NCBI GenBank assembly: GCA_016873735.1
Contig: VGWD01000010.1
Coordinates: 235-64,234 of the forward strand
Direction: 5' to 3'
Length of the DNA stretch: 64,000 bases
From: Ignavibacteria bacterium
Lineage (GTDB): Bacteria > Bacteroidota > Ignavibacteria > Kapaibacteriales > UBA961
Every line of letters begins with the position of its first letter. The stretch's first letter is position 1. Both the position numbers and the translations under genes were made by a program. Positions 1 through 64,000 of this stretch are shown here, piece after piece. The notes below the pieces were generated by a model that had not been told where the DNA came from, did no database searches, and worked only from the letters and a program-made list of their open reading frames with translations.

Positions 1-7
1 TGTTATC

Positions 8-2212
8 ATGAAACACTTGTTTCATTTTGCAATGATTATCGCACTCATGTCAATGTCATTGCCACATGCACAGGCAGACTCACCAAAAAAGTCATTGATT
101 GAGCGTTTTGTCAATACAAATGCAACCTATGCAGAAGACAGAGACGACAATTTCTTGGCCTTTTACGAGACCTCCGGCATAAAGCAAAGTGCCATCGTGC
201 TCACCTATCATACAGGCCAATTTGGTTTGTTGGATGCGATTCACAGAGCAAATCCTGCACTAAACAATGCACGTTACAGATATTATGGATTGCAGGAACA
301 GCCATTGGCACAATTGGTTGTAGATGGACAAGTCCCTGCAAGTTCAGACAATCAATCATACAATAATGGTGATCCATCCGATACTTTGGGTTGGTCAACA
401 GCCATTATTCCCGGTGATTCACCCATCACATTGACCATTCAGCAACAACAAAGTGGAGCAAATGTCACATTCAAGGTTACGGTCAATTCCAGTGTTGCAT
501 TGCAAGGTGAAAAACTCAAATTGGTTATTGGGGAATATTATAGAAGATCAAGTACTGTAGGTACAAATGCTCAATTGGATTTTCGTTATATCGCTCGCCA
601 AATGTCTAATGCGGCAGGTCAGCTCGATACCAATGGCATTGAATTGAACATGAAAGCCGGTGAGACCAAAGAATTCAATTTTACATTCACTCCTGCTTCG
701 AGTGGTGCAAGTGCATTCAAAACAGAATATCTCTATGGCGTTGCTTTTGTGCAAAATGACGAAACAAAAGACGTACTTCAGGCAGAAACATCCGCAAAGT
801 CCGAAGTTCTTGCAGCAGTTAACAGTTCTCAGCCTTTGTATTTCAAAGCCACACCCGGAGAAGTGATTTCAAAGGAAGTGGCAGTTGTGACGAGTCTTGA
901 AGATCAAGAAGCTATTGTTTCAATTTATGTTGATACGGTTGGAAATCCCATCCCCGCAGGTTGGAGTGTTACCATCGAGCCAAAAGAAGTTACAAAAGTA
1001 CCCGGTGAAGACATGATGGTTACTGTGAATGTAACTCCGGGTGATCAGTCTGCATATTATTTGCCGTCAATTGCCGCAAAGACAAAAAATACGGATGCAT
1101 TCAATATCCCGATCTCCAGAAGCATCATAGGCGTTCTTTCATATAACACCAAGAATTTTGTTTCTGGATTTAGCGGATTCACAAGAAAAGGAATTTATAC
1201 AAAAGGTATTGCCAACAATATCTTGGCAAAAACCTCCACAATGCCTTGGATTGGTGGTTTATTCACTGAATTCCAGGATATTGTTGAACAATCAGATTTG
1301 TTCATTGTTCCAATGGGAACCCAGCCTTTATACTTGGACCCACAATTTAATTTCAGTAATCCTGTTGAAAAATTGTCAGAGTTCATTGATCAAGGAAAGA
1401 AAATTCTCATCTTCTCCAATGTAGGTCTTAGCTGGGCATTTGATGAAGGATATCCTCAAAATCAATTTGCCGGCGTTGGTAATGGACCATTGGTTCAAGA
1501 ATTTTTCGATAAAATCGGTATTGAATTGGGATCAAATAAACCGAGACTTGAGAATCAAGGAGGAGGTGTTACAATTACACCATTTACCATGAGAGGAATT
1601 GCTAATAATGTTATTGGTAATAGATTGAACAATAATGCTGTGATCAATGCCAATGCATTCACTGCTGCAAATTTCTTTGCGGGTTCTTATGTAGCAAGCA
1701 CCGATATCATTAAAATCACAAATCCGAGTATTGCTACGCCTTTCATCTATTATGATTCAGATCAAAAAGATATTGCAGGTATTCATGCAACAATTGGCAA
1801 TGCACGAGTTGTATATGTTACATTCCCACTTGAGATTTTGAATGTTGCCTCAAATCAACAGGAAATTCTCCGTAAGTCCGTGAACTGGTTGCTCACAGGT
1901 TCGGCAGCATCCGTTGATGAAGAATTGACTGAACAATCAAATGACTTTCTGAGTGTCACCATGCAACCCAATCCGGTTTCCGATCGTGGTGTCGTGAATT
2001 TATCAGTGAAAGGAAATACACCGCAATTGCTGACCATTTCATTATATGATGCCCTTGGAAATGAAGTTGCGAAAGTTTCTCAAGGTACATTTGAACCGGG
2101 TAATCATTCTGTAAATATCCCTGTCTCAAATTTTGCTTCCGGTGCATATAGATTGGTTGTTCGTTCACTGGAAGGTACAGGAGTTCATATTCCTGTTAAT
2201 ATTGTTAGATAA
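8..2212 (+). CDS. Secreted Omp28-like (thioredoxin-fold) domain protein lacking CXXC, with Ig-like and alpha/beta domains and a T9SS type A C-terminal sorting domain
   Basis: Signal peptide MKHLFHFAMIIALMSMSLPHAQA; KKSLIERF start and YGVAFVQN..TKDVLQA end of an Omp28-like domain; CTD QPNPVS...YDALG...ASGAYRLVV; paralogous to the next two genes. Confidence 0.8.
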   Translation: MKHLFHFAMIIALMSMSLPHAQADSPKKSLIERFVNTNATYAEDRDDNFLAFYETSGIKQSAIVLTYHTGQFGLLDAIHRANPALNNARYRYYGLQEQPLAQLVVDGQVPASSDNQSYNNGDPSDTLGWSTAIIPGDSPITLTIQQQQSGANVTFKVTVNSSVALQGEKLKLVIGEYYRRSSTVGTNAQLDFRYIARQMSNAAGQLDTNGIELNMKAGETKEFNFTFTPASSGASAFKTEYLYGVAFVQNDETKDVLQAETSAKSEVLAAVNSSQPLYFKATPGEVISKEVAVVTSLEDQEAIVSIYVDTVGNPIPAGWSVTIEPKEVTKVPGEDMMVTVNVTPGDQSAYYLPSIAAKTKNTDAFNIPISRSIIGVLSYNTKNFVSGFSGFTRKGIYTKGIANNILAKTSTMPWIGGLFTEFQDIVEQSDLFIVPMGTQPLYLDPQFNFSNPVEKLSEFIDQGKKILIFSNVGLSWAFDEGYPQNQFAGVGNGPLVQEFFDKIGIELGSNKPRLENQGGGVTITPFTMRGIANNVIGNRLNNNAVINANAFTAANFFAGSYVASTDIIKITNPSIATPFIYYDSDQKDIAGIHATIGNARVVYVTFPLEILNVASNQQEILRKSVNWLLTGSAASVDEELTEQSNDFLSVTMQPNPVSDRGVVNLSVKGNTPQLLTISLYDALGNEVAKVSQGTFEPGNHSVNIPVSNFASGAYRLVVRSLEGTGVHIPVNIVR

Positions 2213-2259
2213 ACGATTTAGGTAAGTTAAAACAATTGAGTAATTATTGGAGAAACATC

Positions 2260-4440
2260 ATGAATGTTTTCGTACGTGGTCTTGGAGCAATGCTTCTAGC
2301 ACTTTTTATGGTTACGGGTTCGGCTCAATCACAAGGACCTGTCAAAAGAGTATTCCTCGAGCAATTCACCGGCGCATGGTGCGGTTGGTGCGTTGATGGT
2401 TCTGTTGTGATTGACAATCTTCTTGCGCAATATCCCAATCAATTGATTGCGGTGAAAGTGCATCAAGGCGATGGCATGGAAATTCCAAAAGTGATGGCTG
2501 ATACGCTTCGTTCATTCGTTGCCGGATATCCAAGTGGTGCAATCGATCGCATGTTGTTTTCAGGACAACAGACTGTAGGTATTGGTCGTAATTTGTGGTC
2601 AACATATGTACGTCAACAAATGGCAATGACTGCTGATGTGGGCATTGAAATCACCAATGTGAACTTTGACCCTTCAACAAGAAAAATCACTGCAGATGTA
2701 ACAGCAACATTCGTGAAATCTGCTTCCGGTGATCTTCGCATCAACTTGATTGTTGTTGAAGACAATGTTACAGGTACCGGTGCAACTTATGATCAGAAGA
2801 ATTTCATTGCAAACAATCCAAGTTTTGTTGGTCATCCTTATTATTCAAAGCCAGCAACCATCACAGGATATAAGCATCGTTCAGTAGTTCGTTCTTATGC
2901 CGGTGGAGTATGGGGTGCGAAAGGAATCATTCCCGGTGTTGCACAAACAGGAACTCCATACACAGCAAAATTCAGTTATACATTGCCTGCTTCATATAAA
3001 GCAGACAATATCACATTGGTTGGTACCGTTCAAAAATTTGGTACTGCTGCCAATGCGAAAATCATGCTTAATGCAAATGAAGTTGGTTTGACAAAAGCCA
3101 TCGTTAAGACTGAATCTTCAATTGAAAAGCCGGCAATGTTTGTTGCTCAAGGTTCAAAAGGCAGCACTGAAATCACAATCAAAAATCTTTCATCTGCAGC
3201 TGCAACCGTCACATTGAGCGTATATGCAGAAAGCTCATTGATTCCTGATGGATGGGATGCCACTGTTGAGCCGTCAACTATCTCACTACCTGCAAATGGT
3301 ACTGCAAAAGCAAATGTCACTTTGAACACAGATGGAAATCAGGGCTATGCTGTTATCGCTATTGATGCAGTTTCCAAAGATCCAAGCGTGATCGGACGTG
3401 TCAGCAGAGGTTATGCATATAGTATGACTCCTGGTATGAAGTATGCTGTGTACAATGCCCATCCTCGCATGAATGAAAATTATGCACAACCACTCAGAAA
3501 TCGCGGTGGTGAATTCGAATCCAAATCAATTGATTTACCATTGAATGCAGGTTTCATGGAAATGTATCCTGCCTCAACATTTGATGCTGCAATCTTTGCG
3601 GTGCATCATAATGGTAGAGGTTCCCTTGGGACAAATCCTGCAATTCTTGCACAAATAAGCGGAATGCTTGATGCAGGCAAGAAGGTATTCATAGCAGGTG
3701 GCTTAGAAGCTTATTTAGGAATTAAGTCTACATCAGCGACAAATGCCACAAAGTCATTCTTCGAGTCTAGATTGGGTGTGACAGTGACCAATGAACCTGT
3801 TCTCCGTCTTCAGACAAGTGCAAATGGTCAAATCACCGGTACAATTCCATTCCAATTACAAGGCGTGAAAGATGATGTGATCGGTAATGGAATCGATTAT
3901 TTGGCGAATGATGTTACCAACCTTAACGCAGAGCCATTCTTGTATTACACCGATGCACTCTCAGTTAATCCTGGTAGCAAGGCAACACCTGTATTGTACA
4001 TGGATGAAAATGCGGATAATGTTGCAGGAATTCGCTGGCAAGAAGGTAATGCAAAATTGGTGATGTTCACATTTGACATGGATGGCATTTCAGATGAAGA
4101 AGTGAAGAATACAATCATGGATAGAACATATACTTGGCTCTTTAGCAATGCTTCTTCTGTTGAAGAAGATTCTGATTTGTCAATGTTGCTACAGCCAAAC
4201 CCATTCTCTGGTGCAGCCACAGTTCAATTCATGATTTCTGATCCTTCAACACAGTATGTCACGTTCAACCTTGTAGACATGCTCGGAAGAAATGTTCAAA
4301 CAAGCATGCCTGTTCCGGTATCCACCGGCATGAACAGCTATATGATCAAGAACAATGGTCTCACACCAGGTGCATATCGCTTGGTTGTTACTGGTTCAAA
4401 TGGCAAAACTCAAACTATGCCTGTCATGATAAACAGATAA
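2260..4440 (+). CDS. Omp28-related protein (WCGWC) with T9SS C-terminal sorting domain
   Basis: KRVFLEQFTGAWCGWC motif, H..VVR..GGVWG; CTD QPNPFS...DMLGR...PGAYRL. ATG at 2260 chosen over TTG 2236 because of GGAG at 2249-2252. Confidence 0.9.
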   Translation: MNVFVRGLGAMLLALFMVTGSAQSQGPVKRVFLEQFTGAWCGWCVDGSVVIDNLLAQYPNQLIAVKVHQGDGMEIPKVMADTLRSFVAGYPSGAIDRMLFSGQQTVGIGRNLWSTYVRQQMAMTADVGIEITNVNFDPSTRKITADVTATFVKSASGDLRINLIVVEDNVTGTGATYDQKNFIANNPSFVGHPYYSKPATITGYKHRSVVRSYAGGVWGAKGIIPGVAQTGTPYTAKFSYTLPASYKADNITLVGTVQKFGTAANAKIMLNANEVGLTKAIVKTESSIEKPAMFVAQGSKGSTEITIKNLSSAAATVTLSVYAESSLIPDGWDATVEPSTISLPANGTAKANVTLNTDGNQGYAVIAIDAVSKDPSVIGRVSRGYAYSMTPGMKYAVYNAHPRMNENYAQPLRNRGGEFESKSIDLPLNAGFMEMYPASTFDAAIFAVHHNGRGSLGTNPAILAQISGMLDAGKKVFIAGGLEAYLGIKSTSATNATKSFFESRLGVTVTNEPVLRLQTSANGQITGTIPFQLQGVKDDVIGNGIDYLANDVTNLNAEPFLYYTDALSVNPGSKATPVLYMDENADNVAGIRWQEGNAKLVMFTFDMDGISDEEVKNTIMDRTYTWLFSNASSVEEDSDLSMLLQPNPFSGAATVQFMISDPSTQYVTFNLVDMLGRNVQTSMPVPVSTGMNSYMIKNNGLTPGAYRLVVTGSNGKTQTMPVMINR

Positions 4441-4458
4441 ATTCGAGTTTATTCGATC

Positions 4459-4496
4459 AATGGGATTGCATATGATTTGCAATCCCATTTTTTTTT
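4459..4496 (+). terminator. Rho-independent terminator
   Basis: AATGGGATTGCA (4459-4470) / TGCAATCCCATT (4478-4489) perfect 12-bp stem followed by a T run. Confidence 0.9.
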
Positions 4497-4497
4497 A

Positions 4498-4504
4498 TAG
4501 TTTG
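4498..4504 (+). promoter_or_regulatory. Putative Bacteroidota-type -7 promoter element (TAGTTTG) for the third Omp28 gene
   Basis: Short variant of TAnnTTTG directly after the terminator, 34 nt before the ATG. Confidence 0.45.
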
Positions 4505-4537
4505 CCAACCAATGATTAATATTCATATGGAGTTAAT

Positions 4538-6700
4538 ATGCGATATAATTTTACTCGTTTTGCCCTTGCACTATGTTTCTGTGTGGGCTTTGTAGTTTCA
4601 GTTCAAGCCCAAAAACCGGTAAAGCGCGTTTTGCTTGAACAATACACCGGCGCATGGTGCGGATGGTGCGTTGATGGAAGTGTGGTCATGGATGAACTCA
4701 TCAAAGAATTTCCGGAAAATGTCATTGGTGTGAAGGTGCATCAAGGAGATGATATGGAAATTCCCAAAGTGTTTGATTCAATCAAAACTCTTGTCCCCTT
4801 TTATCCAAGCGGTAGTATAGACAGAGTAACATTTCCCGGAGAAGCCACTGTTGGCACAAGCCGTGAAAAGTGGAAAGAATATGTTTTGTTGCAAATGAAC
4901 AAAGGAAGTGATATTGATGTGAACATCACCAATGTATCTTTTGACAAGTCGACTCGTTTATTGAAGGCAACCGTTGAAGCCACATTTGTAAAATCAATGA
5001 ATGGTGACTTGCGCTTAAATCTCATGGTTGTAGAGGACAATGTAACCGGCACAGGATCGGGTTATGATCAAAGCAATTATATCAGTGGAAATGCATCGTT
5101 CAAAGGTCATCCTTACTTTGATAAGCCCGCGAAAATCGTAGGTTATGAGCATCGTTCAGTCGTAAGAGCTTACCCTGGAGGTGTATGGGGAATCAAAAAC
5201 AGCATACCCGCAGTAACAAGTACAGGTGAAAAATATACAGCCAACTTCACATATACCGTTCCGGCGAATTTTGATGAAGGTAATCTGCAGCTTGTGGGTG
5301 TGGTTCAAAAACATGGTGCAGCCATCACAGCCAGAGAAGTATTGAATTCCTATCAAATTGGATTACTTAAACCCGTGGCTATTGAATCAGGAATTGTGGA
5401 TCAATTTCAGAAATCAACAACAATGGGGAGCGAATCAAAGATCACAATGAAGAATATCAATGAAGAAGCCGTCAGCATCACATATGAAGTTGATCAAGCA
5501 GCATCATTGATACCTAAAGGATGGAATGCCAGTGTTTCCAAAACAACAGAAAATCTTGAACCGGGGGCTTCTTCAGATATAATGGTTACTGTGGCAACCG
5601 ATGATAATCCGGGCTTTGCAAAAGTAATTGTCAATGCAGTTGTTACAAGTCAAAACTTGGCAAAGAAAACATTCAGATCCAAAGTCTATGCATTGTCTCC
5701 ATTGGTCAAGCATGTTGTGTATGGTTCACATCCAAAGATGAAAGAGTTATATCTCAATGAATTAGAGCAGATAAAACCCAAAGCAACGGCTCAATTGCTT
5801 ATGGATGAAGAAGTACTTGCGGGATATCCTCCATCAATGTTTGATGTTGCAGTGATTACGGTCGACAATGAGAATGCCGGCTTGATTGCAAAAAATTCAT
5901 CATTGTTGTCCGGAATTTCCTCTATGCTGCAAAATGGAAAAAAAGTATTCATGGCTTCAGATCAAGAGATTTCAACCTTATTGAAATCCGATAATACTGC
6001 TGCAAAAGCATTTCTGAATGAAACAATAGGAGTCTCCGTGAAGGCTGGCTCACCCGTGAAGCGTTTCGAACAAGACAAAAATTCGGGCGACATCCTCATG
6101 GCATATCCTGTAGTCCTCAATGGAAAAGCAGGTGATTATATCAGTCGTGATGTAAAAGCCACATTGAATGAATATTTCGAAGATCCACTATTGACCCCAT
6201 TCACAAGATTCACTGATGTGTTTACATTGAATCAAGGTAGTACAGCTGTTCCCATATTCACCTATGATGATAATGCAACAGATATCGGTGCCATTCGATG
6301 GGAAAACAATAATGCTCGTATGGTCTTGTTTGGATTCGGGCTTGATGGATTGTCCAATAAGGCAAAACGCTCCAATATCATGTCAAGAACATTCAATTGG
6401 CTGCTACTTGGGGCATCATCCCTCGATGAACCAATAACAGGTGAAAATCGTATCATGCCCAATCCCGCTTCAGAAGTGGCTATTGTGGAATATATGGTAG
6501 CGCAACCTTCTCAATCCATTGTGATATCGGTTCATGATGCTCTTGGAAGACAAGTCCAAGAGTATAAACGTCAGCATGGATCGATTGGCATTCAGTCGAT
6601 TTCCTTACCTCTTTCAGGACTTCCTTTAGGACAATACCATGTTAAGATTGATGGTGCCAATACAATGCCTTCATTTATGCCATTGGTAATCATACGATAA
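4538..6700 (+). CDS. Omp28-related protein (WCGWC) with T9SS C-terminal sorting domain
   Basis: KRVLLEQYTGAWCGWC; CTD MPNPASE...HDALGR...LGQYHV; GGAG RBS at 4529-4532. Confidence 0.9.
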   Translation: MRYNFTRFALALCFCVGFVVSVQAQKPVKRVLLEQYTGAWCGWCVDGSVVMDELIKEFPENVIGVKVHQGDDMEIPKVFDSIKTLVPFYPSGSIDRVTFPGEATVGTSREKWKEYVLLQMNKGSDIDVNITNVSFDKSTRLLKATVEATFVKSMNGDLRLNLMVVEDNVTGTGSGYDQSNYISGNASFKGHPYFDKPAKIVGYEHRSVVRAYPGGVWGIKNSIPAVTSTGEKYTANFTYTVPANFDEGNLQLVGVVQKHGAAITAREVLNSYQIGLLKPVAIESGIVDQFQKSTTMGSESKITMKNINEEAVSITYEVDQAASLIPKGWNASVSKTTENLEPGASSDIMVTVATDDNPGFAKVIVNAVVTSQNLAKKTFRSKVYALSPLVKHVVYGSHPKMKELYLNELEQIKPKATAQLLMDEEVLAGYPPSMFDVAVITVDNENAGLIAKNSSLLSGISSMLQNGKKVFMASDQEISTLLKSDNTAAKAFLNETIGVSVKAGSPVKRFEQDKNSGDILMAYPVVLNGKAGDYISRDVKATLNEYFEDPLLTPFTRFTDVFTLNQGSTAVPIFTYDDNATDIGAIRWENNNARMVLFGFGLDGLSNKAKRSNIMSRTFNWLLLGASSLDEPITGENRIMPNPASEVAIVEYMVAQPSQSIVISVHDALGRQVQEYKRQHGSIGIQSISLPLSGLPLGQYHVKIDGANTMPSFMPLVIIR

Positions 6701-6717
6701 ATTTGCCATATCATTGA

Positions 6718-6758
6718 AAAGGCCGTCATTTCTTCGGAATTGACGGCCTTTCTTTTTT
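6718..6758 (+). terminator. Rho-independent terminator with C(UUCG)G tetraloop
   Basis: AAAGGCCGTCA/TGACGGCCTTT stem, inner TTC-TTCG-GAA, then TTTCTTTTTT. Confidence 0.9.
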
Positions 6759-6797
6759 CATCAGAAATCTGTCCCTAAAAAAGTGCCTAATGTTTTG

Positions 6798-6805
6798 TAT
6801 TTTTG
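6798..6805 (+). promoter_or_regulatory. Putative -7 promoter element TATTTTTG upstream of nuoE
   Basis: Matches the Bacteroidota sigma-A consensus TAnnTTTG, 39 nt before the start codon. Confidence 0.55.
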
Positions 6806-6843
6806 CCCATAACTGAAACACTTAGAATAACCTAGAAAACCGT

Positions 6844-7326
6844 ATGTCACAAGAGATTGCATTTACAAAGGAAGAGCTTGCAGAAATCGAACGACTTAAA
6901 GCTCAATATCCTGAGTCAAAAGCAGCCATCATGCCTGTTTTATGGATGACTCAAAAGAAATTCGGGTGGCTTTCTGAAGATGTCATGCGCATGGTGGGTG
7001 ATGTGATGAACTTGCCTTTTGCTCATGTAAAGGGTGTTGCCACATTCTATACCATGTACTTCAAAAAACCCATGGGTAAGTTTCATGTTCAGGTCTGTAC
7101 AAATGTGTCCTGCATGCTTCGTGGAGGTGAGGAAATATATCATGAGTTGTGTGATAAATATGGCATCGGTCATAATGAGCGGACAGCTGATGGTAAAATC
7201 TCACTTGAGGAAGTTGAATGCATGGGTGCATGTGGTGGTGCTCCGATGATTGCCATCAATGAAGACTATCATGAACATGTTTCGATGGCTGATGTTGAAC
7301 GATTGATCGCTTCTATGGCAGATTGA
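6844..7326 (+). CDS. nuoE: NADH-quinone oxidoreductase subunit E (2Fe-2S)
   Basis: VATFYTMY, QVCTNVSC and VECMGACGGAPM cluster-binding motifs. Confidence 0.95.
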   Translation: MSQEIAFTKEELAEIERLKAQYPESKAAIMPVLWMTQKKFGWLSEDVMRMVGDVMNLPFAHVKGVATFYTMYFKKPMGKFHVQVCTNVSCMLRGGEEIYHELCDKYGIGHNERTADGKISLEEVECMGACGGAPMIAINEDYHEHVSMADVERLIASMAD

Positions 7327-7327
7327 C

Positions 7328-8197
7328 ATGTCTTCAAAGAGTGCGCATAGACCAATTGCATTGATGCTATTGCTCACCGGGATGACGCTGTTCTTTCTTT
7401 CACAACTCATCATAGGTGATCTTGCTGCTTCATTGACGCTCATTCCCCAAAAAGTGATTCAAGGGAATGAATGGTGGCGCATTGTAACGCATATGATTGC
7501 GGTTGATTCATATTGGATTGCTTTCTTGGGAATTCCAATGTATTTCTGGTTGGGGAGAGAAGTTGCACAACTGACGCATGATTCTGTTTTTCTGCTCGGA
7601 TTATTGATTGGCGGAGTTATCATTGGGCTCATATATACATTGATGCCAATTGACTGTCCACCTATGGGTGCAGGATTGTTTGGCATGTTATATAGCGCTT
7701 CAATTGCAATGACCATAGTCCGTTCTCCGGCGATAATCATCTCCGCCTTGACAAAATTGCGCATCAGTATCATTGCCACTTGCATTATCGGATTTGGATT
7801 CGTGTTTTTAGGAACTTCAATGTTTTCCGGAAACATGATGCAGATGTATACATATTCACTTGAGTCGGGAAGTGGAATCATGATCGGACTTCTATCGGGT
7901 TTGATATGGTCTCACTTTCGCCTTGCTTCTCGTGAAGAAGATAGAACCAAAACCACTGAATCCGGTTTTCCATTATATGTGCCAATTGCAAGTCAGCCAA
8001 TACGAAGAGATGAAAAGGCGATGATCAATATCATCATAGATCAAAGAGATGACATACATTCTTCCATTATGGATGAAGATATGGATGAGGAAGATGCATT
8101 GAATGTGATTCTGGAAAAAATCCACGATAATCACATTGAATGTTTATCGGATAAAGAGAAGGCATTTCTTGAGCGCTATTCTCGATCACTGAAATAA
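7328..8197 (+). CDS. Rhomboid-fold membrane protein, apparently catalytically inactive, with a C-terminal DUF6576-like tail
   Basis: WWRIVTHM loop motif and ~6 hydrophobic segments; tail LNVILEKI...LSDKEKAFLERYS; no GxSG or AHxGG motif. Confidence 0.7.
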   Translation: MSSKSAHRPIALMLLLTGMTLFFLSQLIIGDLAASLTLIPQKVIQGNEWWRIVTHMIAVDSYWIAFLGIPMYFWLGREVAQLTHDSVFLLGLLIGGVIIGLIYTLMPIDCPPMGAGLFGMLYSASIAMTIVRSPAIIISALTKLRISIIATCIIGFGFVFLGTSMFSGNMMQMYTYSLESGSGIMIGLLSGLIWSHFRLASREEDRTKTTESGFPLYVPIASQPIRRDEKAMINIIIDQRDDIHSSIMDEDMDEEDALNVILEKIHDNHIECLSDKEKAFLERYSRSLK

Positions 8198-8216
8198 CAG
8201 CATAAAGAGCAAAACA

Positions 8217-8501
8217 ATGTCGATACAAGTTAAAGTCACCATCGGTGGCAAAGAATTTTCCCTTCGTGGCGATGATGAAGAAAAGTTGATTCGTGCCGCG
8301 AAGGAAGTTGATGATCAAATCAAAGCGCTTCAATCCGGAATGCTTGATCAATCAACGCATATGCAGGCCATAGTCGCCGCATTGAATTTGGCAGAACAAA
8401 AATTGCAAGCTGAAGAGCAATTGCAAAAGGATACCGTTTTGCTTGCTTCCGAACTTGAGAACATGGCGGTGTTTCTCAGGCAGCAAATGAAAGAACAATA
8501 A
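8217..8501 (+). CDS. zapA: Cell division protein ZapA
   Basis: VKVTIGGKEFSL...EEKLIRAAKEVD...IVAALNLA pattern, 94 aa. Confidence 0.9.
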   Translation: MSIQVKVTIGGKEFSLRGDDEEKLIRAAKEVDDQIKALQSGMLDQSTHMQAIVAALNLAEQKLQAEEQLQKDTVLLASELENMAVFLRQQMKEQ

Positions 8502-8510
8502 ACAACATCA

Positions 8511-8754
8511 CCGCTTCATACTTTTTTGTCACACGTCATAATAAAGAACTTATAAATGAAATCATAGGGAATCAGGCTCTTAATATAAATTACAGGCCTC
8601 AACGGGTAACCGTAATCCTCGCAAGCCATGGGCATGCAACATGGGGGTTCAGTGGACGTAAAATATATGAAGGATGATACCCACCGTGTGTGAAGAGAGT
8701 TCTTCTGTCTCGTCTTCGGCAAAGTATCCCCGGATACGGTAAAGTATGAAGCGG
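8511..8754 (+). ncRNA. ssrS: Probable 6S RNA
   Basis: Perfect 14-bp terminal complementarity CCGCTTCATACTTT (8511-8524) / AAAGTATGAAGCGG (8741-8754); nested pairings 8525-8530/8718-8723, 8531-8535/8685-8689, 8536-8539/8674-8677; located directly after zapA and before rny, a common ssrS position. Strand inferred from synteny. Confidence 0.7.
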
Positions 8755-8857
8755 CTTTATTTGCAAACAACAACCAATATAGATCGGTTTGGATGCATGC
8801 ATTCATTCCATTTTTACATGCTCAGGCATTCATCGAAATGTTAAGGTTTAGATAGTC

Positions 8858-10441
8858 ATGAATGAAATAAACATTATTGCATTAAGCATCGTTGTTTTTG
8901 CCGTCGGCTTTGTACTCGCATATTTTGTGGGTAGCAGAGTTGGTAAGGCAAAGATCGGCGAAGCGGAAGAAAGAAAAAAACTGATCATCGAGGAAGCCGG
9001 AAAAGAAGCCGCAGCTTTAAAAAAAGAAAAATTACTCGAGGTCAAGGAAGAATGGCATAAGAACAGACAAGAGTTTGAAACTGAAACTCAAGACAGACGC
9101 AAGCAAATCAAACAACTCGAGCAGCAATTGTCTCAGCGCGAGGAATCCATTGAGAATAAACTGGAATTGATTACCCGCAAGGAAAAAACAATTCAGCAAG
9201 CAGAACAATCATTCTCTCAAAGAGAAGATGAAGTTCTAAAGAAAGAACAATCAGCACGCGACAAGGCAAAGAAGATTGATACATTGCTCGAGGAGCAAAC
9301 AGTTCGTTTGGAACGCATAACCGGTATGTCCAGGGAAGATGCAAAGAAATTCCTCATGGAAAACATGGTTGACGATGCAAAACTTGAAGCGGCGCAAATG
9401 ATCAAAGATATTCGTGACGAAGCAAAGATCAATGCTCACAAAGAAGCCCAAAAATTAGTCATTCAAGCAATTCAGCGTACTGCATCAGATCATTGCGTTG
9501 AAACAACGGTTTCTGTTGTGAATCTTGCAAGTGATGAAATGAAAGGTCGCATCATTGGTCGTGAAGGCAGAAATATTCGCGCTTTTGAAGCTGCAACCGG
9601 TATCGATCTCATCATAGATGACACACCTGAAGCAGTTGTGATATCCGGATTCGATCCATTCAGAAGAGAAGTTGCAAGAGTCGCACTCGAGCGATTGATG
9701 TCTGATGGAAGAATTCACCCTGCACGCATCGAAGAAGTTGTGGACAAGGCTCGCAAAGAGTTGGAAGAGGAGATCATACGAGTTGGTGAATCCGCTTTGA
9801 TGGAACTCAATATTCCGAATATGCATCCCGAATTGATTCGCCATATCGGAAAAATGAAATATCGTTCAAGCTACGGACAAAACCTGTTACATCACTCAAT
9901 TGAAGTTGGGTATCTCTGTGGAGTGATGGCCGTTGAATTGAATCTTGATGTGCATAAAGCAAAAAGAGCAGGTCTTCTGCATGATGTAGGTAAATGTGTC
10001 GATCGCAATATTGAAGGACCTCATGCACTTCTTGGTTTTGATCTTGCAAAGAAATACAAAGAAGACCCTATTGTGTGCAATGCAATCGGTGCCCATCACG
10101 AAGACATTGAAATGGAAAGTGTGATTGCCGTCATTGTTCAAGCTGCCGACAGCATCAGTGGCGCTCGCCCCGGTGCTCGCCGTGAATCCGTTGAGAATTA
10201 TGTGAAGCGATTGGAAAAACTCGAAGAATTGGCCACTGCATTCGAAGGCGTCACAAAAACATATGCCATTCAAGCAGGTCGTGAAGTGCGTGTGATTGTC
10301 GAACCGGAAAGAGTGGATGATTTGAGAGCAGATCAAATCGCACATGATCTTGCCGCACAGATTGAAAATGACATGGAATATCCAGGTCAAATCAAAGTGG
10401 TTGTCATTCGCGAACGCAGAAGCATGTCAATAGCAAAATAA
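8858..10441 (+). CDS. rny: Ribonuclease Y
   Basis: N-terminal TM helix, coiled coil, KH domain (MKGRIIGREGRNIR), HD domain (LLHDVGK), C-terminal YAIQAGREVR. Confidence 0.97.
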   Translation: MNEINIIALSIVVFAVGFVLAYFVGSRVGKAKIGEAEERKKLIIEEAGKEAAALKKEKLLEVKEEWHKNRQEFETETQDRRKQIKQLEQQLSQREESIENKLELITRKEKTIQQAEQSFSQREDEVLKKEQSARDKAKKIDTLLEEQTVRLERITGMSREDAKKFLMENMVDDAKLEAAQMIKDIRDEAKINAHKEAQKLVIQAIQRTASDHCVETTVSVVNLASDEMKGRIIGREGRNIRAFEAATGIDLIIDDTPEAVVISGFDPFRREVARVALERLMSDGRIHPARIEEVVDKARKELEEEIIRVGESALMELNIPNMHPELIRHIGKMKYRSSYGQNLLHHSIEVGYLCGVMAVELNLDVHKAKRAGLLHDVGKCVDRNIEGPHALLGFDLAKKYKEDPIVCNAIGAHHEDIEMESVIAVIVQAADSISGARPGARRESVENYVKRLEKLEELATAFEGVTKTYAIQAGREVRVIVEPERVDDLRADQIAHDLAAQIENDMEYPGQIKVVVIRERRSMSIAK

Positions 10442-10467
10442 TTTTCACCATTACCGAAATTCATAAC

Positions 10468-11643
10468 ATGGCACATTCATATATCATTTCAGCGAAAAGA
10501 ACTCCAATAGGAGCTTTTCTCGGATCACTCTCCGGATTCAGTGCTCCGCAATTGGGAGCAATCGCAATTAAATCCGCATTGGAAGAAGCCGGCATTCAAC
10601 CCAATCAAGTAAGTGAAGTGATCATGGGAAATGTCTTGACAGCCGGCGTGGGCCAAGCTCCCGCAAGACAAGCTGCACTCGGCGCAGGTTTACCTGAAAG
10701 CGTTCCGTGCATGACAATCAATAAAGTTTGTGGCAGTGGATTGAAATCAGTCATGCTTGGTGATCAAGCAATTCGTTGCGGCGATGCAGAAATTGTAGTT
10801 GCCGGCGGGCAAGAATCAATGACGAATGCACCCTATCTACTTCCTAAGGGAAGAACAGGTTATCGCTATGGAAATGGACAAGTTATCGACTCCATGGCTT
10901 ATGATGGACTTACAGATGCATATGCAATTGCCCCCATGGGAAATTTTGCAGAACAATGTGCGAGTGAATGCTCCATTGATCGCTCCATGCAAGATGAATA
11001 TGCAATCATGAGTTATAATCGAGCAATTGAAGCTCAGAAATCAGGTACTTTCTCACATGAAATTGCGCCGGTCATCATAGAAGACAAAAAGGGCTCGGTA
11101 ACAATTGCAGTAGATGAAGAACCGGGCAAAGTTCGATTCGATAAAATCCCTTCTCTCAAACCTGTGTTCACCAAAGATGGAACTGTGACAGCGGCAAATG
11201 CAAGTTCAATAGATGATGGAGCCGCTGCCATTGTGTTGGCTTCCGAAGAAGCAGTGAGCAAGCATAATCTGAAGCCAATTGCCAAAGTGATTGCTCATGT
11301 ATCCTATGCGCATAAACCACAAGACTTCAATACTGCTCCAATTCATGCCATAGAATCAGTCTTGAAAAAAGCCGGCTTGACATTGAATGACATTGATTTG
11401 TTTGAAGTGAATGAAGCATTCGCGGTTACCGCACTTGCTGCAAAAAACACACTTGACATTCCCGTCGAAAAAATGAATGTACATGGTGGTGCAATTGCTC
11501 TTGGACACCCCATTGGAGCTTCAGGTGCAAGAGTACTCACAACCCTGCTTCATGCATTGAAAAGACATGGTAAGAAATATGGTCTTGCAACCCTTTGCAT
11601 CGGTGGCGGAGAAGCCAGCGCTGTGATTGTGGAAGCAATCTGA
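10468..11643 (+). CDS. atoB: Acetyl-CoA C-acetyltransferase (thiolase)
   Basis: TINKVCGSG, EVNEAF, GGAIALGHPIGASG and LCIGGG motifs. Confidence 0.95.
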   Translation: MAHSYIISAKRTPIGAFLGSLSGFSAPQLGAIAIKSALEEAGIQPNQVSEVIMGNVLTAGVGQAPARQAALGAGLPESVPCMTINKVCGSGLKSVMLGDQAIRCGDAEIVVAGGQESMTNAPYLLPKGRTGYRYGNGQVIDSMAYDGLTDAYAIAPMGNFAEQCASECSIDRSMQDEYAIMSYNRAIEAQKSGTFSHEIAPVIIEDKKGSVTIAVDEEPGKVRFDKIPSLKPVFTKDGTVTAANASSIDDGAAAIVLASEEAVSKHNLKPIAKVIAHVSYAHKPQDFNTAPIHAIESVLKKAGLTLNDIDLFEVNEAFAVTALAAKNTLDIPVEKMNVHGGAIALGHPIGASGARVLTTLLHALKRHGKKYGLATLCIGGGEASAVIVEAI

Positions 11644-11650
11644 TAATCAA

Positions 11651-11680
11651 GTGGGGTAATGCGATGAGTATTACCCCGCA
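11651..11680 (+). terminator. Stem-loop after the thiolase gene (terminator-like)
   Basis: GGGGTAATGC / GTATTACCCC stem followed by ATTGTTTT; weak U tract. Confidence 0.55.
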
Positions 11681-11696
11681 TTGTTTTGGACATTCC

Positions 11697-12332
11697 ATGA
11701 AATACAATCTTCATCCTCGTTTCAAAGCATTCGATGCTATGATCGATGAAAATGCCGCCATCTCTAAACGATTGGTGCTTGAGTCTAAATTGCTTCAGGT
11801 ATTCAAAGATGTCCCCTTCCCACTACTTCGTGAAGCTCGCATAGCATATCTGGAAACCATATCTGATTCCGAGGCGATAATTGAGTATTTGGAGAAAATG
11901 ATACCAAAGATAGGTATCTATGCAGGGTCTTTCAATCCATTTCACCTAGGACATTTGAACATCGTTCAAAAAGCATCGGCGATATTTGATAAGGTGATTA
12001 TTGCTAAGGGAATCAATCCGGAAAAAGAACTTGAACATACAACATGGAATGATGAAATATTGCGTAACTATGAAGTCACGGAATTTTCCGGACTCCTCAC
12101 AAATTTTATTGAAGAGCATGCCAAGTATGCGAATGTGACATTGGTGAAGGGATTGAGAAATGGGGATGACTTGGATTATGAAGTAAATCAATTACGATTC
12201 ATGGAAACAATGTATCGTAAACTGAAAGTTGTATTTATTCAATGCGATAAAGAATATGAACATATAAGTTCGACCGCGCTACGAAATCTCGAGCGCATTG
12301 AACCGGGTTTAAGCAAACCTTTTCTTCCCTAA
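11697..12332 (+). CDS. coaD: Phosphopantetheine adenylyltransferase (CoaD-like) with a ~70-aa N-terminal extension
   Basis: IGIYAGSFNPFHLGH, KGLRNGDDLDYE and HISST motifs; start placed at ATG 11697, after the hairpin (ATG 11664 is an alternative). Confidence 0.8.
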   Translation: MKYNLHPRFKAFDAMIDENAAISKRLVLESKLLQVFKDVPFPLLREARIAYLETISDSEAIIEYLEKMIPKIGIYAGSFNPFHLGHLNIVQKASAIFDKVIIAKGINPEKELEHTTWNDEILRNYEVTEFSGLLTNFIEEHAKYANVTLVKGLRNGDDLDYEVNQLRFMETMYRKLKVVFIQCDKEYEHISSTALRNLERIEPGLSKPFLP

Positions 12333-12333
12333 T

Positions 12334-13269
12334 TCAAGCACATTGAGATTCCAAAAAGGTAATCTTACCATCATGAGCATCCATTCTGATACGAATACCA
12401 AATGGCAGTGTCAATTTCCTCTTGATATGACCATAAGGGAATGTTCCTAGTACTGGGCATTGGATGCGGCCAGCATAATCCGAGATGATTTCTTGATAGG
12501 ATCTTTGAGGGACGGATACAACAGGTTGATTCGGCGGTGTAAAATCTCCGATCAATAATCCTTTGATGGAATGCAATACGCCGGATAATTCCAACTGAGA
12601 AAGATATCTGTCAATCCGATAAGGTTCTTCCCCAATATCTTCAATCATCAATATCGAATCATAGAATACAGACATGAATGAAGATCCGCATAATGTTGCA
12701 AGGAGACAAAGATTTCCGCAGATGAGATTCCCTTCAGCATTTCCTTCTTTATAGATTTCCGAAGTATCAACATGAATGTTTGTATCATGTATATCGCTGG
12801 TGAGCATTGACCAAAATGATGCTTCGGTGAATGTGTCAATGTCATCAGCAAAATCAACAGAAGGCATTGCTCCGGAATATGTGATCAATCCTGTGCGGGA
12901 AAATATTGCCGCTTGCAATGCAGTGGTATCAGAGAAGCCGATGAATGGTTTTGGATTTGCACGAATGATATCATAATTCACATGATTGAGAATTCTTGTG
13001 GTTCCATACCCACCTCTGGCACACATGATCGCATCGATGGTTTCATCTGCGAACATTGTTTCAATGTCTTCAATGCGTTGTTGATCAGTTCCTGACAAAT
13101 ATCCTGCATGGGAATCAAGAGCATGTCTACCTATCAGCACTTCATATCCTTTGCTTTCTAGATATACTATGCCTCTTTGCAAACGCGCAGGATCTCTTTG
13201 CGGCGAAGCCGGAGAAATTATGCCAATTCTTGATCCTGTTGCAAGCGAAAGTGGTTTGCATGTTGTCAT
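12334..13269 (-). CDS. ldcA: LD-carboxypeptidase (peptidase S66)
   Basis: CARGGYG, IGFSD (nucleophile Ser), IEDIGE and YGH motifs. Confidence 0.92.
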   Translation of the reverse strand: MTTCKPLSLATGSRIGIISPASPQRDPARLQRGIVYLESKGYEVLIGRHALDSHAGYLSGTDQQRIEDIETMFADETIDAIMCARGGYGTTRILNHVNYDIIRANPKPFIGFSDTTALQAAIFSRTGLITYSGAMPSVDFADDIDTFTEASFWSMLTSDIHDTNIHVDTSEIYKEGNAEGNLICGNLCLLATLCGSSFMSVFYDSILMIEDIGEEPYRIDRYLSQLELSGVLHSIKGLLIGDFTPPNQPVVSVPQRSYQEIISDYAGRIQCPVLGTFPYGHIKRKLTLPFGIRIRMDAHDGKITFLESQCA

Positions 13270-14165
13270 TGCTTCATTCCAAGCGATTGTACATAAGCTC
13301 TGGGAACAGCAAGAAGTTTTTCGATGAATGTCAAATGTGCTCGTTCCACATAAGGATTATACTGCATTGACTTCAGCTTATTTAATATTCGTCGATAATT
13401 CGTGCTCATGAGTTGCACAGTCAATCTACTGTCCTTGTCAAGATAAGGAATGCCTTTATCAGCGCTGTCATAATACGCATTGGCTCTTTCCACTTGAAAC
13501 TTCATCAATGAGAGAAATTCCGGAGTGGGTTTTTTCTGTAAAATATCATGTTCGCTTATGCCGAATTGTAGCAACTCGGTTTGGGGAATATAAATACGAC
13601 CTCTATCTGCATCTTCTGCAATGTCCCTGCAAATATTCGTGAGCTGCATTGCAATGCCAAGATCAATAGCATGTGGCAAAGCATCAGGGTGAGAATAACG
13701 AAAAATTTCGGAAGTCATCAAGCCAACAACCGAAGCAACTTTATAGCAGTATGTGTATAATTCATCAAAGGTATTGAATCGATCCAAATATGTATCCATC
13801 AATACGCCTTCGATCAACTCTTCGGGAAGATGAGAGGGAATGGCATAATGTGAAAGTGTATCTCCCCAAGCCATCATCACGAGTGAAGTGCCATGATCCA
13901 CAGTGGATTGAGCATGTCCTTCATAGACATTTCGAATTGCACTTCTCCATTGCTCCACCAATTGAATTGTATCTTGGATCAAAGATTCTTTAGGAGCATT
14001 ATCGACCAAGTCATCCACATATCTGCAAAAAGCATAAACTGCATAGCAAGCCTTGCGTTTCTCTTTTTCGAGAAATAAAGAAGCAAAATAGAATGTCTTG
14101 GCATGATTGAAAGTAACATTCTTGCAATGCTCATAGGCTTGATCTATTGAAGCTTGCTGTATCAT
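13266..14165 (-). CDS. crtB: Phytoene synthase (squalene/phytoene synthase family)
   Basis: YAFCRYVDDLVD, YCYKVASVVG, LGIAMQLTNICRDIAEDADRGRIY. Confidence 0.93.
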   Translation of the reverse strand: MIQQASIDQAYEHCKNVTFNHAKTFYFASLFLEKEKRKACYAVYAFCRYVDDLVDNAPKESLIQDTIQLVEQWRSAIRNVYEGHAQSTVDHGTSLVMMAWGDTLSHYAIPSHLPEELIEGVLMDTYLDRFNTFDELYTYCYKVASVVGLMTSEIFRYSHPDALPHAIDLGIAMQLTNICRDIAEDADRGRIYIPQTELLQFGISEHDILQKKPTPEFLSLMKFQVERANAYYDSADKGIPYLDKDSRLTVQLMSTNYRRILNKLKSMQYNPYVERAHLTFIEKLLAVPRAYVQSLGMKQ

Positions 14166-14166
14166 A

Positions 14167-16998
14167 TTAAAAACCTGCCGAAAATCCTAGACGTACGGTT
14201 CTTCTTGTGAGGTATCGAGCAGGGTTGAATTGATAAGGAGATAGAGGTGCCTGTAAATCGGGATATAATGGATCATTCATTCCAATCGGAGTTGCATCTC
14301 CATATTCATATGCTCTGCCTGTTACAGGATTGAGTATCGTGGAATTTTTATTGTCAAAGAGATTGATCACTTCAAGAGTGAATGTGATTGGAGCACCACC
14401 GATTCGCAGCGTCTTTTGAATATTGAGTTCAAACCACCACCAAGGATCTCCTATTGCACCAAAGGGTCTTGTTTCATCGATACGGTATACTGGTCTACCA
14501 TTATCCAATACCTGCTGTTGTCCCGTACTCGGATCGATCACGGGAACCTGAGGCGTATAACGCATTCCTGATTGATAGAAAAATCGAATGAAAGCATTCA
14601 ATTCGTCCAAACCTTCAATCCCCAAAAATGGTTTGCCTTTACCTGCATTGAAATTTGCCGTGGCATTCATTTGCAAAGGTCTGTCCCAGGGCATGAAGTC
14701 TTCTGTGATTCTTTCTGCAGTAAGACCACGATCCACAAGTGCAGCTTGTTCGGCAGAAGATGATTTACCCGTGACAACGGAATATGTGGCAGAGAAAACT
14801 CCGGAGAACCAATCGCTAATGCGTTTCTTATACTCAACTTCCAGACCTCTTGATCGTGCATAATCCCCATTGATATATGTGGTGAATGAACCACCAAGTA
14901 AGCGAGGATTCTGATTCTGAATTCTTCTGGAAGTCACATAATCAAAGATGTCTTTATAATATGCCGTGATAGTCAATACATCATTTTCAGTCAATTGATT
15001 GCGAATGCCAAGTTCATAACTGATTGTTGTTTCAAAACTCAAATCAGGATTGCCATAACGCTGAAATGAAGAGCCCGCTGCCTGGGGAGATAATTTTGCA
15101 TAAACAAATTGCGGACGTGGCAGTTTATTGAAATGACCATAACTGAAAAAGAGCATTTGATTTTCAGTGATAGGATGAGATACACCAAGACGTGGGCTTA
15201 AACGAGCTTTCCATCTTCTTCCAAACATTCCAAATGTGCCTTCATTATACGAAGCTCTTTGATTGTCTGTGATTGTAGGTATATTTTCATTATTGATGGC
15301 TTCATCTACAAGCAATCCCGGTGCCCAGATGTCCATGCGCAATCCATAATTCAAAATCAACCCTTTGAATGAGATATTGTTTTGTGCATAGAGGGCGCCG
15401 ATTGTCGCATTGGTTTTGAAGATGTCATTGTTCAAACCCAAGGGTCCAAGCCATGGAGAAAAGATCTCGGCTTGTTGCAATTCCTGAAAACGAAATTCTG
15501 CACCTGCTTTGATTTTGTTTTTTTCTGACAGATATGTGGTGAGATCTCCACGCACTGTCCATTCATCCATATAATGCTCCCTCCAAATGAAACCATTTCC
15601 TGTATCAAAAAAACCATCCCCCGGAATGATGCCAAGTTTATTGCTATCACCGGTGTCAAAGTAATCAGCAGGAATTTGAGGAATATCCTGAGGTTCGGTG
15701 TATTGCGAGAATGATCTTCCATTTGCATCCACTTTCAAATGCGTGAAGAAATTACTTACACGGATTTCATACAATGTTGAAGGGCCAAGTGAATGATACA
15801 TCGTGAATGAATGTAATTTCTGCATCGTGGCATATGATAATGCTCCATCGAAATTACTTTGAAAAGTAAATTGATATCCCGGATCCGGTAGAACATATTC
15901 CAAATTTGTCTGAACTGTTCTGGTATTCCGATTCAATGCAAAGTTTCTTGTATGAGTATATGTGAAACGAAGAGAAGGAGAAAAAGTCCATGTCAATTTT
16001 CCCATCATATTGATTGCATTGTCTTGCCTGAGAGCAAAATCATATGATAATAATGATGACTTCACCGGTGCTCTGGCGAATTCAGGAACCAAATCATCGG
16101 AAACATTCCCATAGAAATTTGTGAAAAAGCTGATTTTTCCCGGTAAAGAAATACCCAGAGCGGGAAGAAGTTGAGAAGTGATAGGTTCGGGGCCAGAAAA
16201 TGTCAATTCCAAAATATCTGTCAAGAATGATGAATTTGTGTCGCGATCCAATGCACTTCGTTCAAACATTCTCCATGCTCTTCTCAATGCTCCTGATCCT
16301 TCATACCTGGATGCCCCTTCGCGAGTTTTGATATTGATGACGCCACTTGTGGCCTGACCATATTCGGGATTAAATCCTCCCGTTATCACTTCTACTTCTT
16401 GCAATGAATTCGCTGATAATTGAAGTCCGAATCCTGTTCCGGCCAATGGATCCTGAATTGAAACACCGTCAAGTAGATAGGCCGCTTCATAACCACGTCC
16501 TCCACGAATAAAAATCTCATTGTTTTGTGAAACCAGACCGGTTTGTTGCGTCAGTACATCCGTAACATTTTCGGCAACCATTTGCTGTATGTTCTCTCTG
16601 TTCACAGCACGCATGCTTTGTGTTTCTTCAACATCCACCATTGGTCTTTCGCCGATGACCAAAACATCTTTTTCAAGCGAGAAATTTGATTCTTCCATTG
16701 AAAAATTCAATATCAATGTGTCTGATTTTGGTAGTGAAATCCCTGTCTTTTTTATAGTTCTGTATCCGATGCGAGTGATTTCCAATGTATAGGTTTTTCC
16801 ACCTGGAATTTTTTTGACCACATAATTTCCATTTGCATCCGAAATCGCACCATAATAGGTTCCCAATACTCGAACGGTTGCAGATGAAATGGGTTTTTTT
16901 GAAGATTTGTCCGTAATGGTTCCACGAATCATCGACTGAGCAAATGATGATATGGGGTAAAATACAATGCAAATACAAAGAGTAATAAAAAGTCGCAT
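14167..16998 (-). CDS. TonB-dependent outer membrane receptor with N-terminal carboxypeptidase-regulatory-like domain
   Basis: Signal peptide, IRGTITD N-domain, plug IFIRGGR...GGFNPEYG...SGVINI, NPDLSFETT, C-terminal Phe. Confidence 0.92.
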   Translation of the reverse strand: MRLFITLCICIVFYPISSFAQSMIRGTITDKSSKKPISSATVRVLGTYYGAISDANGNYVVKKIPGGKTYTLEITRIGYRTIKKTGISLPKSDTLILNFSMEESNFSLEKDVLVIGERPMVDVEETQSMRAVNRENIQQMVAENVTDVLTQQTGLVSQNNEIFIRGGRGYEAAYLLDGVSIQDPLAGTGFGLQLSANSLQEVEVITGGFNPEYGQATSGVINIKTREGASRYEGSGALRRAWRMFERSALDRDTNSSFLTDILELTFSGPEPITSQLLPALGISLPGKISFFTNFYGNVSDDLVPEFARAPVKSSLLSYDFALRQDNAINMMGKLTWTFSPSLRFTYTHTRNFALNRNTRTVQTNLEYVLPDPGYQFTFQSNFDGALSYATMQKLHSFTMYHSLGPSTLYEIRVSNFFTHLKVDANGRSFSQYTEPQDIPQIPADYFDTGDSNKLGIIPGDGFFDTGNGFIWREHYMDEWTVRGDLTTYLSEKNKIKAGAEFRFQELQQAEIFSPWLGPLGLNNDIFKTNATIGALYAQNNISFKGLILNYGLRMDIWAPGLLVDEAINNENIPTITDNQRASYNEGTFGMFGRRWKARLSPRLGVSHPITENQMLFFSYGHFNKLPRPQFVYAKLSPQAAGSSFQRYGNPDLSFETTISYELGIRNQLTENDVLTITAYYKDIFDYVTSRRIQNQNPRLLGGSFTTYINGDYARSRGLEVEYKKRISDWFSGVFSATYSVVTGKSSSAEQAALVDRGLTAERITEDFMPWDRPLQMNATANFNAGKGKPFLGIEGLDELNAFIRFFYQSGMRYTPQVPVIDPSTGQQQVLDNGRPVYRIDETRPFGAIGDPWWWFELNIQKTLRIGGAPITFTLEVINLFDNKNSTILNPVTGRAYEYGDATPIGMNDPLYPDLQAPLSPYQFNPARYLTRRTVRLGFSAGF

Positions 16999-17027
16999 GA
17001 GATAATGTTATGTCTAAAAAAATATCA

Positions 17028-17035
17028 CAAATGTA
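17028..17035 (-). promoter_or_regulatory. Putative -7 promoter element TACATTTG upstream of the TBDR-crtB-ldcA unit
   Basis: Exact TAnnTTTG on the minus strand, 30 nt before the start. Confidence 0.55.
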
Positions 17036-17055
17036 CGGTATCGCTTGGATTCATT

Positions 17056-17244
17056 TCACAAGGCATCCTGATTAAATCCATATGGACAATGCCTGCAGCG
17101 ATTTTTACAGCAATAGCCACGTCTTAGATGCTTGGTTTTTGTAAACACCAAATTTCTGGTGAATGGATCTCTGTAGAATTCTTTTCCTTCATAGCAGGTG
17201 CGATCATGTATTTCAATGATGATGGTTTTTTCTTTTTCTGTCAT
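17056..17244 (-). CDS. Small DUF5522-like cysteine-rich protein
   Basis: LVFTKTKHLRRGYCCKNRCRHCPYG motif; ATGA-coupled to the upstream transporter. Confidence 0.8.
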   Translation of the reverse strand: MTEKEKTIIIEIHDRTCYEGKEFYRDPFTRNLVFTKTKHLRRGYCCKNRCRHCPYGFNQDAL

Positions 17245-18074
17245 GTTTGTTTTTGGCGTATGATGCTTCTGATGATTATTGCCAATAAAACGATGGCGCC
17301 ACCCATGAATGCTCCTTTGCCGGGTATTTCACCAGCCACAAGGAAAACCCAAAGAGGATTCAGCAAAGGCTCGAGTACAGGTATCAGTACAGATTCCAAA
17401 GCAGTGACATGTTGTATTGCTTTTGCATATAGAATATAAGGTATACCCAATTGCACAATCCCCAGCAGGAATATTCCAATCAAAGAATTACCACTCATGG
17501 GTATTGATTCTATGATCCAAAAAGCTCCAAATAATCCTGTGAGTAGATTTCCAAGCAAAATGGACTCAAAAGGTGAGTCATGTTTTTGCATGCGCAATGA
17601 AATGGCCAATCCGGCAAATGCAAAGCCTGAGCATATTGCAATGATATTTCCCGTCAGTCCTGACATCGTTAACTCATCCAGAAAGAACAAACACATACCT
17701 ATGATGACTGCAATCACGGAAATCCAATCAATGATGGACACGCGTTCTTTGAGGAAAAATCCGGAAAATAATGCAACCCAAATCGGACCTGTATACTGAA
17801 GCAGAATTGCATTGGCAGGGCCGGTTAATTTATTTGCAAGCACAAACAATATCACGGTTAATGCATACATAAGCGCACCAATCATTTGAGCTTTTGAGAG
17901 GGTGAATCGAGGTTTTTTCAAAAATGCCCAAAGTACAAAGCCTGCAATGATGCTGCGGCCACCTGCAATCGCAAATGGATGTGCTTCTATTGATTTGATC
18001 AGAAGCCCACCAGTGCTCCAAAGCATGGCGGTGATCAAAAGATATAGTATCGAGATTCTATGCGTCACATTCAA
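17241..18074 (-). CDS. DMT/EamA family transporter
   Basis: ~10 TM segments in two repeats; ANAILLQYTGPIWVAL, LEPLLNPLW. Confidence 0.9.
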   Translation of the reverse strand: MNVTHRISILYLLITAMLWSTGGLLIKSIEAHPFAIAGGRSIIAGFVLWAFLKKPRFTLSKAQMIGALMYALTVILFVLANKLTGPANAILLQYTGPIWVALFSGFFLKERVSIIDWISVIAVIIGMCLFFLDELTMSGLTGNIIAICSGFAFAGLAISLRMQKHDSPFESILLGNLLTGLFGAFWIIESIPMSGNSLIGIFLLGIVQLGIPYILYAKAIQHVTALESVLIPVLEPLLNPLWVFLVAGEIPGKGAFMGGAIVLLAIIIRSIIRQKQT

Positions 18075-18179
18075 TTTCCTTGAAGGACAAAGATAGAGAC
18101 TCTACACTAGATATAGTCGGGATATGCGTTTGATTTCCGTAATTTGCAAACATCCCTTGTCCAATTCTACTCCAAGATC

Positions 18180-18992
18180 ATGTCACAAACTCTTACCATT
18201 CTTTTTATAGGCGACATTGTCGGGAATCCCGGCATGAATGCCATACGCATGTTTTTGAAAAGTTTCATCGACAAACACCAGGCAGATATTGTTATTGTCA
18301 ATGGCGAAAATATTTGCAATGGGAAGGGAGTAACCGAGAAAGAAGCCACTGAATTGTTCAATCTTGGTGCTCATGTGATCACGACCGGGAACCATATATG
18401 GGAGAATTGGCAAGCACGACCTTTGCTATCTTCGAATCCAATGGTTCTAAGACCCTATAATTATCCACCCGGAAATGCAGGAAAAGGGATGACGATCATC
18501 GAATTGCCTCATATTCCTCCTGTTGGTGTTATGCAATTGCAAGGTCGGACCTATATGCAGAGCATCGATTGTCCATTTCGAGGAGTCGATCATGCGATAG
18601 CAAAGTTGAGTGAGCGCACTCCAATCATCATAATGGATTTTCATGCCGATGCCACTGCTGAGAAGATTTCCATGGGCTGGCATGTGGATGGTAGGGTAAG
18701 CGCTGTTTTGGGTACTCACACACATGTGCAAACAGCTGATGCCACCATTTTGCCGAAAGGAACTGCCTATATTTCTGATGTTGGCATGACTGGGCCCTAT
18801 GACTCCGTTTTGGGAATGAGTAAAGAGATAGCTTTGAAGCGCTTATTGCTTCAAACAGCTCATAAATATGAAATGGCAGAAAATGATGCAAAATTATGTG
18901 GTGTTGTTTTGAAAGTGAATAAGAATACCGGTAAATCGGAAAGTATTGAAGCATTTATGTATCCAAAAATGCGAACATCGATTCATGAGTGA
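18180..18992 (+). CDS. ymdB: YmdB/TIGR00282 family metallophosphoesterase
   Basis: LFIGDIVG, VNGEN, TTGNH, DFHADATAEK, GTHTHVQTAD, DVGMTGP; ATG 18180 chosen over TTG 18144. Confidence 0.93.
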   Translation: MSQTLTILFIGDIVGNPGMNAIRMFLKSFIDKHQADIVIVNGENICNGKGVTEKEATELFNLGAHVITTGNHIWENWQARPLLSSNPMVLRPYNYPPGNAGKGMTIIELPHIPPVGVMQLQGRTYMQSIDCPFRGVDHAIAKLSERTPIIIMDFHADATAEKISMGWHVDGRVSAVLGTHTHVQTADATILPKGTAYISDVGMTGPYDSVLGMSKEIALKRLLLQTAHKYEMAENDAKLCGVVLKVNKNTGKSESIEAFMYPKMRTSIHE

Positions 18993-19890
18993 ATTTAGAG
19001 AAATCACACCCGGTGACATACCTCATCGCGATATGCATCAGTTGCTTCTAAGCGGAGTTGCTCCAAGACCTATTGCGCTTGTAGCTACATTGTCCAAAGA
19101 TGGAATTCCCAATCTGGCTCCTTATAGTTTTTTTAATGCTTATGCCTCGAATCCGCCAATTCTTGCAATCGGACCTGCAATTGCAGCTGCAACAGGAAAG
19201 GTGAAGGATACATATACCAATATTGTTGAAACAGGTGAATGCACCATCAATGCAGTCACATTTGCAATGACTGAACAAATCAGCTTGGCCTCATGCGATT
19301 TTTCCCCGGAAGTGGATGAATTTGTTAAATCCGGATTGAATCCATTGCAGTCTGCTATAGTCAGGCCGGCCAGAGTGCAAGAATCCCCATTCCAAATGGA
19401 ATGTAAACTCGTCGAAAGCATACCTTTGATGCGTGAACGGGGCGGCAATGGAAATATCATGCTTCTGGAAGTTGTTAAACTTCATGTGAATGAAGCCATG
19501 TTTATCAATGATCGTGTAGACCCTCAACGATTGGATTTGGTTGCCAGAATGGGATACGATTATTATTGCAGAGCTCATGAAGATGCGATTTTTGAAGTTT
19601 TTAAGCCAAAATGGAATGGAATTGGTTTTGACGCCCTGCCTATATTTATTCGAGAAAGTCCTCTTCTTACAGGTGCACAATTGGCCAAATTGGCCGGCGT
19701 GAAAGAAATACCTGAAAAAAATGAAGAACTCAAGGCATCTGCCTTGCTTGAATGCTCGCAAATTTCCGAATTAGGAAAAAATCTTCAAATTCAGCCAAAT
19801 AGTACTCAATTGGAGAGCATTGTATCAGTTCTTATAGACGCTGATAGAGTAGATTTGGCATGGCGCTTGTTGGTGGAATTTGGAATGTGA
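18985..19890 (+). CDS. Flavin reductase-like FMN-binding protein
   Basis: VAPRPIALV, NLAPYSFFN, KDTYTNIVETGECTIN, VQESPFQMECK, LVARMG. Confidence 0.88.
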   Translation: MSEFREITPGDIPHRDMHQLLLSGVAPRPIALVATLSKDGIPNLAPYSFFNAYASNPPILAIGPAIAAATGKVKDTYTNIVETGECTINAVTFAMTEQISLASCDFSPEVDEFVKSGLNPLQSAIVRPARVQESPFQMECKLVESIPLMRERGGNGNIMLLEVVKLHVNEAMFINDRVDPQRLDLVARMGYDYYCRAHEDAIFEVFKPKWNGIGFDALPIFIRESPLLTGAQLAKLAGVKEIPEKNEELKASALLECSQISELGKNLQIQPNSTQLESIVSVLIDADRVDLAWRLLVEFGM

Positions 19891-20219
19891 CATTACTGTA
19901 AAAAGAATGTCAGACCTTTGTATCACTTCATTCATGTCATGAATATATTCCAACAATGTGGATATTTTTTTTCTTGTTAGAATATACTGTTTTGCCTATT
20001 TTAGTTCATTGGAGTGTTACCACTCTCCGTAGATATTTTGCGTCAAAATCGCACTAACACCTTAACTTATTGCTAGTTAATGAGTTAATGTCTGTACAGT
20101 GTATTATTCAATGTGGGTTTTTATTGCTTAAGCAATGGAACTACTTGGATAATGCCTTAATAATTAGACAACATATTTTCAATTTTTACTATTTATTACA
20201 CAATTCATCGGGAGTTCTT

Positions 20220-23200
20220 ATGAACCGCATGAAACGACTTTTAAGACTTATTGGATACACCATTGTATCTCTATTGGTCTTGGCGGACACAGGTTCCAAT
20301 GTAAAAGCACAACAATATTGTATACCACTGACATCTAATGGTTGCGCAGCTTTTGGTGACTTTATCGCCGGTTTTGCTTTTGCCAACCTTTCCAACTTGA
20401 ACAGTGGTTGTACAAGTTTGAATGGGAATTCATATTCCTATTTCAATACCTTGGCTCCTGCTCAGGTAATGGCAGGTCAGACATATAGCTTTACCCATGT
20501 AAACAATCCAAGCTATGCTCACAATGTTGCCATCTGGATTGATTACAATCAAAATGGCACATTTGAAGCCACCGAGCGTGTATGGGGTACCACTGCTGCA
20601 GTTCCTGCAAGTTTTACAACCAATGGTACAATAACCATCCCAACTACTGCTTTGCCCGGTGTTACTAGGTTGAGAATCCGTTCCCAAGACGGTGCGGTGA
20701 TCAATGATCCTTGTGCTTCTTTTGCTTGGACAGAAGCTGAAGATTACAATGTTTCCATTCTTAGTGGTTCAGTGACAAATGCATGGCCGGGTGGAACCAA
20801 TTTCCCGGGCATTACTGCAAATCCTATTGTACTTGAAGTTGGTCAAACATTTGATGGTTCAGGCCCTGCTTTTCCAAAGCCTTCAGTAGAAATTGAACGT
20901 TTGAATGTTCCGAACTTCTCACAGCGATTCACATATGAAATTCAAGCTTTGAATGTTGCCGGACTTAATGAGGGTACAGTCATGTATGAAATGCGTGATC
21001 CATCGAACCCTTCTTCTAAATTTATTCCTGTTACTCCTGGAACTACCAAATTAGTATACGCGGCGCAAGCAGCTGCAGGTCTTATGGCATCGGGTCCAAC
21101 CGGTACATTTACGACAGTAGGTGCGGTTGGTGGAACATATAAGGTAGTGATCAAGCATGAATTATTGAATTCAGGTAATGTTATTTCTACTCAGAACCTT
21201 GAATATGCATTCAACATTGCGGTTAACCGTGATATCGCAGTGACGAGCATAGAATCACCATTGCCCGCTAAAAGACAGGCATATATTGGTTCTGTTCCTG
21301 TTCGTGCAAGATTCACGAATGTTGGTCTGAAGGCTATAATACGCTACAGAGCCTTTTATGAGATACGTAATGCTGTAACGCAAGCAATCATTAAACAGGA
21401 CAGTGTTGAACGTAGCACAGACCAAGGTGGTGGTTTGCCTGCTGGTGGTCTTCTTACAGCTCTATATGATGAAGTATTGTTCCCAACAACATTTGCTCCT
21501 GCAACACCGGATTCTTTCTGTATTGTAGTCAAATCTCGTTTGTTGGAAACAGATGATTCTCAATTCGCTGTAGATCAGCAACCAGGTAATGACAGACTTC
21601 CTGCTTTAGACTGTGGTTACAAATTCCGTATGTGGTATTTGAACGATTTCGAAGCACGCTCACTTATCAGCCCTTCAAGTGGAACTGTCTATTACACAGG
21701 CCGTCCGATCAAGCCGATTGCAGTTATTGCGAATAATGGTTTGAATGTTGATGAGATTCCTGTTCAAATGACAGCAAAACTTAATGGCAATATTATTGCA
21801 CAGTCAATAACAAATGTTGAAATACCAAGTGGTTCTTACAATATTTTCCCTGCATACTTTGAAGAATTTACACCTGCAACCACAGGTACTCTCGAAATAT
21901 GTATCGAAACTCTTGCATCCGGTGATCAATATGCCCCGAATAATAAGAGCTGCTATACATTTACAATCAATGAGAGATTGAATGGTACATATACCATCGG
22001 TACAGTTCCAAAGGCGGGTATACAAAACTTTACAACAATCAAAGCTGCTGTAGATGCATTGTATGCAAGAGGCGTATCTGGTCCGGTAACATTCTTGTTC
22101 ACGGACGCTTTCTATTCTGTTAACAGCATTACACCAGGTACTGCCGGGAACCCATTCGAGCCTGCGCTTGATTTAACAACAAACATGATCGGTGTTGGTC
22201 CAACAGCGCCTGTTACATTTACTCCTGACCCAACTTCCGTTGGTCTATTGCGCGCAGGTGTAACAATTCAATTGAACAGCCCCAATGGTGTTGGTATCCA
22301 ATTCGGACAATCTTCCAATCCTTGGAATCAAAATGCTGTTTACCGCGAATTCCCAACCAAATCAAATGCAAATTATCCCGGTTATATCACATTCGATGGT
22401 GGTGCTCAAAAATCACTTCGTTTGAGATTGAAAACACCTGCGAACAGAAAAGCAGTTGCATATTTTGGTAGCAGAACTTACAATACGACAATCAAAAATT
22501 GCTTGATTGAAATGGATCCTTCAGCTCCTGAGACAGAATTTTGGTCAACAATTCCAAGAGTTGCAATTGATCAATCAAATATGTTGTTCGCCCGTGACTC
22601 AAATGCAACAGTATTCCCTGCACAATTCTTTAGTGCCGGTATTGTTCAACGCAATCTTCCTCCTGCAGATCAATTCGGTTCAAACCGCTTAGGATTGGAT
22701 ACAGTATTGGTCGAAAACAATATCACTTATCGTGGTAATAAAGGAAATAAGATTCAAAACAATGAAATCACAGGATTTGGTATCGGCGTTATGTCTCTCG
22801 GTATTGGTGTACTGAAAGAGCGTAACAAGCTTGTACGCTATTACAATACAGGTACAGAGATTTCCGGAAATACAATTTCCAAAGTTGGTCGTACAGGTAT
22901 CTTTATTGGATATGAAGATGGTGCAAAAATATCTCGCAATAAGATTTACAATGTTGCGGGTACATTCTTTGCTTTAAATTCCGCTACAGCAACGGTGCCA
23001 TCCATTTACATATTCAATGAAACATCCGGTATTGAAGCAGGTTTATGGACAGATACAGTATCCACAGCACTTGGCTACAACAATATCAATACAGAAATCA
23101 GCTTTAATGAAATAAACGATGTACGTGGATATTACCATTCAAGAGGTATTCTTGTCAATCAAAGTCAAAACAACTTCTCTCAAACAGGAATCCTCGAGAA

Positions 23201-26033
23201 TGTTCTTCAACCGAATGTTCCTGAGCGTACAAAGATTTTCGGAAATGTGATCTTTGATTTGCGTAGAGGTGTTGTGACTGCAGCCGGTTCTATCTTCAGA
23301 AACTCTGTAATGCACAGAACAGGTATTCAGTTGACAACAGACAGAAATGGTGGATGGAATGATAACTTTGATGCTACAAATCTGAACTCATTGTTGAATC
23401 CACGTTTCTCATTCAACTCTACAAAAGATGCTCGAAGATACTTCACACGTGAAGACTTCATTGCTAATAATACTGTATTGATTCAAGATGACTCATTAAG
23501 TACACTTGCCTCATTTGTTCGTGGTGCTGCAATTGGTATTTCAGTTATGAATGCAAGCGGTGCAAAGTTGATGAACAATGCGGTTGCAGTAACAGCTCCA
23601 TTGCATACAGCATCTATTAATGTAGGTTATCCTAATACAGCATTCTTCCATATTGGATTGCTTCCTTCATATTCAGGTGGTCTAACTTCTAACTTCAATG
23701 CGGTATGGCCTGCAGCATCAACAGCTCCAAATGTATGGGCACAACAAGGTTCATTCATGAGATTTGTTGAAGTCGATACTTTGAGCCAAATTCTTCTTGC
23801 TAGCTGCCAGAATGAATATCAAACAAGAGATCAATGGTATAATTGGACAGGTCAAGACAATCAATCATTTGTTGGTAACTTCTTCAATTCAACCACAGAT
23901 CAAATGTTGAGAATTGGTCTTGAGCCTGTTGTTAATTTGCGCCAAGCATCAAGAATTGGTTCAATGTTGAATAATGCAGGTACTAATCTTTCAGAAGTAT
24001 CAAAAGATATTGATGGTGATGTAAGAGGTTCAGCAAACAATCGTTATGATATTGGTGCTGATGAATTTAATGCAATTCCATATCTCAATGATGTTGAAGT
24101 AATGGCCGTCGTTGCTCCGAGAGCATATAGAAGCGGTAAATGTTCATATCCAGGTGAAATTTTCTCAGATGTTGAATATATCACAGCTGATACAAATTCA
24201 ATTCCTGTAATGGTGAGAGTGCGCAATAACAGCACACTTAGCCAAACAATCAACTTGTCCGGTTCAATTGCAATGGAAGATGCTGCTACAAGTGGTAATG
24301 CAATTCCAACATATGGCATACCTTCAACCATCAATACAACATCAGTAACCATCTCCGGTGGTGAAACACGTGATGTATTGTTGGGAAGAGTAAGTCTTCA
24401 AACATTGCGTCAGCTTGGAACAGGTTATACAACTCCAACATGGATGAGACAAGCAGTTGATGCAACAATGCGTCCAAATGTAACCCCACGTTATCTCATC
24501 AAAGCTTACGTGGCTACATTTAATAGTGATGAAAACAGATTCAATGATACAACACAAGCTGAATCAAGATTCTATATTCGTCAAGCTTCAACAACACGTT
24601 TCATCGTTTCAACTGTTAACAGTGGATATCCTCACACTACAAACGCGCCAACAACTCCAGGTTACTTGAATGCAACTGTTGGTCGTTTGAACTCCGACAG
24701 TTTGAGAGTAGCATTGGATACACTTGGATTCTTCAGTGATCCATTGAATAATCCAAATAATCGCCCATTCCGTTATGATATCTTTGATAGATCCGGTTGG
24801 GAAGCAAAGACATTTGACTATACACCATATAAGATGGTATTGTGGTCACATAATCAAGCTCCAATGCTCAGAACAGAACGTGATCAAATCCGTAAGTATC
24901 TTGCTTCTGGTACAAATCCACTCAAGAAGAACTTCATGGTGTCTTCACAATCAATTGTCACAAATCATATTGGTTTGAATGCAACTAATGATCAATTCTT
25001 CGTACGTCAACAGCTCAGAGCTGAAGTTTCCAGAAACAATGCTTTGGCAGTTCAAGCTACACCATTTGCAAGTGGCTACACTCCATCTGTTGTAACAAAT
25101 GGCCAATCATTCATCGATGGTGTATTCGTACAACGTGGCTTGCCTGAAATCATCAGAGCAACCGGCTTTACAAATGGTACATTTGCAGATCCTAATCCAT
25201 TGCCATCAATGATGAAGGTCTACACAGATGCTAGCTCAAAAGGATTTGCGCGTCAAGCATTCCGTTATAGAAGCATCGAAGCTACAGTAGCAGTAAAAGA
25301 TAGTACCATGGGTATTTCAACAACATCACCAACATCAAATGTGTTGTTCTATGGTGTTGATTGGAGACATTATGGTAGCACAGGTCCACGCACCGGTCTT
25401 CAAAGAGTTCTTCGTGGTTCATTTGACCATGTTCAATTCAATGATGGTCGCGTAACACCGGTAGAATTGGTAACATTTGATGCACGTCGCACAGGTTCAG
25501 CAGTTACTCTTGATTGGGCAACAGCATCAGAACAAAACAGCGGCTGGTATGAAGTTGAAAGAGCTGTAAATACCGGTAATGAACTTGCTTTCGAAAGAAT
25601 CGAAACAATTCCAGCAGCCGGAAATAGCACAACTCGTCGTGAGTATAATACTGTTGACAATAATGTTCGTAATGGTTCAACATATATATATCGTCTACGC
25701 ATGGTAGATCGTGATGGTACATTTGACTATAGTGATGAAGTTGCAGTTGTAATTGGTGACAATGGCAATAATGCAGTTTCAATCAGTGAAGCAAGACCAA
25801 ACCCTGTTTCAGGTGTTGCAAGCTTCGACTATACAATCAATACTACCGGAAATGTACGTGTTGAACTTACAGACATGATTGGACGCACAGTTTCAACGAT
25901 CTTCGAAGGCAATGTATCAGCAGGTACACATGCATTGGAAGTATCAGCTGAAGCACTTCCGGCAGGTATGTATCAAATCGTTATCAAGTCAGGTGAGACT
26001 GTGGCAACACGCTCTTTGCAAGTTGTCAAGTAA
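20220..26033 (+). CDS. Large T9SS-secreted protein (~1,937 aa): GEVED domain, Ig/CARDB-like repeats, right-handed beta-helix, alpha/beta domain, CTD
   Basis: GGAG RBS at 20211; signal peptide ending VKA-QQYC; AIWIDYNQNGTF...TRLRIR...EAEDY (GEVED); GTYTIG...FTTIKAAVDAL; DIDGDVR...DIGADEF; PVELVTF...YRLRMVDRDGTFDYS; RPNPVS CTD. Confidence 0.9.
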   Translation: MNRMKRLLRLIGYTIVSLLVLADTGSNVKAQQYCIPLTSNGCAAFGDFIAGFAFANLSNLNSGCTSLNGNSYSYFNTLAPAQVMAGQTYSFTHVNNPSYAHNVAIWIDYNQNGTFEATERVWGTTAAVPASFTTNGTITIPTTALPGVTRLRIRSQDGAVINDPCASFAWTEAEDYNVSILSGSVTNAWPGGTNFPGITANPIVLEVGQTFDGSGPAFPKPSVEIERLNVPNFSQRFTYEIQALNVAGLNEGTVMYEMRDPSNPSSKFIPVTPGTTKLVYAAQAAAGLMASGPTGTFTTVGAVGGTYKVVIKHELLNSGNVISTQNLEYAFNIAVNRDIAVTSIESPLPAKRQAYIGSVPVRARFTNVGLKAIIRYRAFYEIRNAVTQAIIKQDSVERSTDQGGGLPAGGLLTALYDEVLFPTTFAPATPDSFCIVVKSRLLETDDSQFAVDQQPGNDRLPALDCGYKFRMWYLNDFEARSLISPSSGTVYYTGRPIKPIAVIANNGLNVDEIPVQMTAKLNGNIIAQSITNVEIPSGSYNIFPAYFEEFTPATTGTLEICIETLASGDQYAPNNKSCYTFTINERLNGTYTIGTVPKAGIQNFTTIKAAVDALYARGVSGPVTFLFTDAFYSVNSITPGTAGNPFEPALDLTTNMIGVGPTAPVTFTPDPTSVGLLRAGVTIQLNSPNGVGIQFGQSSNPWNQNAVYREFPTKSNANYPGYITFDGGAQKSLRLRLKTPANRKAVAYFGSRTYNTTIKNCLIEMDPSAPETEFWSTIPRVAIDQSNMLFARDSNATVFPAQFFSAGIVQRNLPPADQFGSNRLGLDTVLVENNITYRGNKGNKIQNNEITGFGIGVMSLGIGVLKERNKLVRYYNTGTEISGNTISKVGRTGIFIGYEDGAKISRNKIYNVAGTFFALNSATATVPSIYIFNETSGIEAGLWTDTVSTALGYNNINTEISFNEINDVRGYYHSRGILVNQSQNNFSQTGILENVLQPNVPERTKIFGNVIFDLRRGVVTAAGSIFRNSVMHRTGIQLTTDRNGGWNDNFDATNLNSLLNPRFSFNSTKDARRYFTREDFIANNTVLIQDDSLSTLASFVRGAAIGISVMNASGAKLMNNAVAVTAPLHTASINVGYPNTAFFHIGLLPSYSGGLTSNFNAVWPAASTAPNVWAQQGSFMRFVEVDTLSQILLASCQNEYQTRDQWYNWTGQDNQSFVGNFFNSTTDQMLRIGLEPVVNLRQASRIGSMLNNAGTNLSEVSKDIDGDVRGSANNRYDIGADEFNAIPYLNDVEVMAVVAPRAYRSGKCSYPGEIFSDVEYITADTNSIPVMVRVRNNSTLSQTINLSGSIAMEDAATSGNAIPTYGIPSTINTTSVTISGGETRDVLLGRVSLQTLRQLGTGYTTPTWMRQAVDATMRPNVTPRYLIKAYVATFNSDENRFNDTTQAESRFYIRQASTTRFIVSTVNSGYPHTTNAPTTPGYLNATVGRLNSDSLRVALDTLGFFSDPLNNPNNRPFRYDIFDRSGWEAKTFDYTPYKMVLWSHNQAPMLRTERDQIRKYLASGTNPLKKNFMVSSQSIVTNHIGLNATNDQFFVRQQLRAEVSRNNALAVQATPFASGYTPSVVTNGQSFIDGVFVQRGLPEIIRATGFTNGTFADPNPLPSMMKVYTDASSKGFARQAFRYRSIEATVAVKDSTMGISTTSPTSNVLFYGVDWRHYGSTGPRTGLQRVLRGSFDHVQFNDGRVTPVELVTFDARRTGSAVTLDWATASEQNSGWYEVERAVNTGNELAFERIETIPAAGNSTTRREYNTVDNNVRNGSTYIYRLRMVDRDGTFDYSDEVAVVIGDNGNNAVSISEARPNPVSGVASFDYTINTTGNVRVELTDMIGRTVSTIFEGNVSAGTHALEVSAEALPAGMYQIVIKSGETVATRSLQVVK

Positions 26034-26053
26034 TCATCAATCATAGATGACAT

Positions 26054-26089
26054 AAGCCCCTCAGAGATATTCTCTGAGGGGCTTTTTTT
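26054..26089 (+). terminator. Rho-independent terminator
   Basis: AAGCCCCTCAGAGA / TCTCTGAGGGGCTT 14-bp stem plus T run. Confidence 0.92.
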
Positions 26090-26112
26090 AGGAATGTGTT
26101 AAAGGAACAACC

Positions 26113-26778
26113 ATGGAATTATATATTGATTCAGCCAATCTGTCTGAAATACAAAGCATGGCATCCACGGGGATAATCAGTGGCGTAACTACCAATCCAA
26201 CACTGTTGGCAAAAGAAGATCCTACACTTGACGTAAAAGAGCTAATAAAGCACATATATGCAACTATTGGTGGCCATGTATCTGTTGAAGTGGTTTCAAC
26301 TGATACGAAAGGAATGTTAAAGGAAGCCGATGAGATACTTACATGGTTTCCCGAAGCTACTATTAAAATCCCAATGATTCCAAATGGCTTGTCTGCTGTA
26401 AAGGAATTGTCAAAGCAACAAATACCTACAAATGTCACATTGATTTTCAGTCCGGGTCAAGCGCTTGCAGCGAATAATGCCGGCGCTACATATGTGAGTG
26501 TCTTTCTTGGGAGACTTGATGATATTGGACAAGATGGAGTAGCTGTTGTAAAAGAAACATGTGAGATTTGGGATAGACATGGATTGGAATCTATGATCAT
26601 CGCTGCTTCAATAAGGCATCCTATTCACGTGTTGGAGTGCGCGAAAGCAGGTGCAGACATTGCCACCACGCCTTATAAGATTCTTCAACAATTGATGAAG
26701 CATCCCTTGACAGATGCAGGAGTTGCATCATTTATTGCAGATCATGAAAAAATGATGAGTGCTAAAGGAGGAAGATAA
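26113..26778 (+). CDS. fsa: Transaldolase / fructose-6-phosphate aldolase family protein
   Basis: GVTTNPTL, IKIP (Schiff-base Lys), NVTLIFS, YVSVFLGRLDD, AASIR. Confidence 0.93.
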   Translation: MELYIDSANLSEIQSMASTGIISGVTTNPTLLAKEDPTLDVKELIKHIYATIGGHVSVEVVSTDTKGMLKEADEILTWFPEATIKIPMIPNGLSAVKELSKQQIPTNVTLIFSPGQALAANNAGATYVSVFLGRLDDIGQDGVAVVKETCEIWDRHGLESMIIAASIRHPIHVLECAKAGADIATTPYKILQQLMKHPLTDAGVASFIADHEKMMSAKGGR

Positions 26779-26782
26779 CCAG

Positions 26783-27283
26783 ATGTCGTCAACTTTGAGA
26801 TTCATGTATTTAATAGCAGTGATTGGAATTTGCTCCATGTCACTGTTTGCAGGCGGTTTAGGTCAGAAAATTCCATCATTCATAATGGAAGATCAGTATG
26901 CCAAAGAAATTCAGTCAAGTTCTTTCAAAGGGAAGCATGTATTATTGTTCTTGGCAGATCGTTCAGGTAGTAAATTGACTCCAAACTGGACTAAAGTACT
27001 TGAACCAAAATATCGCAATAAAGCAGTGTTTGTTGCAGTTGCAAATGTAAGCTCTGTCCCATTTTTTCTGAAAAGCTTCATCCGAGGAAAATTCAAAGAG
27101 AATTATTCCTATACTGTACTCATGGATTGGGATGGTCTGCTGTGGGAACATTTTTCTTGTAAGAATGATGTCACTACAGTCGTTCACATTGATCCTCAAG
27201 GAATGGCAAAGTATAAAATCTCAGGTATCGGAAATGACAAAGAATTATCACAATTGCAATTACATCTGGATGCACAATTGTAA
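26783..27283 (+). CDS. Exported thioredoxin-like fold protein without CXXC (YtfJ/redoxin-like)
   Basis: Signal peptide; PSFIMEDQY..FKGKHVLLF..VLMDWDG..VVHIDPQG redoxin pattern; AAGGAGG RBS at 26765. Confidence 0.6.
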   Translation: MSSTLRFMYLIAVIGICSMSLFAGGLGQKIPSFIMEDQYAKEIQSSSFKGKHVLLFLADRSGSKLTPNWTKVLEPKYRNKAVFVAVANVSSVPFFLKSFIRGKFKENYSYTVLMDWDGLLWEHFSCKNDVTTVVHIDPQGMAKYKISGIGNDKELSQLQLHLDAQL

Positions 27284-27763
27284 ATGACTTTTATCAAAGA
27301 AGATATATTAAAAGCACTTGAACAAGTCTCCGATCCGGAGATTCCATCCGTTTCAATTGTAGATCTGGGAATAATTACCGGTGTTCAGTGCAATGCCGAC
27401 TCGATTGCCGTTACAATGACTCCAACCTTCGTTGGTTGCCCCGCCATAGACGTCATGAAGCAAGGTGTGGCAGAAGTATTGTCTCAGTTTACTTCTTCTT
27501 ATTCCATAGATGTAAACTACGATATTCCATGGGATTCAAACAGGATCTCAGAGAAGGGAAGACAAGCATTGAAAACATTTGGTTTGGCACCCCCGCCGAA
27601 ATATGACTTGGTATTGGATTTGGAGATTCTGCATAAGGTTTCATGTCCATATTGCAATAGCGCCAATACTGAAATGCAAACCCCGTTTGGCCCTACTTTG
27701 TGTAGATCAATTCATTATTGCCACTCTTGCTTGCAAGCATTTGAACAATTCAAACCTGTATAA
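27284..27763 (+). CDS. paaD: Phenylacetyl-CoA epoxidase subunit PaaD (FeS assembly DUF59 family)
   Basis: VSDPEIP..SIVDLG, PTFVGCPA, CPYCNS..T..FGPTLCRS..YC..C..FEQFK. Confidence 0.92.
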   Translation: MTFIKEDILKALEQVSDPEIPSVSIVDLGIITGVQCNADSIAVTMTPTFVGCPAIDVMKQGVAEVLSQFTSSYSIDVNYDIPWDSNRISEKGRQALKTFGLAPPPKYDLVLDLEILHKVSCPYCNSANTEMQTPFGPTLCRSIHYCHSCLQAFEQFKPV

Positions 27764-27798
27764 AAAAAGGATCTCCAATTTGGAGACCCTTAATTTTT
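27762..27798. terminator. Bidirectional terminator between convergent genes
   Basis: A run, AAGGATCTCCA / TGGAGACCCTT stem, T-rich on the other side. Confidence 0.8.
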
Positions 27799-27816
27799 TA
27801 CAATCAATCGTGAATA

Positions 27817-29208
27817 TCAATTCTTCTTTGCTTGACTGATCACGCCGGATCCAATCGCTTTCAAAACGATGTCTCCAATTTCTTTTGCCAATTCTCCGCG
27901 AATATTCTTTTCATCAGAAAGATAATCACTTACAGCTTGACTTACTTTTTGCTTGATCATTTCGGAATTGCCTTCAACCAAAGCAACTGCAACTTTGTGC
28001 ATATCTTTTGAAACATCTTCCAAAGTGTCGAGTTGATTTCTATTTGCATCTTCCATTTTCTTAAGCATACGATCCATACGCTCTTCTTCTTGAGTATAAA
28101 GAAGAGTGAAAGCCATCAATGCAAGCATTGAACCTTCAAGGAAGATAGCTCCAAGAATCAATGAAGGGCGTGTTGCAGGAATGAATTTCAAACCGCGAAT
28201 ACCGATGATGATAATCAAGATAGCAGCACCGAAATAAGCCAAACCTGTCACCGTATTTGCATAAGCTTCAGTGAAGTGATGTGACATGTACAAACGAAGT
28301 GCTTTAAAGACTGAGAATTGATTCTTTTCCCACTCTTGACCTGAAATGGTGTCGTGAATTTCATGGACAACGAAATCTGAGAAGAATTCGCGCATACGCA
28401 AGAACAACATTTCATTTCTAAAGATGACCACATCTGTGTTTTCATCAAATACAGATGTAAAACGGACGCTTGCAGAACCTTCATTGTTATCAGTTCTATC
28501 CCATACTTTCTTGAATGCAAGTTCAATTTTTCTTCTGTCATTTTCAGCCATTTCCGCAAGGCGAGCATTTGGCAATGAAAGTATTTCAACGATATCATCG
28601 GGGAAACCGGTCTGCAAGCGGACTTTTGATTTTGCATGATGAATCTCGCGACGCACCTTGATTGCCATATATCCCAACTGGGGTGGCAATACAAATGATA
28701 TCAGGATTGACAAAGCAAAACCCAAAATCAATGCTAGGATAGAGAAACCAATAGCAGGTTCAATAACAATGGCGGCTTCACCAAGTTTTGGCGCCTTCAG
28801 AATCCATTCGCCTGATAATTTGGTATATCCGTCTGCTTGCTCTGACCGGCTTGCATCAGTGAGATCAAAAATATATTCATTGTTGATGACACCTTTCAAT
28901 GGTCTTCCTGCACCTTCAACAAATTTGTCGGCTTCTGCACCGGCCTCGGAAATAACGCCATCAAAACTCACCAATGCTTCATGCTTAACATGTTCCTTGT
29001 TAGCATGGGCATTGTATTCACTAAAAGATATTGTATGTGTTACGCCGTCCGGCTTGAACAAAAACAATACCGCGCTTTTCACAGCATTGGGTACTACGAA
29101 TGAATACACAGCGATTGAAATCGAAACAAACATGCCAAGCAATACCAAGTAATGCGTGGATGTTTCTTTGTAATCGTTGTGTCCACCATGCTTTTTGTCT
29201 TCTGACAT
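27817..29208 (-). CDS. Four-TM membrane protein with a C-terminal GldL/PorL-like module
   Basis: Residues 320-370 LAYFGAAILII..IR..KF..LGAIFLEGSMLALMAF resemble the GldL TM pair, followed by a coiled-coil tail; two further TMs near residues 20-40 and 146-175. Confidence 0.6.
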   Translation of the reverse strand: MSEDKKHGGHNDYKETSTHYLVLLGMFVSISIAVYSFVVPNAVKSAVLFLFKPDGVTHTISFSEYNAHANKEHVKHEALVSFDGVISEAGAEADKFVEGAGRPLKGVINNEYIFDLTDASRSEQADGYTKLSGEWILKAPKLGEAAIVIEPAIGFSILALILGFALSILISFVLPPQLGYMAIKVRREIHHAKSKVRLQTGFPDDIVEILSLPNARLAEMAENDRRKIELAFKKVWDRTDNNEGSASVRFTSVFDENTDVVIFRNEMLFLRMREFFSDFVVHEIHDTISGQEWEKNQFSVFKALRLYMSHHFTEAYANTVTGLAYFGAAILIIIIGIRGLKFIPATRPSLILGAIFLEGSMLALMAFTLLYTQEEERMDRMLKKMEDANRNQLDTLEDVSKDMHKVAVALVEGNSEMIKQKVSQAVSDYLSDEKNIRGELAKEIGDIVLKAIGSGVISQAKKN

Positions 29209-29272
29209 AGCAAAGGCTCCTCTTGGAAACGGTTGTGATTATAAACTCTATTATTTTCAAATAAATGGACCG

Positions 29273-29279
29273 CAAATTA
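29273..29279 (-). promoter_or_regulatory. Putative -7 element (TAATTTG) for the GldL-like gene
   Basis: CGTAATTTGC on the minus strand, 65 nt upstream of the start. Confidence 0.45.
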
Positions 29280-29374
29280 CGCAGCAAATTGCCTTTTTCC
29301 AAAGTTATTCACAATGAAATAACGGCATTAACCACTATTTTGGTGGAAGAACATCATATGAGTAATTTGCGGCC

Positions 29375-29545
29375 ATGAGAAACAGAACATTGGCAGCAAA
29401 GACTCTCCTATCGGAGGGCGGTACGATTCGGGGAAATTCCTTCGAATCATGCTTTGCTTTGCGTGATGCTCTTTTGGCTGCCGTATTATACTCTTCCGTT
29501 GTTCCCCTTTGATTCAGTAACTCCTTAGTAGCAAAGAGAGTCTCG
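29375..29545 (+). ncRNA. Candidate structured RNA of unknown class (sRNA or leader of lat)
   Basis: Multi-branch fold: GGCAGC 29392-29397 / GCTGCC 29477-29482 enclosing hairpins 29403-29418, 29421-29452 and 29448-29465; alternative pairing 29400-29407 / 29536-29543; promoter-like TAATTTG at 29363-29369. Confidence 0.4.
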
Positions 29546-29622
29546 TTTAATCGTAGTTTGCGGGTCTATGTATTAGACAATTCAATTCACAATATCCTTA
29601 CTGAGTTTTGAGGAAGATAATC

Positions 29623-30960
29623 ATGTCACATTATACACCTAAATATGCCGTTCAAGCAGAGGAAGTTCTTCAGGAACTTGGCAAATATATCTTGGCAGAT
29701 GGATTTGAAATCATTTTTGATGAAACCGGAAGTCATGGATCATTTTTGAAGGATGCAAAATCAGGTAGAGAGTATTTGGATTTTTTCACTTGTTTTGCCT
29801 CAACGCCGATCGGGATGAATCACCCTAAAATGCTTGATCAAGGATTTATTGATCATTTAGGCAGAATATCTGTTAATAAGCCATCAAATTCAGATTTATA
29901 TTCTGAGGCGATGGCAAGTTTCGTAAAGACATTTTTTACCATTGCCGTTCCAAATGCCTTCAAATACAGTTTCTTCATTGAAGGTGGTGCAATGGCAATT
30001 GAAAATGCATTGAAAATTGCGATGGATTGGAAAGTCAGGAAGAATTTCCTGAAGGGGAATAAAGAAGAAAAAGGACATCAGATCCTTCATTTTAGGCAGG
30101 CATTTCATGGTCGCTCGGGGTATACGATGTCCCTCACGAATACAGACCCCACGAAAACAGCTTTATATCCCAAGTTTCAATGGCCAAGAGTCATGAATCC
30201 CAAGATGATATTTCCTGTTGCATCACATCTGGATGCCATCATCAAAGCCGAGGGAGAGTCAATTGCACAAATCAAGCAAGCATTTCATGATAATAAAGAT
30301 GATATAGCTGCAATTATCATTGAGCCTATTCAAGGAGAAGGTGGAGATAATCATTTTAGACCGGAATTTCTCCAAGAACTTAGGAGATTGGCTGATGAGA
30401 ATGAAGCATTATTGATTTTTGATGAAGTGCAAACGGGCGTTGGGCTTACGGGTTCAATGTGGGTGCATGAACAATTGGGAGTAACTCCCGACATCATGGC
30501 ATTTGGAAAGAAAATGCAAGTATGCGGAGTGGTTGCGACAAATCGCATAGATGACATTCCTGATCATGTATTTAAAGTTTCATCGAGAATCAATTCTACT
30601 TGGGGTGGGAGTTTAACTGACATGGTACGTGCTACGCGCTATCTGGAAATCATTGAAGAGGAAGCACTCATATCAAATGTTCAAACAGTTGGTGGCACTT
30701 TGTTAAACGCGTTGAATGAATGTTCCGTTGAATTTTCTTCCATCATGAGCAATGCCAGAGGTAGAGGATTGTTTTGCGCCTTTGACTTGAAAGATGCAGA
30801 AACAAGAAATAAGTTCAGATCACATTGTATGGATGCAGGTTTGATTATTCTTGGTTGTGGCGATCACTCGGTGCGTTTTAGACCTCCTCTGAGTTTGTCT
30901 CATGATGAATTGCAACAAGGGTTGACAATCATTCATGATTCGATTAAAAAATTAGCATAA
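29623..30960 (+). CDS. lat: L-lysine 6-transaminase (class III aminotransferase)
   Basis: YLDFFTCFAS, GGAMAIENALK, AFHGRSGY, EPIQGEGGD, FDEVQTG, FGKKMQVCG, RINSTWGG; GAGG RBS at 29610. Confidence 0.92.
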   Translation: MSHYTPKYAVQAEEVLQELGKYILADGFEIIFDETGSHGSFLKDAKSGREYLDFFTCFASTPIGMNHPKMLDQGFIDHLGRISVNKPSNSDLYSEAMASFVKTFFTIAVPNAFKYSFFIEGGAMAIENALKIAMDWKVRKNFLKGNKEEKGHQILHFRQAFHGRSGYTMSLTNTDPTKTALYPKFQWPRVMNPKMIFPVASHLDAIIKAEGESIAQIKQAFHDNKDDIAAIIIEPIQGEGGDNHFRPEFLQELRRLADENEALLIFDEVQTGVGLTGSMWVHEQLGVTPDIMAFGKKMQVCGVVATNRIDDIPDHVFKVSSRINSTWGGSLTDMVRATRYLEIIEEEALISNVQTVGGTLLNALNECSVEFSSIMSNARGRGLFCAFDLKDAETRNKFRSHCMDAGLIILGCGDHSVRFRPPLSLSHDELQQGLTIIHDSIKKLA

Positions 30961-30992
30961 AAAAACGGTCGCCATTCTTGATGACCGTTTTT
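30959..30992. terminator. Bidirectional terminator
   Basis: AAAAACGGTCG / TGACCGTTTTT stem between convergent lat and rseP. Confidence 0.88.
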
Positions 30993-30994
30993 AA

Positions 30995-32377
30995 TTATTT
31001 GAAGAGATCATTGATGGTAATCAAAAGAAACAGAATCAGCAATAATGCAACTCCGATTTGCTGTACCATCATTTTAATTTTGATTGGAACTTCTCTCCCC
31101 ATTATTCCTTCGATGATGATGAATACCAGATGTCCACCATCCAAAGCGGGAAGTGGAAGAATATTGATGACAGCTATTGAAACGGATAGGGATGCGATGA
31201 GCAACAGAAAACTAGTCCAACCTTGCTCTGCTTGTTTGCCGGCTATTTTTGCGATTTTTATCGGACCGCCAATACTATCAGACACAGACATCGTGCCTTG
31301 AAAGATACCGGCGATTGTTTTGAAAAACAATGTAACATTCATCACAGTTTGATCAAGGCCTAAGCCGGCTGATTCAGTCAATGAATAGTCAATATGTGTT
31401 GTTGGGCCGGAGTACTCTTGAGTGGTCTGCACTCCAATGCGATGTCTGTTAACGGAGCCATCGTATTTCGGAATTATAGTATCACTTAACTCTTTGGAAC
31501 CATGTTTCCATGCCACTGCCAAGGGTTTGTCTTTGTTCCATTGAACAAGATTCACAAAATCTTCCACGCCATACATTGCTTTGCCATTGATCGAGAGAAT
31601 TGTATCTCCCGTCTTAATGCCGGCTTTCTCTGCGGGAGACATAGATTCAATTCCGGCAATCACAACGCGTATGCCTTGCGGAATGATGCCCAATCCCTTC
31701 TTTTGAGTCATTGCATCTACTAGCGATGTTCCATCAGCGTACAATGTCACTTTCTGATCTGCTCTTTGCACAATGATAGTTCTGTTTTCTCCAAAGTTGT
31801 CAATAGTCAATGCTTTTGTTACATCTTCCCATGACTGCATCGATGCGCCATTGATGCTTAATATTTTGTCACCGATTTGCATTCCGGATTGTTGAAGGAT
31901 GGATCCTTTTTGCACAGATGCAATGGTTGTGATTGTACTAACATCCTTACCTTCGGAAAAATTAACTCCGGAATAAATCAAAAAAGACAAAATGAAATTG
32001 AAAATGACTCCTGCGCTTAAAACAGCAGCTTTTTTCCATGTACTCTTTGATCGAAATTCATATGGCTTGGGTTCGCTTTGCATTTGGTCTTTGTCGAAAC
32101 TTTCATCGATCATGCCTGAAATTTTTACATAACCACCCAATGGCAATAGACAGAATCGATAATCAGTATGATCTCCTCCATCCCAATCTTCCGGCAAATC
32201 ACCGAATGTAAATCCTGTGAGTTTATTCCAACCGAACAATCGCATGCCCATGCCAATAGCAAAAATTTCGGCACGCATTCCGGTTGCTCTTGCAATCAAA
32301 AAATGTCCCAATTCATGAATGGTCACAATGATTAAAATGACCTTCGCGAATTGTATCAATAAATTGAGAGATTCCAT
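30995..32377 (-). CDS. rseP: RIP metalloprotease RseP
   Basis: HELGH, two PDZ domains, NILPLPALDGGH. Confidence 0.95.
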   Translation of the reverse strand: MESLNLLIQFAKVILIIVTIHELGHFLIARATGMRAEIFAIGMGMRLFGWNKLTGFTFGDLPEDWDGGDHTDYRFCLLPLGGYVKISGMIDESFDKDQMQSEPKPYEFRSKSTWKKAAVLSAGVIFNFILSFLIYSGVNFSEGKDVSTITTIASVQKGSILQQSGMQIGDKILSINGASMQSWEDVTKALTIDNFGENRTIIVQRADQKVTLYADGTSLVDAMTQKKGLGIIPQGIRVVIAGIESMSPAEKAGIKTGDTILSINGKAMYGVEDFVNLVQWNKDKPLAVAWKHGSKELSDTIIPKYDGSVNRHRIGVQTTQEYSGPTTHIDYSLTESAGLGLDQTVMNVTLFFKTIAGIFQGTMSVSDSIGGPIKIAKIAGKQAEQGWTSFLLLIASLSVSIAVINILPLPALDGGHLVFIIIEGIMGREVPIKIKMMVQQIGVALLLILFLLITINDLFK

Positions 32378-32448
32378 GTATAATCCTATATGCGTCTGTG
32401 AATGCTGCCTAAAGACGCTCAGTGAATGAGTTCAGTGCAATGTGCTCA

Positions 32449-33456
32449 TCAACGCAATGCCAAAGCAAAGTTGATGATGTCTTGTGGTATTCCTTCATGA
32501 TTGGTCTTATTATCATCCGCCGCTAAATGCAATGGGATGGGTTCAGGTGAATGACCTGTATAAAATGCCGTATAAAAACCACTGTCAACATGATCATATG
32601 CATCTTTAACCATGCGATATGCAACCCAACTTGCACGAATGATGTCGGACACCGCTGCTTTTCCGCCCCTTTGGAAATAGCTCATGTCCACCGTGCGAAT
32701 TTCATGAATAACATTTCTTTTCTTGAATATATCTTCAAGTGTTTTTCTTATGGTATGCAATTCTTGATCATAACCTTCTGCTACAATGATTCTTGTATCG
32801 CGATCACGTTCTTCGATCATTGTTGCAAGATATTCATAGTCAACATTTTCTCCAGGACAAACAACATATTCAGCTCCGGCGGCAATACCTGAATAAAATG
32901 CCAAATATGCAGAATCTCTGCCCATTGATTTTATAAGATATACTCTGCGATGAGAAGATGCGGTGTCTTTGATCCACTCGAGCATTTCATGGCTTTTATC
33001 CAATGCGCTGTAAAATCCAATTGATGAACCATGCTCATTGCATACATCATTATCGATTGAACCGGGTGCGCATAAAATTTTTGTTTTGATATTCTCTGCC
33101 TTGATCATCGTATTGATGGAATGAGCGGCCTTTATGCTACCATTACCACCGCATACAAAGAGATAATCGATGCGATTGTCATGTAAATTTCTTGCGGCTG
33201 TTTCTTGCAATATAGGATCGGTGGCCAATTCAGGAACACGCACTGTTCCGAGAATGGTGCCACCAGCGGATGCAATTCCTGCAACTGAGCCCTTGTCGAG
33301 ATTTCGGAAATCATTGTCTATCAATCCCTTCCAGCCATCGAGAACGCCCCAGACTGATGTTTCAGGTCGCATATTGAGCGTGGAGCGAACAATTGCACGA
33401 ATGAAAGCATTCATTCCTGAACTATCTCCACCCCCTGTAAGGACTGCAAAATTCAT
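32449..33456 (-). CDS. pfkA: 6-phosphofructokinase
   Basis: LTGGGDSSGMNA, GGTILGT, GGNGS, GSIDND, MGR, QRGG. Confidence 0.9.
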   Translation of the reverse strand: MNFAVLTGGGDSSGMNAFIRAIVRSTLNMRPETSVWGVLDGWKGLIDNDFRNLDKGSVAGIASAGGTILGTVRVPELATDPILQETAARNLHDNRIDYLFVCGGNGSIKAAHSINTMIKAENIKTKILCAPGSIDNDVCNEHGSSIGFYSALDKSHEMLEWIKDTASSHRRVYLIKSMGRDSAYLAFYSGIAAGAEYVVCPGENVDYEYLATMIEERDRDTRIIVAEGYDQELHTIRKTLEDIFKKRNVIHEIRTVDMSYFQRGGKAAVSDIIRASWVAYRMVKDAYDHVDSGFYTAFYTGHSPEPIPLHLAADDNKTNHEGIPQDIINFALALR

Positions 33457-33478
33457 GATTCAATTCCTCTAAAGATGT

Positions 33479-34264
33479 TCATCGCCCGAGAAATTCGGGA
33501 GCTCTTTTTTCGATGAATGCTTTTACGCCCTCGGCATAGTCATGGGATTCTCCCGCCAATTGCTGATACTCAGCTTCAAGTTCGAGCATATGCTCAAGTG
33601 TTGTGGACTGGGCATTCTGCAATAACAATTTTACATATCCATAACTTTGCGTAGGACCTTCAGCATATTTCTTGGCCATTGCATTCAATCCTTCTTGGAA
33701 GGCGCCGGGATGCAATACCTGATTGACCAATTCCAATGACAATGCTTCATCAGCAGCGATTGGTTTATTCAGAGTTGCGAACTCAAATGCCTTTGCATAA
33801 CCAAACATTTTAGTGTAGAAAAATGTAGCACCTGAATCAGGTATAAGGGCTATGCCGATAAATGCTTCAACCAATTTTGCAGATGCGCTCATCACTCGAA
33901 TATCACAAGCAAGTGCAAGTGAAAGACCAGCTCCGGCTGCAACACCATTTATTCCTGCGATAACCGGTTTTGGAAGAGTGGTAATCAAACGAATGATTGG
34001 ATTATATCTGCGTTCAAGTGAATCCCTAAGAGAGCGCTTTCCACCACCTGATGGAGCATCTTTCAAATCTTGACCTGAACAAAATGCTTTGCCTGCACCG
34101 GTAAGAACAACACAACGTACCTCATCGGTGTCATGTGCATATTGGAGAGCTGTTTGCAATTCGGTGGTCAGTTGTTCATTGCAAGCATTATATGAATTAG
34201 GTCTATTCAACGTGATGGTGAATATTCCTGCATTCAAAGATGTGAGTATTGATTCGAATGTCAT
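33479..34264 (-). CDS. paaG: Enoyl-CoA hydratase/isomerase, PaaG-like
   Basis: AFCSGQDL, YNPIIR, NGVAAGAG, IALIPDSG, DYAEGVKAFIEKRAPEF. Confidence 0.8.
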   Translation of the reverse strand: MTFESILTSLNAGIFTITLNRPNSYNACNEQLTTELQTALQYAHDTDEVRCVVLTGAGKAFCSGQDLKDAPSGGGKRSLRDSLERRYNPIIRLITTLPKPVIAGINGVAAGAGLSLALACDIRVMSASAKLVEAFIGIALIPDSGATFFYTKMFGYAKAFEFATLNKPIAADEALSLELVNQVLHPGAFQEGLNAMAKKYAEGPTQSYGYVKLLLQNAQSTTLEHMLELEAEYQQLAGESHDYAEGVKAFIEKRAPEFLGR

Positions 34265-34275
34265 GAGTGCATCCT

Positions 34276-35418
34276 TTACGTTGCGGAGACTGTTTGCTCG
34301 GCAGACATCATTTCTATAAATTGCTTGAAAAGATAATCTGAATCATGTGGTCCGGGAGCGGCTTCAGGATGATATTGTACGGAAAACACAGGCAATTCTC
34401 GATGTCTGATGCCGGATAAGGTGTTATCATTCAAATTGATATGCGTCGCCTCAAGTTCGGCAGGCAATCCTTGTTGATCAACCGCAAAACCATGATTTTG
34501 AGACGTGATTTCTATATCACCTGTCAAGAGATTCTTCACGGGGTGATTTGCTCCACGGTGGCCAAATCTAAGCTTATAGGTTTTTGCTCCAAATACCAAG
34601 CCAAGCAATTGATGGCCAAGACAAATCCCGAATGTAGGTATCCCGTTTTTCACCAAAAGAGAGATTGTCTCAATTGCATGCACTGCAGCCGCGGGATCTC
34701 CGGGACCATTGCTGAGAAATATGCCTTCTGGATTGATGGCAAGGATTTCTTCGGCCTTTGCATGGGCAGGAAAAACAGTTACATGGCAGCCATACTGGGC
34801 CAATCTGCGAAGGATATTATGCTTGATCCCATAATCAATGGCAGCAATACGAAATACTCTATTCTTGGGAATAAGTGGATCTTGAATCAATTCCTCTGCT
34901 TGAGGTTCGAAAACATACGAAGCATTGCATGTGACGCCAAGAGTAAGATCCAAGCCCTCCATGGAAGGTATTGACCGAGCTTCTTCAATGAGTGTTTTGG
35001 GAACTTTGTCCTGAGCGGAAATGATACCACGCATAACGCCCTCACTTCTGAGAATACGCACCAATTGTCGTGTATCAAGTCCTTGAATCCCAATTCTTCC
35101 TTGTTCTTTCATCAAGTCCTGTAAGGAACCGGTTGCCCTGTAGTTTGAATAAGTCCGGGAGCATTCTTTTACGATAATGCCCTCCACCTTGAGTGAGTCA
35201 GATTCGAAATCAGCAGGATTTACTCCATAATTACCGATATGTGGATAGGTAAATGTCATGATCTGACCTTTGTAGCTTGGGTCAGAAATGACTTCCTGAT
35301 AACCTGTTATCGATGTATTAAAGACCACTTCTCCCTTTGCCTCGGCATTCATGTCTCCGAATGCCCGACCACGGAAGATCATGCCATTTTCCAAGGCTAA
35401 AATTGCATTATTATTCAT
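34276..35418 (-). CDS. carA: Carbamoyl-phosphate synthase small subunit
   Basis: GEVVFNTSITGYQE, LSNGPGDP, FGICLGHQ, SQNHGF, QYHPEAAPGP. Confidence 0.96.
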   Translation of the reverse strand: MNNNAILALENGMIFRGRAFGDMNAEAKGEVVFNTSITGYQEVISDPSYKGQIMTFTYPHIGNYGVNPADFESDSLKVEGIIVKECSRTYSNYRATGSLQDLMKEQGRIGIQGLDTRQLVRILRSEGVMRGIISAQDKVPKTLIEEARSIPSMEGLDLTLGVTCNASYVFEPQAEELIQDPLIPKNRVFRIAAIDYGIKHNILRRLAQYGCHVTVFPAHAKAEEILAINPEGIFLSNGPGDPAAAVHAIETISLLVKNGIPTFGICLGHQLLGLVFGAKTYKLRFGHRGANHPVKNLLTGDIEITSQNHGFAVDQQGLPAELEATHINLNDNTLSGIRHRELPVFSVQYHPEAAPGPHDSDYLFKQFIEMMSAEQTVSAT

Positions 35419-35457
35419 GATATTGATCAATAGTTCTGTAAGAGAAGGATAGTTTGG

Positions 35458-35465
35458 CAAAAATA
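35458..35465 (-). promoter_or_regulatory. Putative -7 element TATTTTTG upstream of carA
   Basis: Exact TAnnTTTG, 40 nt before the ATG. Confidence 0.55.
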
Positions 35466-35716
35466 TGAAAAATCAAGCAGATAAGGGGGCCTTACAATGA
35501 GTATTTTATAAATGGAATAGCATCAATATGGCGGATATAAACCATGTGATTTTTATAGTGCTCTCATGTCTCTGTTACAGGTAAGGGATTATGTAACATA
35601 AACACGTACCTCCGGGTACTTTTTCTTTGTTCAGTCCCTTAATCCCTTGTAATTTGTTTGTATAGGGATGTCATAAACTTAAAATGTCAACCACAATTCA
35701 TATATGGAGAAATCAC

Positions 35717-38596
35717 ATGAGTATTATGAACTCTTTATTGCGCAAGGTCTTGTTCCTTGTGATTTGCATGGGACTTGTCGTACAAGTTTCACATGCACAG
35801 TCCAAAAGACGTGCATACATTGAAAAGTACACCGGTGCATGGTGTCAATATTGTCCGAATGGAGCAGTTTCATTCGATGAATTATCAAAGCAATACACTG
35901 ATGAAGAAGTCATCATGGTTGCTGTTCATCAAAATGACGGAATGTCGATGACCAATCAAGGTGATTTTCAACCCTATATCAATGGGTATCCTAGTGGGTC
36001 GGTTAATCGTATTTACAATGGCGTAGGTCCTCAGACTTGGGCCGGGTATGTTCCGGGAATCATCAGCCAAGATGCGGCAGTCGAAGTGAACTTGAAGAAT
36101 GTTTCATTCAATTCAGGTACTCGTCGAATCACATGCCAATTGGAAGCAAAAATCAATCGCGACATTACCGGACCTGTTCGTGTGAATGTTGTCGTTGTTG
36201 AGGACAGCGTTATCGGATCCGGTTCTGGGTTTGATCAAAAGAATGCATTCAATACACAATCCGGACACCCATTCTATCAAAGAGGAGATCCTGTAAAGAA
36301 TTATCCTCATCGACATGTTGCTCGTTTTATGGCCGATGGTACATGGGGCGCAACCGGCGTCATTCCTGATAATCCAAAGGCAGGAGCTGTCTATACCAAA
36401 AATTATTCTTTCACTGTAAATGCCGCATGGAAACCGGAGCGTATGTCTCTTGTAGGTCTTGTGCAAAAGTATTCCGGCGATGTTACTTCTAGAGAAATTC
36501 TTCAAGCAGTTGAAGAATCTCTTCTTATTCGTTCCACACGCGCAACTTTGGAGCAGACAGAAACTCCATATTTGAAAGTTGCTGCAGGCGGAAAGAAAAC
36601 GCAAGTCATCAAAGTGACAAATGACAATAATTTTGATTTGACCTTTGATCTTGCCGTAAATGATTCAAAATCAACATTACCTACAGATTGGACCGCAAGT
36701 GTAGAGCCGGCAACATTGCAACTTGCAAAAGGCGCATCAGCTGATGTGACTGTCACAATCAATGCTCCTGCTGCAATCGACGTTGCTGAATTGGCAACTG
36801 TTGTAATCGAAGCAACACCACAACCTGTGGAAAATACAAATCCAAAAACTTCAAGCACAAGCGTCTATGCATTGCCTGAAATTGCAAAGGCCGCTGTCAT
36901 TTATGATTTTAATACAAATCAAAATAATGATGCATATGCAAGCGCGATTGGTTCTGAAGCCCGCTTCGGACAAGGTCTTGTGAAGTTACCCAATAATGCA
37001 ACATTGCTTGATGCATATAAGGATCAATTACAAGTGTTTGTCATCAGCGTTTTTGGTGGTGGGCTTCTAAATGGGCAAATCTATAGTGGATTGCCGATTG
37101 GCACAACAACAGATGCAGCTCCATTGGCTAAGACAGTGTCTGATATGCTTGCTGCAGGCAAAAGAGTCTATCTTTCAGCACCGCAATCTATGTGGTGGGC
37201 ATTTGACAAAACAACTGCAACTGCAGCCGGAAAAAGTCAAGATGTCATCAATTTCTTCAGCAATACATTGAAACTTCAATTCCAAAAAACTGAACAACGC
37301 TATACTTTGAGTGGCAATACCGTCTCATTAAAACAATATGGTGTCAAAGGTTTTGACAATGATTCAATTGGCGATCAATTCAATGGTATGTCAAATCAGA
37401 ATTTCACAAGCTATACCTTTTTCACTGATATCTTCAAGCTTGCAACCGGTTCACCATGCGTACCTGTCATTTACTCAGATAATAGCACTGCCAATGTTGT
37501 TGGAGTTCGTTACACGTCACCACAAAGCGGAAAATTGGTTTTCGTTACTCAACCAATCGAAGCATATGACAATCTTGTGCCACGTGAAAACTTCATGACT
37601 AAATCACTTGAATGGCTTGCCGGCGATATTTTTGTAGCGGCAAAAAAACCAGTCTTGACATTGAACACAGAAGTAAAATTCGGTGCTCTTGAGCTAGGTC
37701 AGAAAAAACAAATGAAAACCGAAATCAGCAATACCGGAGATGGCGATTTAAATATTTCAGCGATCGGTGTTAGCGGTTTAAGCGCTTCTGTATTCACAAT
37801 AGTTGGTAAACCAAGTTTGCCATTTACATTGGCTCCCGGTGAGAAGAAGGAAATCACTGTTGAGTTTACACCGAAAGAAGTGAAGTCTTATCTCGCATCC
37901 ATGGACTTCACCTCAAATGATGGTGGAGTGGACAATTCAACATCAGGTATTGATCTTGTTGGAGAAGGTATTCAAACTGTACCGGATAAACCCGCACTTG
38001 CAGGTACTGCTGACCTCAATCTTGGTAAAACTGGTACAACATCAGAAAAAACATTGTCGCTCAATAACAATGTTGATGTGGAAGTAAAGGTTACCGGCGG
38101 CACTATCAGTGGCGCGGACAAAGATGCATTTGCTGTGAACATCAAAGAAACCGTAGTTCCTGCAGGGCAAAAATTCCAAACAAAAGTGACATTCAATCCA
38201 ACACGAGATGGTGTTCATAATGCAGTGTTGACTTTGAATACACTCATTACCTCCACCGGAAAAACAGGAACGTTCATTGTGAATTTGACCGGTGAAAAGC
38301 AATCAGTTTCAGGTGTGAAAGAAGATATGTTGCTCACAAGCTCAGTTCAAATCATGCCTAATCCAACTGCTCATGATGCTCAGATTTCATTCACTGTTGC
38401 AGAACCCACTGCGCTCACAATCACCGTTACTTCATTGAATGGAGAAGTGCTGTACACTGCAAAAACTCGTTCATATGATCCCGGTGTGCATGCATATCAA
38501 TTACCTGTTGCAACTCTTGCTGCCGGTAGATATACAGTAACGCTTCGTTCTCAGAGTGGTGCCACAGTATCTCTTCCATTCAGCATCATCAGATGA
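35717..38596 (+). CDS. Omp28-related protein (WCQYC) with two choice-of-anchor D/ASH-like Ig domains and T9SS CTD
   Basis: YIEKYTGAWCQYCP; KFGALELG..ISNTGDGDLNI..LAPGEKKEITVEFTP repeats; MPNPT..AGRY CTD; GGAG RBS at 35706. Confidence 0.9.
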   Translation: MSIMNSLLRKVLFLVICMGLVVQVSHAQSKRRAYIEKYTGAWCQYCPNGAVSFDELSKQYTDEEVIMVAVHQNDGMSMTNQGDFQPYINGYPSGSVNRIYNGVGPQTWAGYVPGIISQDAAVEVNLKNVSFNSGTRRITCQLEAKINRDITGPVRVNVVVVEDSVIGSGSGFDQKNAFNTQSGHPFYQRGDPVKNYPHRHVARFMADGTWGATGVIPDNPKAGAVYTKNYSFTVNAAWKPERMSLVGLVQKYSGDVTSREILQAVEESLLIRSTRATLEQTETPYLKVAAGGKKTQVIKVTNDNNFDLTFDLAVNDSKSTLPTDWTASVEPATLQLAKGASADVTVTINAPAAIDVAELATVVIEATPQPVENTNPKTSSTSVYALPEIAKAAVIYDFNTNQNNDAYASAIGSEARFGQGLVKLPNNATLLDAYKDQLQVFVISVFGGGLLNGQIYSGLPIGTTTDAAPLAKTVSDMLAAGKRVYLSAPQSMWWAFDKTTATAAGKSQDVINFFSNTLKLQFQKTEQRYTLSGNTVSLKQYGVKGFDNDSIGDQFNGMSNQNFTSYTFFTDIFKLATGSPCVPVIYSDNSTANVVGVRYTSPQSGKLVFVTQPIEAYDNLVPRENFMTKSLEWLAGDIFVAAKKPVLTLNTEVKFGALELGQKKQMKTEISNTGDGDLNISAIGVSGLSASVFTIVGKPSLPFTLAPGEKKEITVEFTPKEVKSYLASMDFTSNDGGVDNSTSGIDLVGEGIQTVPDKPALAGTADLNLGKTGTTSEKTLSLNNNVDVEVKVTGGTISGADKDAFAVNIKETVVPAGQKFQTKVTFNPTRDGVHNAVLTLNTLITSTGKTGTFIVNLTGEKQSVSGVKEDMLLTSSVQIMPNPTAHDAQISFTVAEPTALTITVTSLNGEVLYTAKTRSYDPGVHAYQLPVATLAAGRYTVTLRSQSGATVSLPFSIIR

Positions 38597-38614
38597 TGTA
38601 AAGAATATATGCTC

Positions 38615-38648
38615 AAAGCCCCGACTCATTAGAGCCGGGGCTTTTTTT
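38615..38648. terminator. Bidirectional terminator
   Basis: AAAGCCCCGACTC / GAGCCGGGGCTTT stem plus T run. Confidence 0.88.
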
Positions 38649-39438
38649 ATGTCAATTCTGTAAGCAGAATCATGAGTGCCACTATTGCAATCAGTATTCC
38701 AAAAAGCTTTTTGATCATATCCTGTTGAGTAAAACGCGCAATACGCATTCCCACAAAACTACCGCCTACAGAAAAGAGCAACAATTGCAGAAATACATCA
38801 AGTTGAAATGTAGAATGCAACATCAATACATCGAATCCAAAAGCCGGGATTGCATTGCACGCGATAAGAATCATCGAAGAGCGAATTGCCTGTTGCATGG
38901 TATGACCACCATGCATGAGCAAAATTGGGACAATCAAAAATCCACCTCCAATCCCTGTGCAACCAGTCAATATTCCCAATAACAAACCACTCGAAATCAA
39001 AGAAGGAAATGATGTTGATTGAGATACTGTATCTTGCGAATAATCAAATAACATTCTTCTTGATGCAATAAGCATCAAGAATGTAAGCAATATCATGAAG
39101 AGAGAATCAAGTGTATAGTATTGATTATTGATTGAAAATGCTTGAGGCAATAATGGAAGGATTAGTAGTCGCGTACATATAGTTGCAGATATCGATGCAA
39201 TGCCAAAAGGAAGCAATATTACTTTCAATTGTGAATTGTTACCGGTTGCGGACCTAATTGCTGTAATTAGCGATGTTATTCCCACAATCCCCAGGGAGTA
39301 AGTGATGGCTTCAGATGCAGGTATTCCAAGTGCATAGACCAATACAGGCATTATCAATATGGATCCGCCTGCACCCAATAATCCAATTATCATGCCGATA
39401 AAGGAAGCCGCTATAATGGCTATGGATGCTTCCACCAT
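38647..39438 (-). CDS. Sulfite exporter TauE/SafE family protein
   Basis: GLLGAGGSILIMPVL and GCTGIGGGFLIVPIL repeats, ~8 TMs. Confidence 0.9.
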   Translation of the reverse strand: MVEASIAIIAASFIGMIIGLLGAGGSILIMPVLVYALGIPASEAITYSLGIVGITSLITAIRSATGNNSQLKVILLPFGIASISATICTRLLILPLLPQAFSINNQYYTLDSLFMILLTFLMLIASRRMLFDYSQDTVSQSTSFPSLISSGLLLGILTGCTGIGGGFLIVPILLMHGGHTMQQAIRSSMILIACNAIPAFGFDVLMLHSTFQLDVFLQLLLFSVGGSFVGMRIARFTQQDMIKKLFGILIAIVALMILLTELT

Positions 39439-39445
39439 TCAACCA

Positions 39446-39805
39446 TTATATTGTGACATGCAATTCCTTTTCGATCGCTTCAACAAAGAGCTCTCTGGGT
39501 AAAGCACCCGGTGCCATTTTGGGATTTTCACCAACCGGAATGAACAGGAATGATGGAATGTTTTTTATGCCAAACATGGCTGACAATTCTTGTTGTTCAT
39601 CCGTGTTCACTTTATAAAACAGTACTTCTCCCTCATAGACATGTGATAACTCTTCGAAGATTGGAGCTACTGCTCTGCAAGGACCGCACCATGGTGCCCA
39701 AAAATCGATGATGCATGGAATGTCGGAAGCATAATTCCATTCCTTATTCTTCTCAAAATCAAAAATCAGTTCTTTGAAAGTTTCAAGCGTCATTTCTTGT
39801 GTCAT
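39446..39805 (-). CDS. trxA: Thioredoxin
   Basis: [23 protein letters not shown]. Confidence 0.93.
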
Positions 39806-41187
39806 GTTGTTGCATCCTTATCCGATAAAGAATCTACTATCGCACTCTTTTGTTGCATATAAACCAGGGCATCGGGTGAAATACGTGTTTTGCCGAGCAA
39901 ATTTGCAAATGCAACTTTAATCATTGAAGATATGACAAGTGCAAGAATGATTTTATGCATTGCAGTGTAAACCAAATGATTCAATGTTTCGGATTTTAGT
40001 ATAAAAGCCGAAATGAATATCATCAATATTGCAATGAGTGGTATGATCCCATACACTGTGACAATCTGCTGATTCATCAGTAATGAAAGCCCCTCGACCA
40101 AACGAGGTGCAATGCCAAATGCAGCAATGACAAATGAAGATGAAATCAAAATCCATTGAACCCTTTTTGATGAAACAAATCCATGAAACGAACCAATACC
40201 ATGCAATGCAATGAGGATGAAAGGAGGAAGAATACCAAATGAAAAGCCCATGAATGCATAAGCAAAAAGCAACCAACCACATGTCATCATGAAAGATATA
40301 CCCTTTTGCTTGTCCTTGATTCTAAATAATGATTGCATGCCTGACATTAACCCCACCACAAAAAACGGCATGAGAGCTGCGTCTATGATGAAGGTTTGAA
40401 TATCCATTGAAGAAGGCACATAATGCACTTGTTTAAGTGTATCAAGCATTTGAGACAAATACGGAAGATCCATCCTAAGAAACCAAGCATGACCGATAAA
40501 GAATCCGATGATGATTGATGGTATGATGAATCTCGCTTGTTGTGCTGAGGGTTTGCTCAATATGCCATATAACACAGCAAAGCACATGAATAACAAGCTA
40601 TAAGAGAAAGATGACAATATCAAACAGGTACATGCAATGGTCAAACCAATTGATACCAATACCCTTGCAATGAGTGAATGCAGTGAATCTTTGAACAATG
40701 GCAATATGCATGCGATGGAAATCAACAGAAATGTGATTCCCCAAATTTCGGGGCTGGCATGCCTTGCAATGTCATTCCAAATCAATGAACCGGCCAGAAA
40801 TCCTGAAGCATACATTGCATGATTGGATGTTCCTAGATTTCCTGCAATGATATACATTGCTATAAGTGAGAACATAGCCAAAATACATGAAAGAAATCGC
40901 GATGTTGGAAGTGTTTCGCCCATTACTTTAACCCAGGCAACAGTACCCCACATGGGCAATGGAGGATTGACGAATGGAGTTTCACCCAATGAGAGATAAG
41001 GGGCTTGATCGGTGAAAGCTCCCCATGAATCTGATTCTAAAGGAGTTGTTCCGAAAATTGAAAGAATACCCCAATGCAATGAAAAACGCTCCTCGGCTTT
41101 TGTCATTCCGGGAATATCAATGCGGAAGAAGCTCAGAAATGCTGAAATCAGTAGGAAAGCTATAATTGTATGTTGTCTGGATGTCAT
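39802..41187 (-). CDS. Polytopic GT-C-like glycosyltransferase (ArnT/PMT family), divergent
   Basis: [24 protein letters not shown] motifs and many TMs. Confidence 0.65.
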
Positions 41188-42337
41188 GTAAAGATCTCAT
41201 CTCCAAAAATTTCTTTGGAACAGAGGTGGAGTCTTCCTGCAATTTGAATTGAACGGGTTCCACTCTCGGTATTTCATAAATGCCATTATAAGCAAAAGTA
41301 CTGATAAAGATGATGAATGCAATCCAACCCAATATCTGTCGAATTAATCCTATAGGTTCACCCGGAACCGGAGGATGATCCAAGCGAATAAAAAATCGTG
41401 TAAAGAATGCCCAAAACAACCAACCGCTCCATCCGCCATATATCCATGGTGCATGAATTTTTATCCAAAGCAACATAGGGAGAAATGCATGCTGAATCAT
41501 CGTATAGATTTGATTGGGAGATTCAACCACGATTTGTTCATAGAACCAACCCAAAAAGGAACCCAATCCAAGTAGTATCATGGCATACCAAACAATTCTT
41601 GCAATGATTCTTTGTTTATCCCCAAACATGGCATAAGAGATATGTCCGCCATCCAATTGGCCAAGCGGCAAAAGATTGAGAGAAGTCACGAACATCCCGA
41701 ACCATCCGACACATAAAAAAGGATAATGATACATTTCATTCAATGGTGGAATATATGTTCCCGGTTCAACAAATAATACAATCAACCCTTTGTATATGAG
41801 CATGTCGCCAAAATACATTCCCCAATCAGGATAGATGATGACAGCATCTTTATAATCAGGATGAATCGAAAAGAGAGAATCAATGCCGGGGAGATTCAAT
41901 AGTCCATACATAAATATTCCCAGACATACCAAAAAACCGGCAAGCGGACCACTCGCTCCGATATCAAACAAGGCCTTTCGATTCGGGATCATGCCTCTTG
42001 TTTTGATATATGCGCCCAATGTTCCAAACAATGAAACAAACGGTATTGGTAATGGGATGAAATAGGGCAATGTTGCGTCAACACCATGATATTTTGCGGC
42101 GAAATAATGCCCGAATTCATGTGTGAGTAGGAATAGCATCAACAGCGATGCATATGTCCAACCATAGATCCAATTGGAAATTTCAACGGGGTTTTTTCCG
42201 GCCCATGCTGAACCAGCCATCATTGTAGAAGCAAAAGTAAGCACAAATAGTACCACATGTACAAAAAGCGAGGTTCTCTTCGCACCGGAATCATGCAGGA
42301 TGGATGTATATGATCTTTCTTCTGAAGATGTATTCAT
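41117..42337 (-). CDS. Site-2 protease family protein (M50)
   Basis: THEFGH, GTLGAYIK, DIGASGPLAG, NLLPLGQLDGGH. Confidence 0.92.
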   Translation of the reverse strand: MNTSSEERSYTSILHDSGAKRTSLFVHVVLFVLTFASTMMAGSAWAGKNPVEISNWIYGWTYASLLMLFLLTHEFGHYFAAKYHGVDATLPYFIPLPIPFVSLFGTLGAYIKTRGMIPNRKALFDIGASGPLAGFLVCLGIFMYGLLNLPGIDSLFSIHPDYKDAVIIYPDWGMYFGDMLIYKGLIVLFVEPGTYIPPLNEMYHYPFLCVGWFGMFVTSLNLLPLGQLDGGHISYAMFGDKQRIIARIVWYAMILLGLGSFLGWFYEQIVVESPNQIYTMIQHAFLPMLLWIKIHAPWIYGGWSGWLFWAFFTRFFIRLDHPPVPGEPIGLIRQILGWIAFIIFISTFAYNGIYEIPRVEPVQFKLQEDSTSVPKKFLEMRSLHDIQTTYNYSFPTDFSISELLPH

Positions 42338-42353
42338 TGTGATGGTGATGAGA

Positions 42354-43364
42354 TCATTGATGTGTTTCTGCTTTTCTTGTACGAATCATCAAGTCGGTGA
42401 TTGCTTGTGCGGGATCTTTCTGATGAAACAATATCAAATACATTTGTTCCACTATCGGCATGTCAATATGATATTTCTTACTCAATTCCCAAGCAGATTC
42501 TGTTGTTGTGACGCCCTCGGCAATCATTGTCATTTCTTCCAAGATTTCCGACAAATGTTTGCCTTTTGCAATTTGCTCGCCCACATATCTATTGCGACTA
42601 TGCCTGCTCGAGCAAGTCACATATAAATCACCAAGTCCGGAAAGCCCTGCGAATGTTCGTGGATTTGTCCCCATGGCCATACCCAATCGGGCAATCTCTT
42701 CAAGACCGCGTGTGATGAGGGCTGCCTTAGTATTATCACCCGTGCCAAGACCATCAATGATTCCTGCAGCAATGGCAATCACATTTTTAAGTGATCCACC
42801 AATTTCAGCACCGATTGTGTCATCGGATGTATATACTCTGAAATATTGATTATTGAATAGAGATTGCACATGCCGCGCCAATTCTGGATTCGCCGATGCA
42901 ACCATTACCGTGGTTGGTACTTTACGAACGGTTTCTTCCGCATGACTAGGTCCGGACAAAACCGCATAATGCATAGCATCACACTGTTTCACATCATTGA
43001 GAATGGAAGAAACTGTAAACAAACTTTGACGCTCAATTCCTTTTGAACCATTCACGATATATTTCCCGGAAAGCTCAAAACCATGTTCGGTAAGAACTTG
43101 CCGTATGAATTGTGTAGGAACAGTTATGATGATGGTGGAACAAGCATTGATGAGATTTGCTTCTGTTGTTGCAACTATGTGATCTGAAAGTGCGATGCCT
43201 GGAAGAAACACAGAGTTCGTATGTTGAGAATTGATCTTTGTTGCGGTTGAAAAATCTTTTGTCCAGAGCAGGGGAGAATGACCGTTCTCCGCAATAATAG
43301 ATGCCAGTGTTGTGCCCCAACCACCAGCGCCGATAATGCCTATGCGATTGTCCATAGTCTTCAT
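42354..43364 (-). CDS. gpsA: NAD(P)H-dependent glycerol-3-phosphate dehydrogenase
   Basis: GAGGWGT, SKGIE, SGPSHAEE, KNVIAIAAG, GLGDL, SRNR, EGV. Confidence 0.96.
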   Translation of the reverse strand: MKTMDNRIGIIGAGGWGTTLASIIAENGHSPLLWTKDFSTATKINSQHTNSVFLPGIALSDHIVATTEANLINACSTIIITVPTQFIRQVLTEHGFELSGKYIVNGSKGIERQSLFTVSSILNDVKQCDAMHYAVLSGPSHAEETVRKVPTTVMVASANPELARHVQSLFNNQYFRVYTSDDTIGAEIGGSLKNVIAIAAGIIDGLGTGDNTKAALITRGLEEIARLGMAMGTNPRTFAGLSGLGDLYVTCSSRHSRNRYVGEQIAKGKHLSEILEEMTMIAEGVTTTESAWELSKKYHIDMPIVEQMYLILFHQKDPAQAITDLMIRTRKAETHQ

Positions 43365-43367
43365 GAC

Positions 43368-44054
43368 TTATTTTTTACCAAATTTCAGCAATTGAAATTT
43401 GCTGAATTTACTTTCATTGCCATGAAATATTCGCGCTATATTTGAACGATGAGCATAAATGACAATCAATGATGTGGCAATTGTAAAGTAAATGATGATA
43501 TGATAACCGGGGATTTCAACGCTGAATACATTATGGCGCAAAAACATAGTCAAGGGAATCGTGATTGCAGCAATCATTGATCCCAAAGATACATACCCTG
43601 ATAGCATTACAACCAAGAGAAAAAGTCCAAATGCAATGGCAACTTCGGTGGGTGCGATTGCAAGTAAAAAGCCACCGCCGGTATTGATGCCTTTACCACC
43701 TTTGAAGCCAACAAATACAGACCAAATATGACCAATAACGGCAAATAAACCGGCTATCATCTTCATGACCGTAATGTCTTCAAATGGTGTACGATTTGTG
43801 AAAGCCATTTGGCCATCAAACAATACATTAACCAAAGACACTGCCAAAACACCTTTAAGGATGTCCAGGATTTGAACCAGCAATCCCGATTTCCAACCCA
43901 GAATCCGCATGGCATTCGTACTGCCCATATTTCCGCTTCCCTTTTTCCGAATATCAAATCCAAAAAAGGTTTTACTGATGATCACGGCACTCGGGAATGA
44001 TCCTAGCAAGTAGCTTCCAATGATAATCAAGAGTAATCGTATGATGGGGTCCAT
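43368..44054 (-). CDS. plsY: Glycerol-3-phosphate acyltransferase PlsY
   Basis: YLLGSFP, GSGNMGSTNA, DILKG, GH..F..FKGGKG, HRSNI. Confidence 0.95.
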   Translation of the reverse strand: MDPIIRLLLIIIGSYLLGSFPSAVIISKTFFGFDIRKKGSGNMGSTNAMRILGWKSGLLVQILDILKGVLAVSLVNVLFDGQMAFTNRTPFEDITVMKMIAGLFAVIGHIWSVFVGFKGGKGINTGGGFLLAIAPTEVAIAFGLFLLVVMLSGYVSLGSMIAAITIPLTMFLRHNVFSVEIPGYHIIIYFTIATSLIVIYAHRSNIARIFHGNESKFSKFQLLKFGKK

Positions 44055-44094
44055 AAACAAAGCAAATGAGTGTTTAAAGCTAGATCAACTCCTA

Positions 44095-44102
44095 CAAATA
44101 TA
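44095..44102 (-). promoter_or_regulatory. Putative -7 element TATATTTG upstream of the plsY operon
   Basis: Exact TAnnTTTG, 41 nt before the ATG. Confidence 0.55.
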
Positions 44103-44151
44103 GACAAAAATAAAACCATATTCGTCAACAAGCACAATGAACATATAAGGC

Positions 44152-44167
44152 ATACCCCATGGGGTAT
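44152..44167. promoter_or_regulatory. Perfect 16-bp palindrome ATACCCCATGGGGTAT, CsoR/RcnR/CstR-family operator-like
   Basis: Self-reverse-complementary; C-tract/G-tract flanked by ATAC/GTAT as in CsoR-family operators; 31 nt before the ATG of the ClpB fragment. Confidence 0.65.
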
Positions 44168-44198
44168 TGCAATCAACATTTAACAAGGAGAATGCACC

Positions 44199-45527
44199 AT
44201 GAGTGCGGAATCATCGGGTAATGTCACACGAAAGCGTTTGCTTGAGATCGAAAAGGAACTAGCTGATCTCAAAGAAAAGAAAAGTGCTTTGTATCAACGT
44301 TGGAAAGCAGAGAAAGAAAGCATCACCCGCATTCGCGAAATGAAAGCGGAAATTGAACAATTGCGAAACAAGGCAGCAGATCATGAGCGCAAAGGGGATC
44401 TTGCAAAGGTCGCCGAAATACGTTATGGCACAATCATGCAATTGGAGCAACAGGTCGAAACAGAAAATCAACATCTTGCTACTTTACAATCAACAGGAAA
44501 AATGCTCAAAGAAGAAGTTGATGCATCGGACATTGCAGAAATCGTTGGAAAATGGACGGGCATTCCGGTTCAAAAAATGTTGGAAACGGAAAGAACAAAA
44601 CTCCTCACGATGGAAGATCGCATCCATCAAAGAGTGATTAATCAAGCCGATGCCGTAAAGGCAATCAGCAATGCCATACGTCGATCAAGAGCAGGATTGC
44701 AAGATGCAAACAGGCCAATTGGTTCTTTTATTTTTCTTGGTACGACAGGCGTCGGGAAAACGGAGATGGCAAGAGCACTTGCAGAGTTTTTATTTGATGA
44801 TGAATCGGCAATGATTAGAATAGACATGAGTGAGTATATGGAAAAGCATGCCGTTTCTCGCTTGATTGGAGCTCCTCCGGGATATGTGGGTTATGATGAA
44901 GGCGGACAATTGACAGAAGCAGTTAGACAAAGACCATATTCCGTCGTGCTGCTTGATGAAATAGAAAAGGCACATCCAGAAGTATTCAATATTCTGCTGC
45001 AAGTGTTGGATGATGGTAGATTGACCGACAGTAAAGGAAGGGAAGTGAATTTCAAAAATACGATCAACATCATGACATCAAATCTTGGAACGGAGATTCT
45101 TCAAGATTCACTTTCCGATATCACTGAGAAAAATCGAGAGTCAATTCTCATGGAAGCCAGAACTGGCATAATCAACTTGCTCAAGCAAAGAATGCGTCCG
45201 GAATTTCTGAATCGGATTGATGAAATCATCTTATTTAAACCTTTGACCAAATCTGAGATTCGTCAAATCGCAGTACTTCAAATGAAGAAACTACAATTTC
45301 GATTGGCCAAGGATGATATCACTCTGAATGTTACGGATGACGCATTCGATGCAATTGTCCGACTTGGTTATGATGTTCAATATGGAGCAAGGCCTTTGAA
45401 AAGAGCCATTCAAAAATATGTTGCTGATCAATTATCCATGCATATTCTTGCAGGAGATTTTTCTTCGGGAGATATCATTCAATTGGACGCAGGTGAAACC
45501 GGTGCATTTGAATTCAATAAGGTCTAA
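44199..45527 (+). CDS. clpB: N-terminally truncated ClpB (end of M domain, NBD2 and C-terminal domain only)
   Basis: KRLLEIEKEL..AAEIRYG M-domain; GTTGVGKT, RIDMSEYMEKH, LLDEIEKAH, IMTSN, GARPLKR all intact; AAGGAG RBS at 44185-44190; in-frame TAA at 44181. Confidence 0.75.
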   Translation: MSAESSGNVTRKRLLEIEKELADLKEKKSALYQRWKAEKESITRIREMKAEIEQLRNKAADHERKGDLAKVAEIRYGTIMQLEQQVETENQHLATLQSTGKMLKEEVDASDIAEIVGKWTGIPVQKMLETERTKLLTMEDRIHQRVINQADAVKAISNAIRRSRAGLQDANRPIGSFIFLGTTGVGKTEMARALAEFLFDDESAMIRIDMSEYMEKHAVSRLIGAPPGYVGYDEGGQLTEAVRQRPYSVVLLDEIEKAHPEVFNILLQVLDDGRLTDSKGREVNFKNTINIMTSNLGTEILQDSLSDITEKNRESILMEARTGIINLLKQRMRPEFLNRIDEIILFKPLTKSEIRQIAVLQMKKLQFRLAKDDITLNVTDDAFDAIVRLGYDVQYGARPLKRAIQKYVADQLSMHILAGDFSSGDIIQLDAGETGAFEFNKV

Positions 45528-46195
45528 TCATTCCAAATGAATTCAAAAAGAAGTGATGAGGCGGCAATCATGATGCCGGCATAAGAGATAAGAACGATGA
45601 TTGTTGACAAAGCTTCCGAAACAGGAGCACCATGAAATGCCATCGATAATCCTTCCACCCCGAGCAATGCCGGAGGCAATACCACGGGAAAGGAAAGCAC
45701 GGGAAAAAGTGCTCCTTTCCCGTTTGCTTTTGCTATGATCGCAGCAATAGCAGTTATGGCTGAAGCCATGCAGATGCTCAACAAGATCACCATGATCCAA
45801 AAAAGACTGATATTTCCGACATTGATTGAAGGAAGAAAAAACAAGAATAGACCGGATCCTGTGAATGATAATGCAAGGGATAGAAAACACGTAAACAAGA
45901 ATTTTCCGAAAAAGACTTCGATCGGTGAGGAACTGAGTTTCAATAATAGGGAAGTGCCACGTTCTTCTTCCATGACAAATGTTCTCGAAAGACCGGTCAT
46001 GCTTCCAAAAAACAACACAATCCACAATAATGCAGAAGCAATATAATTATTGATTTGCTCTCCGGCTGTGGTAAATGCTATGGTGGAAATGGCTATCACC
46101 ATAAACAACAATAATGCAGACAATGCTATTCGAGATCGGAACTCAATTGCCATTTCTTTTCGAAACACTGCCATGCTTTTGTATAGAACATTCAT
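45524..46195 (-). CDS. ccmB: Heme exporter protein B
   Basis: FRKEMAIEFRSR, LWIVLFF, RTFVMEEERGT, LFPVLSFPVVLP. Confidence 0.9.
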   Translation of the reverse strand: MNVLYKSMAVFRKEMAIEFRSRIALSALLLFMVIAISTIAFTTAGEQINNYIASALLWIVLFFGSMTGLSRTFVMEEERGTSLLLKLSSSPIEVFFGKFLFTCFLSLALSFTGSGLFLFFLPSINVGNISLFWIMVILLSICMASAITAIAAIIAKANGKGALFPVLSFPVVLPPALLGVEGLSMAFHGAPVSEALSTIIVLISYAGIMIAASSLLFEFIWND

Positions 46196-46199
46196 ATTG

Positions 46200-47135
46200 T
46201 CAATCTTCTCTGCTTGAACATTGATCACAGCCATGATCTTTTGAAAAATTCGCATCTTCCATTTGCAATGTAATATGTTTTGTTTGATATCGATCAATCA
46301 ATACAATTCTCGCATCTTCCAATACTTTTGCATGAAAGTGCTGATCAGCAATGATATGTGCACTGATAGACAATTCACCGGGATGCATTTCCCAAATATG
46401 AATGTCATGTACGCTTAAAACATTCTGAACTTGCCGGAGCACTTCTTTGATATCATGTGATGTGATTCCTTGTGGAGCGCTATCCATGAGAATTACTCCT
46501 GCGGACCTAATCAATCGAAATGTACTGCGAAGAATATATATGGAAATACCGATTGAAAGTATGGCGTCGACGATATCCCATCCCGTAAAATGTATGATGA
46601 TTGCACCTAAGATCACTGCAATAGATGAAAGTAAGTCGGTAATCACATGTAAATATGCACTGCGCGTGCTGAGGTGATGTGCATCATGGAGCATATATGC
46701 ACTAATGACATTCGCAATTAAACCAATCACGGAAGTAATCAGCATTGGTTCTGCATGAATGTCGGCCGTATGAAACAATATACGCATGAACGATTCATAG
46801 ATCAAAAATCCACATATGCTAAGCAAAATGATTCCATTTATCATTGCAGCGAGAACTTCAATTCTCTTGAAACCGAATGTGAATCTTTGCAATCGTTCTT
46901 TATTTTGATTTGCATTTGCATACATCGTCAATGCAATCAATGCAATGATCAAGGCACCTGCATCCGAAAGCATGTGTCCTGCATCCGAAAGCAGAGCCAA
47001 ACTCCCTGACACATAGCTTCCTATCACTTGAGCGATAAAGATCGTGAGCGTCATTGCAATCGCAATTTTCAGAGCGCGTGTGTCTTTTATCGTATGATGA
47101 TGGCCATGCGAGTGTTCATGATGATGTGTATGCAT
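46200..47135 (-). CDS. czcD: Cation diffusion facilitator (CzcD/ZitB-like)
   Basis: His-rich N-terminus, LLSDAGHMLSD, TFGFKRIEVL, AYLHVITD, VHDIHIW, HITLQME. Confidence 0.9.
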   Translation of the reverse strand: MHTHHHEHSHGHHHTIKDTRALKIAIAMTLTIFIAQVIGSYVSGSLALLSDAGHMLSDAGALIIALIALTMYANANQNKERLQRFTFGFKRIEVLAAMINGIILLSICGFLIYESFMRILFHTADIHAEPMLITSVIGLIANVISAYMLHDAHHLSTRSAYLHVITDLLSSIAVILGAIIIHFTGWDIVDAILSIGISIYILRSTFRLIRSAGVILMDSAPQGITSHDIKEVLRQVQNVLSVHDIHIWEMHPGELSISAHIIADQHFHAKVLEDARIVLIDRYQTKHITLQMEDANFSKDHGCDQCSSRED

Positions 47136-47161
47136 ATTGGTTCAACGCAGGTGGTATTGAT

Positions 47162-47191
47162 AAAAAAGCCCTCGACCAATGGTGAGGGCTT
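47162..47191 (-). terminator. Rho-independent terminator of pckA
   Basis: AAGCCCTC/GAGGGCTT stem with an A6 run on + (U run on -). Confidence 0.85.
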
Positions 47192-47208
47192 ATTCAAATC
47201 TTTGCTTC

Positions 47209-48762
47209 TTATGCAAATTGCTGATAGTTGTTTTCGAACAAACCGACAAGATGCTTTGCTTTTGTATCATAAGCCGAGGGGTCGGACCATGTGTTTTTAG
47301 GATTAAGAATTTCTGCAGGGACATCAGGACATTCTTTTGGTATATGCAATCCAAAATACTCTTCTGTAACGAATTCAACATTATGCAGCTCTCCGGTCAA
47401 TGCTGCTCTCAATAATGCTCGGGTGTAAGCAATTTTCATTCTTTTGCCAACACCATATTCTCCGCCGCTCCATCCGGTATTAACTAGCCAAACTTGAGCA
47501 CCATGTGCATTGATTTTGTCTCTGAGAAGTTCGGCATATACTTTTGGATGATGAACCATGAACGGTGCTCCAAAGCAAGTACTGAATGTTGCAGTTGGTT
47601 CTTTCACCCCACGTTCAGTTCCGGCAACCTTTGCAGTATATCCCGATAGAAAATGAAACATTGCTTGTTCAGGAGTCAATTTTGCTATCGGCGGCATGAC
47701 GCCAAATGCATCGCAAGTCAAGAAAAAGATGTTTTTGGGATGACCACCTTTATTGTCTGTTACGATATTATTGATGAAGTCTCTTGGATAGGATGCCCGA
47801 GTATTTTCAGTAATGGAATCATCAAAGAAATCAACTTTTCTGCTTTCTGCATCCATCGGTACATTTTCCAAAATGGTTCCGAATGTACGAGTCATTTCAA
47901 AGATGATGGGTTCTGCTTCTTGCGAGAGATTGATCACTTTTGCATAACAACCACCTTCATAATTGAAAGTGCCTTTATCTGACCATCCATGCTCATCATC
48001 ACCAATGAGTGCGCGTTCAGGATCGGTGGAAAGTGTTGTTTTACCAGTTCCGGAAAGTCCGAAGAACAATGCTGTATCACCTTGATTGCCAATATTTGCA
48101 GAGCAGTGCATGCTCATCACGCCACGCAAGGGCATGAAATAATTCAATGCGGTGAAAATTGATTTCTTGATTTCGCCGGCATAATGTGTTCCGCCTATCA
48201 ATACCAATTTTTGTGAGAAATCCATCAGAATGAATGTTTCTGAGCGAGTGCCATCAATTTCCGGATTCGCTTTGAAATCGGGACAATGCAAAATCGTAAA
48301 CCCGGGTTCAAATGATTCTAGTTGTGTTTTATTGGCTTGAATGAACATGTTCTGTGCAAATAGATTATGCCATGCATATTGATTGACAACTCGCACGGGT
48401 AATGCATATTCAGCATCTGCACCTGCAAAGCAATCCTGCACGTAAACATCAGATCCTTGAAGATAGGCGGTCATGCGAGCTTTGAGGGCATTAAAGCACT
48501 CTTGCGGAAATGGTTTGTTTACTTTGCCCCACCACACATGTTCTTTGCTAGTGGATTCTTCCACCAAGAATTTATCATTCGCACTTCTACCAGTATGTGG
48601 AACCGTGATGGCAAGTAAAGCACCATGTTCGGTGAGTTCTGCCTCGGCATTGCTTATGGCATGTTCATACAATTCGGCTCGTGAAAGATTGTAAAAGACT
48701 TCATTCAAATGAGAAATTCCCTGACCATTAAGGGATTCTTTGATCTCTTCATTCGTTTTCAT
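47209..48762 (-). CDS. pckA: Phosphoenolpyruvate carboxykinase (ATP)
   Basis: TGRSANDK, YAGEIKKS, MHCSAN, FFGLSGTGKTTLS, IGDDEHGW, ENTRASYP, FSTCFGAPF. Confidence 0.97.
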   Translation of the reverse strand: MKTNEEIKESLNGQGISHLNEVFYNLSRAELYEHAISNAEAELTEHGALLAITVPHTGRSANDKFLVEESTSKEHVWWGKVNKPFPQECFNALKARMTAYLQGSDVYVQDCFAGADAEYALPVRVVNQYAWHNLFAQNMFIQANKTQLESFEPGFTILHCPDFKANPEIDGTRSETFILMDFSQKLVLIGGTHYAGEIKKSIFTALNYFMPLRGVMSMHCSANIGNQGDTALFFGLSGTGKTTLSTDPERALIGDDEHGWSDKGTFNYEGGCYAKVINLSQEAEPIIFEMTRTFGTILENVPMDAESRKVDFFDDSITENTRASYPRDFINNIVTDNKGGHPKNIFFLTCDAFGVMPPIAKLTPEQAMFHFLSGYTAKVAGTERGVKEPTATFSTCFGAPFMVHHPKVYAELLRDKINAHGAQVWLVNTGWSGGEYGVGKRMKIAYTRALLRAALTGELHNVEFVTEEYFGLHIPKECPDVPAEILNPKNTWSDPSAYDTKAKHLVGLFENNYQQFA

Positions 48763-48835
48763 GAGTTATGTCGCTGTCCGTGAAACAAGGGTATCGGATG
48801 GTAAGGCATGAATTTAACACAAAATCATGCACGCC

Positions 48836-48843
48836 CAAAATTA
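48836..48843 (-). promoter_or_regulatory. Putative -7 element TAATTTTG upstream of pckA
   Basis: Exact TAnnTTTG on the minus strand. Confidence 0.5.
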
Positions 48844-48910
48844 CGGAATTTGCATACAGAAATGTGCAAAAATGGAGGTGGTTTTTGAAGAATAAAGGTA
48901 GTTATCCACT

Positions 48911-49573
48911 TCAAGTCAAAATGGACAATTTATACCCCGTGCCGTGAATATTCATGATATGTATATCCTCATCCAATTGCAGGTATTTACGAAGCTTTGC
49001 TATATACACATCCATGCTTCTGCCATTGTGATATGAATCTTCCCCCCAAATGCGAATCAAAGCATCGTGCTTGCTCAATGGAAGATTCATGGATTCAGCC
49101 AACATACTGAGTAACTCGGCTTCTTTGGTGGTCAGGATGCGATGTTCACCCGCAAATGATAATACTCTACGTTCATAGTCAAAATCATAGGACCCTATTC
49201 TCCTGATGCCGGAATGTAGATGTGTTTTTGACAATCTCTTTTGGTATGTCTTTAATCTAAGCTGCAATTCTTCATTGCTGATTGATTCATCCAAGATATC
49301 ATCCACGCCGTTTTGAAGCATGACAATTCTGTTTGTTTCATCGCATGCGGAAGTGAGAATTATCAAGAACTGAATGCTGATATTTGTGGTCAATGACCTA
49401 ATAGAGGATGGATTTGGGGATTGTGTATGCCATATGGCAATATCAAATGATTTGCCATTCAATGATGATGATTGAATTTCATCTTCTGAGCATGGAGTCA
49501 ATTCCCATCCTTGTGAAACTATTCCGGAGGGAAATTCTTTATCATCTTGGGATATGAAGAGAATTCGTATCAT
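48911..49573 (-). CDS. OmpR-family transcriptional regulator with degenerate receiver domain
   Basis: Winged helix LTTKEAELL...IWG...RSMDVYIAKLRKYL intact; receiver has DIAIWH in place of the phospho-Asp; start moved from 49714 to ATG 49573. Confidence 0.85.
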   Translation of the reverse strand: MIRILFISQDDKEFPSGIVSQGWELTPCSEDEIQSSSLNGKSFDIAIWHTQSPNPSSIRSLTTNISIQFLIILTSACDETNRIVMLQNGVDDILDESISNEELQLRLKTYQKRLSKTHLHSGIRRIGSYDFDYERRVLSFAGEHRILTTKEAELLSMLAESMNLPLSKHDALIRIWGEDSYHNGRSMDVYIAKLRKYLQLDEDIHIMNIHGTGYKLSILT

Positions 49574-49672
49574 TGAACATCGGGAGTTGATATTCTTGTT
49601 TGGGCATACTCGTATGAGAGCCAATCGCTTCCAACAACACCACAATTCAATAATTGTTACAGGCAGAACATC

Positions 49673-50029
49673 ATGAGCACATTTTCTTTGGCGGAGCAAG
49701 CGGCTTCCCAGCAATTGGCTGCATATAATGAAAGAGATATCGAAGCATTTCTTCTTTGTTATGTTGATGATGTTGAATTATGCGATCTGATTTCAGGAGA
49801 AGTGTTTTGCAAGGGTATCTTTGAAATGCGTGCCATCTACGGAGCAATGTTCAATAGATGTCCTGATTTGCATTGTAAACTTGTGAAGCGTATCATTTGT
49901 GGAAATATCGCAATTGATGAAGAGCATGTGACGGGTCAAGTGCCCGGCAAGATCACGCATGCCACCGCTATTTACGAAGTGAATGATGCAGGATTGATCA
50001 AGAAAGCATGGTTTGTGAGAGGGTCATAA
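49673..50029 (+). CDS. SnoaL/NTF2-like protein
   Basis: QQLAAYNERDIEAFL..Y, GNIAIDEE, AIYEV..GLI..AWF. Confidence 0.85.
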   Translation: MSTFSLAEQAASQQLAAYNERDIEAFLLCYVDDVELCDLISGEVFCKGIFEMRAIYGAMFNRCPDLHCKLVKRIICGNIAIDEEHVTGQVPGKITHATAIYEVNDAGLIKKAWFVRGS

Positions 50030-50061
50030 AAAAAGCCGTCAAAGGAAATATTGACGGCTTT
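50028..50061. terminator. Bidirectional terminator
   Basis: AAAGCCGTCAA / TTGACGGCTTT stem between convergent genes. Confidence 0.85.
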
Positions 50062-50082
50062 GATGTATTCAAGAGGGAACAA

Positions 50083-50658
50083 TTATTTCTGTTCGCCTTC
50101 AGTTACTTTTCTTCTAGGGGCTGAAATTGCAACGATTGTTGCATCACCACTTACATTGATTTTAATGCCGGGATAAGAAATGTCGCGAACATGCATGGAT
50201 TGACCAATCTTCAATTCGGTGATGTCAACATCCAAATGTTGAGGAAGATCTTTTGGTAGGCATGTCACATTCAATTTGTGGAGAATGTGCTCCAATACAC
50301 CACCCTCACGAATACCGGCACTTTGCCCGACGATTTTGACAGGTACATTGAAATCAACTGCTTTTTCATTTGAAACGCCGAAGAGATCGAAATGAACGAT
50401 TGCATCTGTCACGGGGTCAAATGTAATGTCCTTGAGCATGCATGACAAAGGAGCATCAGAACCTTCAAATTCAAGATTGATGATTTTTGCAGCCGCTGTA
50501 TAAACTATGGGACGCATATTTAAAGGGTGCACAGCGATTGGAATCGGCTCGGCACCATTGCGATAATACACACCTGTAACCATTCCGCTATTGCGAACGG
50601 CTTTTGCGGCTTTTTTACCGGTGCCTCTGATTTGCGCTTTGAGAGCGATTTCACTCAT
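50083..50658 (-). CDS. rplY: 50S ribosomal protein L25 / general stress protein Ctc
   Basis: R..GKKAAKAVR..G.V.GVYY, DPVTDAIVHFD, GIREGGVL, CLPKDLP..VDITEL.IG. Confidence 0.95.
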   Translation of the reverse strand: MSEIALKAQIRGTGKKAAKAVRNSGMVTGVYYRNGAEPIPIAVHPLNMRPIVYTAAAKIINLEFEGSDAPLSCMLKDITFDPVTDAIVHFDLFGVSNEKAVDFNVPVKIVGQSAGIREGGVLEHILHKLNVTCLPKDLPQHLDVDITELKIGQSMHVRDISYPGIKINVSGDATIVAISAPRRKVTEGEQK

Positions 50659-50688
50659 TTGATATTCTCCGGTGAATTCTAATTTATT

Positions 50689-51627
50689 TTATCGTATGAT
50701 ATCGAATAATGAACTGATCGAGGCATTGTTATGTGTTCTCTCGATCGCTTCACCAAATAACTCGGCAACTGAAACTGTTACGATTTTGTCTGATACCCAA
50801 TGATTGGGAAATGTATCACTGACATAAACCGTTTTGATTGCATCACTTTGATTGATTTTCTCAATTGCTGAACCGGAAAATACGCCATGCGTGCAAACTC
50901 CGGTGATGCTTTTCGCTCCTGCATTGACCAATGCTTCAGAGCATTTGACGAACGTTGTTCCGGTATCTATCAAATCATCTATAACAATGATGTCTTTGCC
51001 CGAAACTTCTCCGATGATATTCATGACTTCCGCAACATTGTGCGAAGGCCTACGCTTGTCGACAACAACCAAATCCGCATTGAGCACTTTTGCATATGTT
51101 CTTGCGGTTTTGATACCACCCACATCCGGAGATGCAATGGCCAATTGATCGGAGCGCAATTCAAAGAGCTTTTTGACTAGCACTGTTGAACCATATAAAT
51201 GATCAAGAGGTATGTCAAAGAATCCTTGTATCTGTGGCGTATGCAAGTCCATCGTGATCACACGATCAGCGCCGGCTTCTGATAACAAATTCGCAATCAA
51301 TTTTGCCGTAATTGAAACGCGAGGTTGATCTTTTCTGTCTTGCCTTGCATATGCAAAGTAAGGAATCACGGCAGTAATTCGCTTTGCAGAAGCACGCTTA
51401 GCTGCATCAATCATAATCAGCAGTTCCATCAGATGCTCAGAAGGTGCATTCGTTGATTGTATGATGAATAAATCGTTTCCACGAATATTCTCTTCATACT
51501 TCACCCAAATTTCACCATCACTGAAATTTCTGATCGTCACAGGCGACAACTCTCTACCCAGGGAGCGAGCAATGTTCTCCGCAAGGGTTTGATTGGATCT
51601 GCCGGAAACGATCATCAGATCAGACAT
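50689..51627 (-). CDS. prs: Ribose-phosphate pyrophosphokinase
   Basis: FSDGE, YARQDRK, DLHTPQIQGFFD, SPDVGG, DDLIDTG. Confidence 0.97.
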   Translation of the reverse strand: MSDLMIVSGRSNQTLAENIARSLGRELSPVTIRNFSDGEIWVKYEENIRGNDLFIIQSTNAPSEHLMELLIMIDAAKRASAKRITAVIPYFAYARQDRKDQPRVSITAKLIANLLSEAGADRVITMDLHTPQIQGFFDIPLDHLYGSTVLVKKLFELRSDQLAIASPDVGGIKTARTYAKVLNADLVVVDKRRPSHNVAEVMNIIGEVSGKDIIVIDDLIDTGTTFVKCSEALVNAGAKSITGVCTHGVFSGSAIEKINQSDAIKTVYVSDTFPNHWVSDKIVTVSVAELFGEAIERTHNNASISSLFDIIR

Positions 51628-51735
51628 GTCTTATGCCGAGATCATCAATGGTACAAATGACAGGCGATAACGCCTTTATGAGTATGCCGTTAGAAAAAGC
51701 CATCAACCATGAGGTAGTGGCTTTACGGACTGAAG

Positions 51736-51807
<72 letters not shown>

Positions 51808-51903
51808 GTTTGTTCTGCGTAAACAAAACAGAACACAAAGATAGGGTGTTTCGGGATTTCTGGCAAAGAAAAAGTCTGCTCGATGGTACCTGGTTAAGCT
51901 CAA

Positions 51904-53076
51904 TCATTCGACTCTGATGGCAGTTTTGCCATGTTCGCGAATCAATGTAAGAGCTTCTCCATGAATCAAGATATCATCAGCAGATAATATGCTTTGATCC
52001 CGTTGCAAGAGAGCAAAGCCTTTTTTCAATGGGGAATATGGGTGCAAAGCCATGCATTGCATTTCTAAGGATTGCACATTCTTTTGGCTAATTTGAATAT
52101 ATCTTGCCAAAGATTGATACATTCGATTCTCTAATTCATCTCTTCTTTGGGCGGCATTCCGTATATACTCGGGTAATCTTCTAAATCCTGAATGTTGCTC
52201 CATTCTTTGAAGATGGTCTTTCATCTTTGAAACGGCATAGTCCATCGACTTACGAAGTGAATCTTTTTTGAGGGCCACATGATGATGAAGATCCTCTATT
52301 GTAATGGGGCTCACCAGTTCCGCAGCAGCTGTTGGCGTTGCTGCTCGAACATCTGCCACGAAGTCTGCAATGGTGATGTCTGTTTCATGACCAACACCGG
52401 AAATGATTGGAATGGTGCAATCTGCAATGGCATAGGCAACGCCTTCATCATTAAAAGCCCAGAGATCTTCCATTGATCCACCGCCTCTTGCGATGATGAT
52501 CACTTCGCATGCAGACTGTTCCAATTCTTTGATTGCATTGATGATGTCTGTGGGGGCTGTATCACCCTGTACGATGGTTGGCCTTAAGATGACATGCGCC
52601 ATTGGATTTCTTCTTTTCAGGGTGGACAGCATGTCTTGGACGGCAGCGCCCGTAGCTGATGTACAGATTCCTATGGTCAGAGGGAAGTCAGGTAATTCAG
52701 CTTTTTTCTCTTGATCAAACAATCCCTTTGCAGCCAATGATTTTTTTAATTCTTCGAAAGCCATATAGAGATCGCCGGTACCGAGTGGCATGATGCTATG
52801 GCAATCAAGTTGATATCGTCCCTGAGGAGGATAGACAGTTATATTCCCGCGTGCTATTACTTTCATGCCATCCGTCAATGGAATTTGAAAAGGTTTGCCT
52901 TTCCACATGACAGCACTTATTTGAGCATATTCATCTTTCAGAGAAAAGTAACGATGCCCTGATCCATGTAATTTAAAGTTGGAGATTTCTCCTATTACAA
53001 TCACAGAGCCGATTCCCTGTTCAAGAAGAGTGCGAATCTGCATTGTTATCTGAGAAACGGAGAGTGATCCATCCAT
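51904..53076 (-). CDS. xseA: Exodeoxyribonuclease VII large subunit
   Basis: GEISN...SGH.YFSLKD, TSATGAAVQD, IIARGGGSMEDLWAFN, SGVGHETD.TIADFVAD.RAATPTAAAE. Confidence 0.95.
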   Translation of the reverse strand: MDGSLSVSQITMQIRTLLEQGIGSVIVIGEISNFKLHGSGHRYFSLKDEYAQISAVMWKGKPFQIPLTDGMKVIARGNITVYPPQGRYQLDCHSIMPLGTGDLYMAFEELKKSLAAKGLFDQEKKAELPDFPLTIGICTSATGAAVQDMLSTLKRRNPMAHVILRPTIVQGDTAPTDIINAIKELEQSACEVIIIARGGGSMEDLWAFNDEGVAYAIADCTIPIISGVGHETDITIADFVADVRAATPTAAAELVSPITIEDLHHHVALKKDSLRKSMDYAVSKMKDHLQRMEQHSGFRRLPEYIRNAAQRRDELENRMYQSLARYIQISQKNVQSLEMQCMALHPYSPLKKGFALLQRDQSILSADDILIHGEALTLIREHGKTAIRVE

Positions 53077-53238
53077 GATACATGATCCAAGGCAATATTG
53101 TGAAAGCAAGAATTCCAATAGTCAATTTAGATAATTTCACATCATCTTCAAGAATGAGATTTATGTGTGTCACGTCATGCCAAGGTGTTAATTTATCTGC
53201 TATGTCATAATATGTAGCATACTCTTTCAGGTGAATCA

Positions 53239-54417
53239 GTGAGTTTGGATTTATCAAAGCACGTAGAATCTGCACTTGAAGCTCAAACGCTGGCTATTTC
53301 AAACACTGCAAAAAAAATGAAAGCCGCCGGTATTGATGTTGTTTCATTATCGGTTGGGGAACCGGATTTTGACACACCGCTTTGTGCGAAGGAAGCTGCA
53401 ATTCGAGCAATCAATGAGAATTTCACGCACTATACAGATTCTAATGGAATTGCTGAATTACGTGAAACCATCGCAAAAAAATTTCGTGAAGAAAATGGAA
53501 TACAGCATGCCATAGCATCAAATGTGATTGTCTCCGGCGGTGCAAAACAATGTATTTACAATACATTGATGGCAATATGCAATGAGGGTGATGAAGTCAT
53601 TATTCTTGCACCTTATTGGGTGAGCTATCCGGCGATGGCAGTAATGTGTGGGGCACGTCCTATAATTTTGTCCGGCGATTATGAACATGCTTATAAGGTA
53701 AGGCCGGAAGATTTACGAAAAGCAATCACCCCGAAAACCAAGTGCGTGATTTTGAATAGTCCTTCAAATCCAACCGGAATGATGTACACAGAGGAAGAGA
53801 TTCGTGCTTTCGGAGCAGTGATTGCCGAACATGATTGCTATCTTCTCAGCGATGAGATTTATGAAAAACTCACATATGGAGAAATCAAACATTTCTCTCC
53901 CGGAGCTATTATTGAACTTTCTTCTAAAGTGATCACCGTCAATGGAGTATCAAAAGCATATGCCATGACCGGCTGGCGGATTGGTTATCTGCATGCTCCT
54001 GATTATGTTTTCAGAGAAATTTCAAAAGTTCAAGGTCAAAGCACATCACATCCAAGCTCAATTGCGCAAAAAGCCGCGCTTGCCGCATTGCAATTTGGTT
54101 CGGAAGATGTGATTGCAATGCATGTTGCTTTTTCCGCAAGGAAATCACTTGTCTGTTCATTGCTTTCAGAGATTCCCGGTCTGAAATTCCATATACCCGA
54201 TGGTGCATTTTATGTATTCATCTCATTTGATGATATTCAGGATGATGTTGATTTTTGCGCCTATTTATTGGAAGAATTTCATGTTGCCCTTGTACCGGGT
54301 GATGCATTCGGTTGCCAAGGTGCATTGAGGATTTCATTTGCCGCCTCTGAAGAGACTCTGAGAACAGGCATTGATCGCCTTGCTCGAGGACTCATAGCAT
54401 ATGGAAAAATCAAATGA
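53239..54417 (+). CDS. aspC: PLP-dependent class I aminotransferase (aspartate aminotransferase-like)
   Basis: LSVGEPDF, GAKQ, NSPSNPTG, SDEIY, NGVSKAYAMTGWRIG; GTG start. Confidence 0.88.
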   Translation: MSLDLSKHVESALEAQTLAISNTAKKMKAAGIDVVSLSVGEPDFDTPLCAKEAAIRAINENFTHYTDSNGIAELRETIAKKFREENGIQHAIASNVIVSGGAKQCIYNTLMAICNEGDEVIILAPYWVSYPAMAVMCGARPIILSGDYEHAYKVRPEDLRKAITPKTKCVILNSPSNPTGMMYTEEEIRAFGAVIAEHDCYLLSDEIYEKLTYGEIKHFSPGAIIELSSKVITVNGVSKAYAMTGWRIGYLHAPDYVFREISKVQGQSTSHPSSIAQKAALAALQFGSEDVIAMHVAFSARKSLVCSLLSEIPGLKFHIPDGAFYVFISFDDIQDDVDFCAYLLEEFHVALVPGDAFGCQGALRISFAASEETLRTGIDRLARGLIAYGKIK

Positions 54418-55307
54418 TCGGCTCACATAAATATCTCACTCCCGCAGCAGTGGCTCAATTAAGCTCCATTGAAATGAAAGCTCGTTTGATTGTAGAAGGG
54501 TTTATGTCGGGCATGCACAAATCACCATATCATGGTTTCAGTGTCGAATTTGCGGAACATCGTCAATATCATCCCGGGGATGATTTACGTTATCTGGATT
54601 GGAAAATTCTCGGCAAAACAAACAGACATTATATCAAACAATTTGAAGAAGAAACCAATTTACGATGCACAGTCATCATTGATACCAGCGCATCAATGAA
54701 ATATGCTTCAAAAGGAAATGTGTCCAAATTTGATTATGCTGCCTGTTTGGGAGCAGCATTCACATATCTGATGATGAAACAGCAAGATGCTGCTGGTTTG
54801 GCTTTATACAATGATTCCATAGTCTCTTATCTTCCCGCAAAAAAGAAAACTTCTTATTTGGGAGAGATATTGCGTGTATTGGGGAATGCCATTCCATCAA
54901 ATATTACCGGAACAGCAAAAGCGCTTCATGAATTGGTTGAGCGTTTGCCAAAAAGAGGAATGATGATCATCATCAGTGATTTTTTTGATGAAATGTCTTC
55001 GATTGTACAAGCACTCAAACATTTCAGACATGATGGTCATGAAGTGATAGCCATACAAGTGCTCGACCCAAGAGAAAAAGATTTTTCCTTTGGTATAGAT
55101 GCAAATTTTCGTGATATCGAAACCGGCGAGGAATTGATAACGCAACCGTATCACATAAAGAAAGCATATGCTGAGGGATTTTTGAAATTCATGACTCAAT
55201 TGAAGCATGAATGCAGGGTGAGGGGAGTAGATTATCTACAGATAGATACAAATCAACCCTATGAAATTGCATTGCGGGAATATCTGTACAAAAGATCAAA
55301 TACATGA
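54414..55307 (+). CDS. DUF58 / VWA-like MoxR-associated protein
   Basis: G.H.SPYHGFSVEFAEHRQYHPGDD.R.LDWK, KQFEEETN, DTSASM. Confidence 0.9.
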   Translation: MIGSHKYLTPAAVAQLSSIEMKARLIVEGFMSGMHKSPYHGFSVEFAEHRQYHPGDDLRYLDWKILGKTNRHYIKQFEEETNLRCTVIIDTSASMKYASKGNVSKFDYAACLGAAFTYLMMKQQDAAGLALYNDSIVSYLPAKKKTSYLGEILRVLGNAIPSNITGTAKALHELVERLPKRGMMIIISDFFDEMSSIVQALKHFRHDGHEVIAIQVLDPREKDFSFGIDANFRDIETGEELITQPYHIKKAYAEGFLKFMTQLKHECRVRGVDYLQIDTNQPYEIALREYLYKRSNT

Positions 55308-55332
55308 AAAAAGTCCCGCATGTGCGGGTCTT
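55307..55332 (-). terminator. Terminator for the sigma/anti-sigma/TlpA unit
   Basis: CCCGC/GCGGG core stem with flanking AAG/CTT and an A6 run on +. Confidence 0.65.
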
Positions 55333-55336
55333 GAAT

Positions 55337-55888
55337 TCATTTTCTTTTCAATGATCGAAGTATTGCCGCCCTAAAATCTTCCTTTGATCTTGCCCCGACG
55401 ATTTTTTCATTAACCGTGCCATCGGCATTCACAATGAATGTTGTTGGAATGGCTCCTATGCCATCATAGGCTTCAGCAACTTTGTCATTTCCAACGATAA
55501 TCGGATAGGGGATATTTTTCAAACGAGCAAATTTGCTAACTGTATTGAATGCTTGATCATCCCTATCCATCGAAATCCCGATCACAATTAATTCGTCCTC
55601 TGTGAATTCTTTGGACAATTCGATGATATCAGGGATTTCTTTTCTGCATGGTGGACACCACGTAGCCCAAAAATTCAAAAACATTACTTTGCCTGTTCCA
55701 TGTTGAAGCAGATTCACTTGTTTTGAACCGTCTTTCCATGAAAGATCAGCTGCTTTCCCCGGACCTGATTTAGTGACTGATTCTACTATGAACACTTTGT
55801 TCACAGGTGATTGCTGGGCAAATGTATTCACTCCCAACAAACAAATTGATGCTAAAAAGGCATAAGTGATGCCAAGCAATTGAGTCAT
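55337..55888 (-). CDS. TlpA/ResA-family exported thiol-disulfide oxidoreductase
   Basis: Signal peptide, LNFWATWCPPCRKEIP, IPTTFIVN. Confidence 0.92.
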   Translation of the reverse strand: MTQLLGITYAFLASICLLGVNTFAQQSPVNKVFIVESVTKSGPGKAADLSWKDGSKQVNLLQHGTGKVMFLNFWATWCPPCRKEIPDIIELSKEFTEDELIVIGISMDRDDQAFNTVSKFARLKNIPYPIIVGNDKVAEAYDGIGAIPTTFIVNADGTVNEKIVGARSKEDFRAAILRSLKRK

Positions 55889-56793
55889 TATGTTTCCTCA
55901 ACATGTATAAGTGCCGACAATTGTTCAGTTTTCAGATCGGAAACCATTACACAAAGATTGTTCCCTAATTTCCACAAAACCATTGTATTAGAAGCACCAT
56001 TTTCTTTTTCCCAGTACCAGTCGGTTTTTTTGACTATTTCCATTGCTCTGGGATTCACACTAAGAGTTTGATTATCAATCAAACTCTCCGGTACTTCATA
56101 AGCATAAATGAGATGATCGCCAACTTTGTAAATGAACTGAGCAAATTTAGTGCCTTTCTCTTGTGAAACAATACCACCGACGAGTTCAGCGTCGATTTTA
56201 GGGAAATGTACGGGGTAATTTACGCCATTATCAGCAAAAAATGTTGATAAGGTTTGCTGATTATTTGAAAATTTCTGCAGAGACATTTTGCCGTCTTCAT
56301 ATGCATGAAAAGCGGAATATGCTTGTAAGCAGATATTGTTCTGTCCTGCATGAACCACAGAAAAATCATCAATGTTCGCCGAAATTTGTTGAGTATTGTT
56401 TGTTGAATTGGATACATATACATATCCTCCCAAAACAATAATCAAGCTGATTGGAATAGCAAATCTCGGGCTTAGAACCGAAATGATCGGATCAAGTGCA
56501 TTCCAACAAGCTTCGATGAATGAAACTTTTCTTTGGGGTTGCTTTGCCACAGAATTTTCGGTTCTAATTCCTTTCAGAATCAAAGCACGCAAGTCTGCGG
56601 GGGCTTCTATGTGTAGTGCTTCTTGTTTTGTTTGAAGCACGGATTTCATTGCCGTTTGAATGTAAAGTGCTACGGATAACTCGGGATCATTCTCAAGACG
56701 GCTCTGAAGTTCTTGCTTGGTATTTGGATCGATATATTCTCCATCCACCATTGATGCAAGATACTCTTCGAGTTCTTTTGGTGTGTTTTTCAC
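55888..56793 (-). CDS. Membrane-anchored anti-sigma factor
   Basis: N-terminal L..MVDGE anti-sigma helix, single TM (FAIPISLIIVLGGYVYV), periplasmic domain; directly downstream of the ECF sigma gene. Confidence 0.75.
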   Translation of the reverse strand: MKNTPKELEEYLASMVDGEYIDPNTKQELQSRLENDPELSVALYIQTAMKSVLQTKQEALHIEAPADLRALILKGIRTENSVAKQPQRKVSFIEACWNALDPIISVLSPRFAIPISLIIVLGGYVYVSNSTNNTQQISANIDDFSVVHAGQNNICLQAYSAFHAYEDGKMSLQKFSNNQQTLSTFFADNGVNYPVHFPKIDAELVGGIVSQEKGTKFAQFIYKVGDHLIYAYEVPESLIDNQTLSVNPRAMEIVKKTDWYWEKENGASNTMVLWKLGNNLCVMVSDLKTEQLSALIHVEET

Positions 56794-56830
56794 GAGTTGT
56801 CGTTATGAGTGAATAATAAGTAATTATAAG

Positions 56831-57403
56831 TTATTCGAAATCAGATGTGTCATATCCGCGCTTCTTTGCATATGCCAACAATTGCGATGCCAACATTTTT
56901 CGAGCACGATGCAAGCGTGAGCGAACCGTGCCAATTGGACACTCGATGATTTCTGCTATTTCTTCATATGTCATGCCTTCAAGATCGCAAAGGATGATTG
57001 CTGTTCTGAATGTTTCAGGCAGTGACTCGAGAGCGGTAGAAACTTCATCGTCTAAAAGATTATCAAAAATCTTCTTCTGTAAATCGGTTGATTCAGATGA
57101 TTCGCTGCGTATGAGATCATAAAATTCTTCTATGACATCATATTCAACAATGTCCGGCTCTCTTTTGTCTTTTCTATACTGATTGATGTATGTGTTTTTG
57201 AGAATTCTGAACAACCATGCTTTGCAATTTGTCCCTCTTTCAAATTTGTCAAAGAAACGAAAACCTTTCATATAGGTTTCTTGCACAAGGTCGTGAGCAT
57301 CTTCTCTATTGCGGCACAGCCGCACAGCAAAACTGTATAGTGCGCTCATGTGCGGAAGGGCTTCGCGTTCAAAGTCCGATTGCTTGGCGGCAATTGTATT
57401 CAT
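56831..57403 (-). CDS. ECF sigma-70 factor
   Basis: DAHDLVQET, AWLFRILKN, YEEIAEI.ECPIGTVRSRLHRAR; start at ATG 57403 supported by TAATTTTG at 57436-57443 (57499 is an alternative). Confidence 0.93.
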   Translation of the reverse strand: MNTIAAKQSDFEREALPHMSALYSFAVRLCRNREDAHDLVQETYMKGFRFFDKFERGTNCKAWLFRILKNTYINQYRKDKREPDIVEYDVIEEFYDLIRSESSESTDLQKKIFDNLLDDEVSTALESLPETFRTAIILCDLEGMTYEEIAEIIECPIGTVRSRLHRARKMLASQLLAYAKKRGYDTSDFE

Positions 57404-57557
57404 AGGTACTTCTTTTGTTGCCGATGTATATGTGCCAAAATTATCGAACTTTCGCGCTTCCGCAAAGCTCTTATCATTTATTGTTGCAGCTTCAATCATG
57501 ATTTGATTCCGAATTGATTCGCGAACTCGACATGCAAGGAGTTTTTCTCCAAGTTGT

Positions 57558-58748
57558 TCAACCGAAGAGACAGCCAGATGACCCTGTCCAAGGGATATTA
57601 TTGTAACGAACGCCCATCATAGGTCCGCGTCCGGTTCTCGCAAGTGACATCACAGGTTGGGGATCAATCTGATCTTCAGGCCAAATGAGCATGATTCGAA
57701 TCTCAACTTTATTTGATCCATGCGGAGTATCTATACATTCGGCATATCGAATCTTCTCTTGAAGTAAATAGTTTGACCTATGTTCAGGAGCGATTGCCTC
57801 TATGTCTGAATGATCGGGACTGATGATAACTCCTTTCCCGGCAAAGGCAAACAGAGGTTTTAGGACAAATGGTTCCAATGAATCCGGGATTTGTTTCAAA
57901 TCGGAAAGTACATGTGATCCGGGTATTGCATCATGACTTAAATATGGTAGAGTATATTTACTCATCTTGAAATACCAATTTGGATGTCCGGCCCACTCCA
58001 CATCAATGTCATCATACCAGTTAAATGGCAATTTTACTGAATTATCATCTAATTCATCAGCTATCGCTCTATTGAAGATCCTGCGAATTCGAATCCATTT
58101 GCCATTTCTCTGATGGAACAAAGCATTCCCTTCTTTTTTGACAGATTGAATATCGGTTGTTTTCATTCCGGTCAATTGTTCAATCACCGAGAAATCGGGT
58201 AGAGTTTTTTGCTCTTCAGGTTTGAATTCAAGCAGGCACGTTTCATCGGGATCATGATTGCCAATCAATGCTGATGTGAGTAATGAGGAGTATTCAAGCT
58301 CATCAAATGTATTCAGAAATGGAGTGAAATCATGCAAATCATAGACATGTTTCATGGATTGAGCAAATCGCAACTGATACCCAAACAATGAGGGAAAACC
58401 CTGCAATTCAACAACTTTAGGGGTCAATGAGCCATCTTCATTCATGGCAATGGCAAAGTCTATGACACAAAAAAGTGGCTTTTCGGACTCATTTGGAACA
58501 TTGTATGCCAGCGGTATTGGATTCCCGATCATTATATGTTGTTGATGGTCTCGGCACATCTTTGCAATGGCAATCGCAGATTGACACAACTCCGCACGCA
58601 TGGATTCATTCACGAAAATTGGCATCTCGGCCACTCTGAATTCTATGGATGTGCCACAGGAAACTGCCAATTCTCGCAGGAATTGATCATGTTTTTCTTC
58701 GGAGAACAGGGATTTACTGAAATATGTTTGCATGTGAGAGTTCATCAC
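57558..58748 (-). CDS. Uncharacterised circularly permuted ATP-grasp-like protein
   Basis: IDFAI...VELQGFPS, GHPNWYFKMSKY, FVLKPLFAFAGKGV, YLLQEKI, EIRIM. Confidence 0.65.
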   Translation of the reverse strand: MMNSHMQTYFSKSLFSEEKHDQFLRELAVSCGTSIEFRVAEMPIFVNESMRAELCQSAIAIAKMCRDHQQHIMIGNPIPLAYNVPNESEKPLFCVIDFAIAMNEDGSLTPKVVELQGFPSLFGYQLRFAQSMKHVYDLHDFTPFLNTFDELEYSSLLTSALIGNHDPDETCLLEFKPEEQKTLPDFSVIEQLTGMKTTDIQSVKKEGNALFHQRNGKWIRIRRIFNRAIADELDDNSVKLPFNWYDDIDVEWAGHPNWYFKMSKYTLPYLSHDAIPGSHVLSDLKQIPDSLEPFVLKPLFAFAGKGVIISPDHSDIEAIAPEHRSNYLLQEKIRYAECIDTPHGSNKVEIRIMLIWPEDQIDPQPVMSLARTGRGPMMGVRYNNIPWTGSSGCLFG

Positions 58749-58803
58749 CCAACTTAGCGAATCCTTATGATTTTACCATTCAATAGACTTAGCCTGCATT
58801 TCG

Positions 58804-58811
58804 TAGATTTG
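58804..58811 (+). promoter_or_regulatory. Putative -7 element TAGATTTG upstream of acpS-lysC-PAP2
   Basis: Exact TAnnTTTG, 23 nt before the ATG. Confidence 0.55.
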
Positions 58812-58833
58812 CATTATCATTTGGAAGCAGAAC

Positions 58834-59250
58834 ATGATACTTGGTGTAGGAACAGACATTGTTGACATCGCAAGAATAGAATCAGCCATCTCGGAATATG
58901 GCGATGCTTTTCTTCGTAGGATGTTTACACCTGTTGAGCAGGCATACTGTGAATCATATGCTCATGGCAAGATGTCTCATTATGCAGCGAGATTCGCTGT
59001 GAAAGAAGCATTCAGCAAAGCCATAGGTACAGGCATTACGAAGGGTTTTTCATTCAAGGATGTTGGAGTTGTCAATGAAAAGGGCGGAAGGCCTCGTATC
59101 GTTCTTTCCAATTTGATGCTTGAAACATGGGGGTCTTATACGATTCATGTATCGATTTCTCATACCGACACCGTGGCAATGGCTGTTGTGATTATTGAAT
59201 CTGACAAAGAACGTGATATTGATATCCGTTTGACGGAGGCTGCAACATGA
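58834..59250 (+). CDS. acpS: Holo-[acyl-carrier-protein] synthase
   Basis: GVGTDIV, AARFAVKEAFSKAIGTG, VSISH. Confidence 0.96.
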   Translation: MILGVGTDIVDIARIESAISEYGDAFLRRMFTPVEQAYCESYAHGKMSHYAARFAVKEAFSKAIGTGITKGFSFKDVGVVNEKGGRPRIVLSNLMLETWGSYTIHVSISHTDTVAMAVVIIESDKERDIDIRLTEAAT

Positions 59251-60593
59251 TAGTCATGAAATTCGGTGGGACTTCAGTCCAGGATTCTTCTGCAATATTG
59301 CATGTTGCATCGATTGCCGAACTATTCGGAAGCGAGCAACTATTGATTGTTTCATCAGCTTGTTCAGGCATGACAAGTGATCTTCTGAAATTGTCAACCG
59401 ATTCAGTGCATATCAGTGATGAAGAAAGAAGTCTAAGAATTGATGGAATTGAAGATAGACATAATTCGATTGCTCAATCTTTGGGGATTGAGAAACAAGT
59501 TGGTGTCCGCATTCATGAGCTTTGTGATGGCTTGCGTAAAACATGTGAAGGAGTGGCTTTACTTGGAGAGTGCACACCACGTTCAAGCGATGCCATTGCA
59601 TCATTCGGAGAATTGCTTTCAACTGTTATCATTCAAGGGTTGTTACAGTTGCATCATTCTGCAATATGGTATGATGCAAGAGAGATAATCAAGACTGATT
59701 CGGCTTATCGGCGGGCACATGTTGATTTTGATTTGACGCAATCAAAGGCATTGGAAAAACTCAAACCTTTGTTTGATTCACACCGTATAATTGTAACACA
59801 AGGGTTTATTGGATCCGATTCCGAAGGCAATACAACCACATTAGGCAGAGGTGGTTCCGATTTTTCCGCAGCATTGCTTGGTGCTGCATTGCATGCCGAT
59901 GATATCATCATTTGGACAGATGTCAGTGGGATAGCGAGTGCGGATCCACGCATCATACCGGAAGCACGATTCATGGAAACGATGAGTTTCGATGAAGCAA
60001 GAATGTTGTCATATTTTGGTGCAAAAGTATTACATCCTGAAACCATAATACCGGCATTGAGCAAAAATATACCGGTGCATGTCCGCAACACATTCAAAAG
60101 TGAGGACAAGGGGACGACTATCACCCAACATGGTGATAAGGATGCAAACGGTTTCCGTTCTGTCATTGGTACACACAATGTTACCTGCCTGAATATTAGC
60201 GGGATTCCCGGCAAGGATTATCACACCAATACACAAGAACTCCTCCATCAAATTACCCAACTCTCTGGTAAGCAACCATTGATTCATGCAAGAGTTGGCG
60301 AATCCGAAACATATGTCTATGATGCCCCTTTGCACAATCTTTCTCAGTGCATTAACAAAGAGCATAATTTGATGAACATAACATTAGAGGAGTATTCGCT
60401 TATTAGTGCCATTGGCCCCAACTTAAGATCCGAACATTCAAGCAAAGCAGTTGGCAAATTTTATGAAACAGTTTTGCAAGCAGATTCGCGTCCTGTTTTC
60501 ATAAGCGGCATTCAACCACAAACGGTTTCCGCCCTTGTTGCTCCTGATTGTGCCATTGATATTCTCAAAGCATTACATCACCATTGCTCATGA
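59247..60593 (+). CDS. lysC: Aspartate kinase (monofunctional)
   Basis: MKFGGTSV, VVSA-like IVSA, SFGELLS, TLGRGGSDFSA, WTDVSG, FGAKVLHP. Confidence 0.92.
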   Translation: MIVMKFGGTSVQDSSAILHVASIAELFGSEQLLIVSSACSGMTSDLLKLSTDSVHISDEERSLRIDGIEDRHNSIAQSLGIEKQVGVRIHELCDGLRKTCEGVALLGECTPRSSDAIASFGELLSTVIIQGLLQLHHSAIWYDAREIIKTDSAYRRAHVDFDLTQSKALEKLKPLFDSHRIIVTQGFIGSDSEGNTTTLGRGGSDFSAALLGAALHADDIIIWTDVSGIASADPRIIPEARFMETMSFDEARMLSYFGAKVLHPETIIPALSKNIPVHVRNTFKSEDKGTTITQHGDKDANGFRSVIGTHNVTCLNISGIPGKDYHTNTQELLHQITQLSGKQPLIHARVGESETYVYDAPLHNLSQCINKEHNLMNITLEEYSLISAIGPNLRSEHSSKAVGKFYETVLQADSRPVFISGIQPQTVSALVAPDCAIDILKALHHHCS

Positions 60594-61399
60594 AACGCTT
60601 CATAAGTCTGTTTTTACTCAATATTTTCTCCATGTCTGTATTTGTTCTTTATGCAGATGAGCAAATCGACTCGGTATTCATTTCTGACGTAAAAGCGAGC
60701 TTGCAGGATATTCAGCATGTTGGTGATGAGATCCTCCATTCTTCTGACCAATCACTTTTAAAAGCGGGAATGATCATTGGTTCATCATTGCTTGCAATGC
60801 CTTTTGATGAGGAAGCGAGGCGTATTTCTCAAAGAAATGCAATCACACTTGATGGTGAGATGATGTCATTTGCAAACGGTTATGGAGATTTGTTGTATCC
60901 TGCTATTGGAATCATCGGGGCATATGGTTTGGGATTGGCATTTTCTGATGAGAGATTGCGACTATTTTCAAGAAAGACATGTACTTCACTATTGGTGGCG
61001 GGAGCATTCACAACGCTCATAAAGTCCATTGTTGGCAGAAGCAGGCCATTTACCAATCAAGGAAGCCAATCATTTACGCCATTTACCATGAATGATGCTG
61101 GATTGTCTTATCCATCCGGACATACAACCGTAGCTTTTGTTATGAGCGCTTCTCTCAGTAGATATATCGATCGTTGGTGGGCTGATGTGATTCTCTATGG
61201 CTTGGCTAGTGGGACCGCTTATGCTCGCATGCACAATGACAGACATTGGCTTTCGGATACAATCTTGGGGGGTGCAATAGGGTATTTTGCGACCCAATGG
61301 GTTTTTGATGCACATAAACAATCCACTTTATCAACCTCGGAAGCTCGGATTTTACCCATTTTCACGCCGGTATCGATGGGTTTTGCCATTCAATTTTAA
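60590..61399 (+). CDS. Exported PAP2-family phosphatase
   Basis: K..VGRSRP, YPSGHT, ARMHNDRHWLSD; ATGA overlap with lysC. Confidence 0.9.
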   Translation: MKRFISLFLLNIFSMSVFVLYADEQIDSVFISDVKASLQDIQHVGDEILHSSDQSLLKAGMIIGSSLLAMPFDEEARRISQRNAITLDGEMMSFANGYGDLLYPAIGIIGAYGLGLAFSDERLRLFSRKTCTSLLVAGAFTTLIKSIVGRSRPFTNQGSQSFTPFTMNDAGLSYPSGHTTVAFVMSASLSRYIDRWWADVILYGLASGTAYARMHNDRHWLSDTILGGAIGYFATQWVFDAHKQSTLSTSEARILPIFTPVSMGFAIQF

Positions 61400-61691
61400 A
61401 GTTGTTTCCAAAAGCACAACTTAAGGGTTGCATTTGCCATTAATTATTTAGTATTTTACATTATCTCTATATTATTACATGATCATTGAAATCATGCTCC
61501 GATAACACCATCGGATATAGTCCGACCACAACAAATGAGTATCGAACGAGGGTATTCGACACTTTGACATAACAAATGCCATGTGCAATGGTTGTTTCCA
61601 TGGGCACGCGGAATGTTTGTTCTTACCATAAATAAACGCATTATTCAGAGATAGTCCACATTATTCTATCATTATTACTCATGGAGTATGT

Positions 61692-64000
61692 ATGAAAAAA
61701 CTGTTTTACTCTTCTCTCATTCTTGGCTTGATGCTTACTGTACAGTTTGCATTTGCACAAGAGAGGGTGGTTTCGGGTAAAGTGACAAATACCAAGGGTG
61801 CGCCCTTGCCCGGTGCCACGGTTTTAGTTAAAGGTACCACTTCCGGTGCCTTTGCGAAGTCAGACGGAAAATACAAAGTGACAGTTCCCACAAATGGGAA
61901 AGTGTTGGTTTTTAAAATGGTTGGTATGAAAACCAAGGAAGTTACCTTAGGTAATTCAGATAATGTAGACATCAGTTTACAAGATGATGCAACCCGTAGC
62001 GAGGACGTGGTTGTAACAGCGATTGGTATTGAACAGCAAAAACGTTCTCTTACCTATGCAACGCAGGAAGTAAAAGGGAGTGCTCTTTCCCAATCCAAAG
62101 AAGCCAATATTGTTGGTGGATTGGCAGGAAAGATTGCCGGTGTTCAGGTTACAAATTCCACAGGTGCAGCCGGTGGATCTTCGTATATCCGCATCAGAGG
62201 TGCATCCTCAATCACAGGCGACAATCAGCCATTATTTGTCATCGACGGTATTCCCATTGACAATTCACAATTGAATACAGAAAGTGGATTGGCAGGTGTT
62301 GCATATTCAAATCGCGCTGTTGACATCAACCCTGATGACATCGAATCAGTGAATGTATTGAAAGGTGCTGCCGCAACTTCATTGTATGGTATTCGTGCTG
62401 CTTCAGGTGCGATTATCATTACGACCAAAAAAGGATTGAGCAGTTCAAATGTTGGAAGAATGAGCGCAACATTTTCAACATCATTGGGCATTGACCAAGT
62501 CAATAAACTTCCTGAATTGCAAACAAAATTCGCTCAAGGACTAAATGGTCAAATTGGTTCTCCTGTAGCTACGGCCGCAAATCAGCGTCCACGTTCTTGG
62601 GGAGCTGCATTGGATACAATCAGATGGGTTGCAGACCCGAACTGGATTTGGGACAAAAATGGCCGTATCTTTGGCCAAAGTGATCCTTCAGCAGCGAATG
62701 GCAAGCAAGTCACTCCATATGACAATCTTGGTGATTTCTTCCGTACAGGATATACAACAACAAATTCATTCTCATTGTCCGGTGGAAATACCTCATCAAA
62801 CTTTTTCTTATCTCTATCAAACATGAGCCAGTCCGGTGTCACTCCTAAAAACACATTTGAGAGAACAACTCTTCGTTTGTCTGGTGATCATGCATTCTCC
62901 AATGAATTGAAAGTTTCTGGATCTGTGAATTATACCAAATCCGGTGGAACAAGAATTCAACAAGGTTCAAATATCTCCGGTGTTATGCTTGGTTTGCTTC
63001 GTACACCAATTACATTCGACAATGCAAATGGCGTAGATGGTGCTGAGAATTCTGAAGCATATCAATTTGCAGATGGCAGACAAAGAACATATCGTGGATT
63101 TGCAGGATTTGACAATCCATATTGGGTAGTTAATAATACACCATTCACCGATGATGTGAATCGTATTGTTGCCTATGCACAAGCTGATTATACTCCTGCT
63201 GACTGGATTAGTGTTATGTATCGCGTGGGTCAAGATTTTTATTCTGATCGCAGAAAACAGATTTATGCTGTGAATTCAAATTCATATGTGGCAGGCCGCA
63301 TCATTGAAGATCAATATTTCAACAGTGATATCACAAGCGATCTTATTGTGACGATGCGCAAAGAATTCGATCAGGACTTGAAAGGAAGTTTGATTCTTGG
63401 TCAAAATATGTATTCGAAGAGCTTGGAAAACTTATATGCTACTGGTGATGCTCTAGTGATTCCGGGATTCTATAATATGTCCAATGCTAGCACATTGAAT
63501 CCGGGCCAATCATTGACTCAAAAGCGTACATCGGCTTTGTATGCTGATGGTAGATTGGAGTACAAAAACTACTTGTATCTCAATGCCACATTGAGAAATG
63601 AGTGGTCAACAACATTGCCTGAAGGAAATAATTCATTCATGTTTGGTTCAGGAAGTTTAGGACTTGTGCTAAGCGAACTCATGGGCCCAAGCGAAGAAAT
63701 CAACTTCTTGAAACTTCGTGCATCCTATGCTTTGGTTGGAAAAGATGCTCCTATTTATGCAACACAAACATTGTTCACAAAAGCCGGTGTAGCAGATGGC
63801 TGGACAAATGGTATCACATTCCCATTCAATGGCAATGCAGGATTCCAAATGTCAAGTTCACTTGGCGCAGCCGATTTGAAGCCTGAGATGAAATCAGAAG
63901 TAGAGATTGGTTTGGAAGGTAGATTGTTCAATAATACCGTGACATTCGATGTCAACTACTATGACAATACATCCACAGATCAAATCTTTGCTGTACCAAC
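61692..64000 (+). CDS. susC: SusC/RagA-family TonB-linked outer membrane protein (runs off the window end)
   Basis: GGAG RBS at 61683; MKKLFYSSLILGLMLTVQFAFA-QERVVSGKV; plug IRIRG..S..GDNQPLFVIDG, DINPDDIES..VLKGAAATSLYG; LKPE..E.GLE; open frame to the window end. Confidence 0.93.
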   Translation, partial: MKKLFYSSLILGLMLTVQFAFAQERVVSGKVTNTKGAPLPGATVLVKGTTSGAFAKSDGKYKVTVPTNGKVLVFKMVGMKTKEVTLGNSDNVDISLQDDATRSEDVVVTAIGIEQQKRSLTYATQEVKGSALSQSKEANIVGGLAGKIAGVQVTNSTGAAGGSSYIRIRGASSITGDNQPLFVIDGIPIDNSQLNTESGLAGVAYSNRAVDINPDDIESVNVLKGAAATSLYGIRAASGAIIITTKKGLSSSNVGRMSATFSTSLGIDQVNKLPELQTKFAQGLNGQIGSPVATAANQRPRSWGAALDTIRWVADPNWIWDKNGRIFGQSDPSAANGKQVTPYDNLGDFFRTGYTTTNSFSLSGGNTSSNFFLSLSNMSQSGVTPKNTFERTTLRLSGDHAFSNELKVSGSVNYTKSGGTRIQQGSNISGVMLGLLRTPITFDNANGVDGAENSEAYQFADGRQRTYRGFAGFDNPYWVVNNTPFTDDVNRIVAYAQADYTPADWISVMYRVGQDFYSDRRKQIYAVNSNSYVAGRIIEDQYFNSDITSDLIVTMRKEFDQDLKGSLILGQNMYSKSLENLYATGDALVIPGFYNMSNASTLNPGQSLTQKRTSALYADGRLEYKNYLYLNATLRNEWSTTLPEGNNSFMFGSGSLGLVLSELMGPSEEINFLKLRASYALVGKDAPIYATQTLFTKAGVADGWTNGITFPFNGNAGFQMSSSLGAADLKPEMKSEVEIGLEGRLFNNTVTFDVNYYDNTSTDQIFAVP

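What the first reader, a model, noticed from the sequence alone, without database searches (positions are those of the whole stretch)
44185..45527. Half-ClpB: an independently translated M-domain/NBD2/CTD protein
Seen: the ORF begins MSAESSGNVTRKRLLEIEKEL, inside the M-domain coiled coil. It has a strong RBS, an in-frame stop 18 nt upstream, and no ClpB-like coding remnant in the 145-nt spacer. Walker A/B, pore loop GAPPGYVGY, sensor 1, Arg finger and sensor 2 of NBD2 are intact. Established: ClpB needs NBD1 and NBD2, and the known short isoform lacks only the N-domain. Inference: (a) a split clpB whose 5' half lies elsewhere and assembles in trans, (b) a single-ring AAA+ or dominant-negative regulator, or (c) a recent deletion-fusion or assembly chimera near 44225.
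Basis: partly seen in the sequence, partly recalled or inferred. Interest (0 to 1): 0.65.

Follow-up and report, generated by a model that had tools for sequence, protein, structure and literature searches.

The report
C-terminal half of split ClpB
This intact gene encodes only the back half of the protein-disaggregating chaperone ClpB, and the front half is a separate gene elsewhere in the genome. The same two-gene layout is kept across green sulfur bacteria and many Kapaibacteria/Ignavibacteria relatives, so a normally single-chain machine is probably built from two proteins here.

Summary
It covers ClpB model positions 430-847: M-domain helices L2-L3, NBD2 and D2-small.

The missing half exists. 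A 436-aa gene on another contig (G000:C6:6703-8013) covers positions 1-433. The genome has no full-length clpB.

The cut lies in the loop at the tip of M-domain motif 1, just after the E. coli E432 equivalent. The same cut occurs throughout the window's order, in four further families of its class, and in all three families of green sulfur bacteria. Other families carry single-chain ClpB.

- Both halves are under strong purifying selection (dN/dS 0.014-0.07).
- They are nearly always kept or lost together.
- Three independent metagenome assemblies contain the identical C-half, two of them with plsY still upstream, so an assembly chimera is excluded.

Best explanation: an old gene fission yielding a two-chain ClpB that assembles in trans. 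This is inferred and has not been shown biochemically.

Swiss-Prot already names the C. tepidum N-half "Probable chaperone protein ClpB 2". I found no paper describing the split.

The parts
44094..44110 (+). Conserved upstream block ACAAATATAGACAAAAA. It may be the -35 or upstream part of the promoter of the C-half gene.
   Evidence: CAAATATAGACAAAAA is identical in all 8 genomes of the genus while the flanking sequence diverges. A promoter role is inferred.
44121..44128 (+). TTCGTCAA, a -10-like element about 75 nt upstream of the ATG.
   Evidence: The CGT[CT] core is conserved upstream of both the C-half and the N-half in all 8 genus genomes. In G000, TCGTCAA lies in only 9 non-coding sites with an ORF 10-140 nt downstream. 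These include groES, lon, a Bax1-I/YccA-like gene, an S41 peptidase and both clpB halves. A promoter role is inferred.
44152..44167 (+). Perfect 16-nt palindrome ATACCCCATGGGGTAT in the 5' leader, probably an RNA hairpin.
   Evidence: There is a single perfect copy in the window. Genus relatives carry a hairpin at the same position but with different sequence, for example GCCATGTAAATATGGC and TATGCC-N7-GGCATA. No Rfam family matches.
44181..44183 (+). In-frame TAA stop 18 nt upstream of the start codon.
   Evidence: Read directly from the sequence. It closes the frame, so no longer ORF is possible.
44185..44190 (+). Shine-Dalgarno sequence AAGGAG.
   Evidence: Read from the sequence. AAGGAG or a close variant (ATGGAG in G003 and G009) is at the same position in all 8 genus genomes.
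44194..44206 (+). Small stem GCAC/GUGC with the AUG in its loop.
   Evidence: It is predicted in the consensus fold of the genus leaders and was also picked up on the minus strand by the terminator scan. Any function is unknown.
44199..45527 (+). clpB C-half gene, 442 aa plus stop: M-domain L2-L3, connecting segment, NBD2 and D2-small.
   Evidence: It matches TIGR03346 positions 430-847 and E. coli ClpB residues 433-850.
44199..44225 (+). New N-terminal leader (residues 1-9, MSAESSGNV) that replaces the motif-1 tip loop.
   Evidence: It is variable in sequence and length (3-13 aa) across split lineages. Residues 1-4 have pLDDT below 50.
44208..44390 (+). M-domain helix L2 (residues 4-64). Its first half would pair with helix L1 of the N-half chain.
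   Evidence: AlphaFold2 predicts a helix at 4-64. It is equivalent to helix 439-499 of the full-length relative L018, which follows L1 (409-433) and the tip loop (434-438).
44400..44486 (+). M-domain helix L3 (residues 68-96). With the second half of L2 it forms motif 2, which includes the conserved Tyr of IRYG, the E. coli Y503 equivalent.
   Evidence: The role of Y503 and motif 2 in DnaK binding is taken from PMC4023160.
44712..45227 (+). NBD2 AAA+ module (Pfam AAA_2, residues 172-343).
   Evidence: E = 6.3e-69.
44739..44762 (+). Walker A, GTTGVGKT.
   Evidence: G181, G184, G186, K187 and T188 are invariant in a 50-sequence alignment.
44868..44894 (+). NBD2 pore loop, GAPPGYVGY.
   Evidence: G224, P226, P227, G228, Y229 and G231 are invariant.
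44949..44972 (+). Walker B, LLDEIEKA.
   Evidence: D253 and E254 are invariant.
45069..45089 (+). Sensor-1 region, IMTSNLG.
   Evidence: T293, S294 and N295 are invariant.
45195..45221 (+). Arg-finger region, RPEFLNRID.
   Evidence: P334, E335, F336, N338, R339 and D341 are invariant.
45243..45482 (+). D2-small domain (Pfam ClpB_D2-small, residues 349-428), including sensor 2 GARPLKR (45384-45404).

Best explanation
window:44199-45527 is the C-terminal gene of a clpB that an old gene fission divided into two separately transcribed and translated genes.

The two chains:
- The N-chain (436 aa, on another contig) carries the N-domain, NBD1 and M-domain helix L1.
- The C-chain (this ORF, 442 aa) carries M-domain helices L2-L3, the segment that leads back to NBD1, NBD2 and D2-small.

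The chain break sits in the hairpin loop at the tip of M-domain motif 1, directly after the equivalent of E. coli E432.

The proposed mechanism is inferred, not shown. One N-chain and one C-chain would pair through the antiparallel L1-L2 coiled coil and the normal NBD1/NBD2 contacts. Six such pairs would form the usual two-tiered hexamer, so twelve chains in all, which would cooperate with DnaK through motif 2 on the C-chain to pull proteins out of aggregates. Both genes appear to belong to one stress regulon in this genus, because they share a TCGTCAA -10-like element with groES and lon.
For: 1. The complement exists. G000 has exactly one N-half (C6:6703-8013, TIGR03346 positions 1-433, 671.7 bits), one C-half (positions 429-847, 616.7 bits) and one ClpC. 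It has no full-length ClpB. The two half scores sum to about 1288 bits, against the family cut-off of 1232.

2. The break point is clean and homologous everywhere. N-halves end ...LEIE[KR]xAL[LK]RE plus 2-12 aa. C-halves start with M, then 3-13 aa, then T[KR]KRL.EIE.EL. The N-half aligns to E. coli ClpB 2-434 and the C-half to 433-850. In a predicted full-length relative, L1 is 409-433, the tip loop is 434-438 (the lowest pLDDT in the M-domain) and L2 is 439-499. The C-half model begins with the same 61-residue helix.

3. Conservation is wide.
- Own order: 38 of 41 genomes show the N-half and 36 show the C-half, and the gaps are mostly incomplete genomes.
- Families f14, f15, f17 and f26 of the same class are also split.
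- Families f37, f40 and f52 are split and carry the FMO protein, so they are green sulfur bacteria.
- In complete genomes the halves lie 21 kb to 1.6 Mb apart.

4. The halves are kept together. Among genomes at least 90% complete in the split families of the class, both halves are present in about 47, neither in 3 (G025, G109, G151), and only one scores in 2, one of which (G027) has a frameshifted C-half.

5. Selection is purifying. dN/dS is 0.014-0.021 for the N-half and 0.04-0.07 for the C-half in unsaturated genus pairs. All catalytic motifs are intact.

6. It is not an assembly artefact. The identical protein occurs in three independent assemblies. Two of them (L097, L099) keep plsY upstream, and two (L097, L098) keep ccmB and czcD downstream.

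7. The two genes share regulatory features. CGTC-type -10-like elements are conserved upstream of both halves in 8 genus genomes. TCGTCAA marks only 9 non-coding, ORF-proximal sites in the genome, including groES, lon, Bax1-I, an S41 peptidase and both halves. In four Chlorobiaceae genomes both halves carry xxAAC-N18-GTT, in 8 of 8 regions.

8. There is a precedent from memory, not found in the searchable library: Beinker et al. 2005 (J Biol Chem) reported that separately produced NBD1-M and NBD2 fragments of T. thermophilus ClpB regain chaperone activity when mixed.
Against: - There is no direct evidence for a physical N-C complex or for disaggregase activity.
- There are no expression data.
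- No complex prediction could be run with the tools available.
- The halves are unlinked and have different -35 regions, so their stoichiometry may not be fixed.
- The promoter motif was defined after seeing the two genes. A more general ECF-type pattern was not enriched across all lineages: 14 of 56 regions against 14 in the reverse-complement control.
- Deleting motif 1 makes E. coli ClpB hyperactive and toxic (PMC4023160). A break at its tip could therefore change regulation rather than be neutral.
Confidence: 0.8

Rival explanations
1. The C-half works on its own as a single-ring AAA+ unfoldase, or as a modulator of another Hsp100 such as ClpC, and the N-half has an unrelated separate role.
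For: - The two genes are unlinked and have separate promoters.
- The isolated T. thermophilus NBD2 is a stable, crystallisable unit (PDB 4lj4 and 4fcv among the hits).
- The C-half evolves about three times faster than the N-half at non-synonymous sites.
Against: - The halves are kept or lost together in about 50 of 52 near-complete genomes of split families.
- The break point is identical in every lineage, and the L1 and L2 coiled-coil residues are as conserved as in single-chain ClpB.
- Neither half has gained a new domain or lost a motif.
- Genomes that have the halves have no other ClpB.
Confidence: 0.1
2. The half-gene is an artefact or a decaying remnant: an assembly chimera, a recent deletion, or a pseudogene.
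For: A truncated clpB in a draft metagenome-assembled genome of 61 contigs is a reasonable first suspicion. One relative, G027, does carry a frameshifted C-half.
Against: - Three independent assemblies contain the identical protein. Two of them keep plsY upstream and two keep ccmB and czcD downstream.
- The gene lies mid-contig.
- The same architecture is found in complete genomes, including named Chlorobaculum genomes.
- dN/dS is 0.04-0.07.
- The start codon and ribosome-binding site are conserved.
Confidence: 0.01
3. The two products are joined after translation or transcription, by a split intein, RNA trans-splicing or a DNA rearrangement, so the working protein is single-chain after all.
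For: Split inteins and developmentally excised elements are known ways of rejoining split genes. This is general knowledge, and no evidence for it was found here.
Against: - Neither half has a Hint/intein domain.
- The tails beyond the ClpB-homologous sequence are only 2-13 aa and are not conserved.
- The N-half ends in TAATAA, and the C-half has its own ribosome-binding site and ATG.
- The halves lie on either strand and up to 1.6 Mb apart.
- No recombinase lies in the 5.8-7.6 kb that separates the halves in family f15.
Confidence: 0.02

Closest known systems
Canonical single-chain bacterial ClpB / Hsp104 (E. coli ClpB, PDB 4ciu/4d2q; T. thermophilus ClpB, PDB 1qvr; NCBIfam TIGR03346)
   Same: Taken together, the two halves have every domain and motif in the same order: the N-domain, NBD1, a coiled-coil M-domain with motifs 1 and 2, NBD2 and D2-small. 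Identity to E. coli ClpB is about 47-50% in structure-based alignments.
   Different: The polypeptide is broken at the tip loop of motif 1 and the halves are unlinked genes. Each half alone scores only about half the family cut-off: 617 and 672 bits against 1232.
Chlorobaculum tepidum 'Probable chaperone protein ClpB 2' (UniRef100_Q8KA87, 442 aa). From memory, its partner entry is 'ClpB 1'.
   Same: It is the orthologous N-half of the same split, with the same break point. It sits in the same 90% cluster as the N-half of Chlorobaculum sp. MV4-Y. So the two-gene form is already on record in a curated database name.
   Different: It comes from a different class (phototrophic Chlorobia). I found no paper that discusses or tests the split. 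Gupta and Lorenzini 2007 even state that Chlorobi lack ClpB except for one species (PMC1887533).
Engineered two-fragment T. thermophilus ClpB (Beinker et al. 2005, J Biol Chem; cited from memory, not retrieved)
   Same: NBD1 and NBD2 on separate chains reconstitute a working chaperone without a covalent link.
   Different: It is artificial. As I recall, the cut lies after the M-domain rather than inside it. Here the M-domain itself is shared between the two chains.
N-terminally shortened ClpB isoform made from an internal start
   Same: A shorter ClpB product made from its own start codon.
   Different: That isoform lacks only the N-domain and keeps both NBDs on one chain. This ORF lacks the N-domain, NBD1 and helix L1.

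Membership tests
ClpB (TIGR03346 chaperone_ClpB) | The whole-protein score reaches the curated cut-off (1232.1 bits) on one polypeptide. | tested here: not met
   The C-half scores 617.5 bits over model positions 430-847. The N-half scores 671.7 bits over positions 1-433. Neither reaches the cut-off alone. Together they cover the whole model once.
ClpB (TIGR03346 chaperone_ClpB) | NBD2 has intact Walker A and B, pore-loop Tyr, sensor 1, Arg finger and sensor 2, followed by D2-small. | tested here: met
   The structural match to ClpB NBD2 is TM 0.91 at rmsd 2.4 A.
ClpB (TIGR03346 chaperone_ClpB) | A long coiled-coil M-domain (helices L1-L4, motifs 1 and 2) is inserted at the end of NBD1. | tested here: met
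   It is present but divided. L1 closes the N-half (EIDSMPEELD...ALLRE). L2 (helix 4-64) and L3 (68-96) open the C-half. The lengths equal those in a full-length relative.
ClpB (TIGR03346 chaperone_ClpB) | An N-domain and NBD1 with Walker A and B and Arg fingers are encoded in the same genome. | tested here: met
   The N-half has Clp_N twice, AAA and AAA_lid_9. It also has GEPGVGKT, FIDELH, GATT and ERRFQ.
ClpB (TIGR03346 chaperone_ClpB) | There is no ClpP-docking IGF/IGL loop in NBD2. This is what separates ClpB from ClpA and ClpC. | tested here: met
   No [ILV]G[FL] tripeptide lies between sensor 1 and the Arg-finger region (residues 297-333, read). The best family hit is ClpB rather than ClpA: 617 against 366 bits.
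ClpB (TIGR03346 chaperone_ClpB) | DnaK-dependent protein disaggregation activity. | not testable with these tools
   The genome encodes DnaK, and the motif-2 Tyr (IRYG) is present. The activity itself needs biochemistry.
Split-intein / trans-spliced protein | Hint/intein halves at the new C- and N-termini. | tested here: not met
   No intein domain was found by Pfam. The tails are 2-13 aa and variable.
   The palindrome's sequence is not conserved in the genus. Only a hairpin at that position is. I did not search for a repressor.

The most novel reading that the evidence does not exclude
The fission is used, not merely tolerated. The cut lies exactly at the motif-1 tip, the K431/E432 contact that locks neighbouring M-domains head-to-tail and represses ClpB. 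The halves are also separate genes. A two-chain ClpB could therefore have an altered on/off toggle, and its active amount could be set by the supply of one subunit. Either ring might also act alone under some conditions.
Probability: 0.15. Interest if true: 0.75.

Novelty: new variant of a known kind. Interest (0 to 1): 0.6.

Why it matters
ClpB/Hsp104 is the textbook two-ring AAA+ disaggregase. Models of its regulation rest on the M-domain being a single hairpin-like lever on one chain.

A whole radiation, namely green sulfur bacteria plus many Kapaibacteria and Ignavibacteria, has kept a ClpB cut through that lever for a very long time. This shows that covalent continuity between NBD1 and NBD2, and through motif 1, is dispensable in nature.

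It offers three practical things:
- A ready-made system for labelling or mutating the two rings separately.
- A test case for coiled-coil-mediated assembly of split AAA+ proteins.
- A genetically tractable host (Chlorobaculum tepidum) in which to test it.

It also corrects annotation. The halves are labelled "AAA family ATPase" or "Clp protease N-terminal domain-containing protein", and at least one comparative paper scored Chlorobi as lacking ClpB.

Tried and rejected
- Assembly chimera or recent deletion: rejected.
- Pseudogene: rejected by dN/dS.
- Intein or trans-splicing: no domain and the tails are short.
- An N-half remnant in the spacer or anywhere in the window: none.
- Known RNA elements in the leader, such as thermometers: no Rfam match at E <= 1.
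- A sigma-70-type promoter in the spacer: none found.
- A general ECF-type pattern (xxRAC-N18-GTY) upstream of both halves in all lineages: not enriched, 14 of 56 regions against 14 in the reverse-complement control. Only the genus-level TCGTCAA motif and the Chlorobiaceae AAC-N18-GTT motif hold up.
- Counting fission events from the ClpB gene tree: the backbone is unresolved.
  - AU tests do not reject a single clade of all split ClpBs: p = 0.44 for 22 rows and p = 0.30 for 30 rows.
  - The RpoB+RpoC tree needs at least 4 state changes.
  - So one old fission followed by later replacements, and repeated fission at the same loop, both remain open.
- Literature searches for a described natural ClpB split: nothing found.
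- Apparent 'split' clpB in two alphaproteobacterial MAG loci (L071, L079): these are only frameshifts inside NBD1, probably assembly errors.
Full report
**What is in the window.** The ORF listing gives a 442-aa ORF at 44199..45527 (+) that starts MSAESSGNVTRKRLLEIEKEL.

- The sequence shows AAGGAG at 44185-44190 and an in-frame TAA at 44181-44183.
- The gene is the only plus-strand gene in its neighbourhood. plsY (43368-44060) and gpsA lie upstream on the minus strand. ccmB (45524-46297), a cation-efflux gene and pckA lie downstream on the minus strand. It must therefore be transcribed on its own.
- Pfam finds AAA_2 and ClpB_D2-small.
- NCBIfam places it on positions 430-847 of the 853-position ClpB model, at 617.5 bits, half the cut-off.
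- phmmer against PDB aligns residues 6-433 to E. coli ClpB 433-850.
- An AlphaFold2 model has mean pLDDT 85.4. It shows a disordered N-terminal tetrapeptide, a 61-residue helix (4-64), a second helix (68-96) and a standard NBD2 with D2-small.
- Foldseek returns ClpB and ClpC structures.

**The other half.** A search of the window's own genome (2.26 Mb, 61 contigs, 99.9% complete) with the ClpB model finds four pieces:

- the C-half;
- a 436-aa ORF on contig C6 that covers model positions 1-433;
- the two halves of one 848-aa ClpC-like protein.

The N-half carries Clp_N twice, AAA and AAA_lid_9 and lies mid-contig between recF and pdxH. It ends ...QLEIEKQALLRELESQQ followed by TAATAA. It aligns to E. 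coli ClpB 2-434. tblastn confirms one N-half, one C-half and no full-length clpB.

The two genes therefore tile ClpB exactly once. The junction is at E. coli residues about 433-437. The last conserved N-half residue (E431) corresponds to E. coli E432.

A full-length relative (L018) was modelled for comparison. Its L1 is helix 409-433, its tip loop is 434-438 with the lowest confidence in the M-domain, and its L2 is helix 439-499. The cut is therefore in the hairpin turn of M-domain motif 1.

Carroni et al. 2014 define motif 1 as E410-Y455. [quoted passage not shown]

**It is real and old.** The identical 442-aa protein is found in three independent metagenome assemblies. Two of them (L097, L099) keep plsY upstream, and two (L097, L098) keep ccmB and the cation-efflux gene downstream.

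- Own order (genus, family, order; 17 genera, 11 families): nearly every one of 40 relatives has an N-half (positions 1 to about 430) and a C-half (about 428-848) at separate places. This includes complete genomes.
- Same class: 65 of 121 genomes have a single-chain ClpB above the cut-off. Families f14, f15, f17 and most of f26 are split like the window's order.
- Same phylum: three more families, f37, f40 and f52, are split. All eight of their genomes that I tested carry the FMO bacteriochlorophyll protein, and none of six genomes from the window's class does. These three families are therefore green sulfur bacteria.
- One of them is named by its own records as Chlorobaculum sp. MV4-Y. The C. 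tepidum N-half sits in the same 90% cluster under the UniRef name "Probable chaperone protein ClpB 2".
- Proteins 92-96% identical to the window's C-half are labelled "AAA family ATPase" from Candidatus Kapaibacteriota or Ignavibacteria MAGs.
- Outside this group, 70-odd loci from other phyla have the N-half directly upstream in the same frame. The exceptions are loci cut off by a contig end and two or three loci with frameshifts or divergence within the N-terminal part.

The break point is the same in all split lineages.

**Both halves are functional genes that travel together.**

- Pairwise dN/dS within the genus is 0.014-0.021 for the N-half and 0.04-0.07 for the C-half, at dS 0.14-0.48.
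- Among genomes at least 90% complete in the split families of the class, about 47 have both halves and 3 have neither. Two have one scoring half, and in one of these (G027) the C-half carries a frameshift.
- Distances between the halves range from 5.8-7.6 kb to 1.6 Mb.
- The 5.8-7.6 kb cases are in family f15. There the halves lie on the same strand in N-then-C order, with a conserved block of five opposite-strand genes between them.
- Proximity is frequent: 21-130 kb in Chlorobiaceae and 11.6 kb in one f17 genome. This fits gradual separation of a once-adjacent pair, but that is an inference.

**History.** The ClpB gene tree does not resolve the backbone.

- AU tests do not reject a single clade of all split ClpBs: p = 0.44 without Chlorobia and p = 0.30 with them.
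- An RpoB+RpoC tree places Chlorobia, all split, as sister to the window's class.
- Within the class it recovers two well-supported split clades. One is f17 plus f14 plus the window's order. The other is f26 plus f15. They sit among single-chain clades, and the order of these clades is unresolved.
- One single-chain genome (G099) is nested inside split family f26, yet its ClpB groups with that of family f23. That is most simply a replacement by a transferred single-chain gene.
- Both scenarios remain possible: one early fission with later replacements, or repeated fission at one permissive loop.
- Several single-chain ClpBs in this class carry 8-11 extra residues in exactly this loop. These begin RE[LI], like the N-half tails. 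The loop clearly tolerates change.

**Regulation (inference).** No sigma-70-type promoter and no Rfam element lie in the 138-nt spacer.

- Across eight genomes of the genus, the C-half leader keeps a block CAAATATAGACAAAAA and a CGTC-type -10-like element, TTCGTCAA in the window at 44121-44128. The N-half leader keeps GGAAAT-N16-CGTCAA.
- In G000 the heptamer TCGTCAA occurs 282 times in all. Only 9 of these are in non-coding DNA with an ORF 10-140 nt downstream.
- Six of those nine ORFs are groES, lon, a Bax1-I/YccA-type protein, an S41 peptidase and the two clpB halves.
- An HtrA gene has GGAAAT-N16-CGTCAA, like the N-half.
- In four Chlorobiaceae genomes both halves carry xxAAC-N18-GTT.
- These patterns suggest that the halves are co-regulated with other proteostasis genes. 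The motif was chosen after seeing the genes, and a looser pattern is not enriched overall.

**How it most likely works.**

Shown here:
- two intact, conserved genes that are inherited together;
- together they encode every ClpB module once;
- the cut lies in a surface hairpin loop.

Established elsewhere:
- the M-domain extends as a coiled coil from the end of NBD1 (PMC5540906);
- motif 2 binds DnaK, and motif 1 controls access to it (PMC4023160).

Inferred:
- L1 of the N-chain zips onto L2 of the C-chain, rebuilding motif 1 between chains;
- six N-C pairs form the hexamer;
- the free termini at the motif-1 tip may alter the head-to-tail repression contact.

**Comparison and novelty.** This works like ClpB, and jointly the two genes meet every sequence-level criterion of ClpB except being a single polypeptide.

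- The two-gene form is implicitly recorded in the curated name of the C. tepidum N-half.
- I found no publication that describes or tests it.
- One paper lists Chlorobi as lacking ClpB.
- Earlier notes of this scan reached the same reading on other windows. They are not independent evidence. My reading was formed, before I saw them.

**Limits.** There are no expression data, no read mapping and no complex prediction. Assembly in trans remains an inference.

Noticed in passing
window:44152-44167, and the same position in L176-L185: Another first-stage note read the perfect palindrome ATACCCCATGGGGTAT as a CsoR-type operator. In genus relatives it is replaced by different palindromes or hairpins at the same distance from the ribosome-binding site. 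That fits an RNA hairpin in the 5' leader better than a conserved protein operator.
   Followed up: partly
window:44194-44206: A 4-5 bp stem (GCAC/GUGC) holds the AUG of the C-half in its loop. It is present in six of eight genus genomes. It could be a weak translational or thermal control element, or a by-product of the conserved codons for Met-Ser-Ala.
   Followed up: no
G000 contigs C1, C5, C6, C10, C24 (genome.fa); window:44121-44128: A TCGTCAA -10-like heptamer lies upstream of groES, lon, a Bax1-I/YccA-like gene, an S41 peptidase and both clpB halves. An HtrA gene and the N-half share GGAAAT-N16-CGTCAA. This looks like an alternative-sigma (ECF-like) stress regulon in this lineage.
   Followed up: partly
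L018, L143, L144, L150, L154-L156, L119 (motif-1 tip loop): Single-chain ClpBs of families f18, f22, f23, f28, f31 and of G099 have 8-11 extra residues in the very loop that is cut in the split forms. These extra residues begin RE[LI], like the N-half tails. They could be an ancestral long loop that favoured fission, or scars of re-fusion.
   Followed up: partly
L100-L103 (family f15): The N-half and C-half lie on the same strand 5.8-7.6 kb apart. Between them is a conserved opposite-strand block: a PAS histidine kinase, a GT2 glycosyltransferase, an epimerase, a methyltransferase and a large membrane protein. G066 has two further genes, a DAG-kinase-like gene and a metallophosphoesterase. There is no recombinase.
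   Followed up: partly
L119 (G099) compared with L134-L137: G099 is nested in split family f26 on the RpoB+RpoC tree but has a single-chain ClpB that groups with family f23. This is probably replacement of the split pair by a transferred gene.
   Followed up: partly
L118 (G027:C1:984000-987500); G025: The complete genome G027 has an intact N-half, but its C-half is broken into two frames. G025, at 100% completeness, has lost both halves and keeps only ClpC.
   Followed up: no
L005-L008 (G024, G015, G017, G014): Some genomes of the window's family carry, beside the split pair, an extra protein of 914-933 aa that matches the ClpB model end to end at only about 745-770 bits. It may be a divergent Hsp100 paralogue of the ClpG/ClpK or ClpV type.
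   Followed up: no
window:45524-45527: The stop codon of the C-half overlaps the 3' end of the convergent ccmB gene by 4 nt, so there is no room for a terminator between them.
   Followed up: no
window:44739-44762: The NBD2 Walker A reads GTTGVGKT, not the usual GPTGVGKT. The same change is in L017 and in the single-chain relative L019, but not in Chlorobaculum. It is therefore a lineage trait unrelated to the split.
   Followed up: no
L071, L079: Two alphaproteobacterial MAG loci show clpB with a frameshift inside NBD1. The two frames are contiguous, so these are most likely long-read assembly errors rather than splits.
   Followed up: partly
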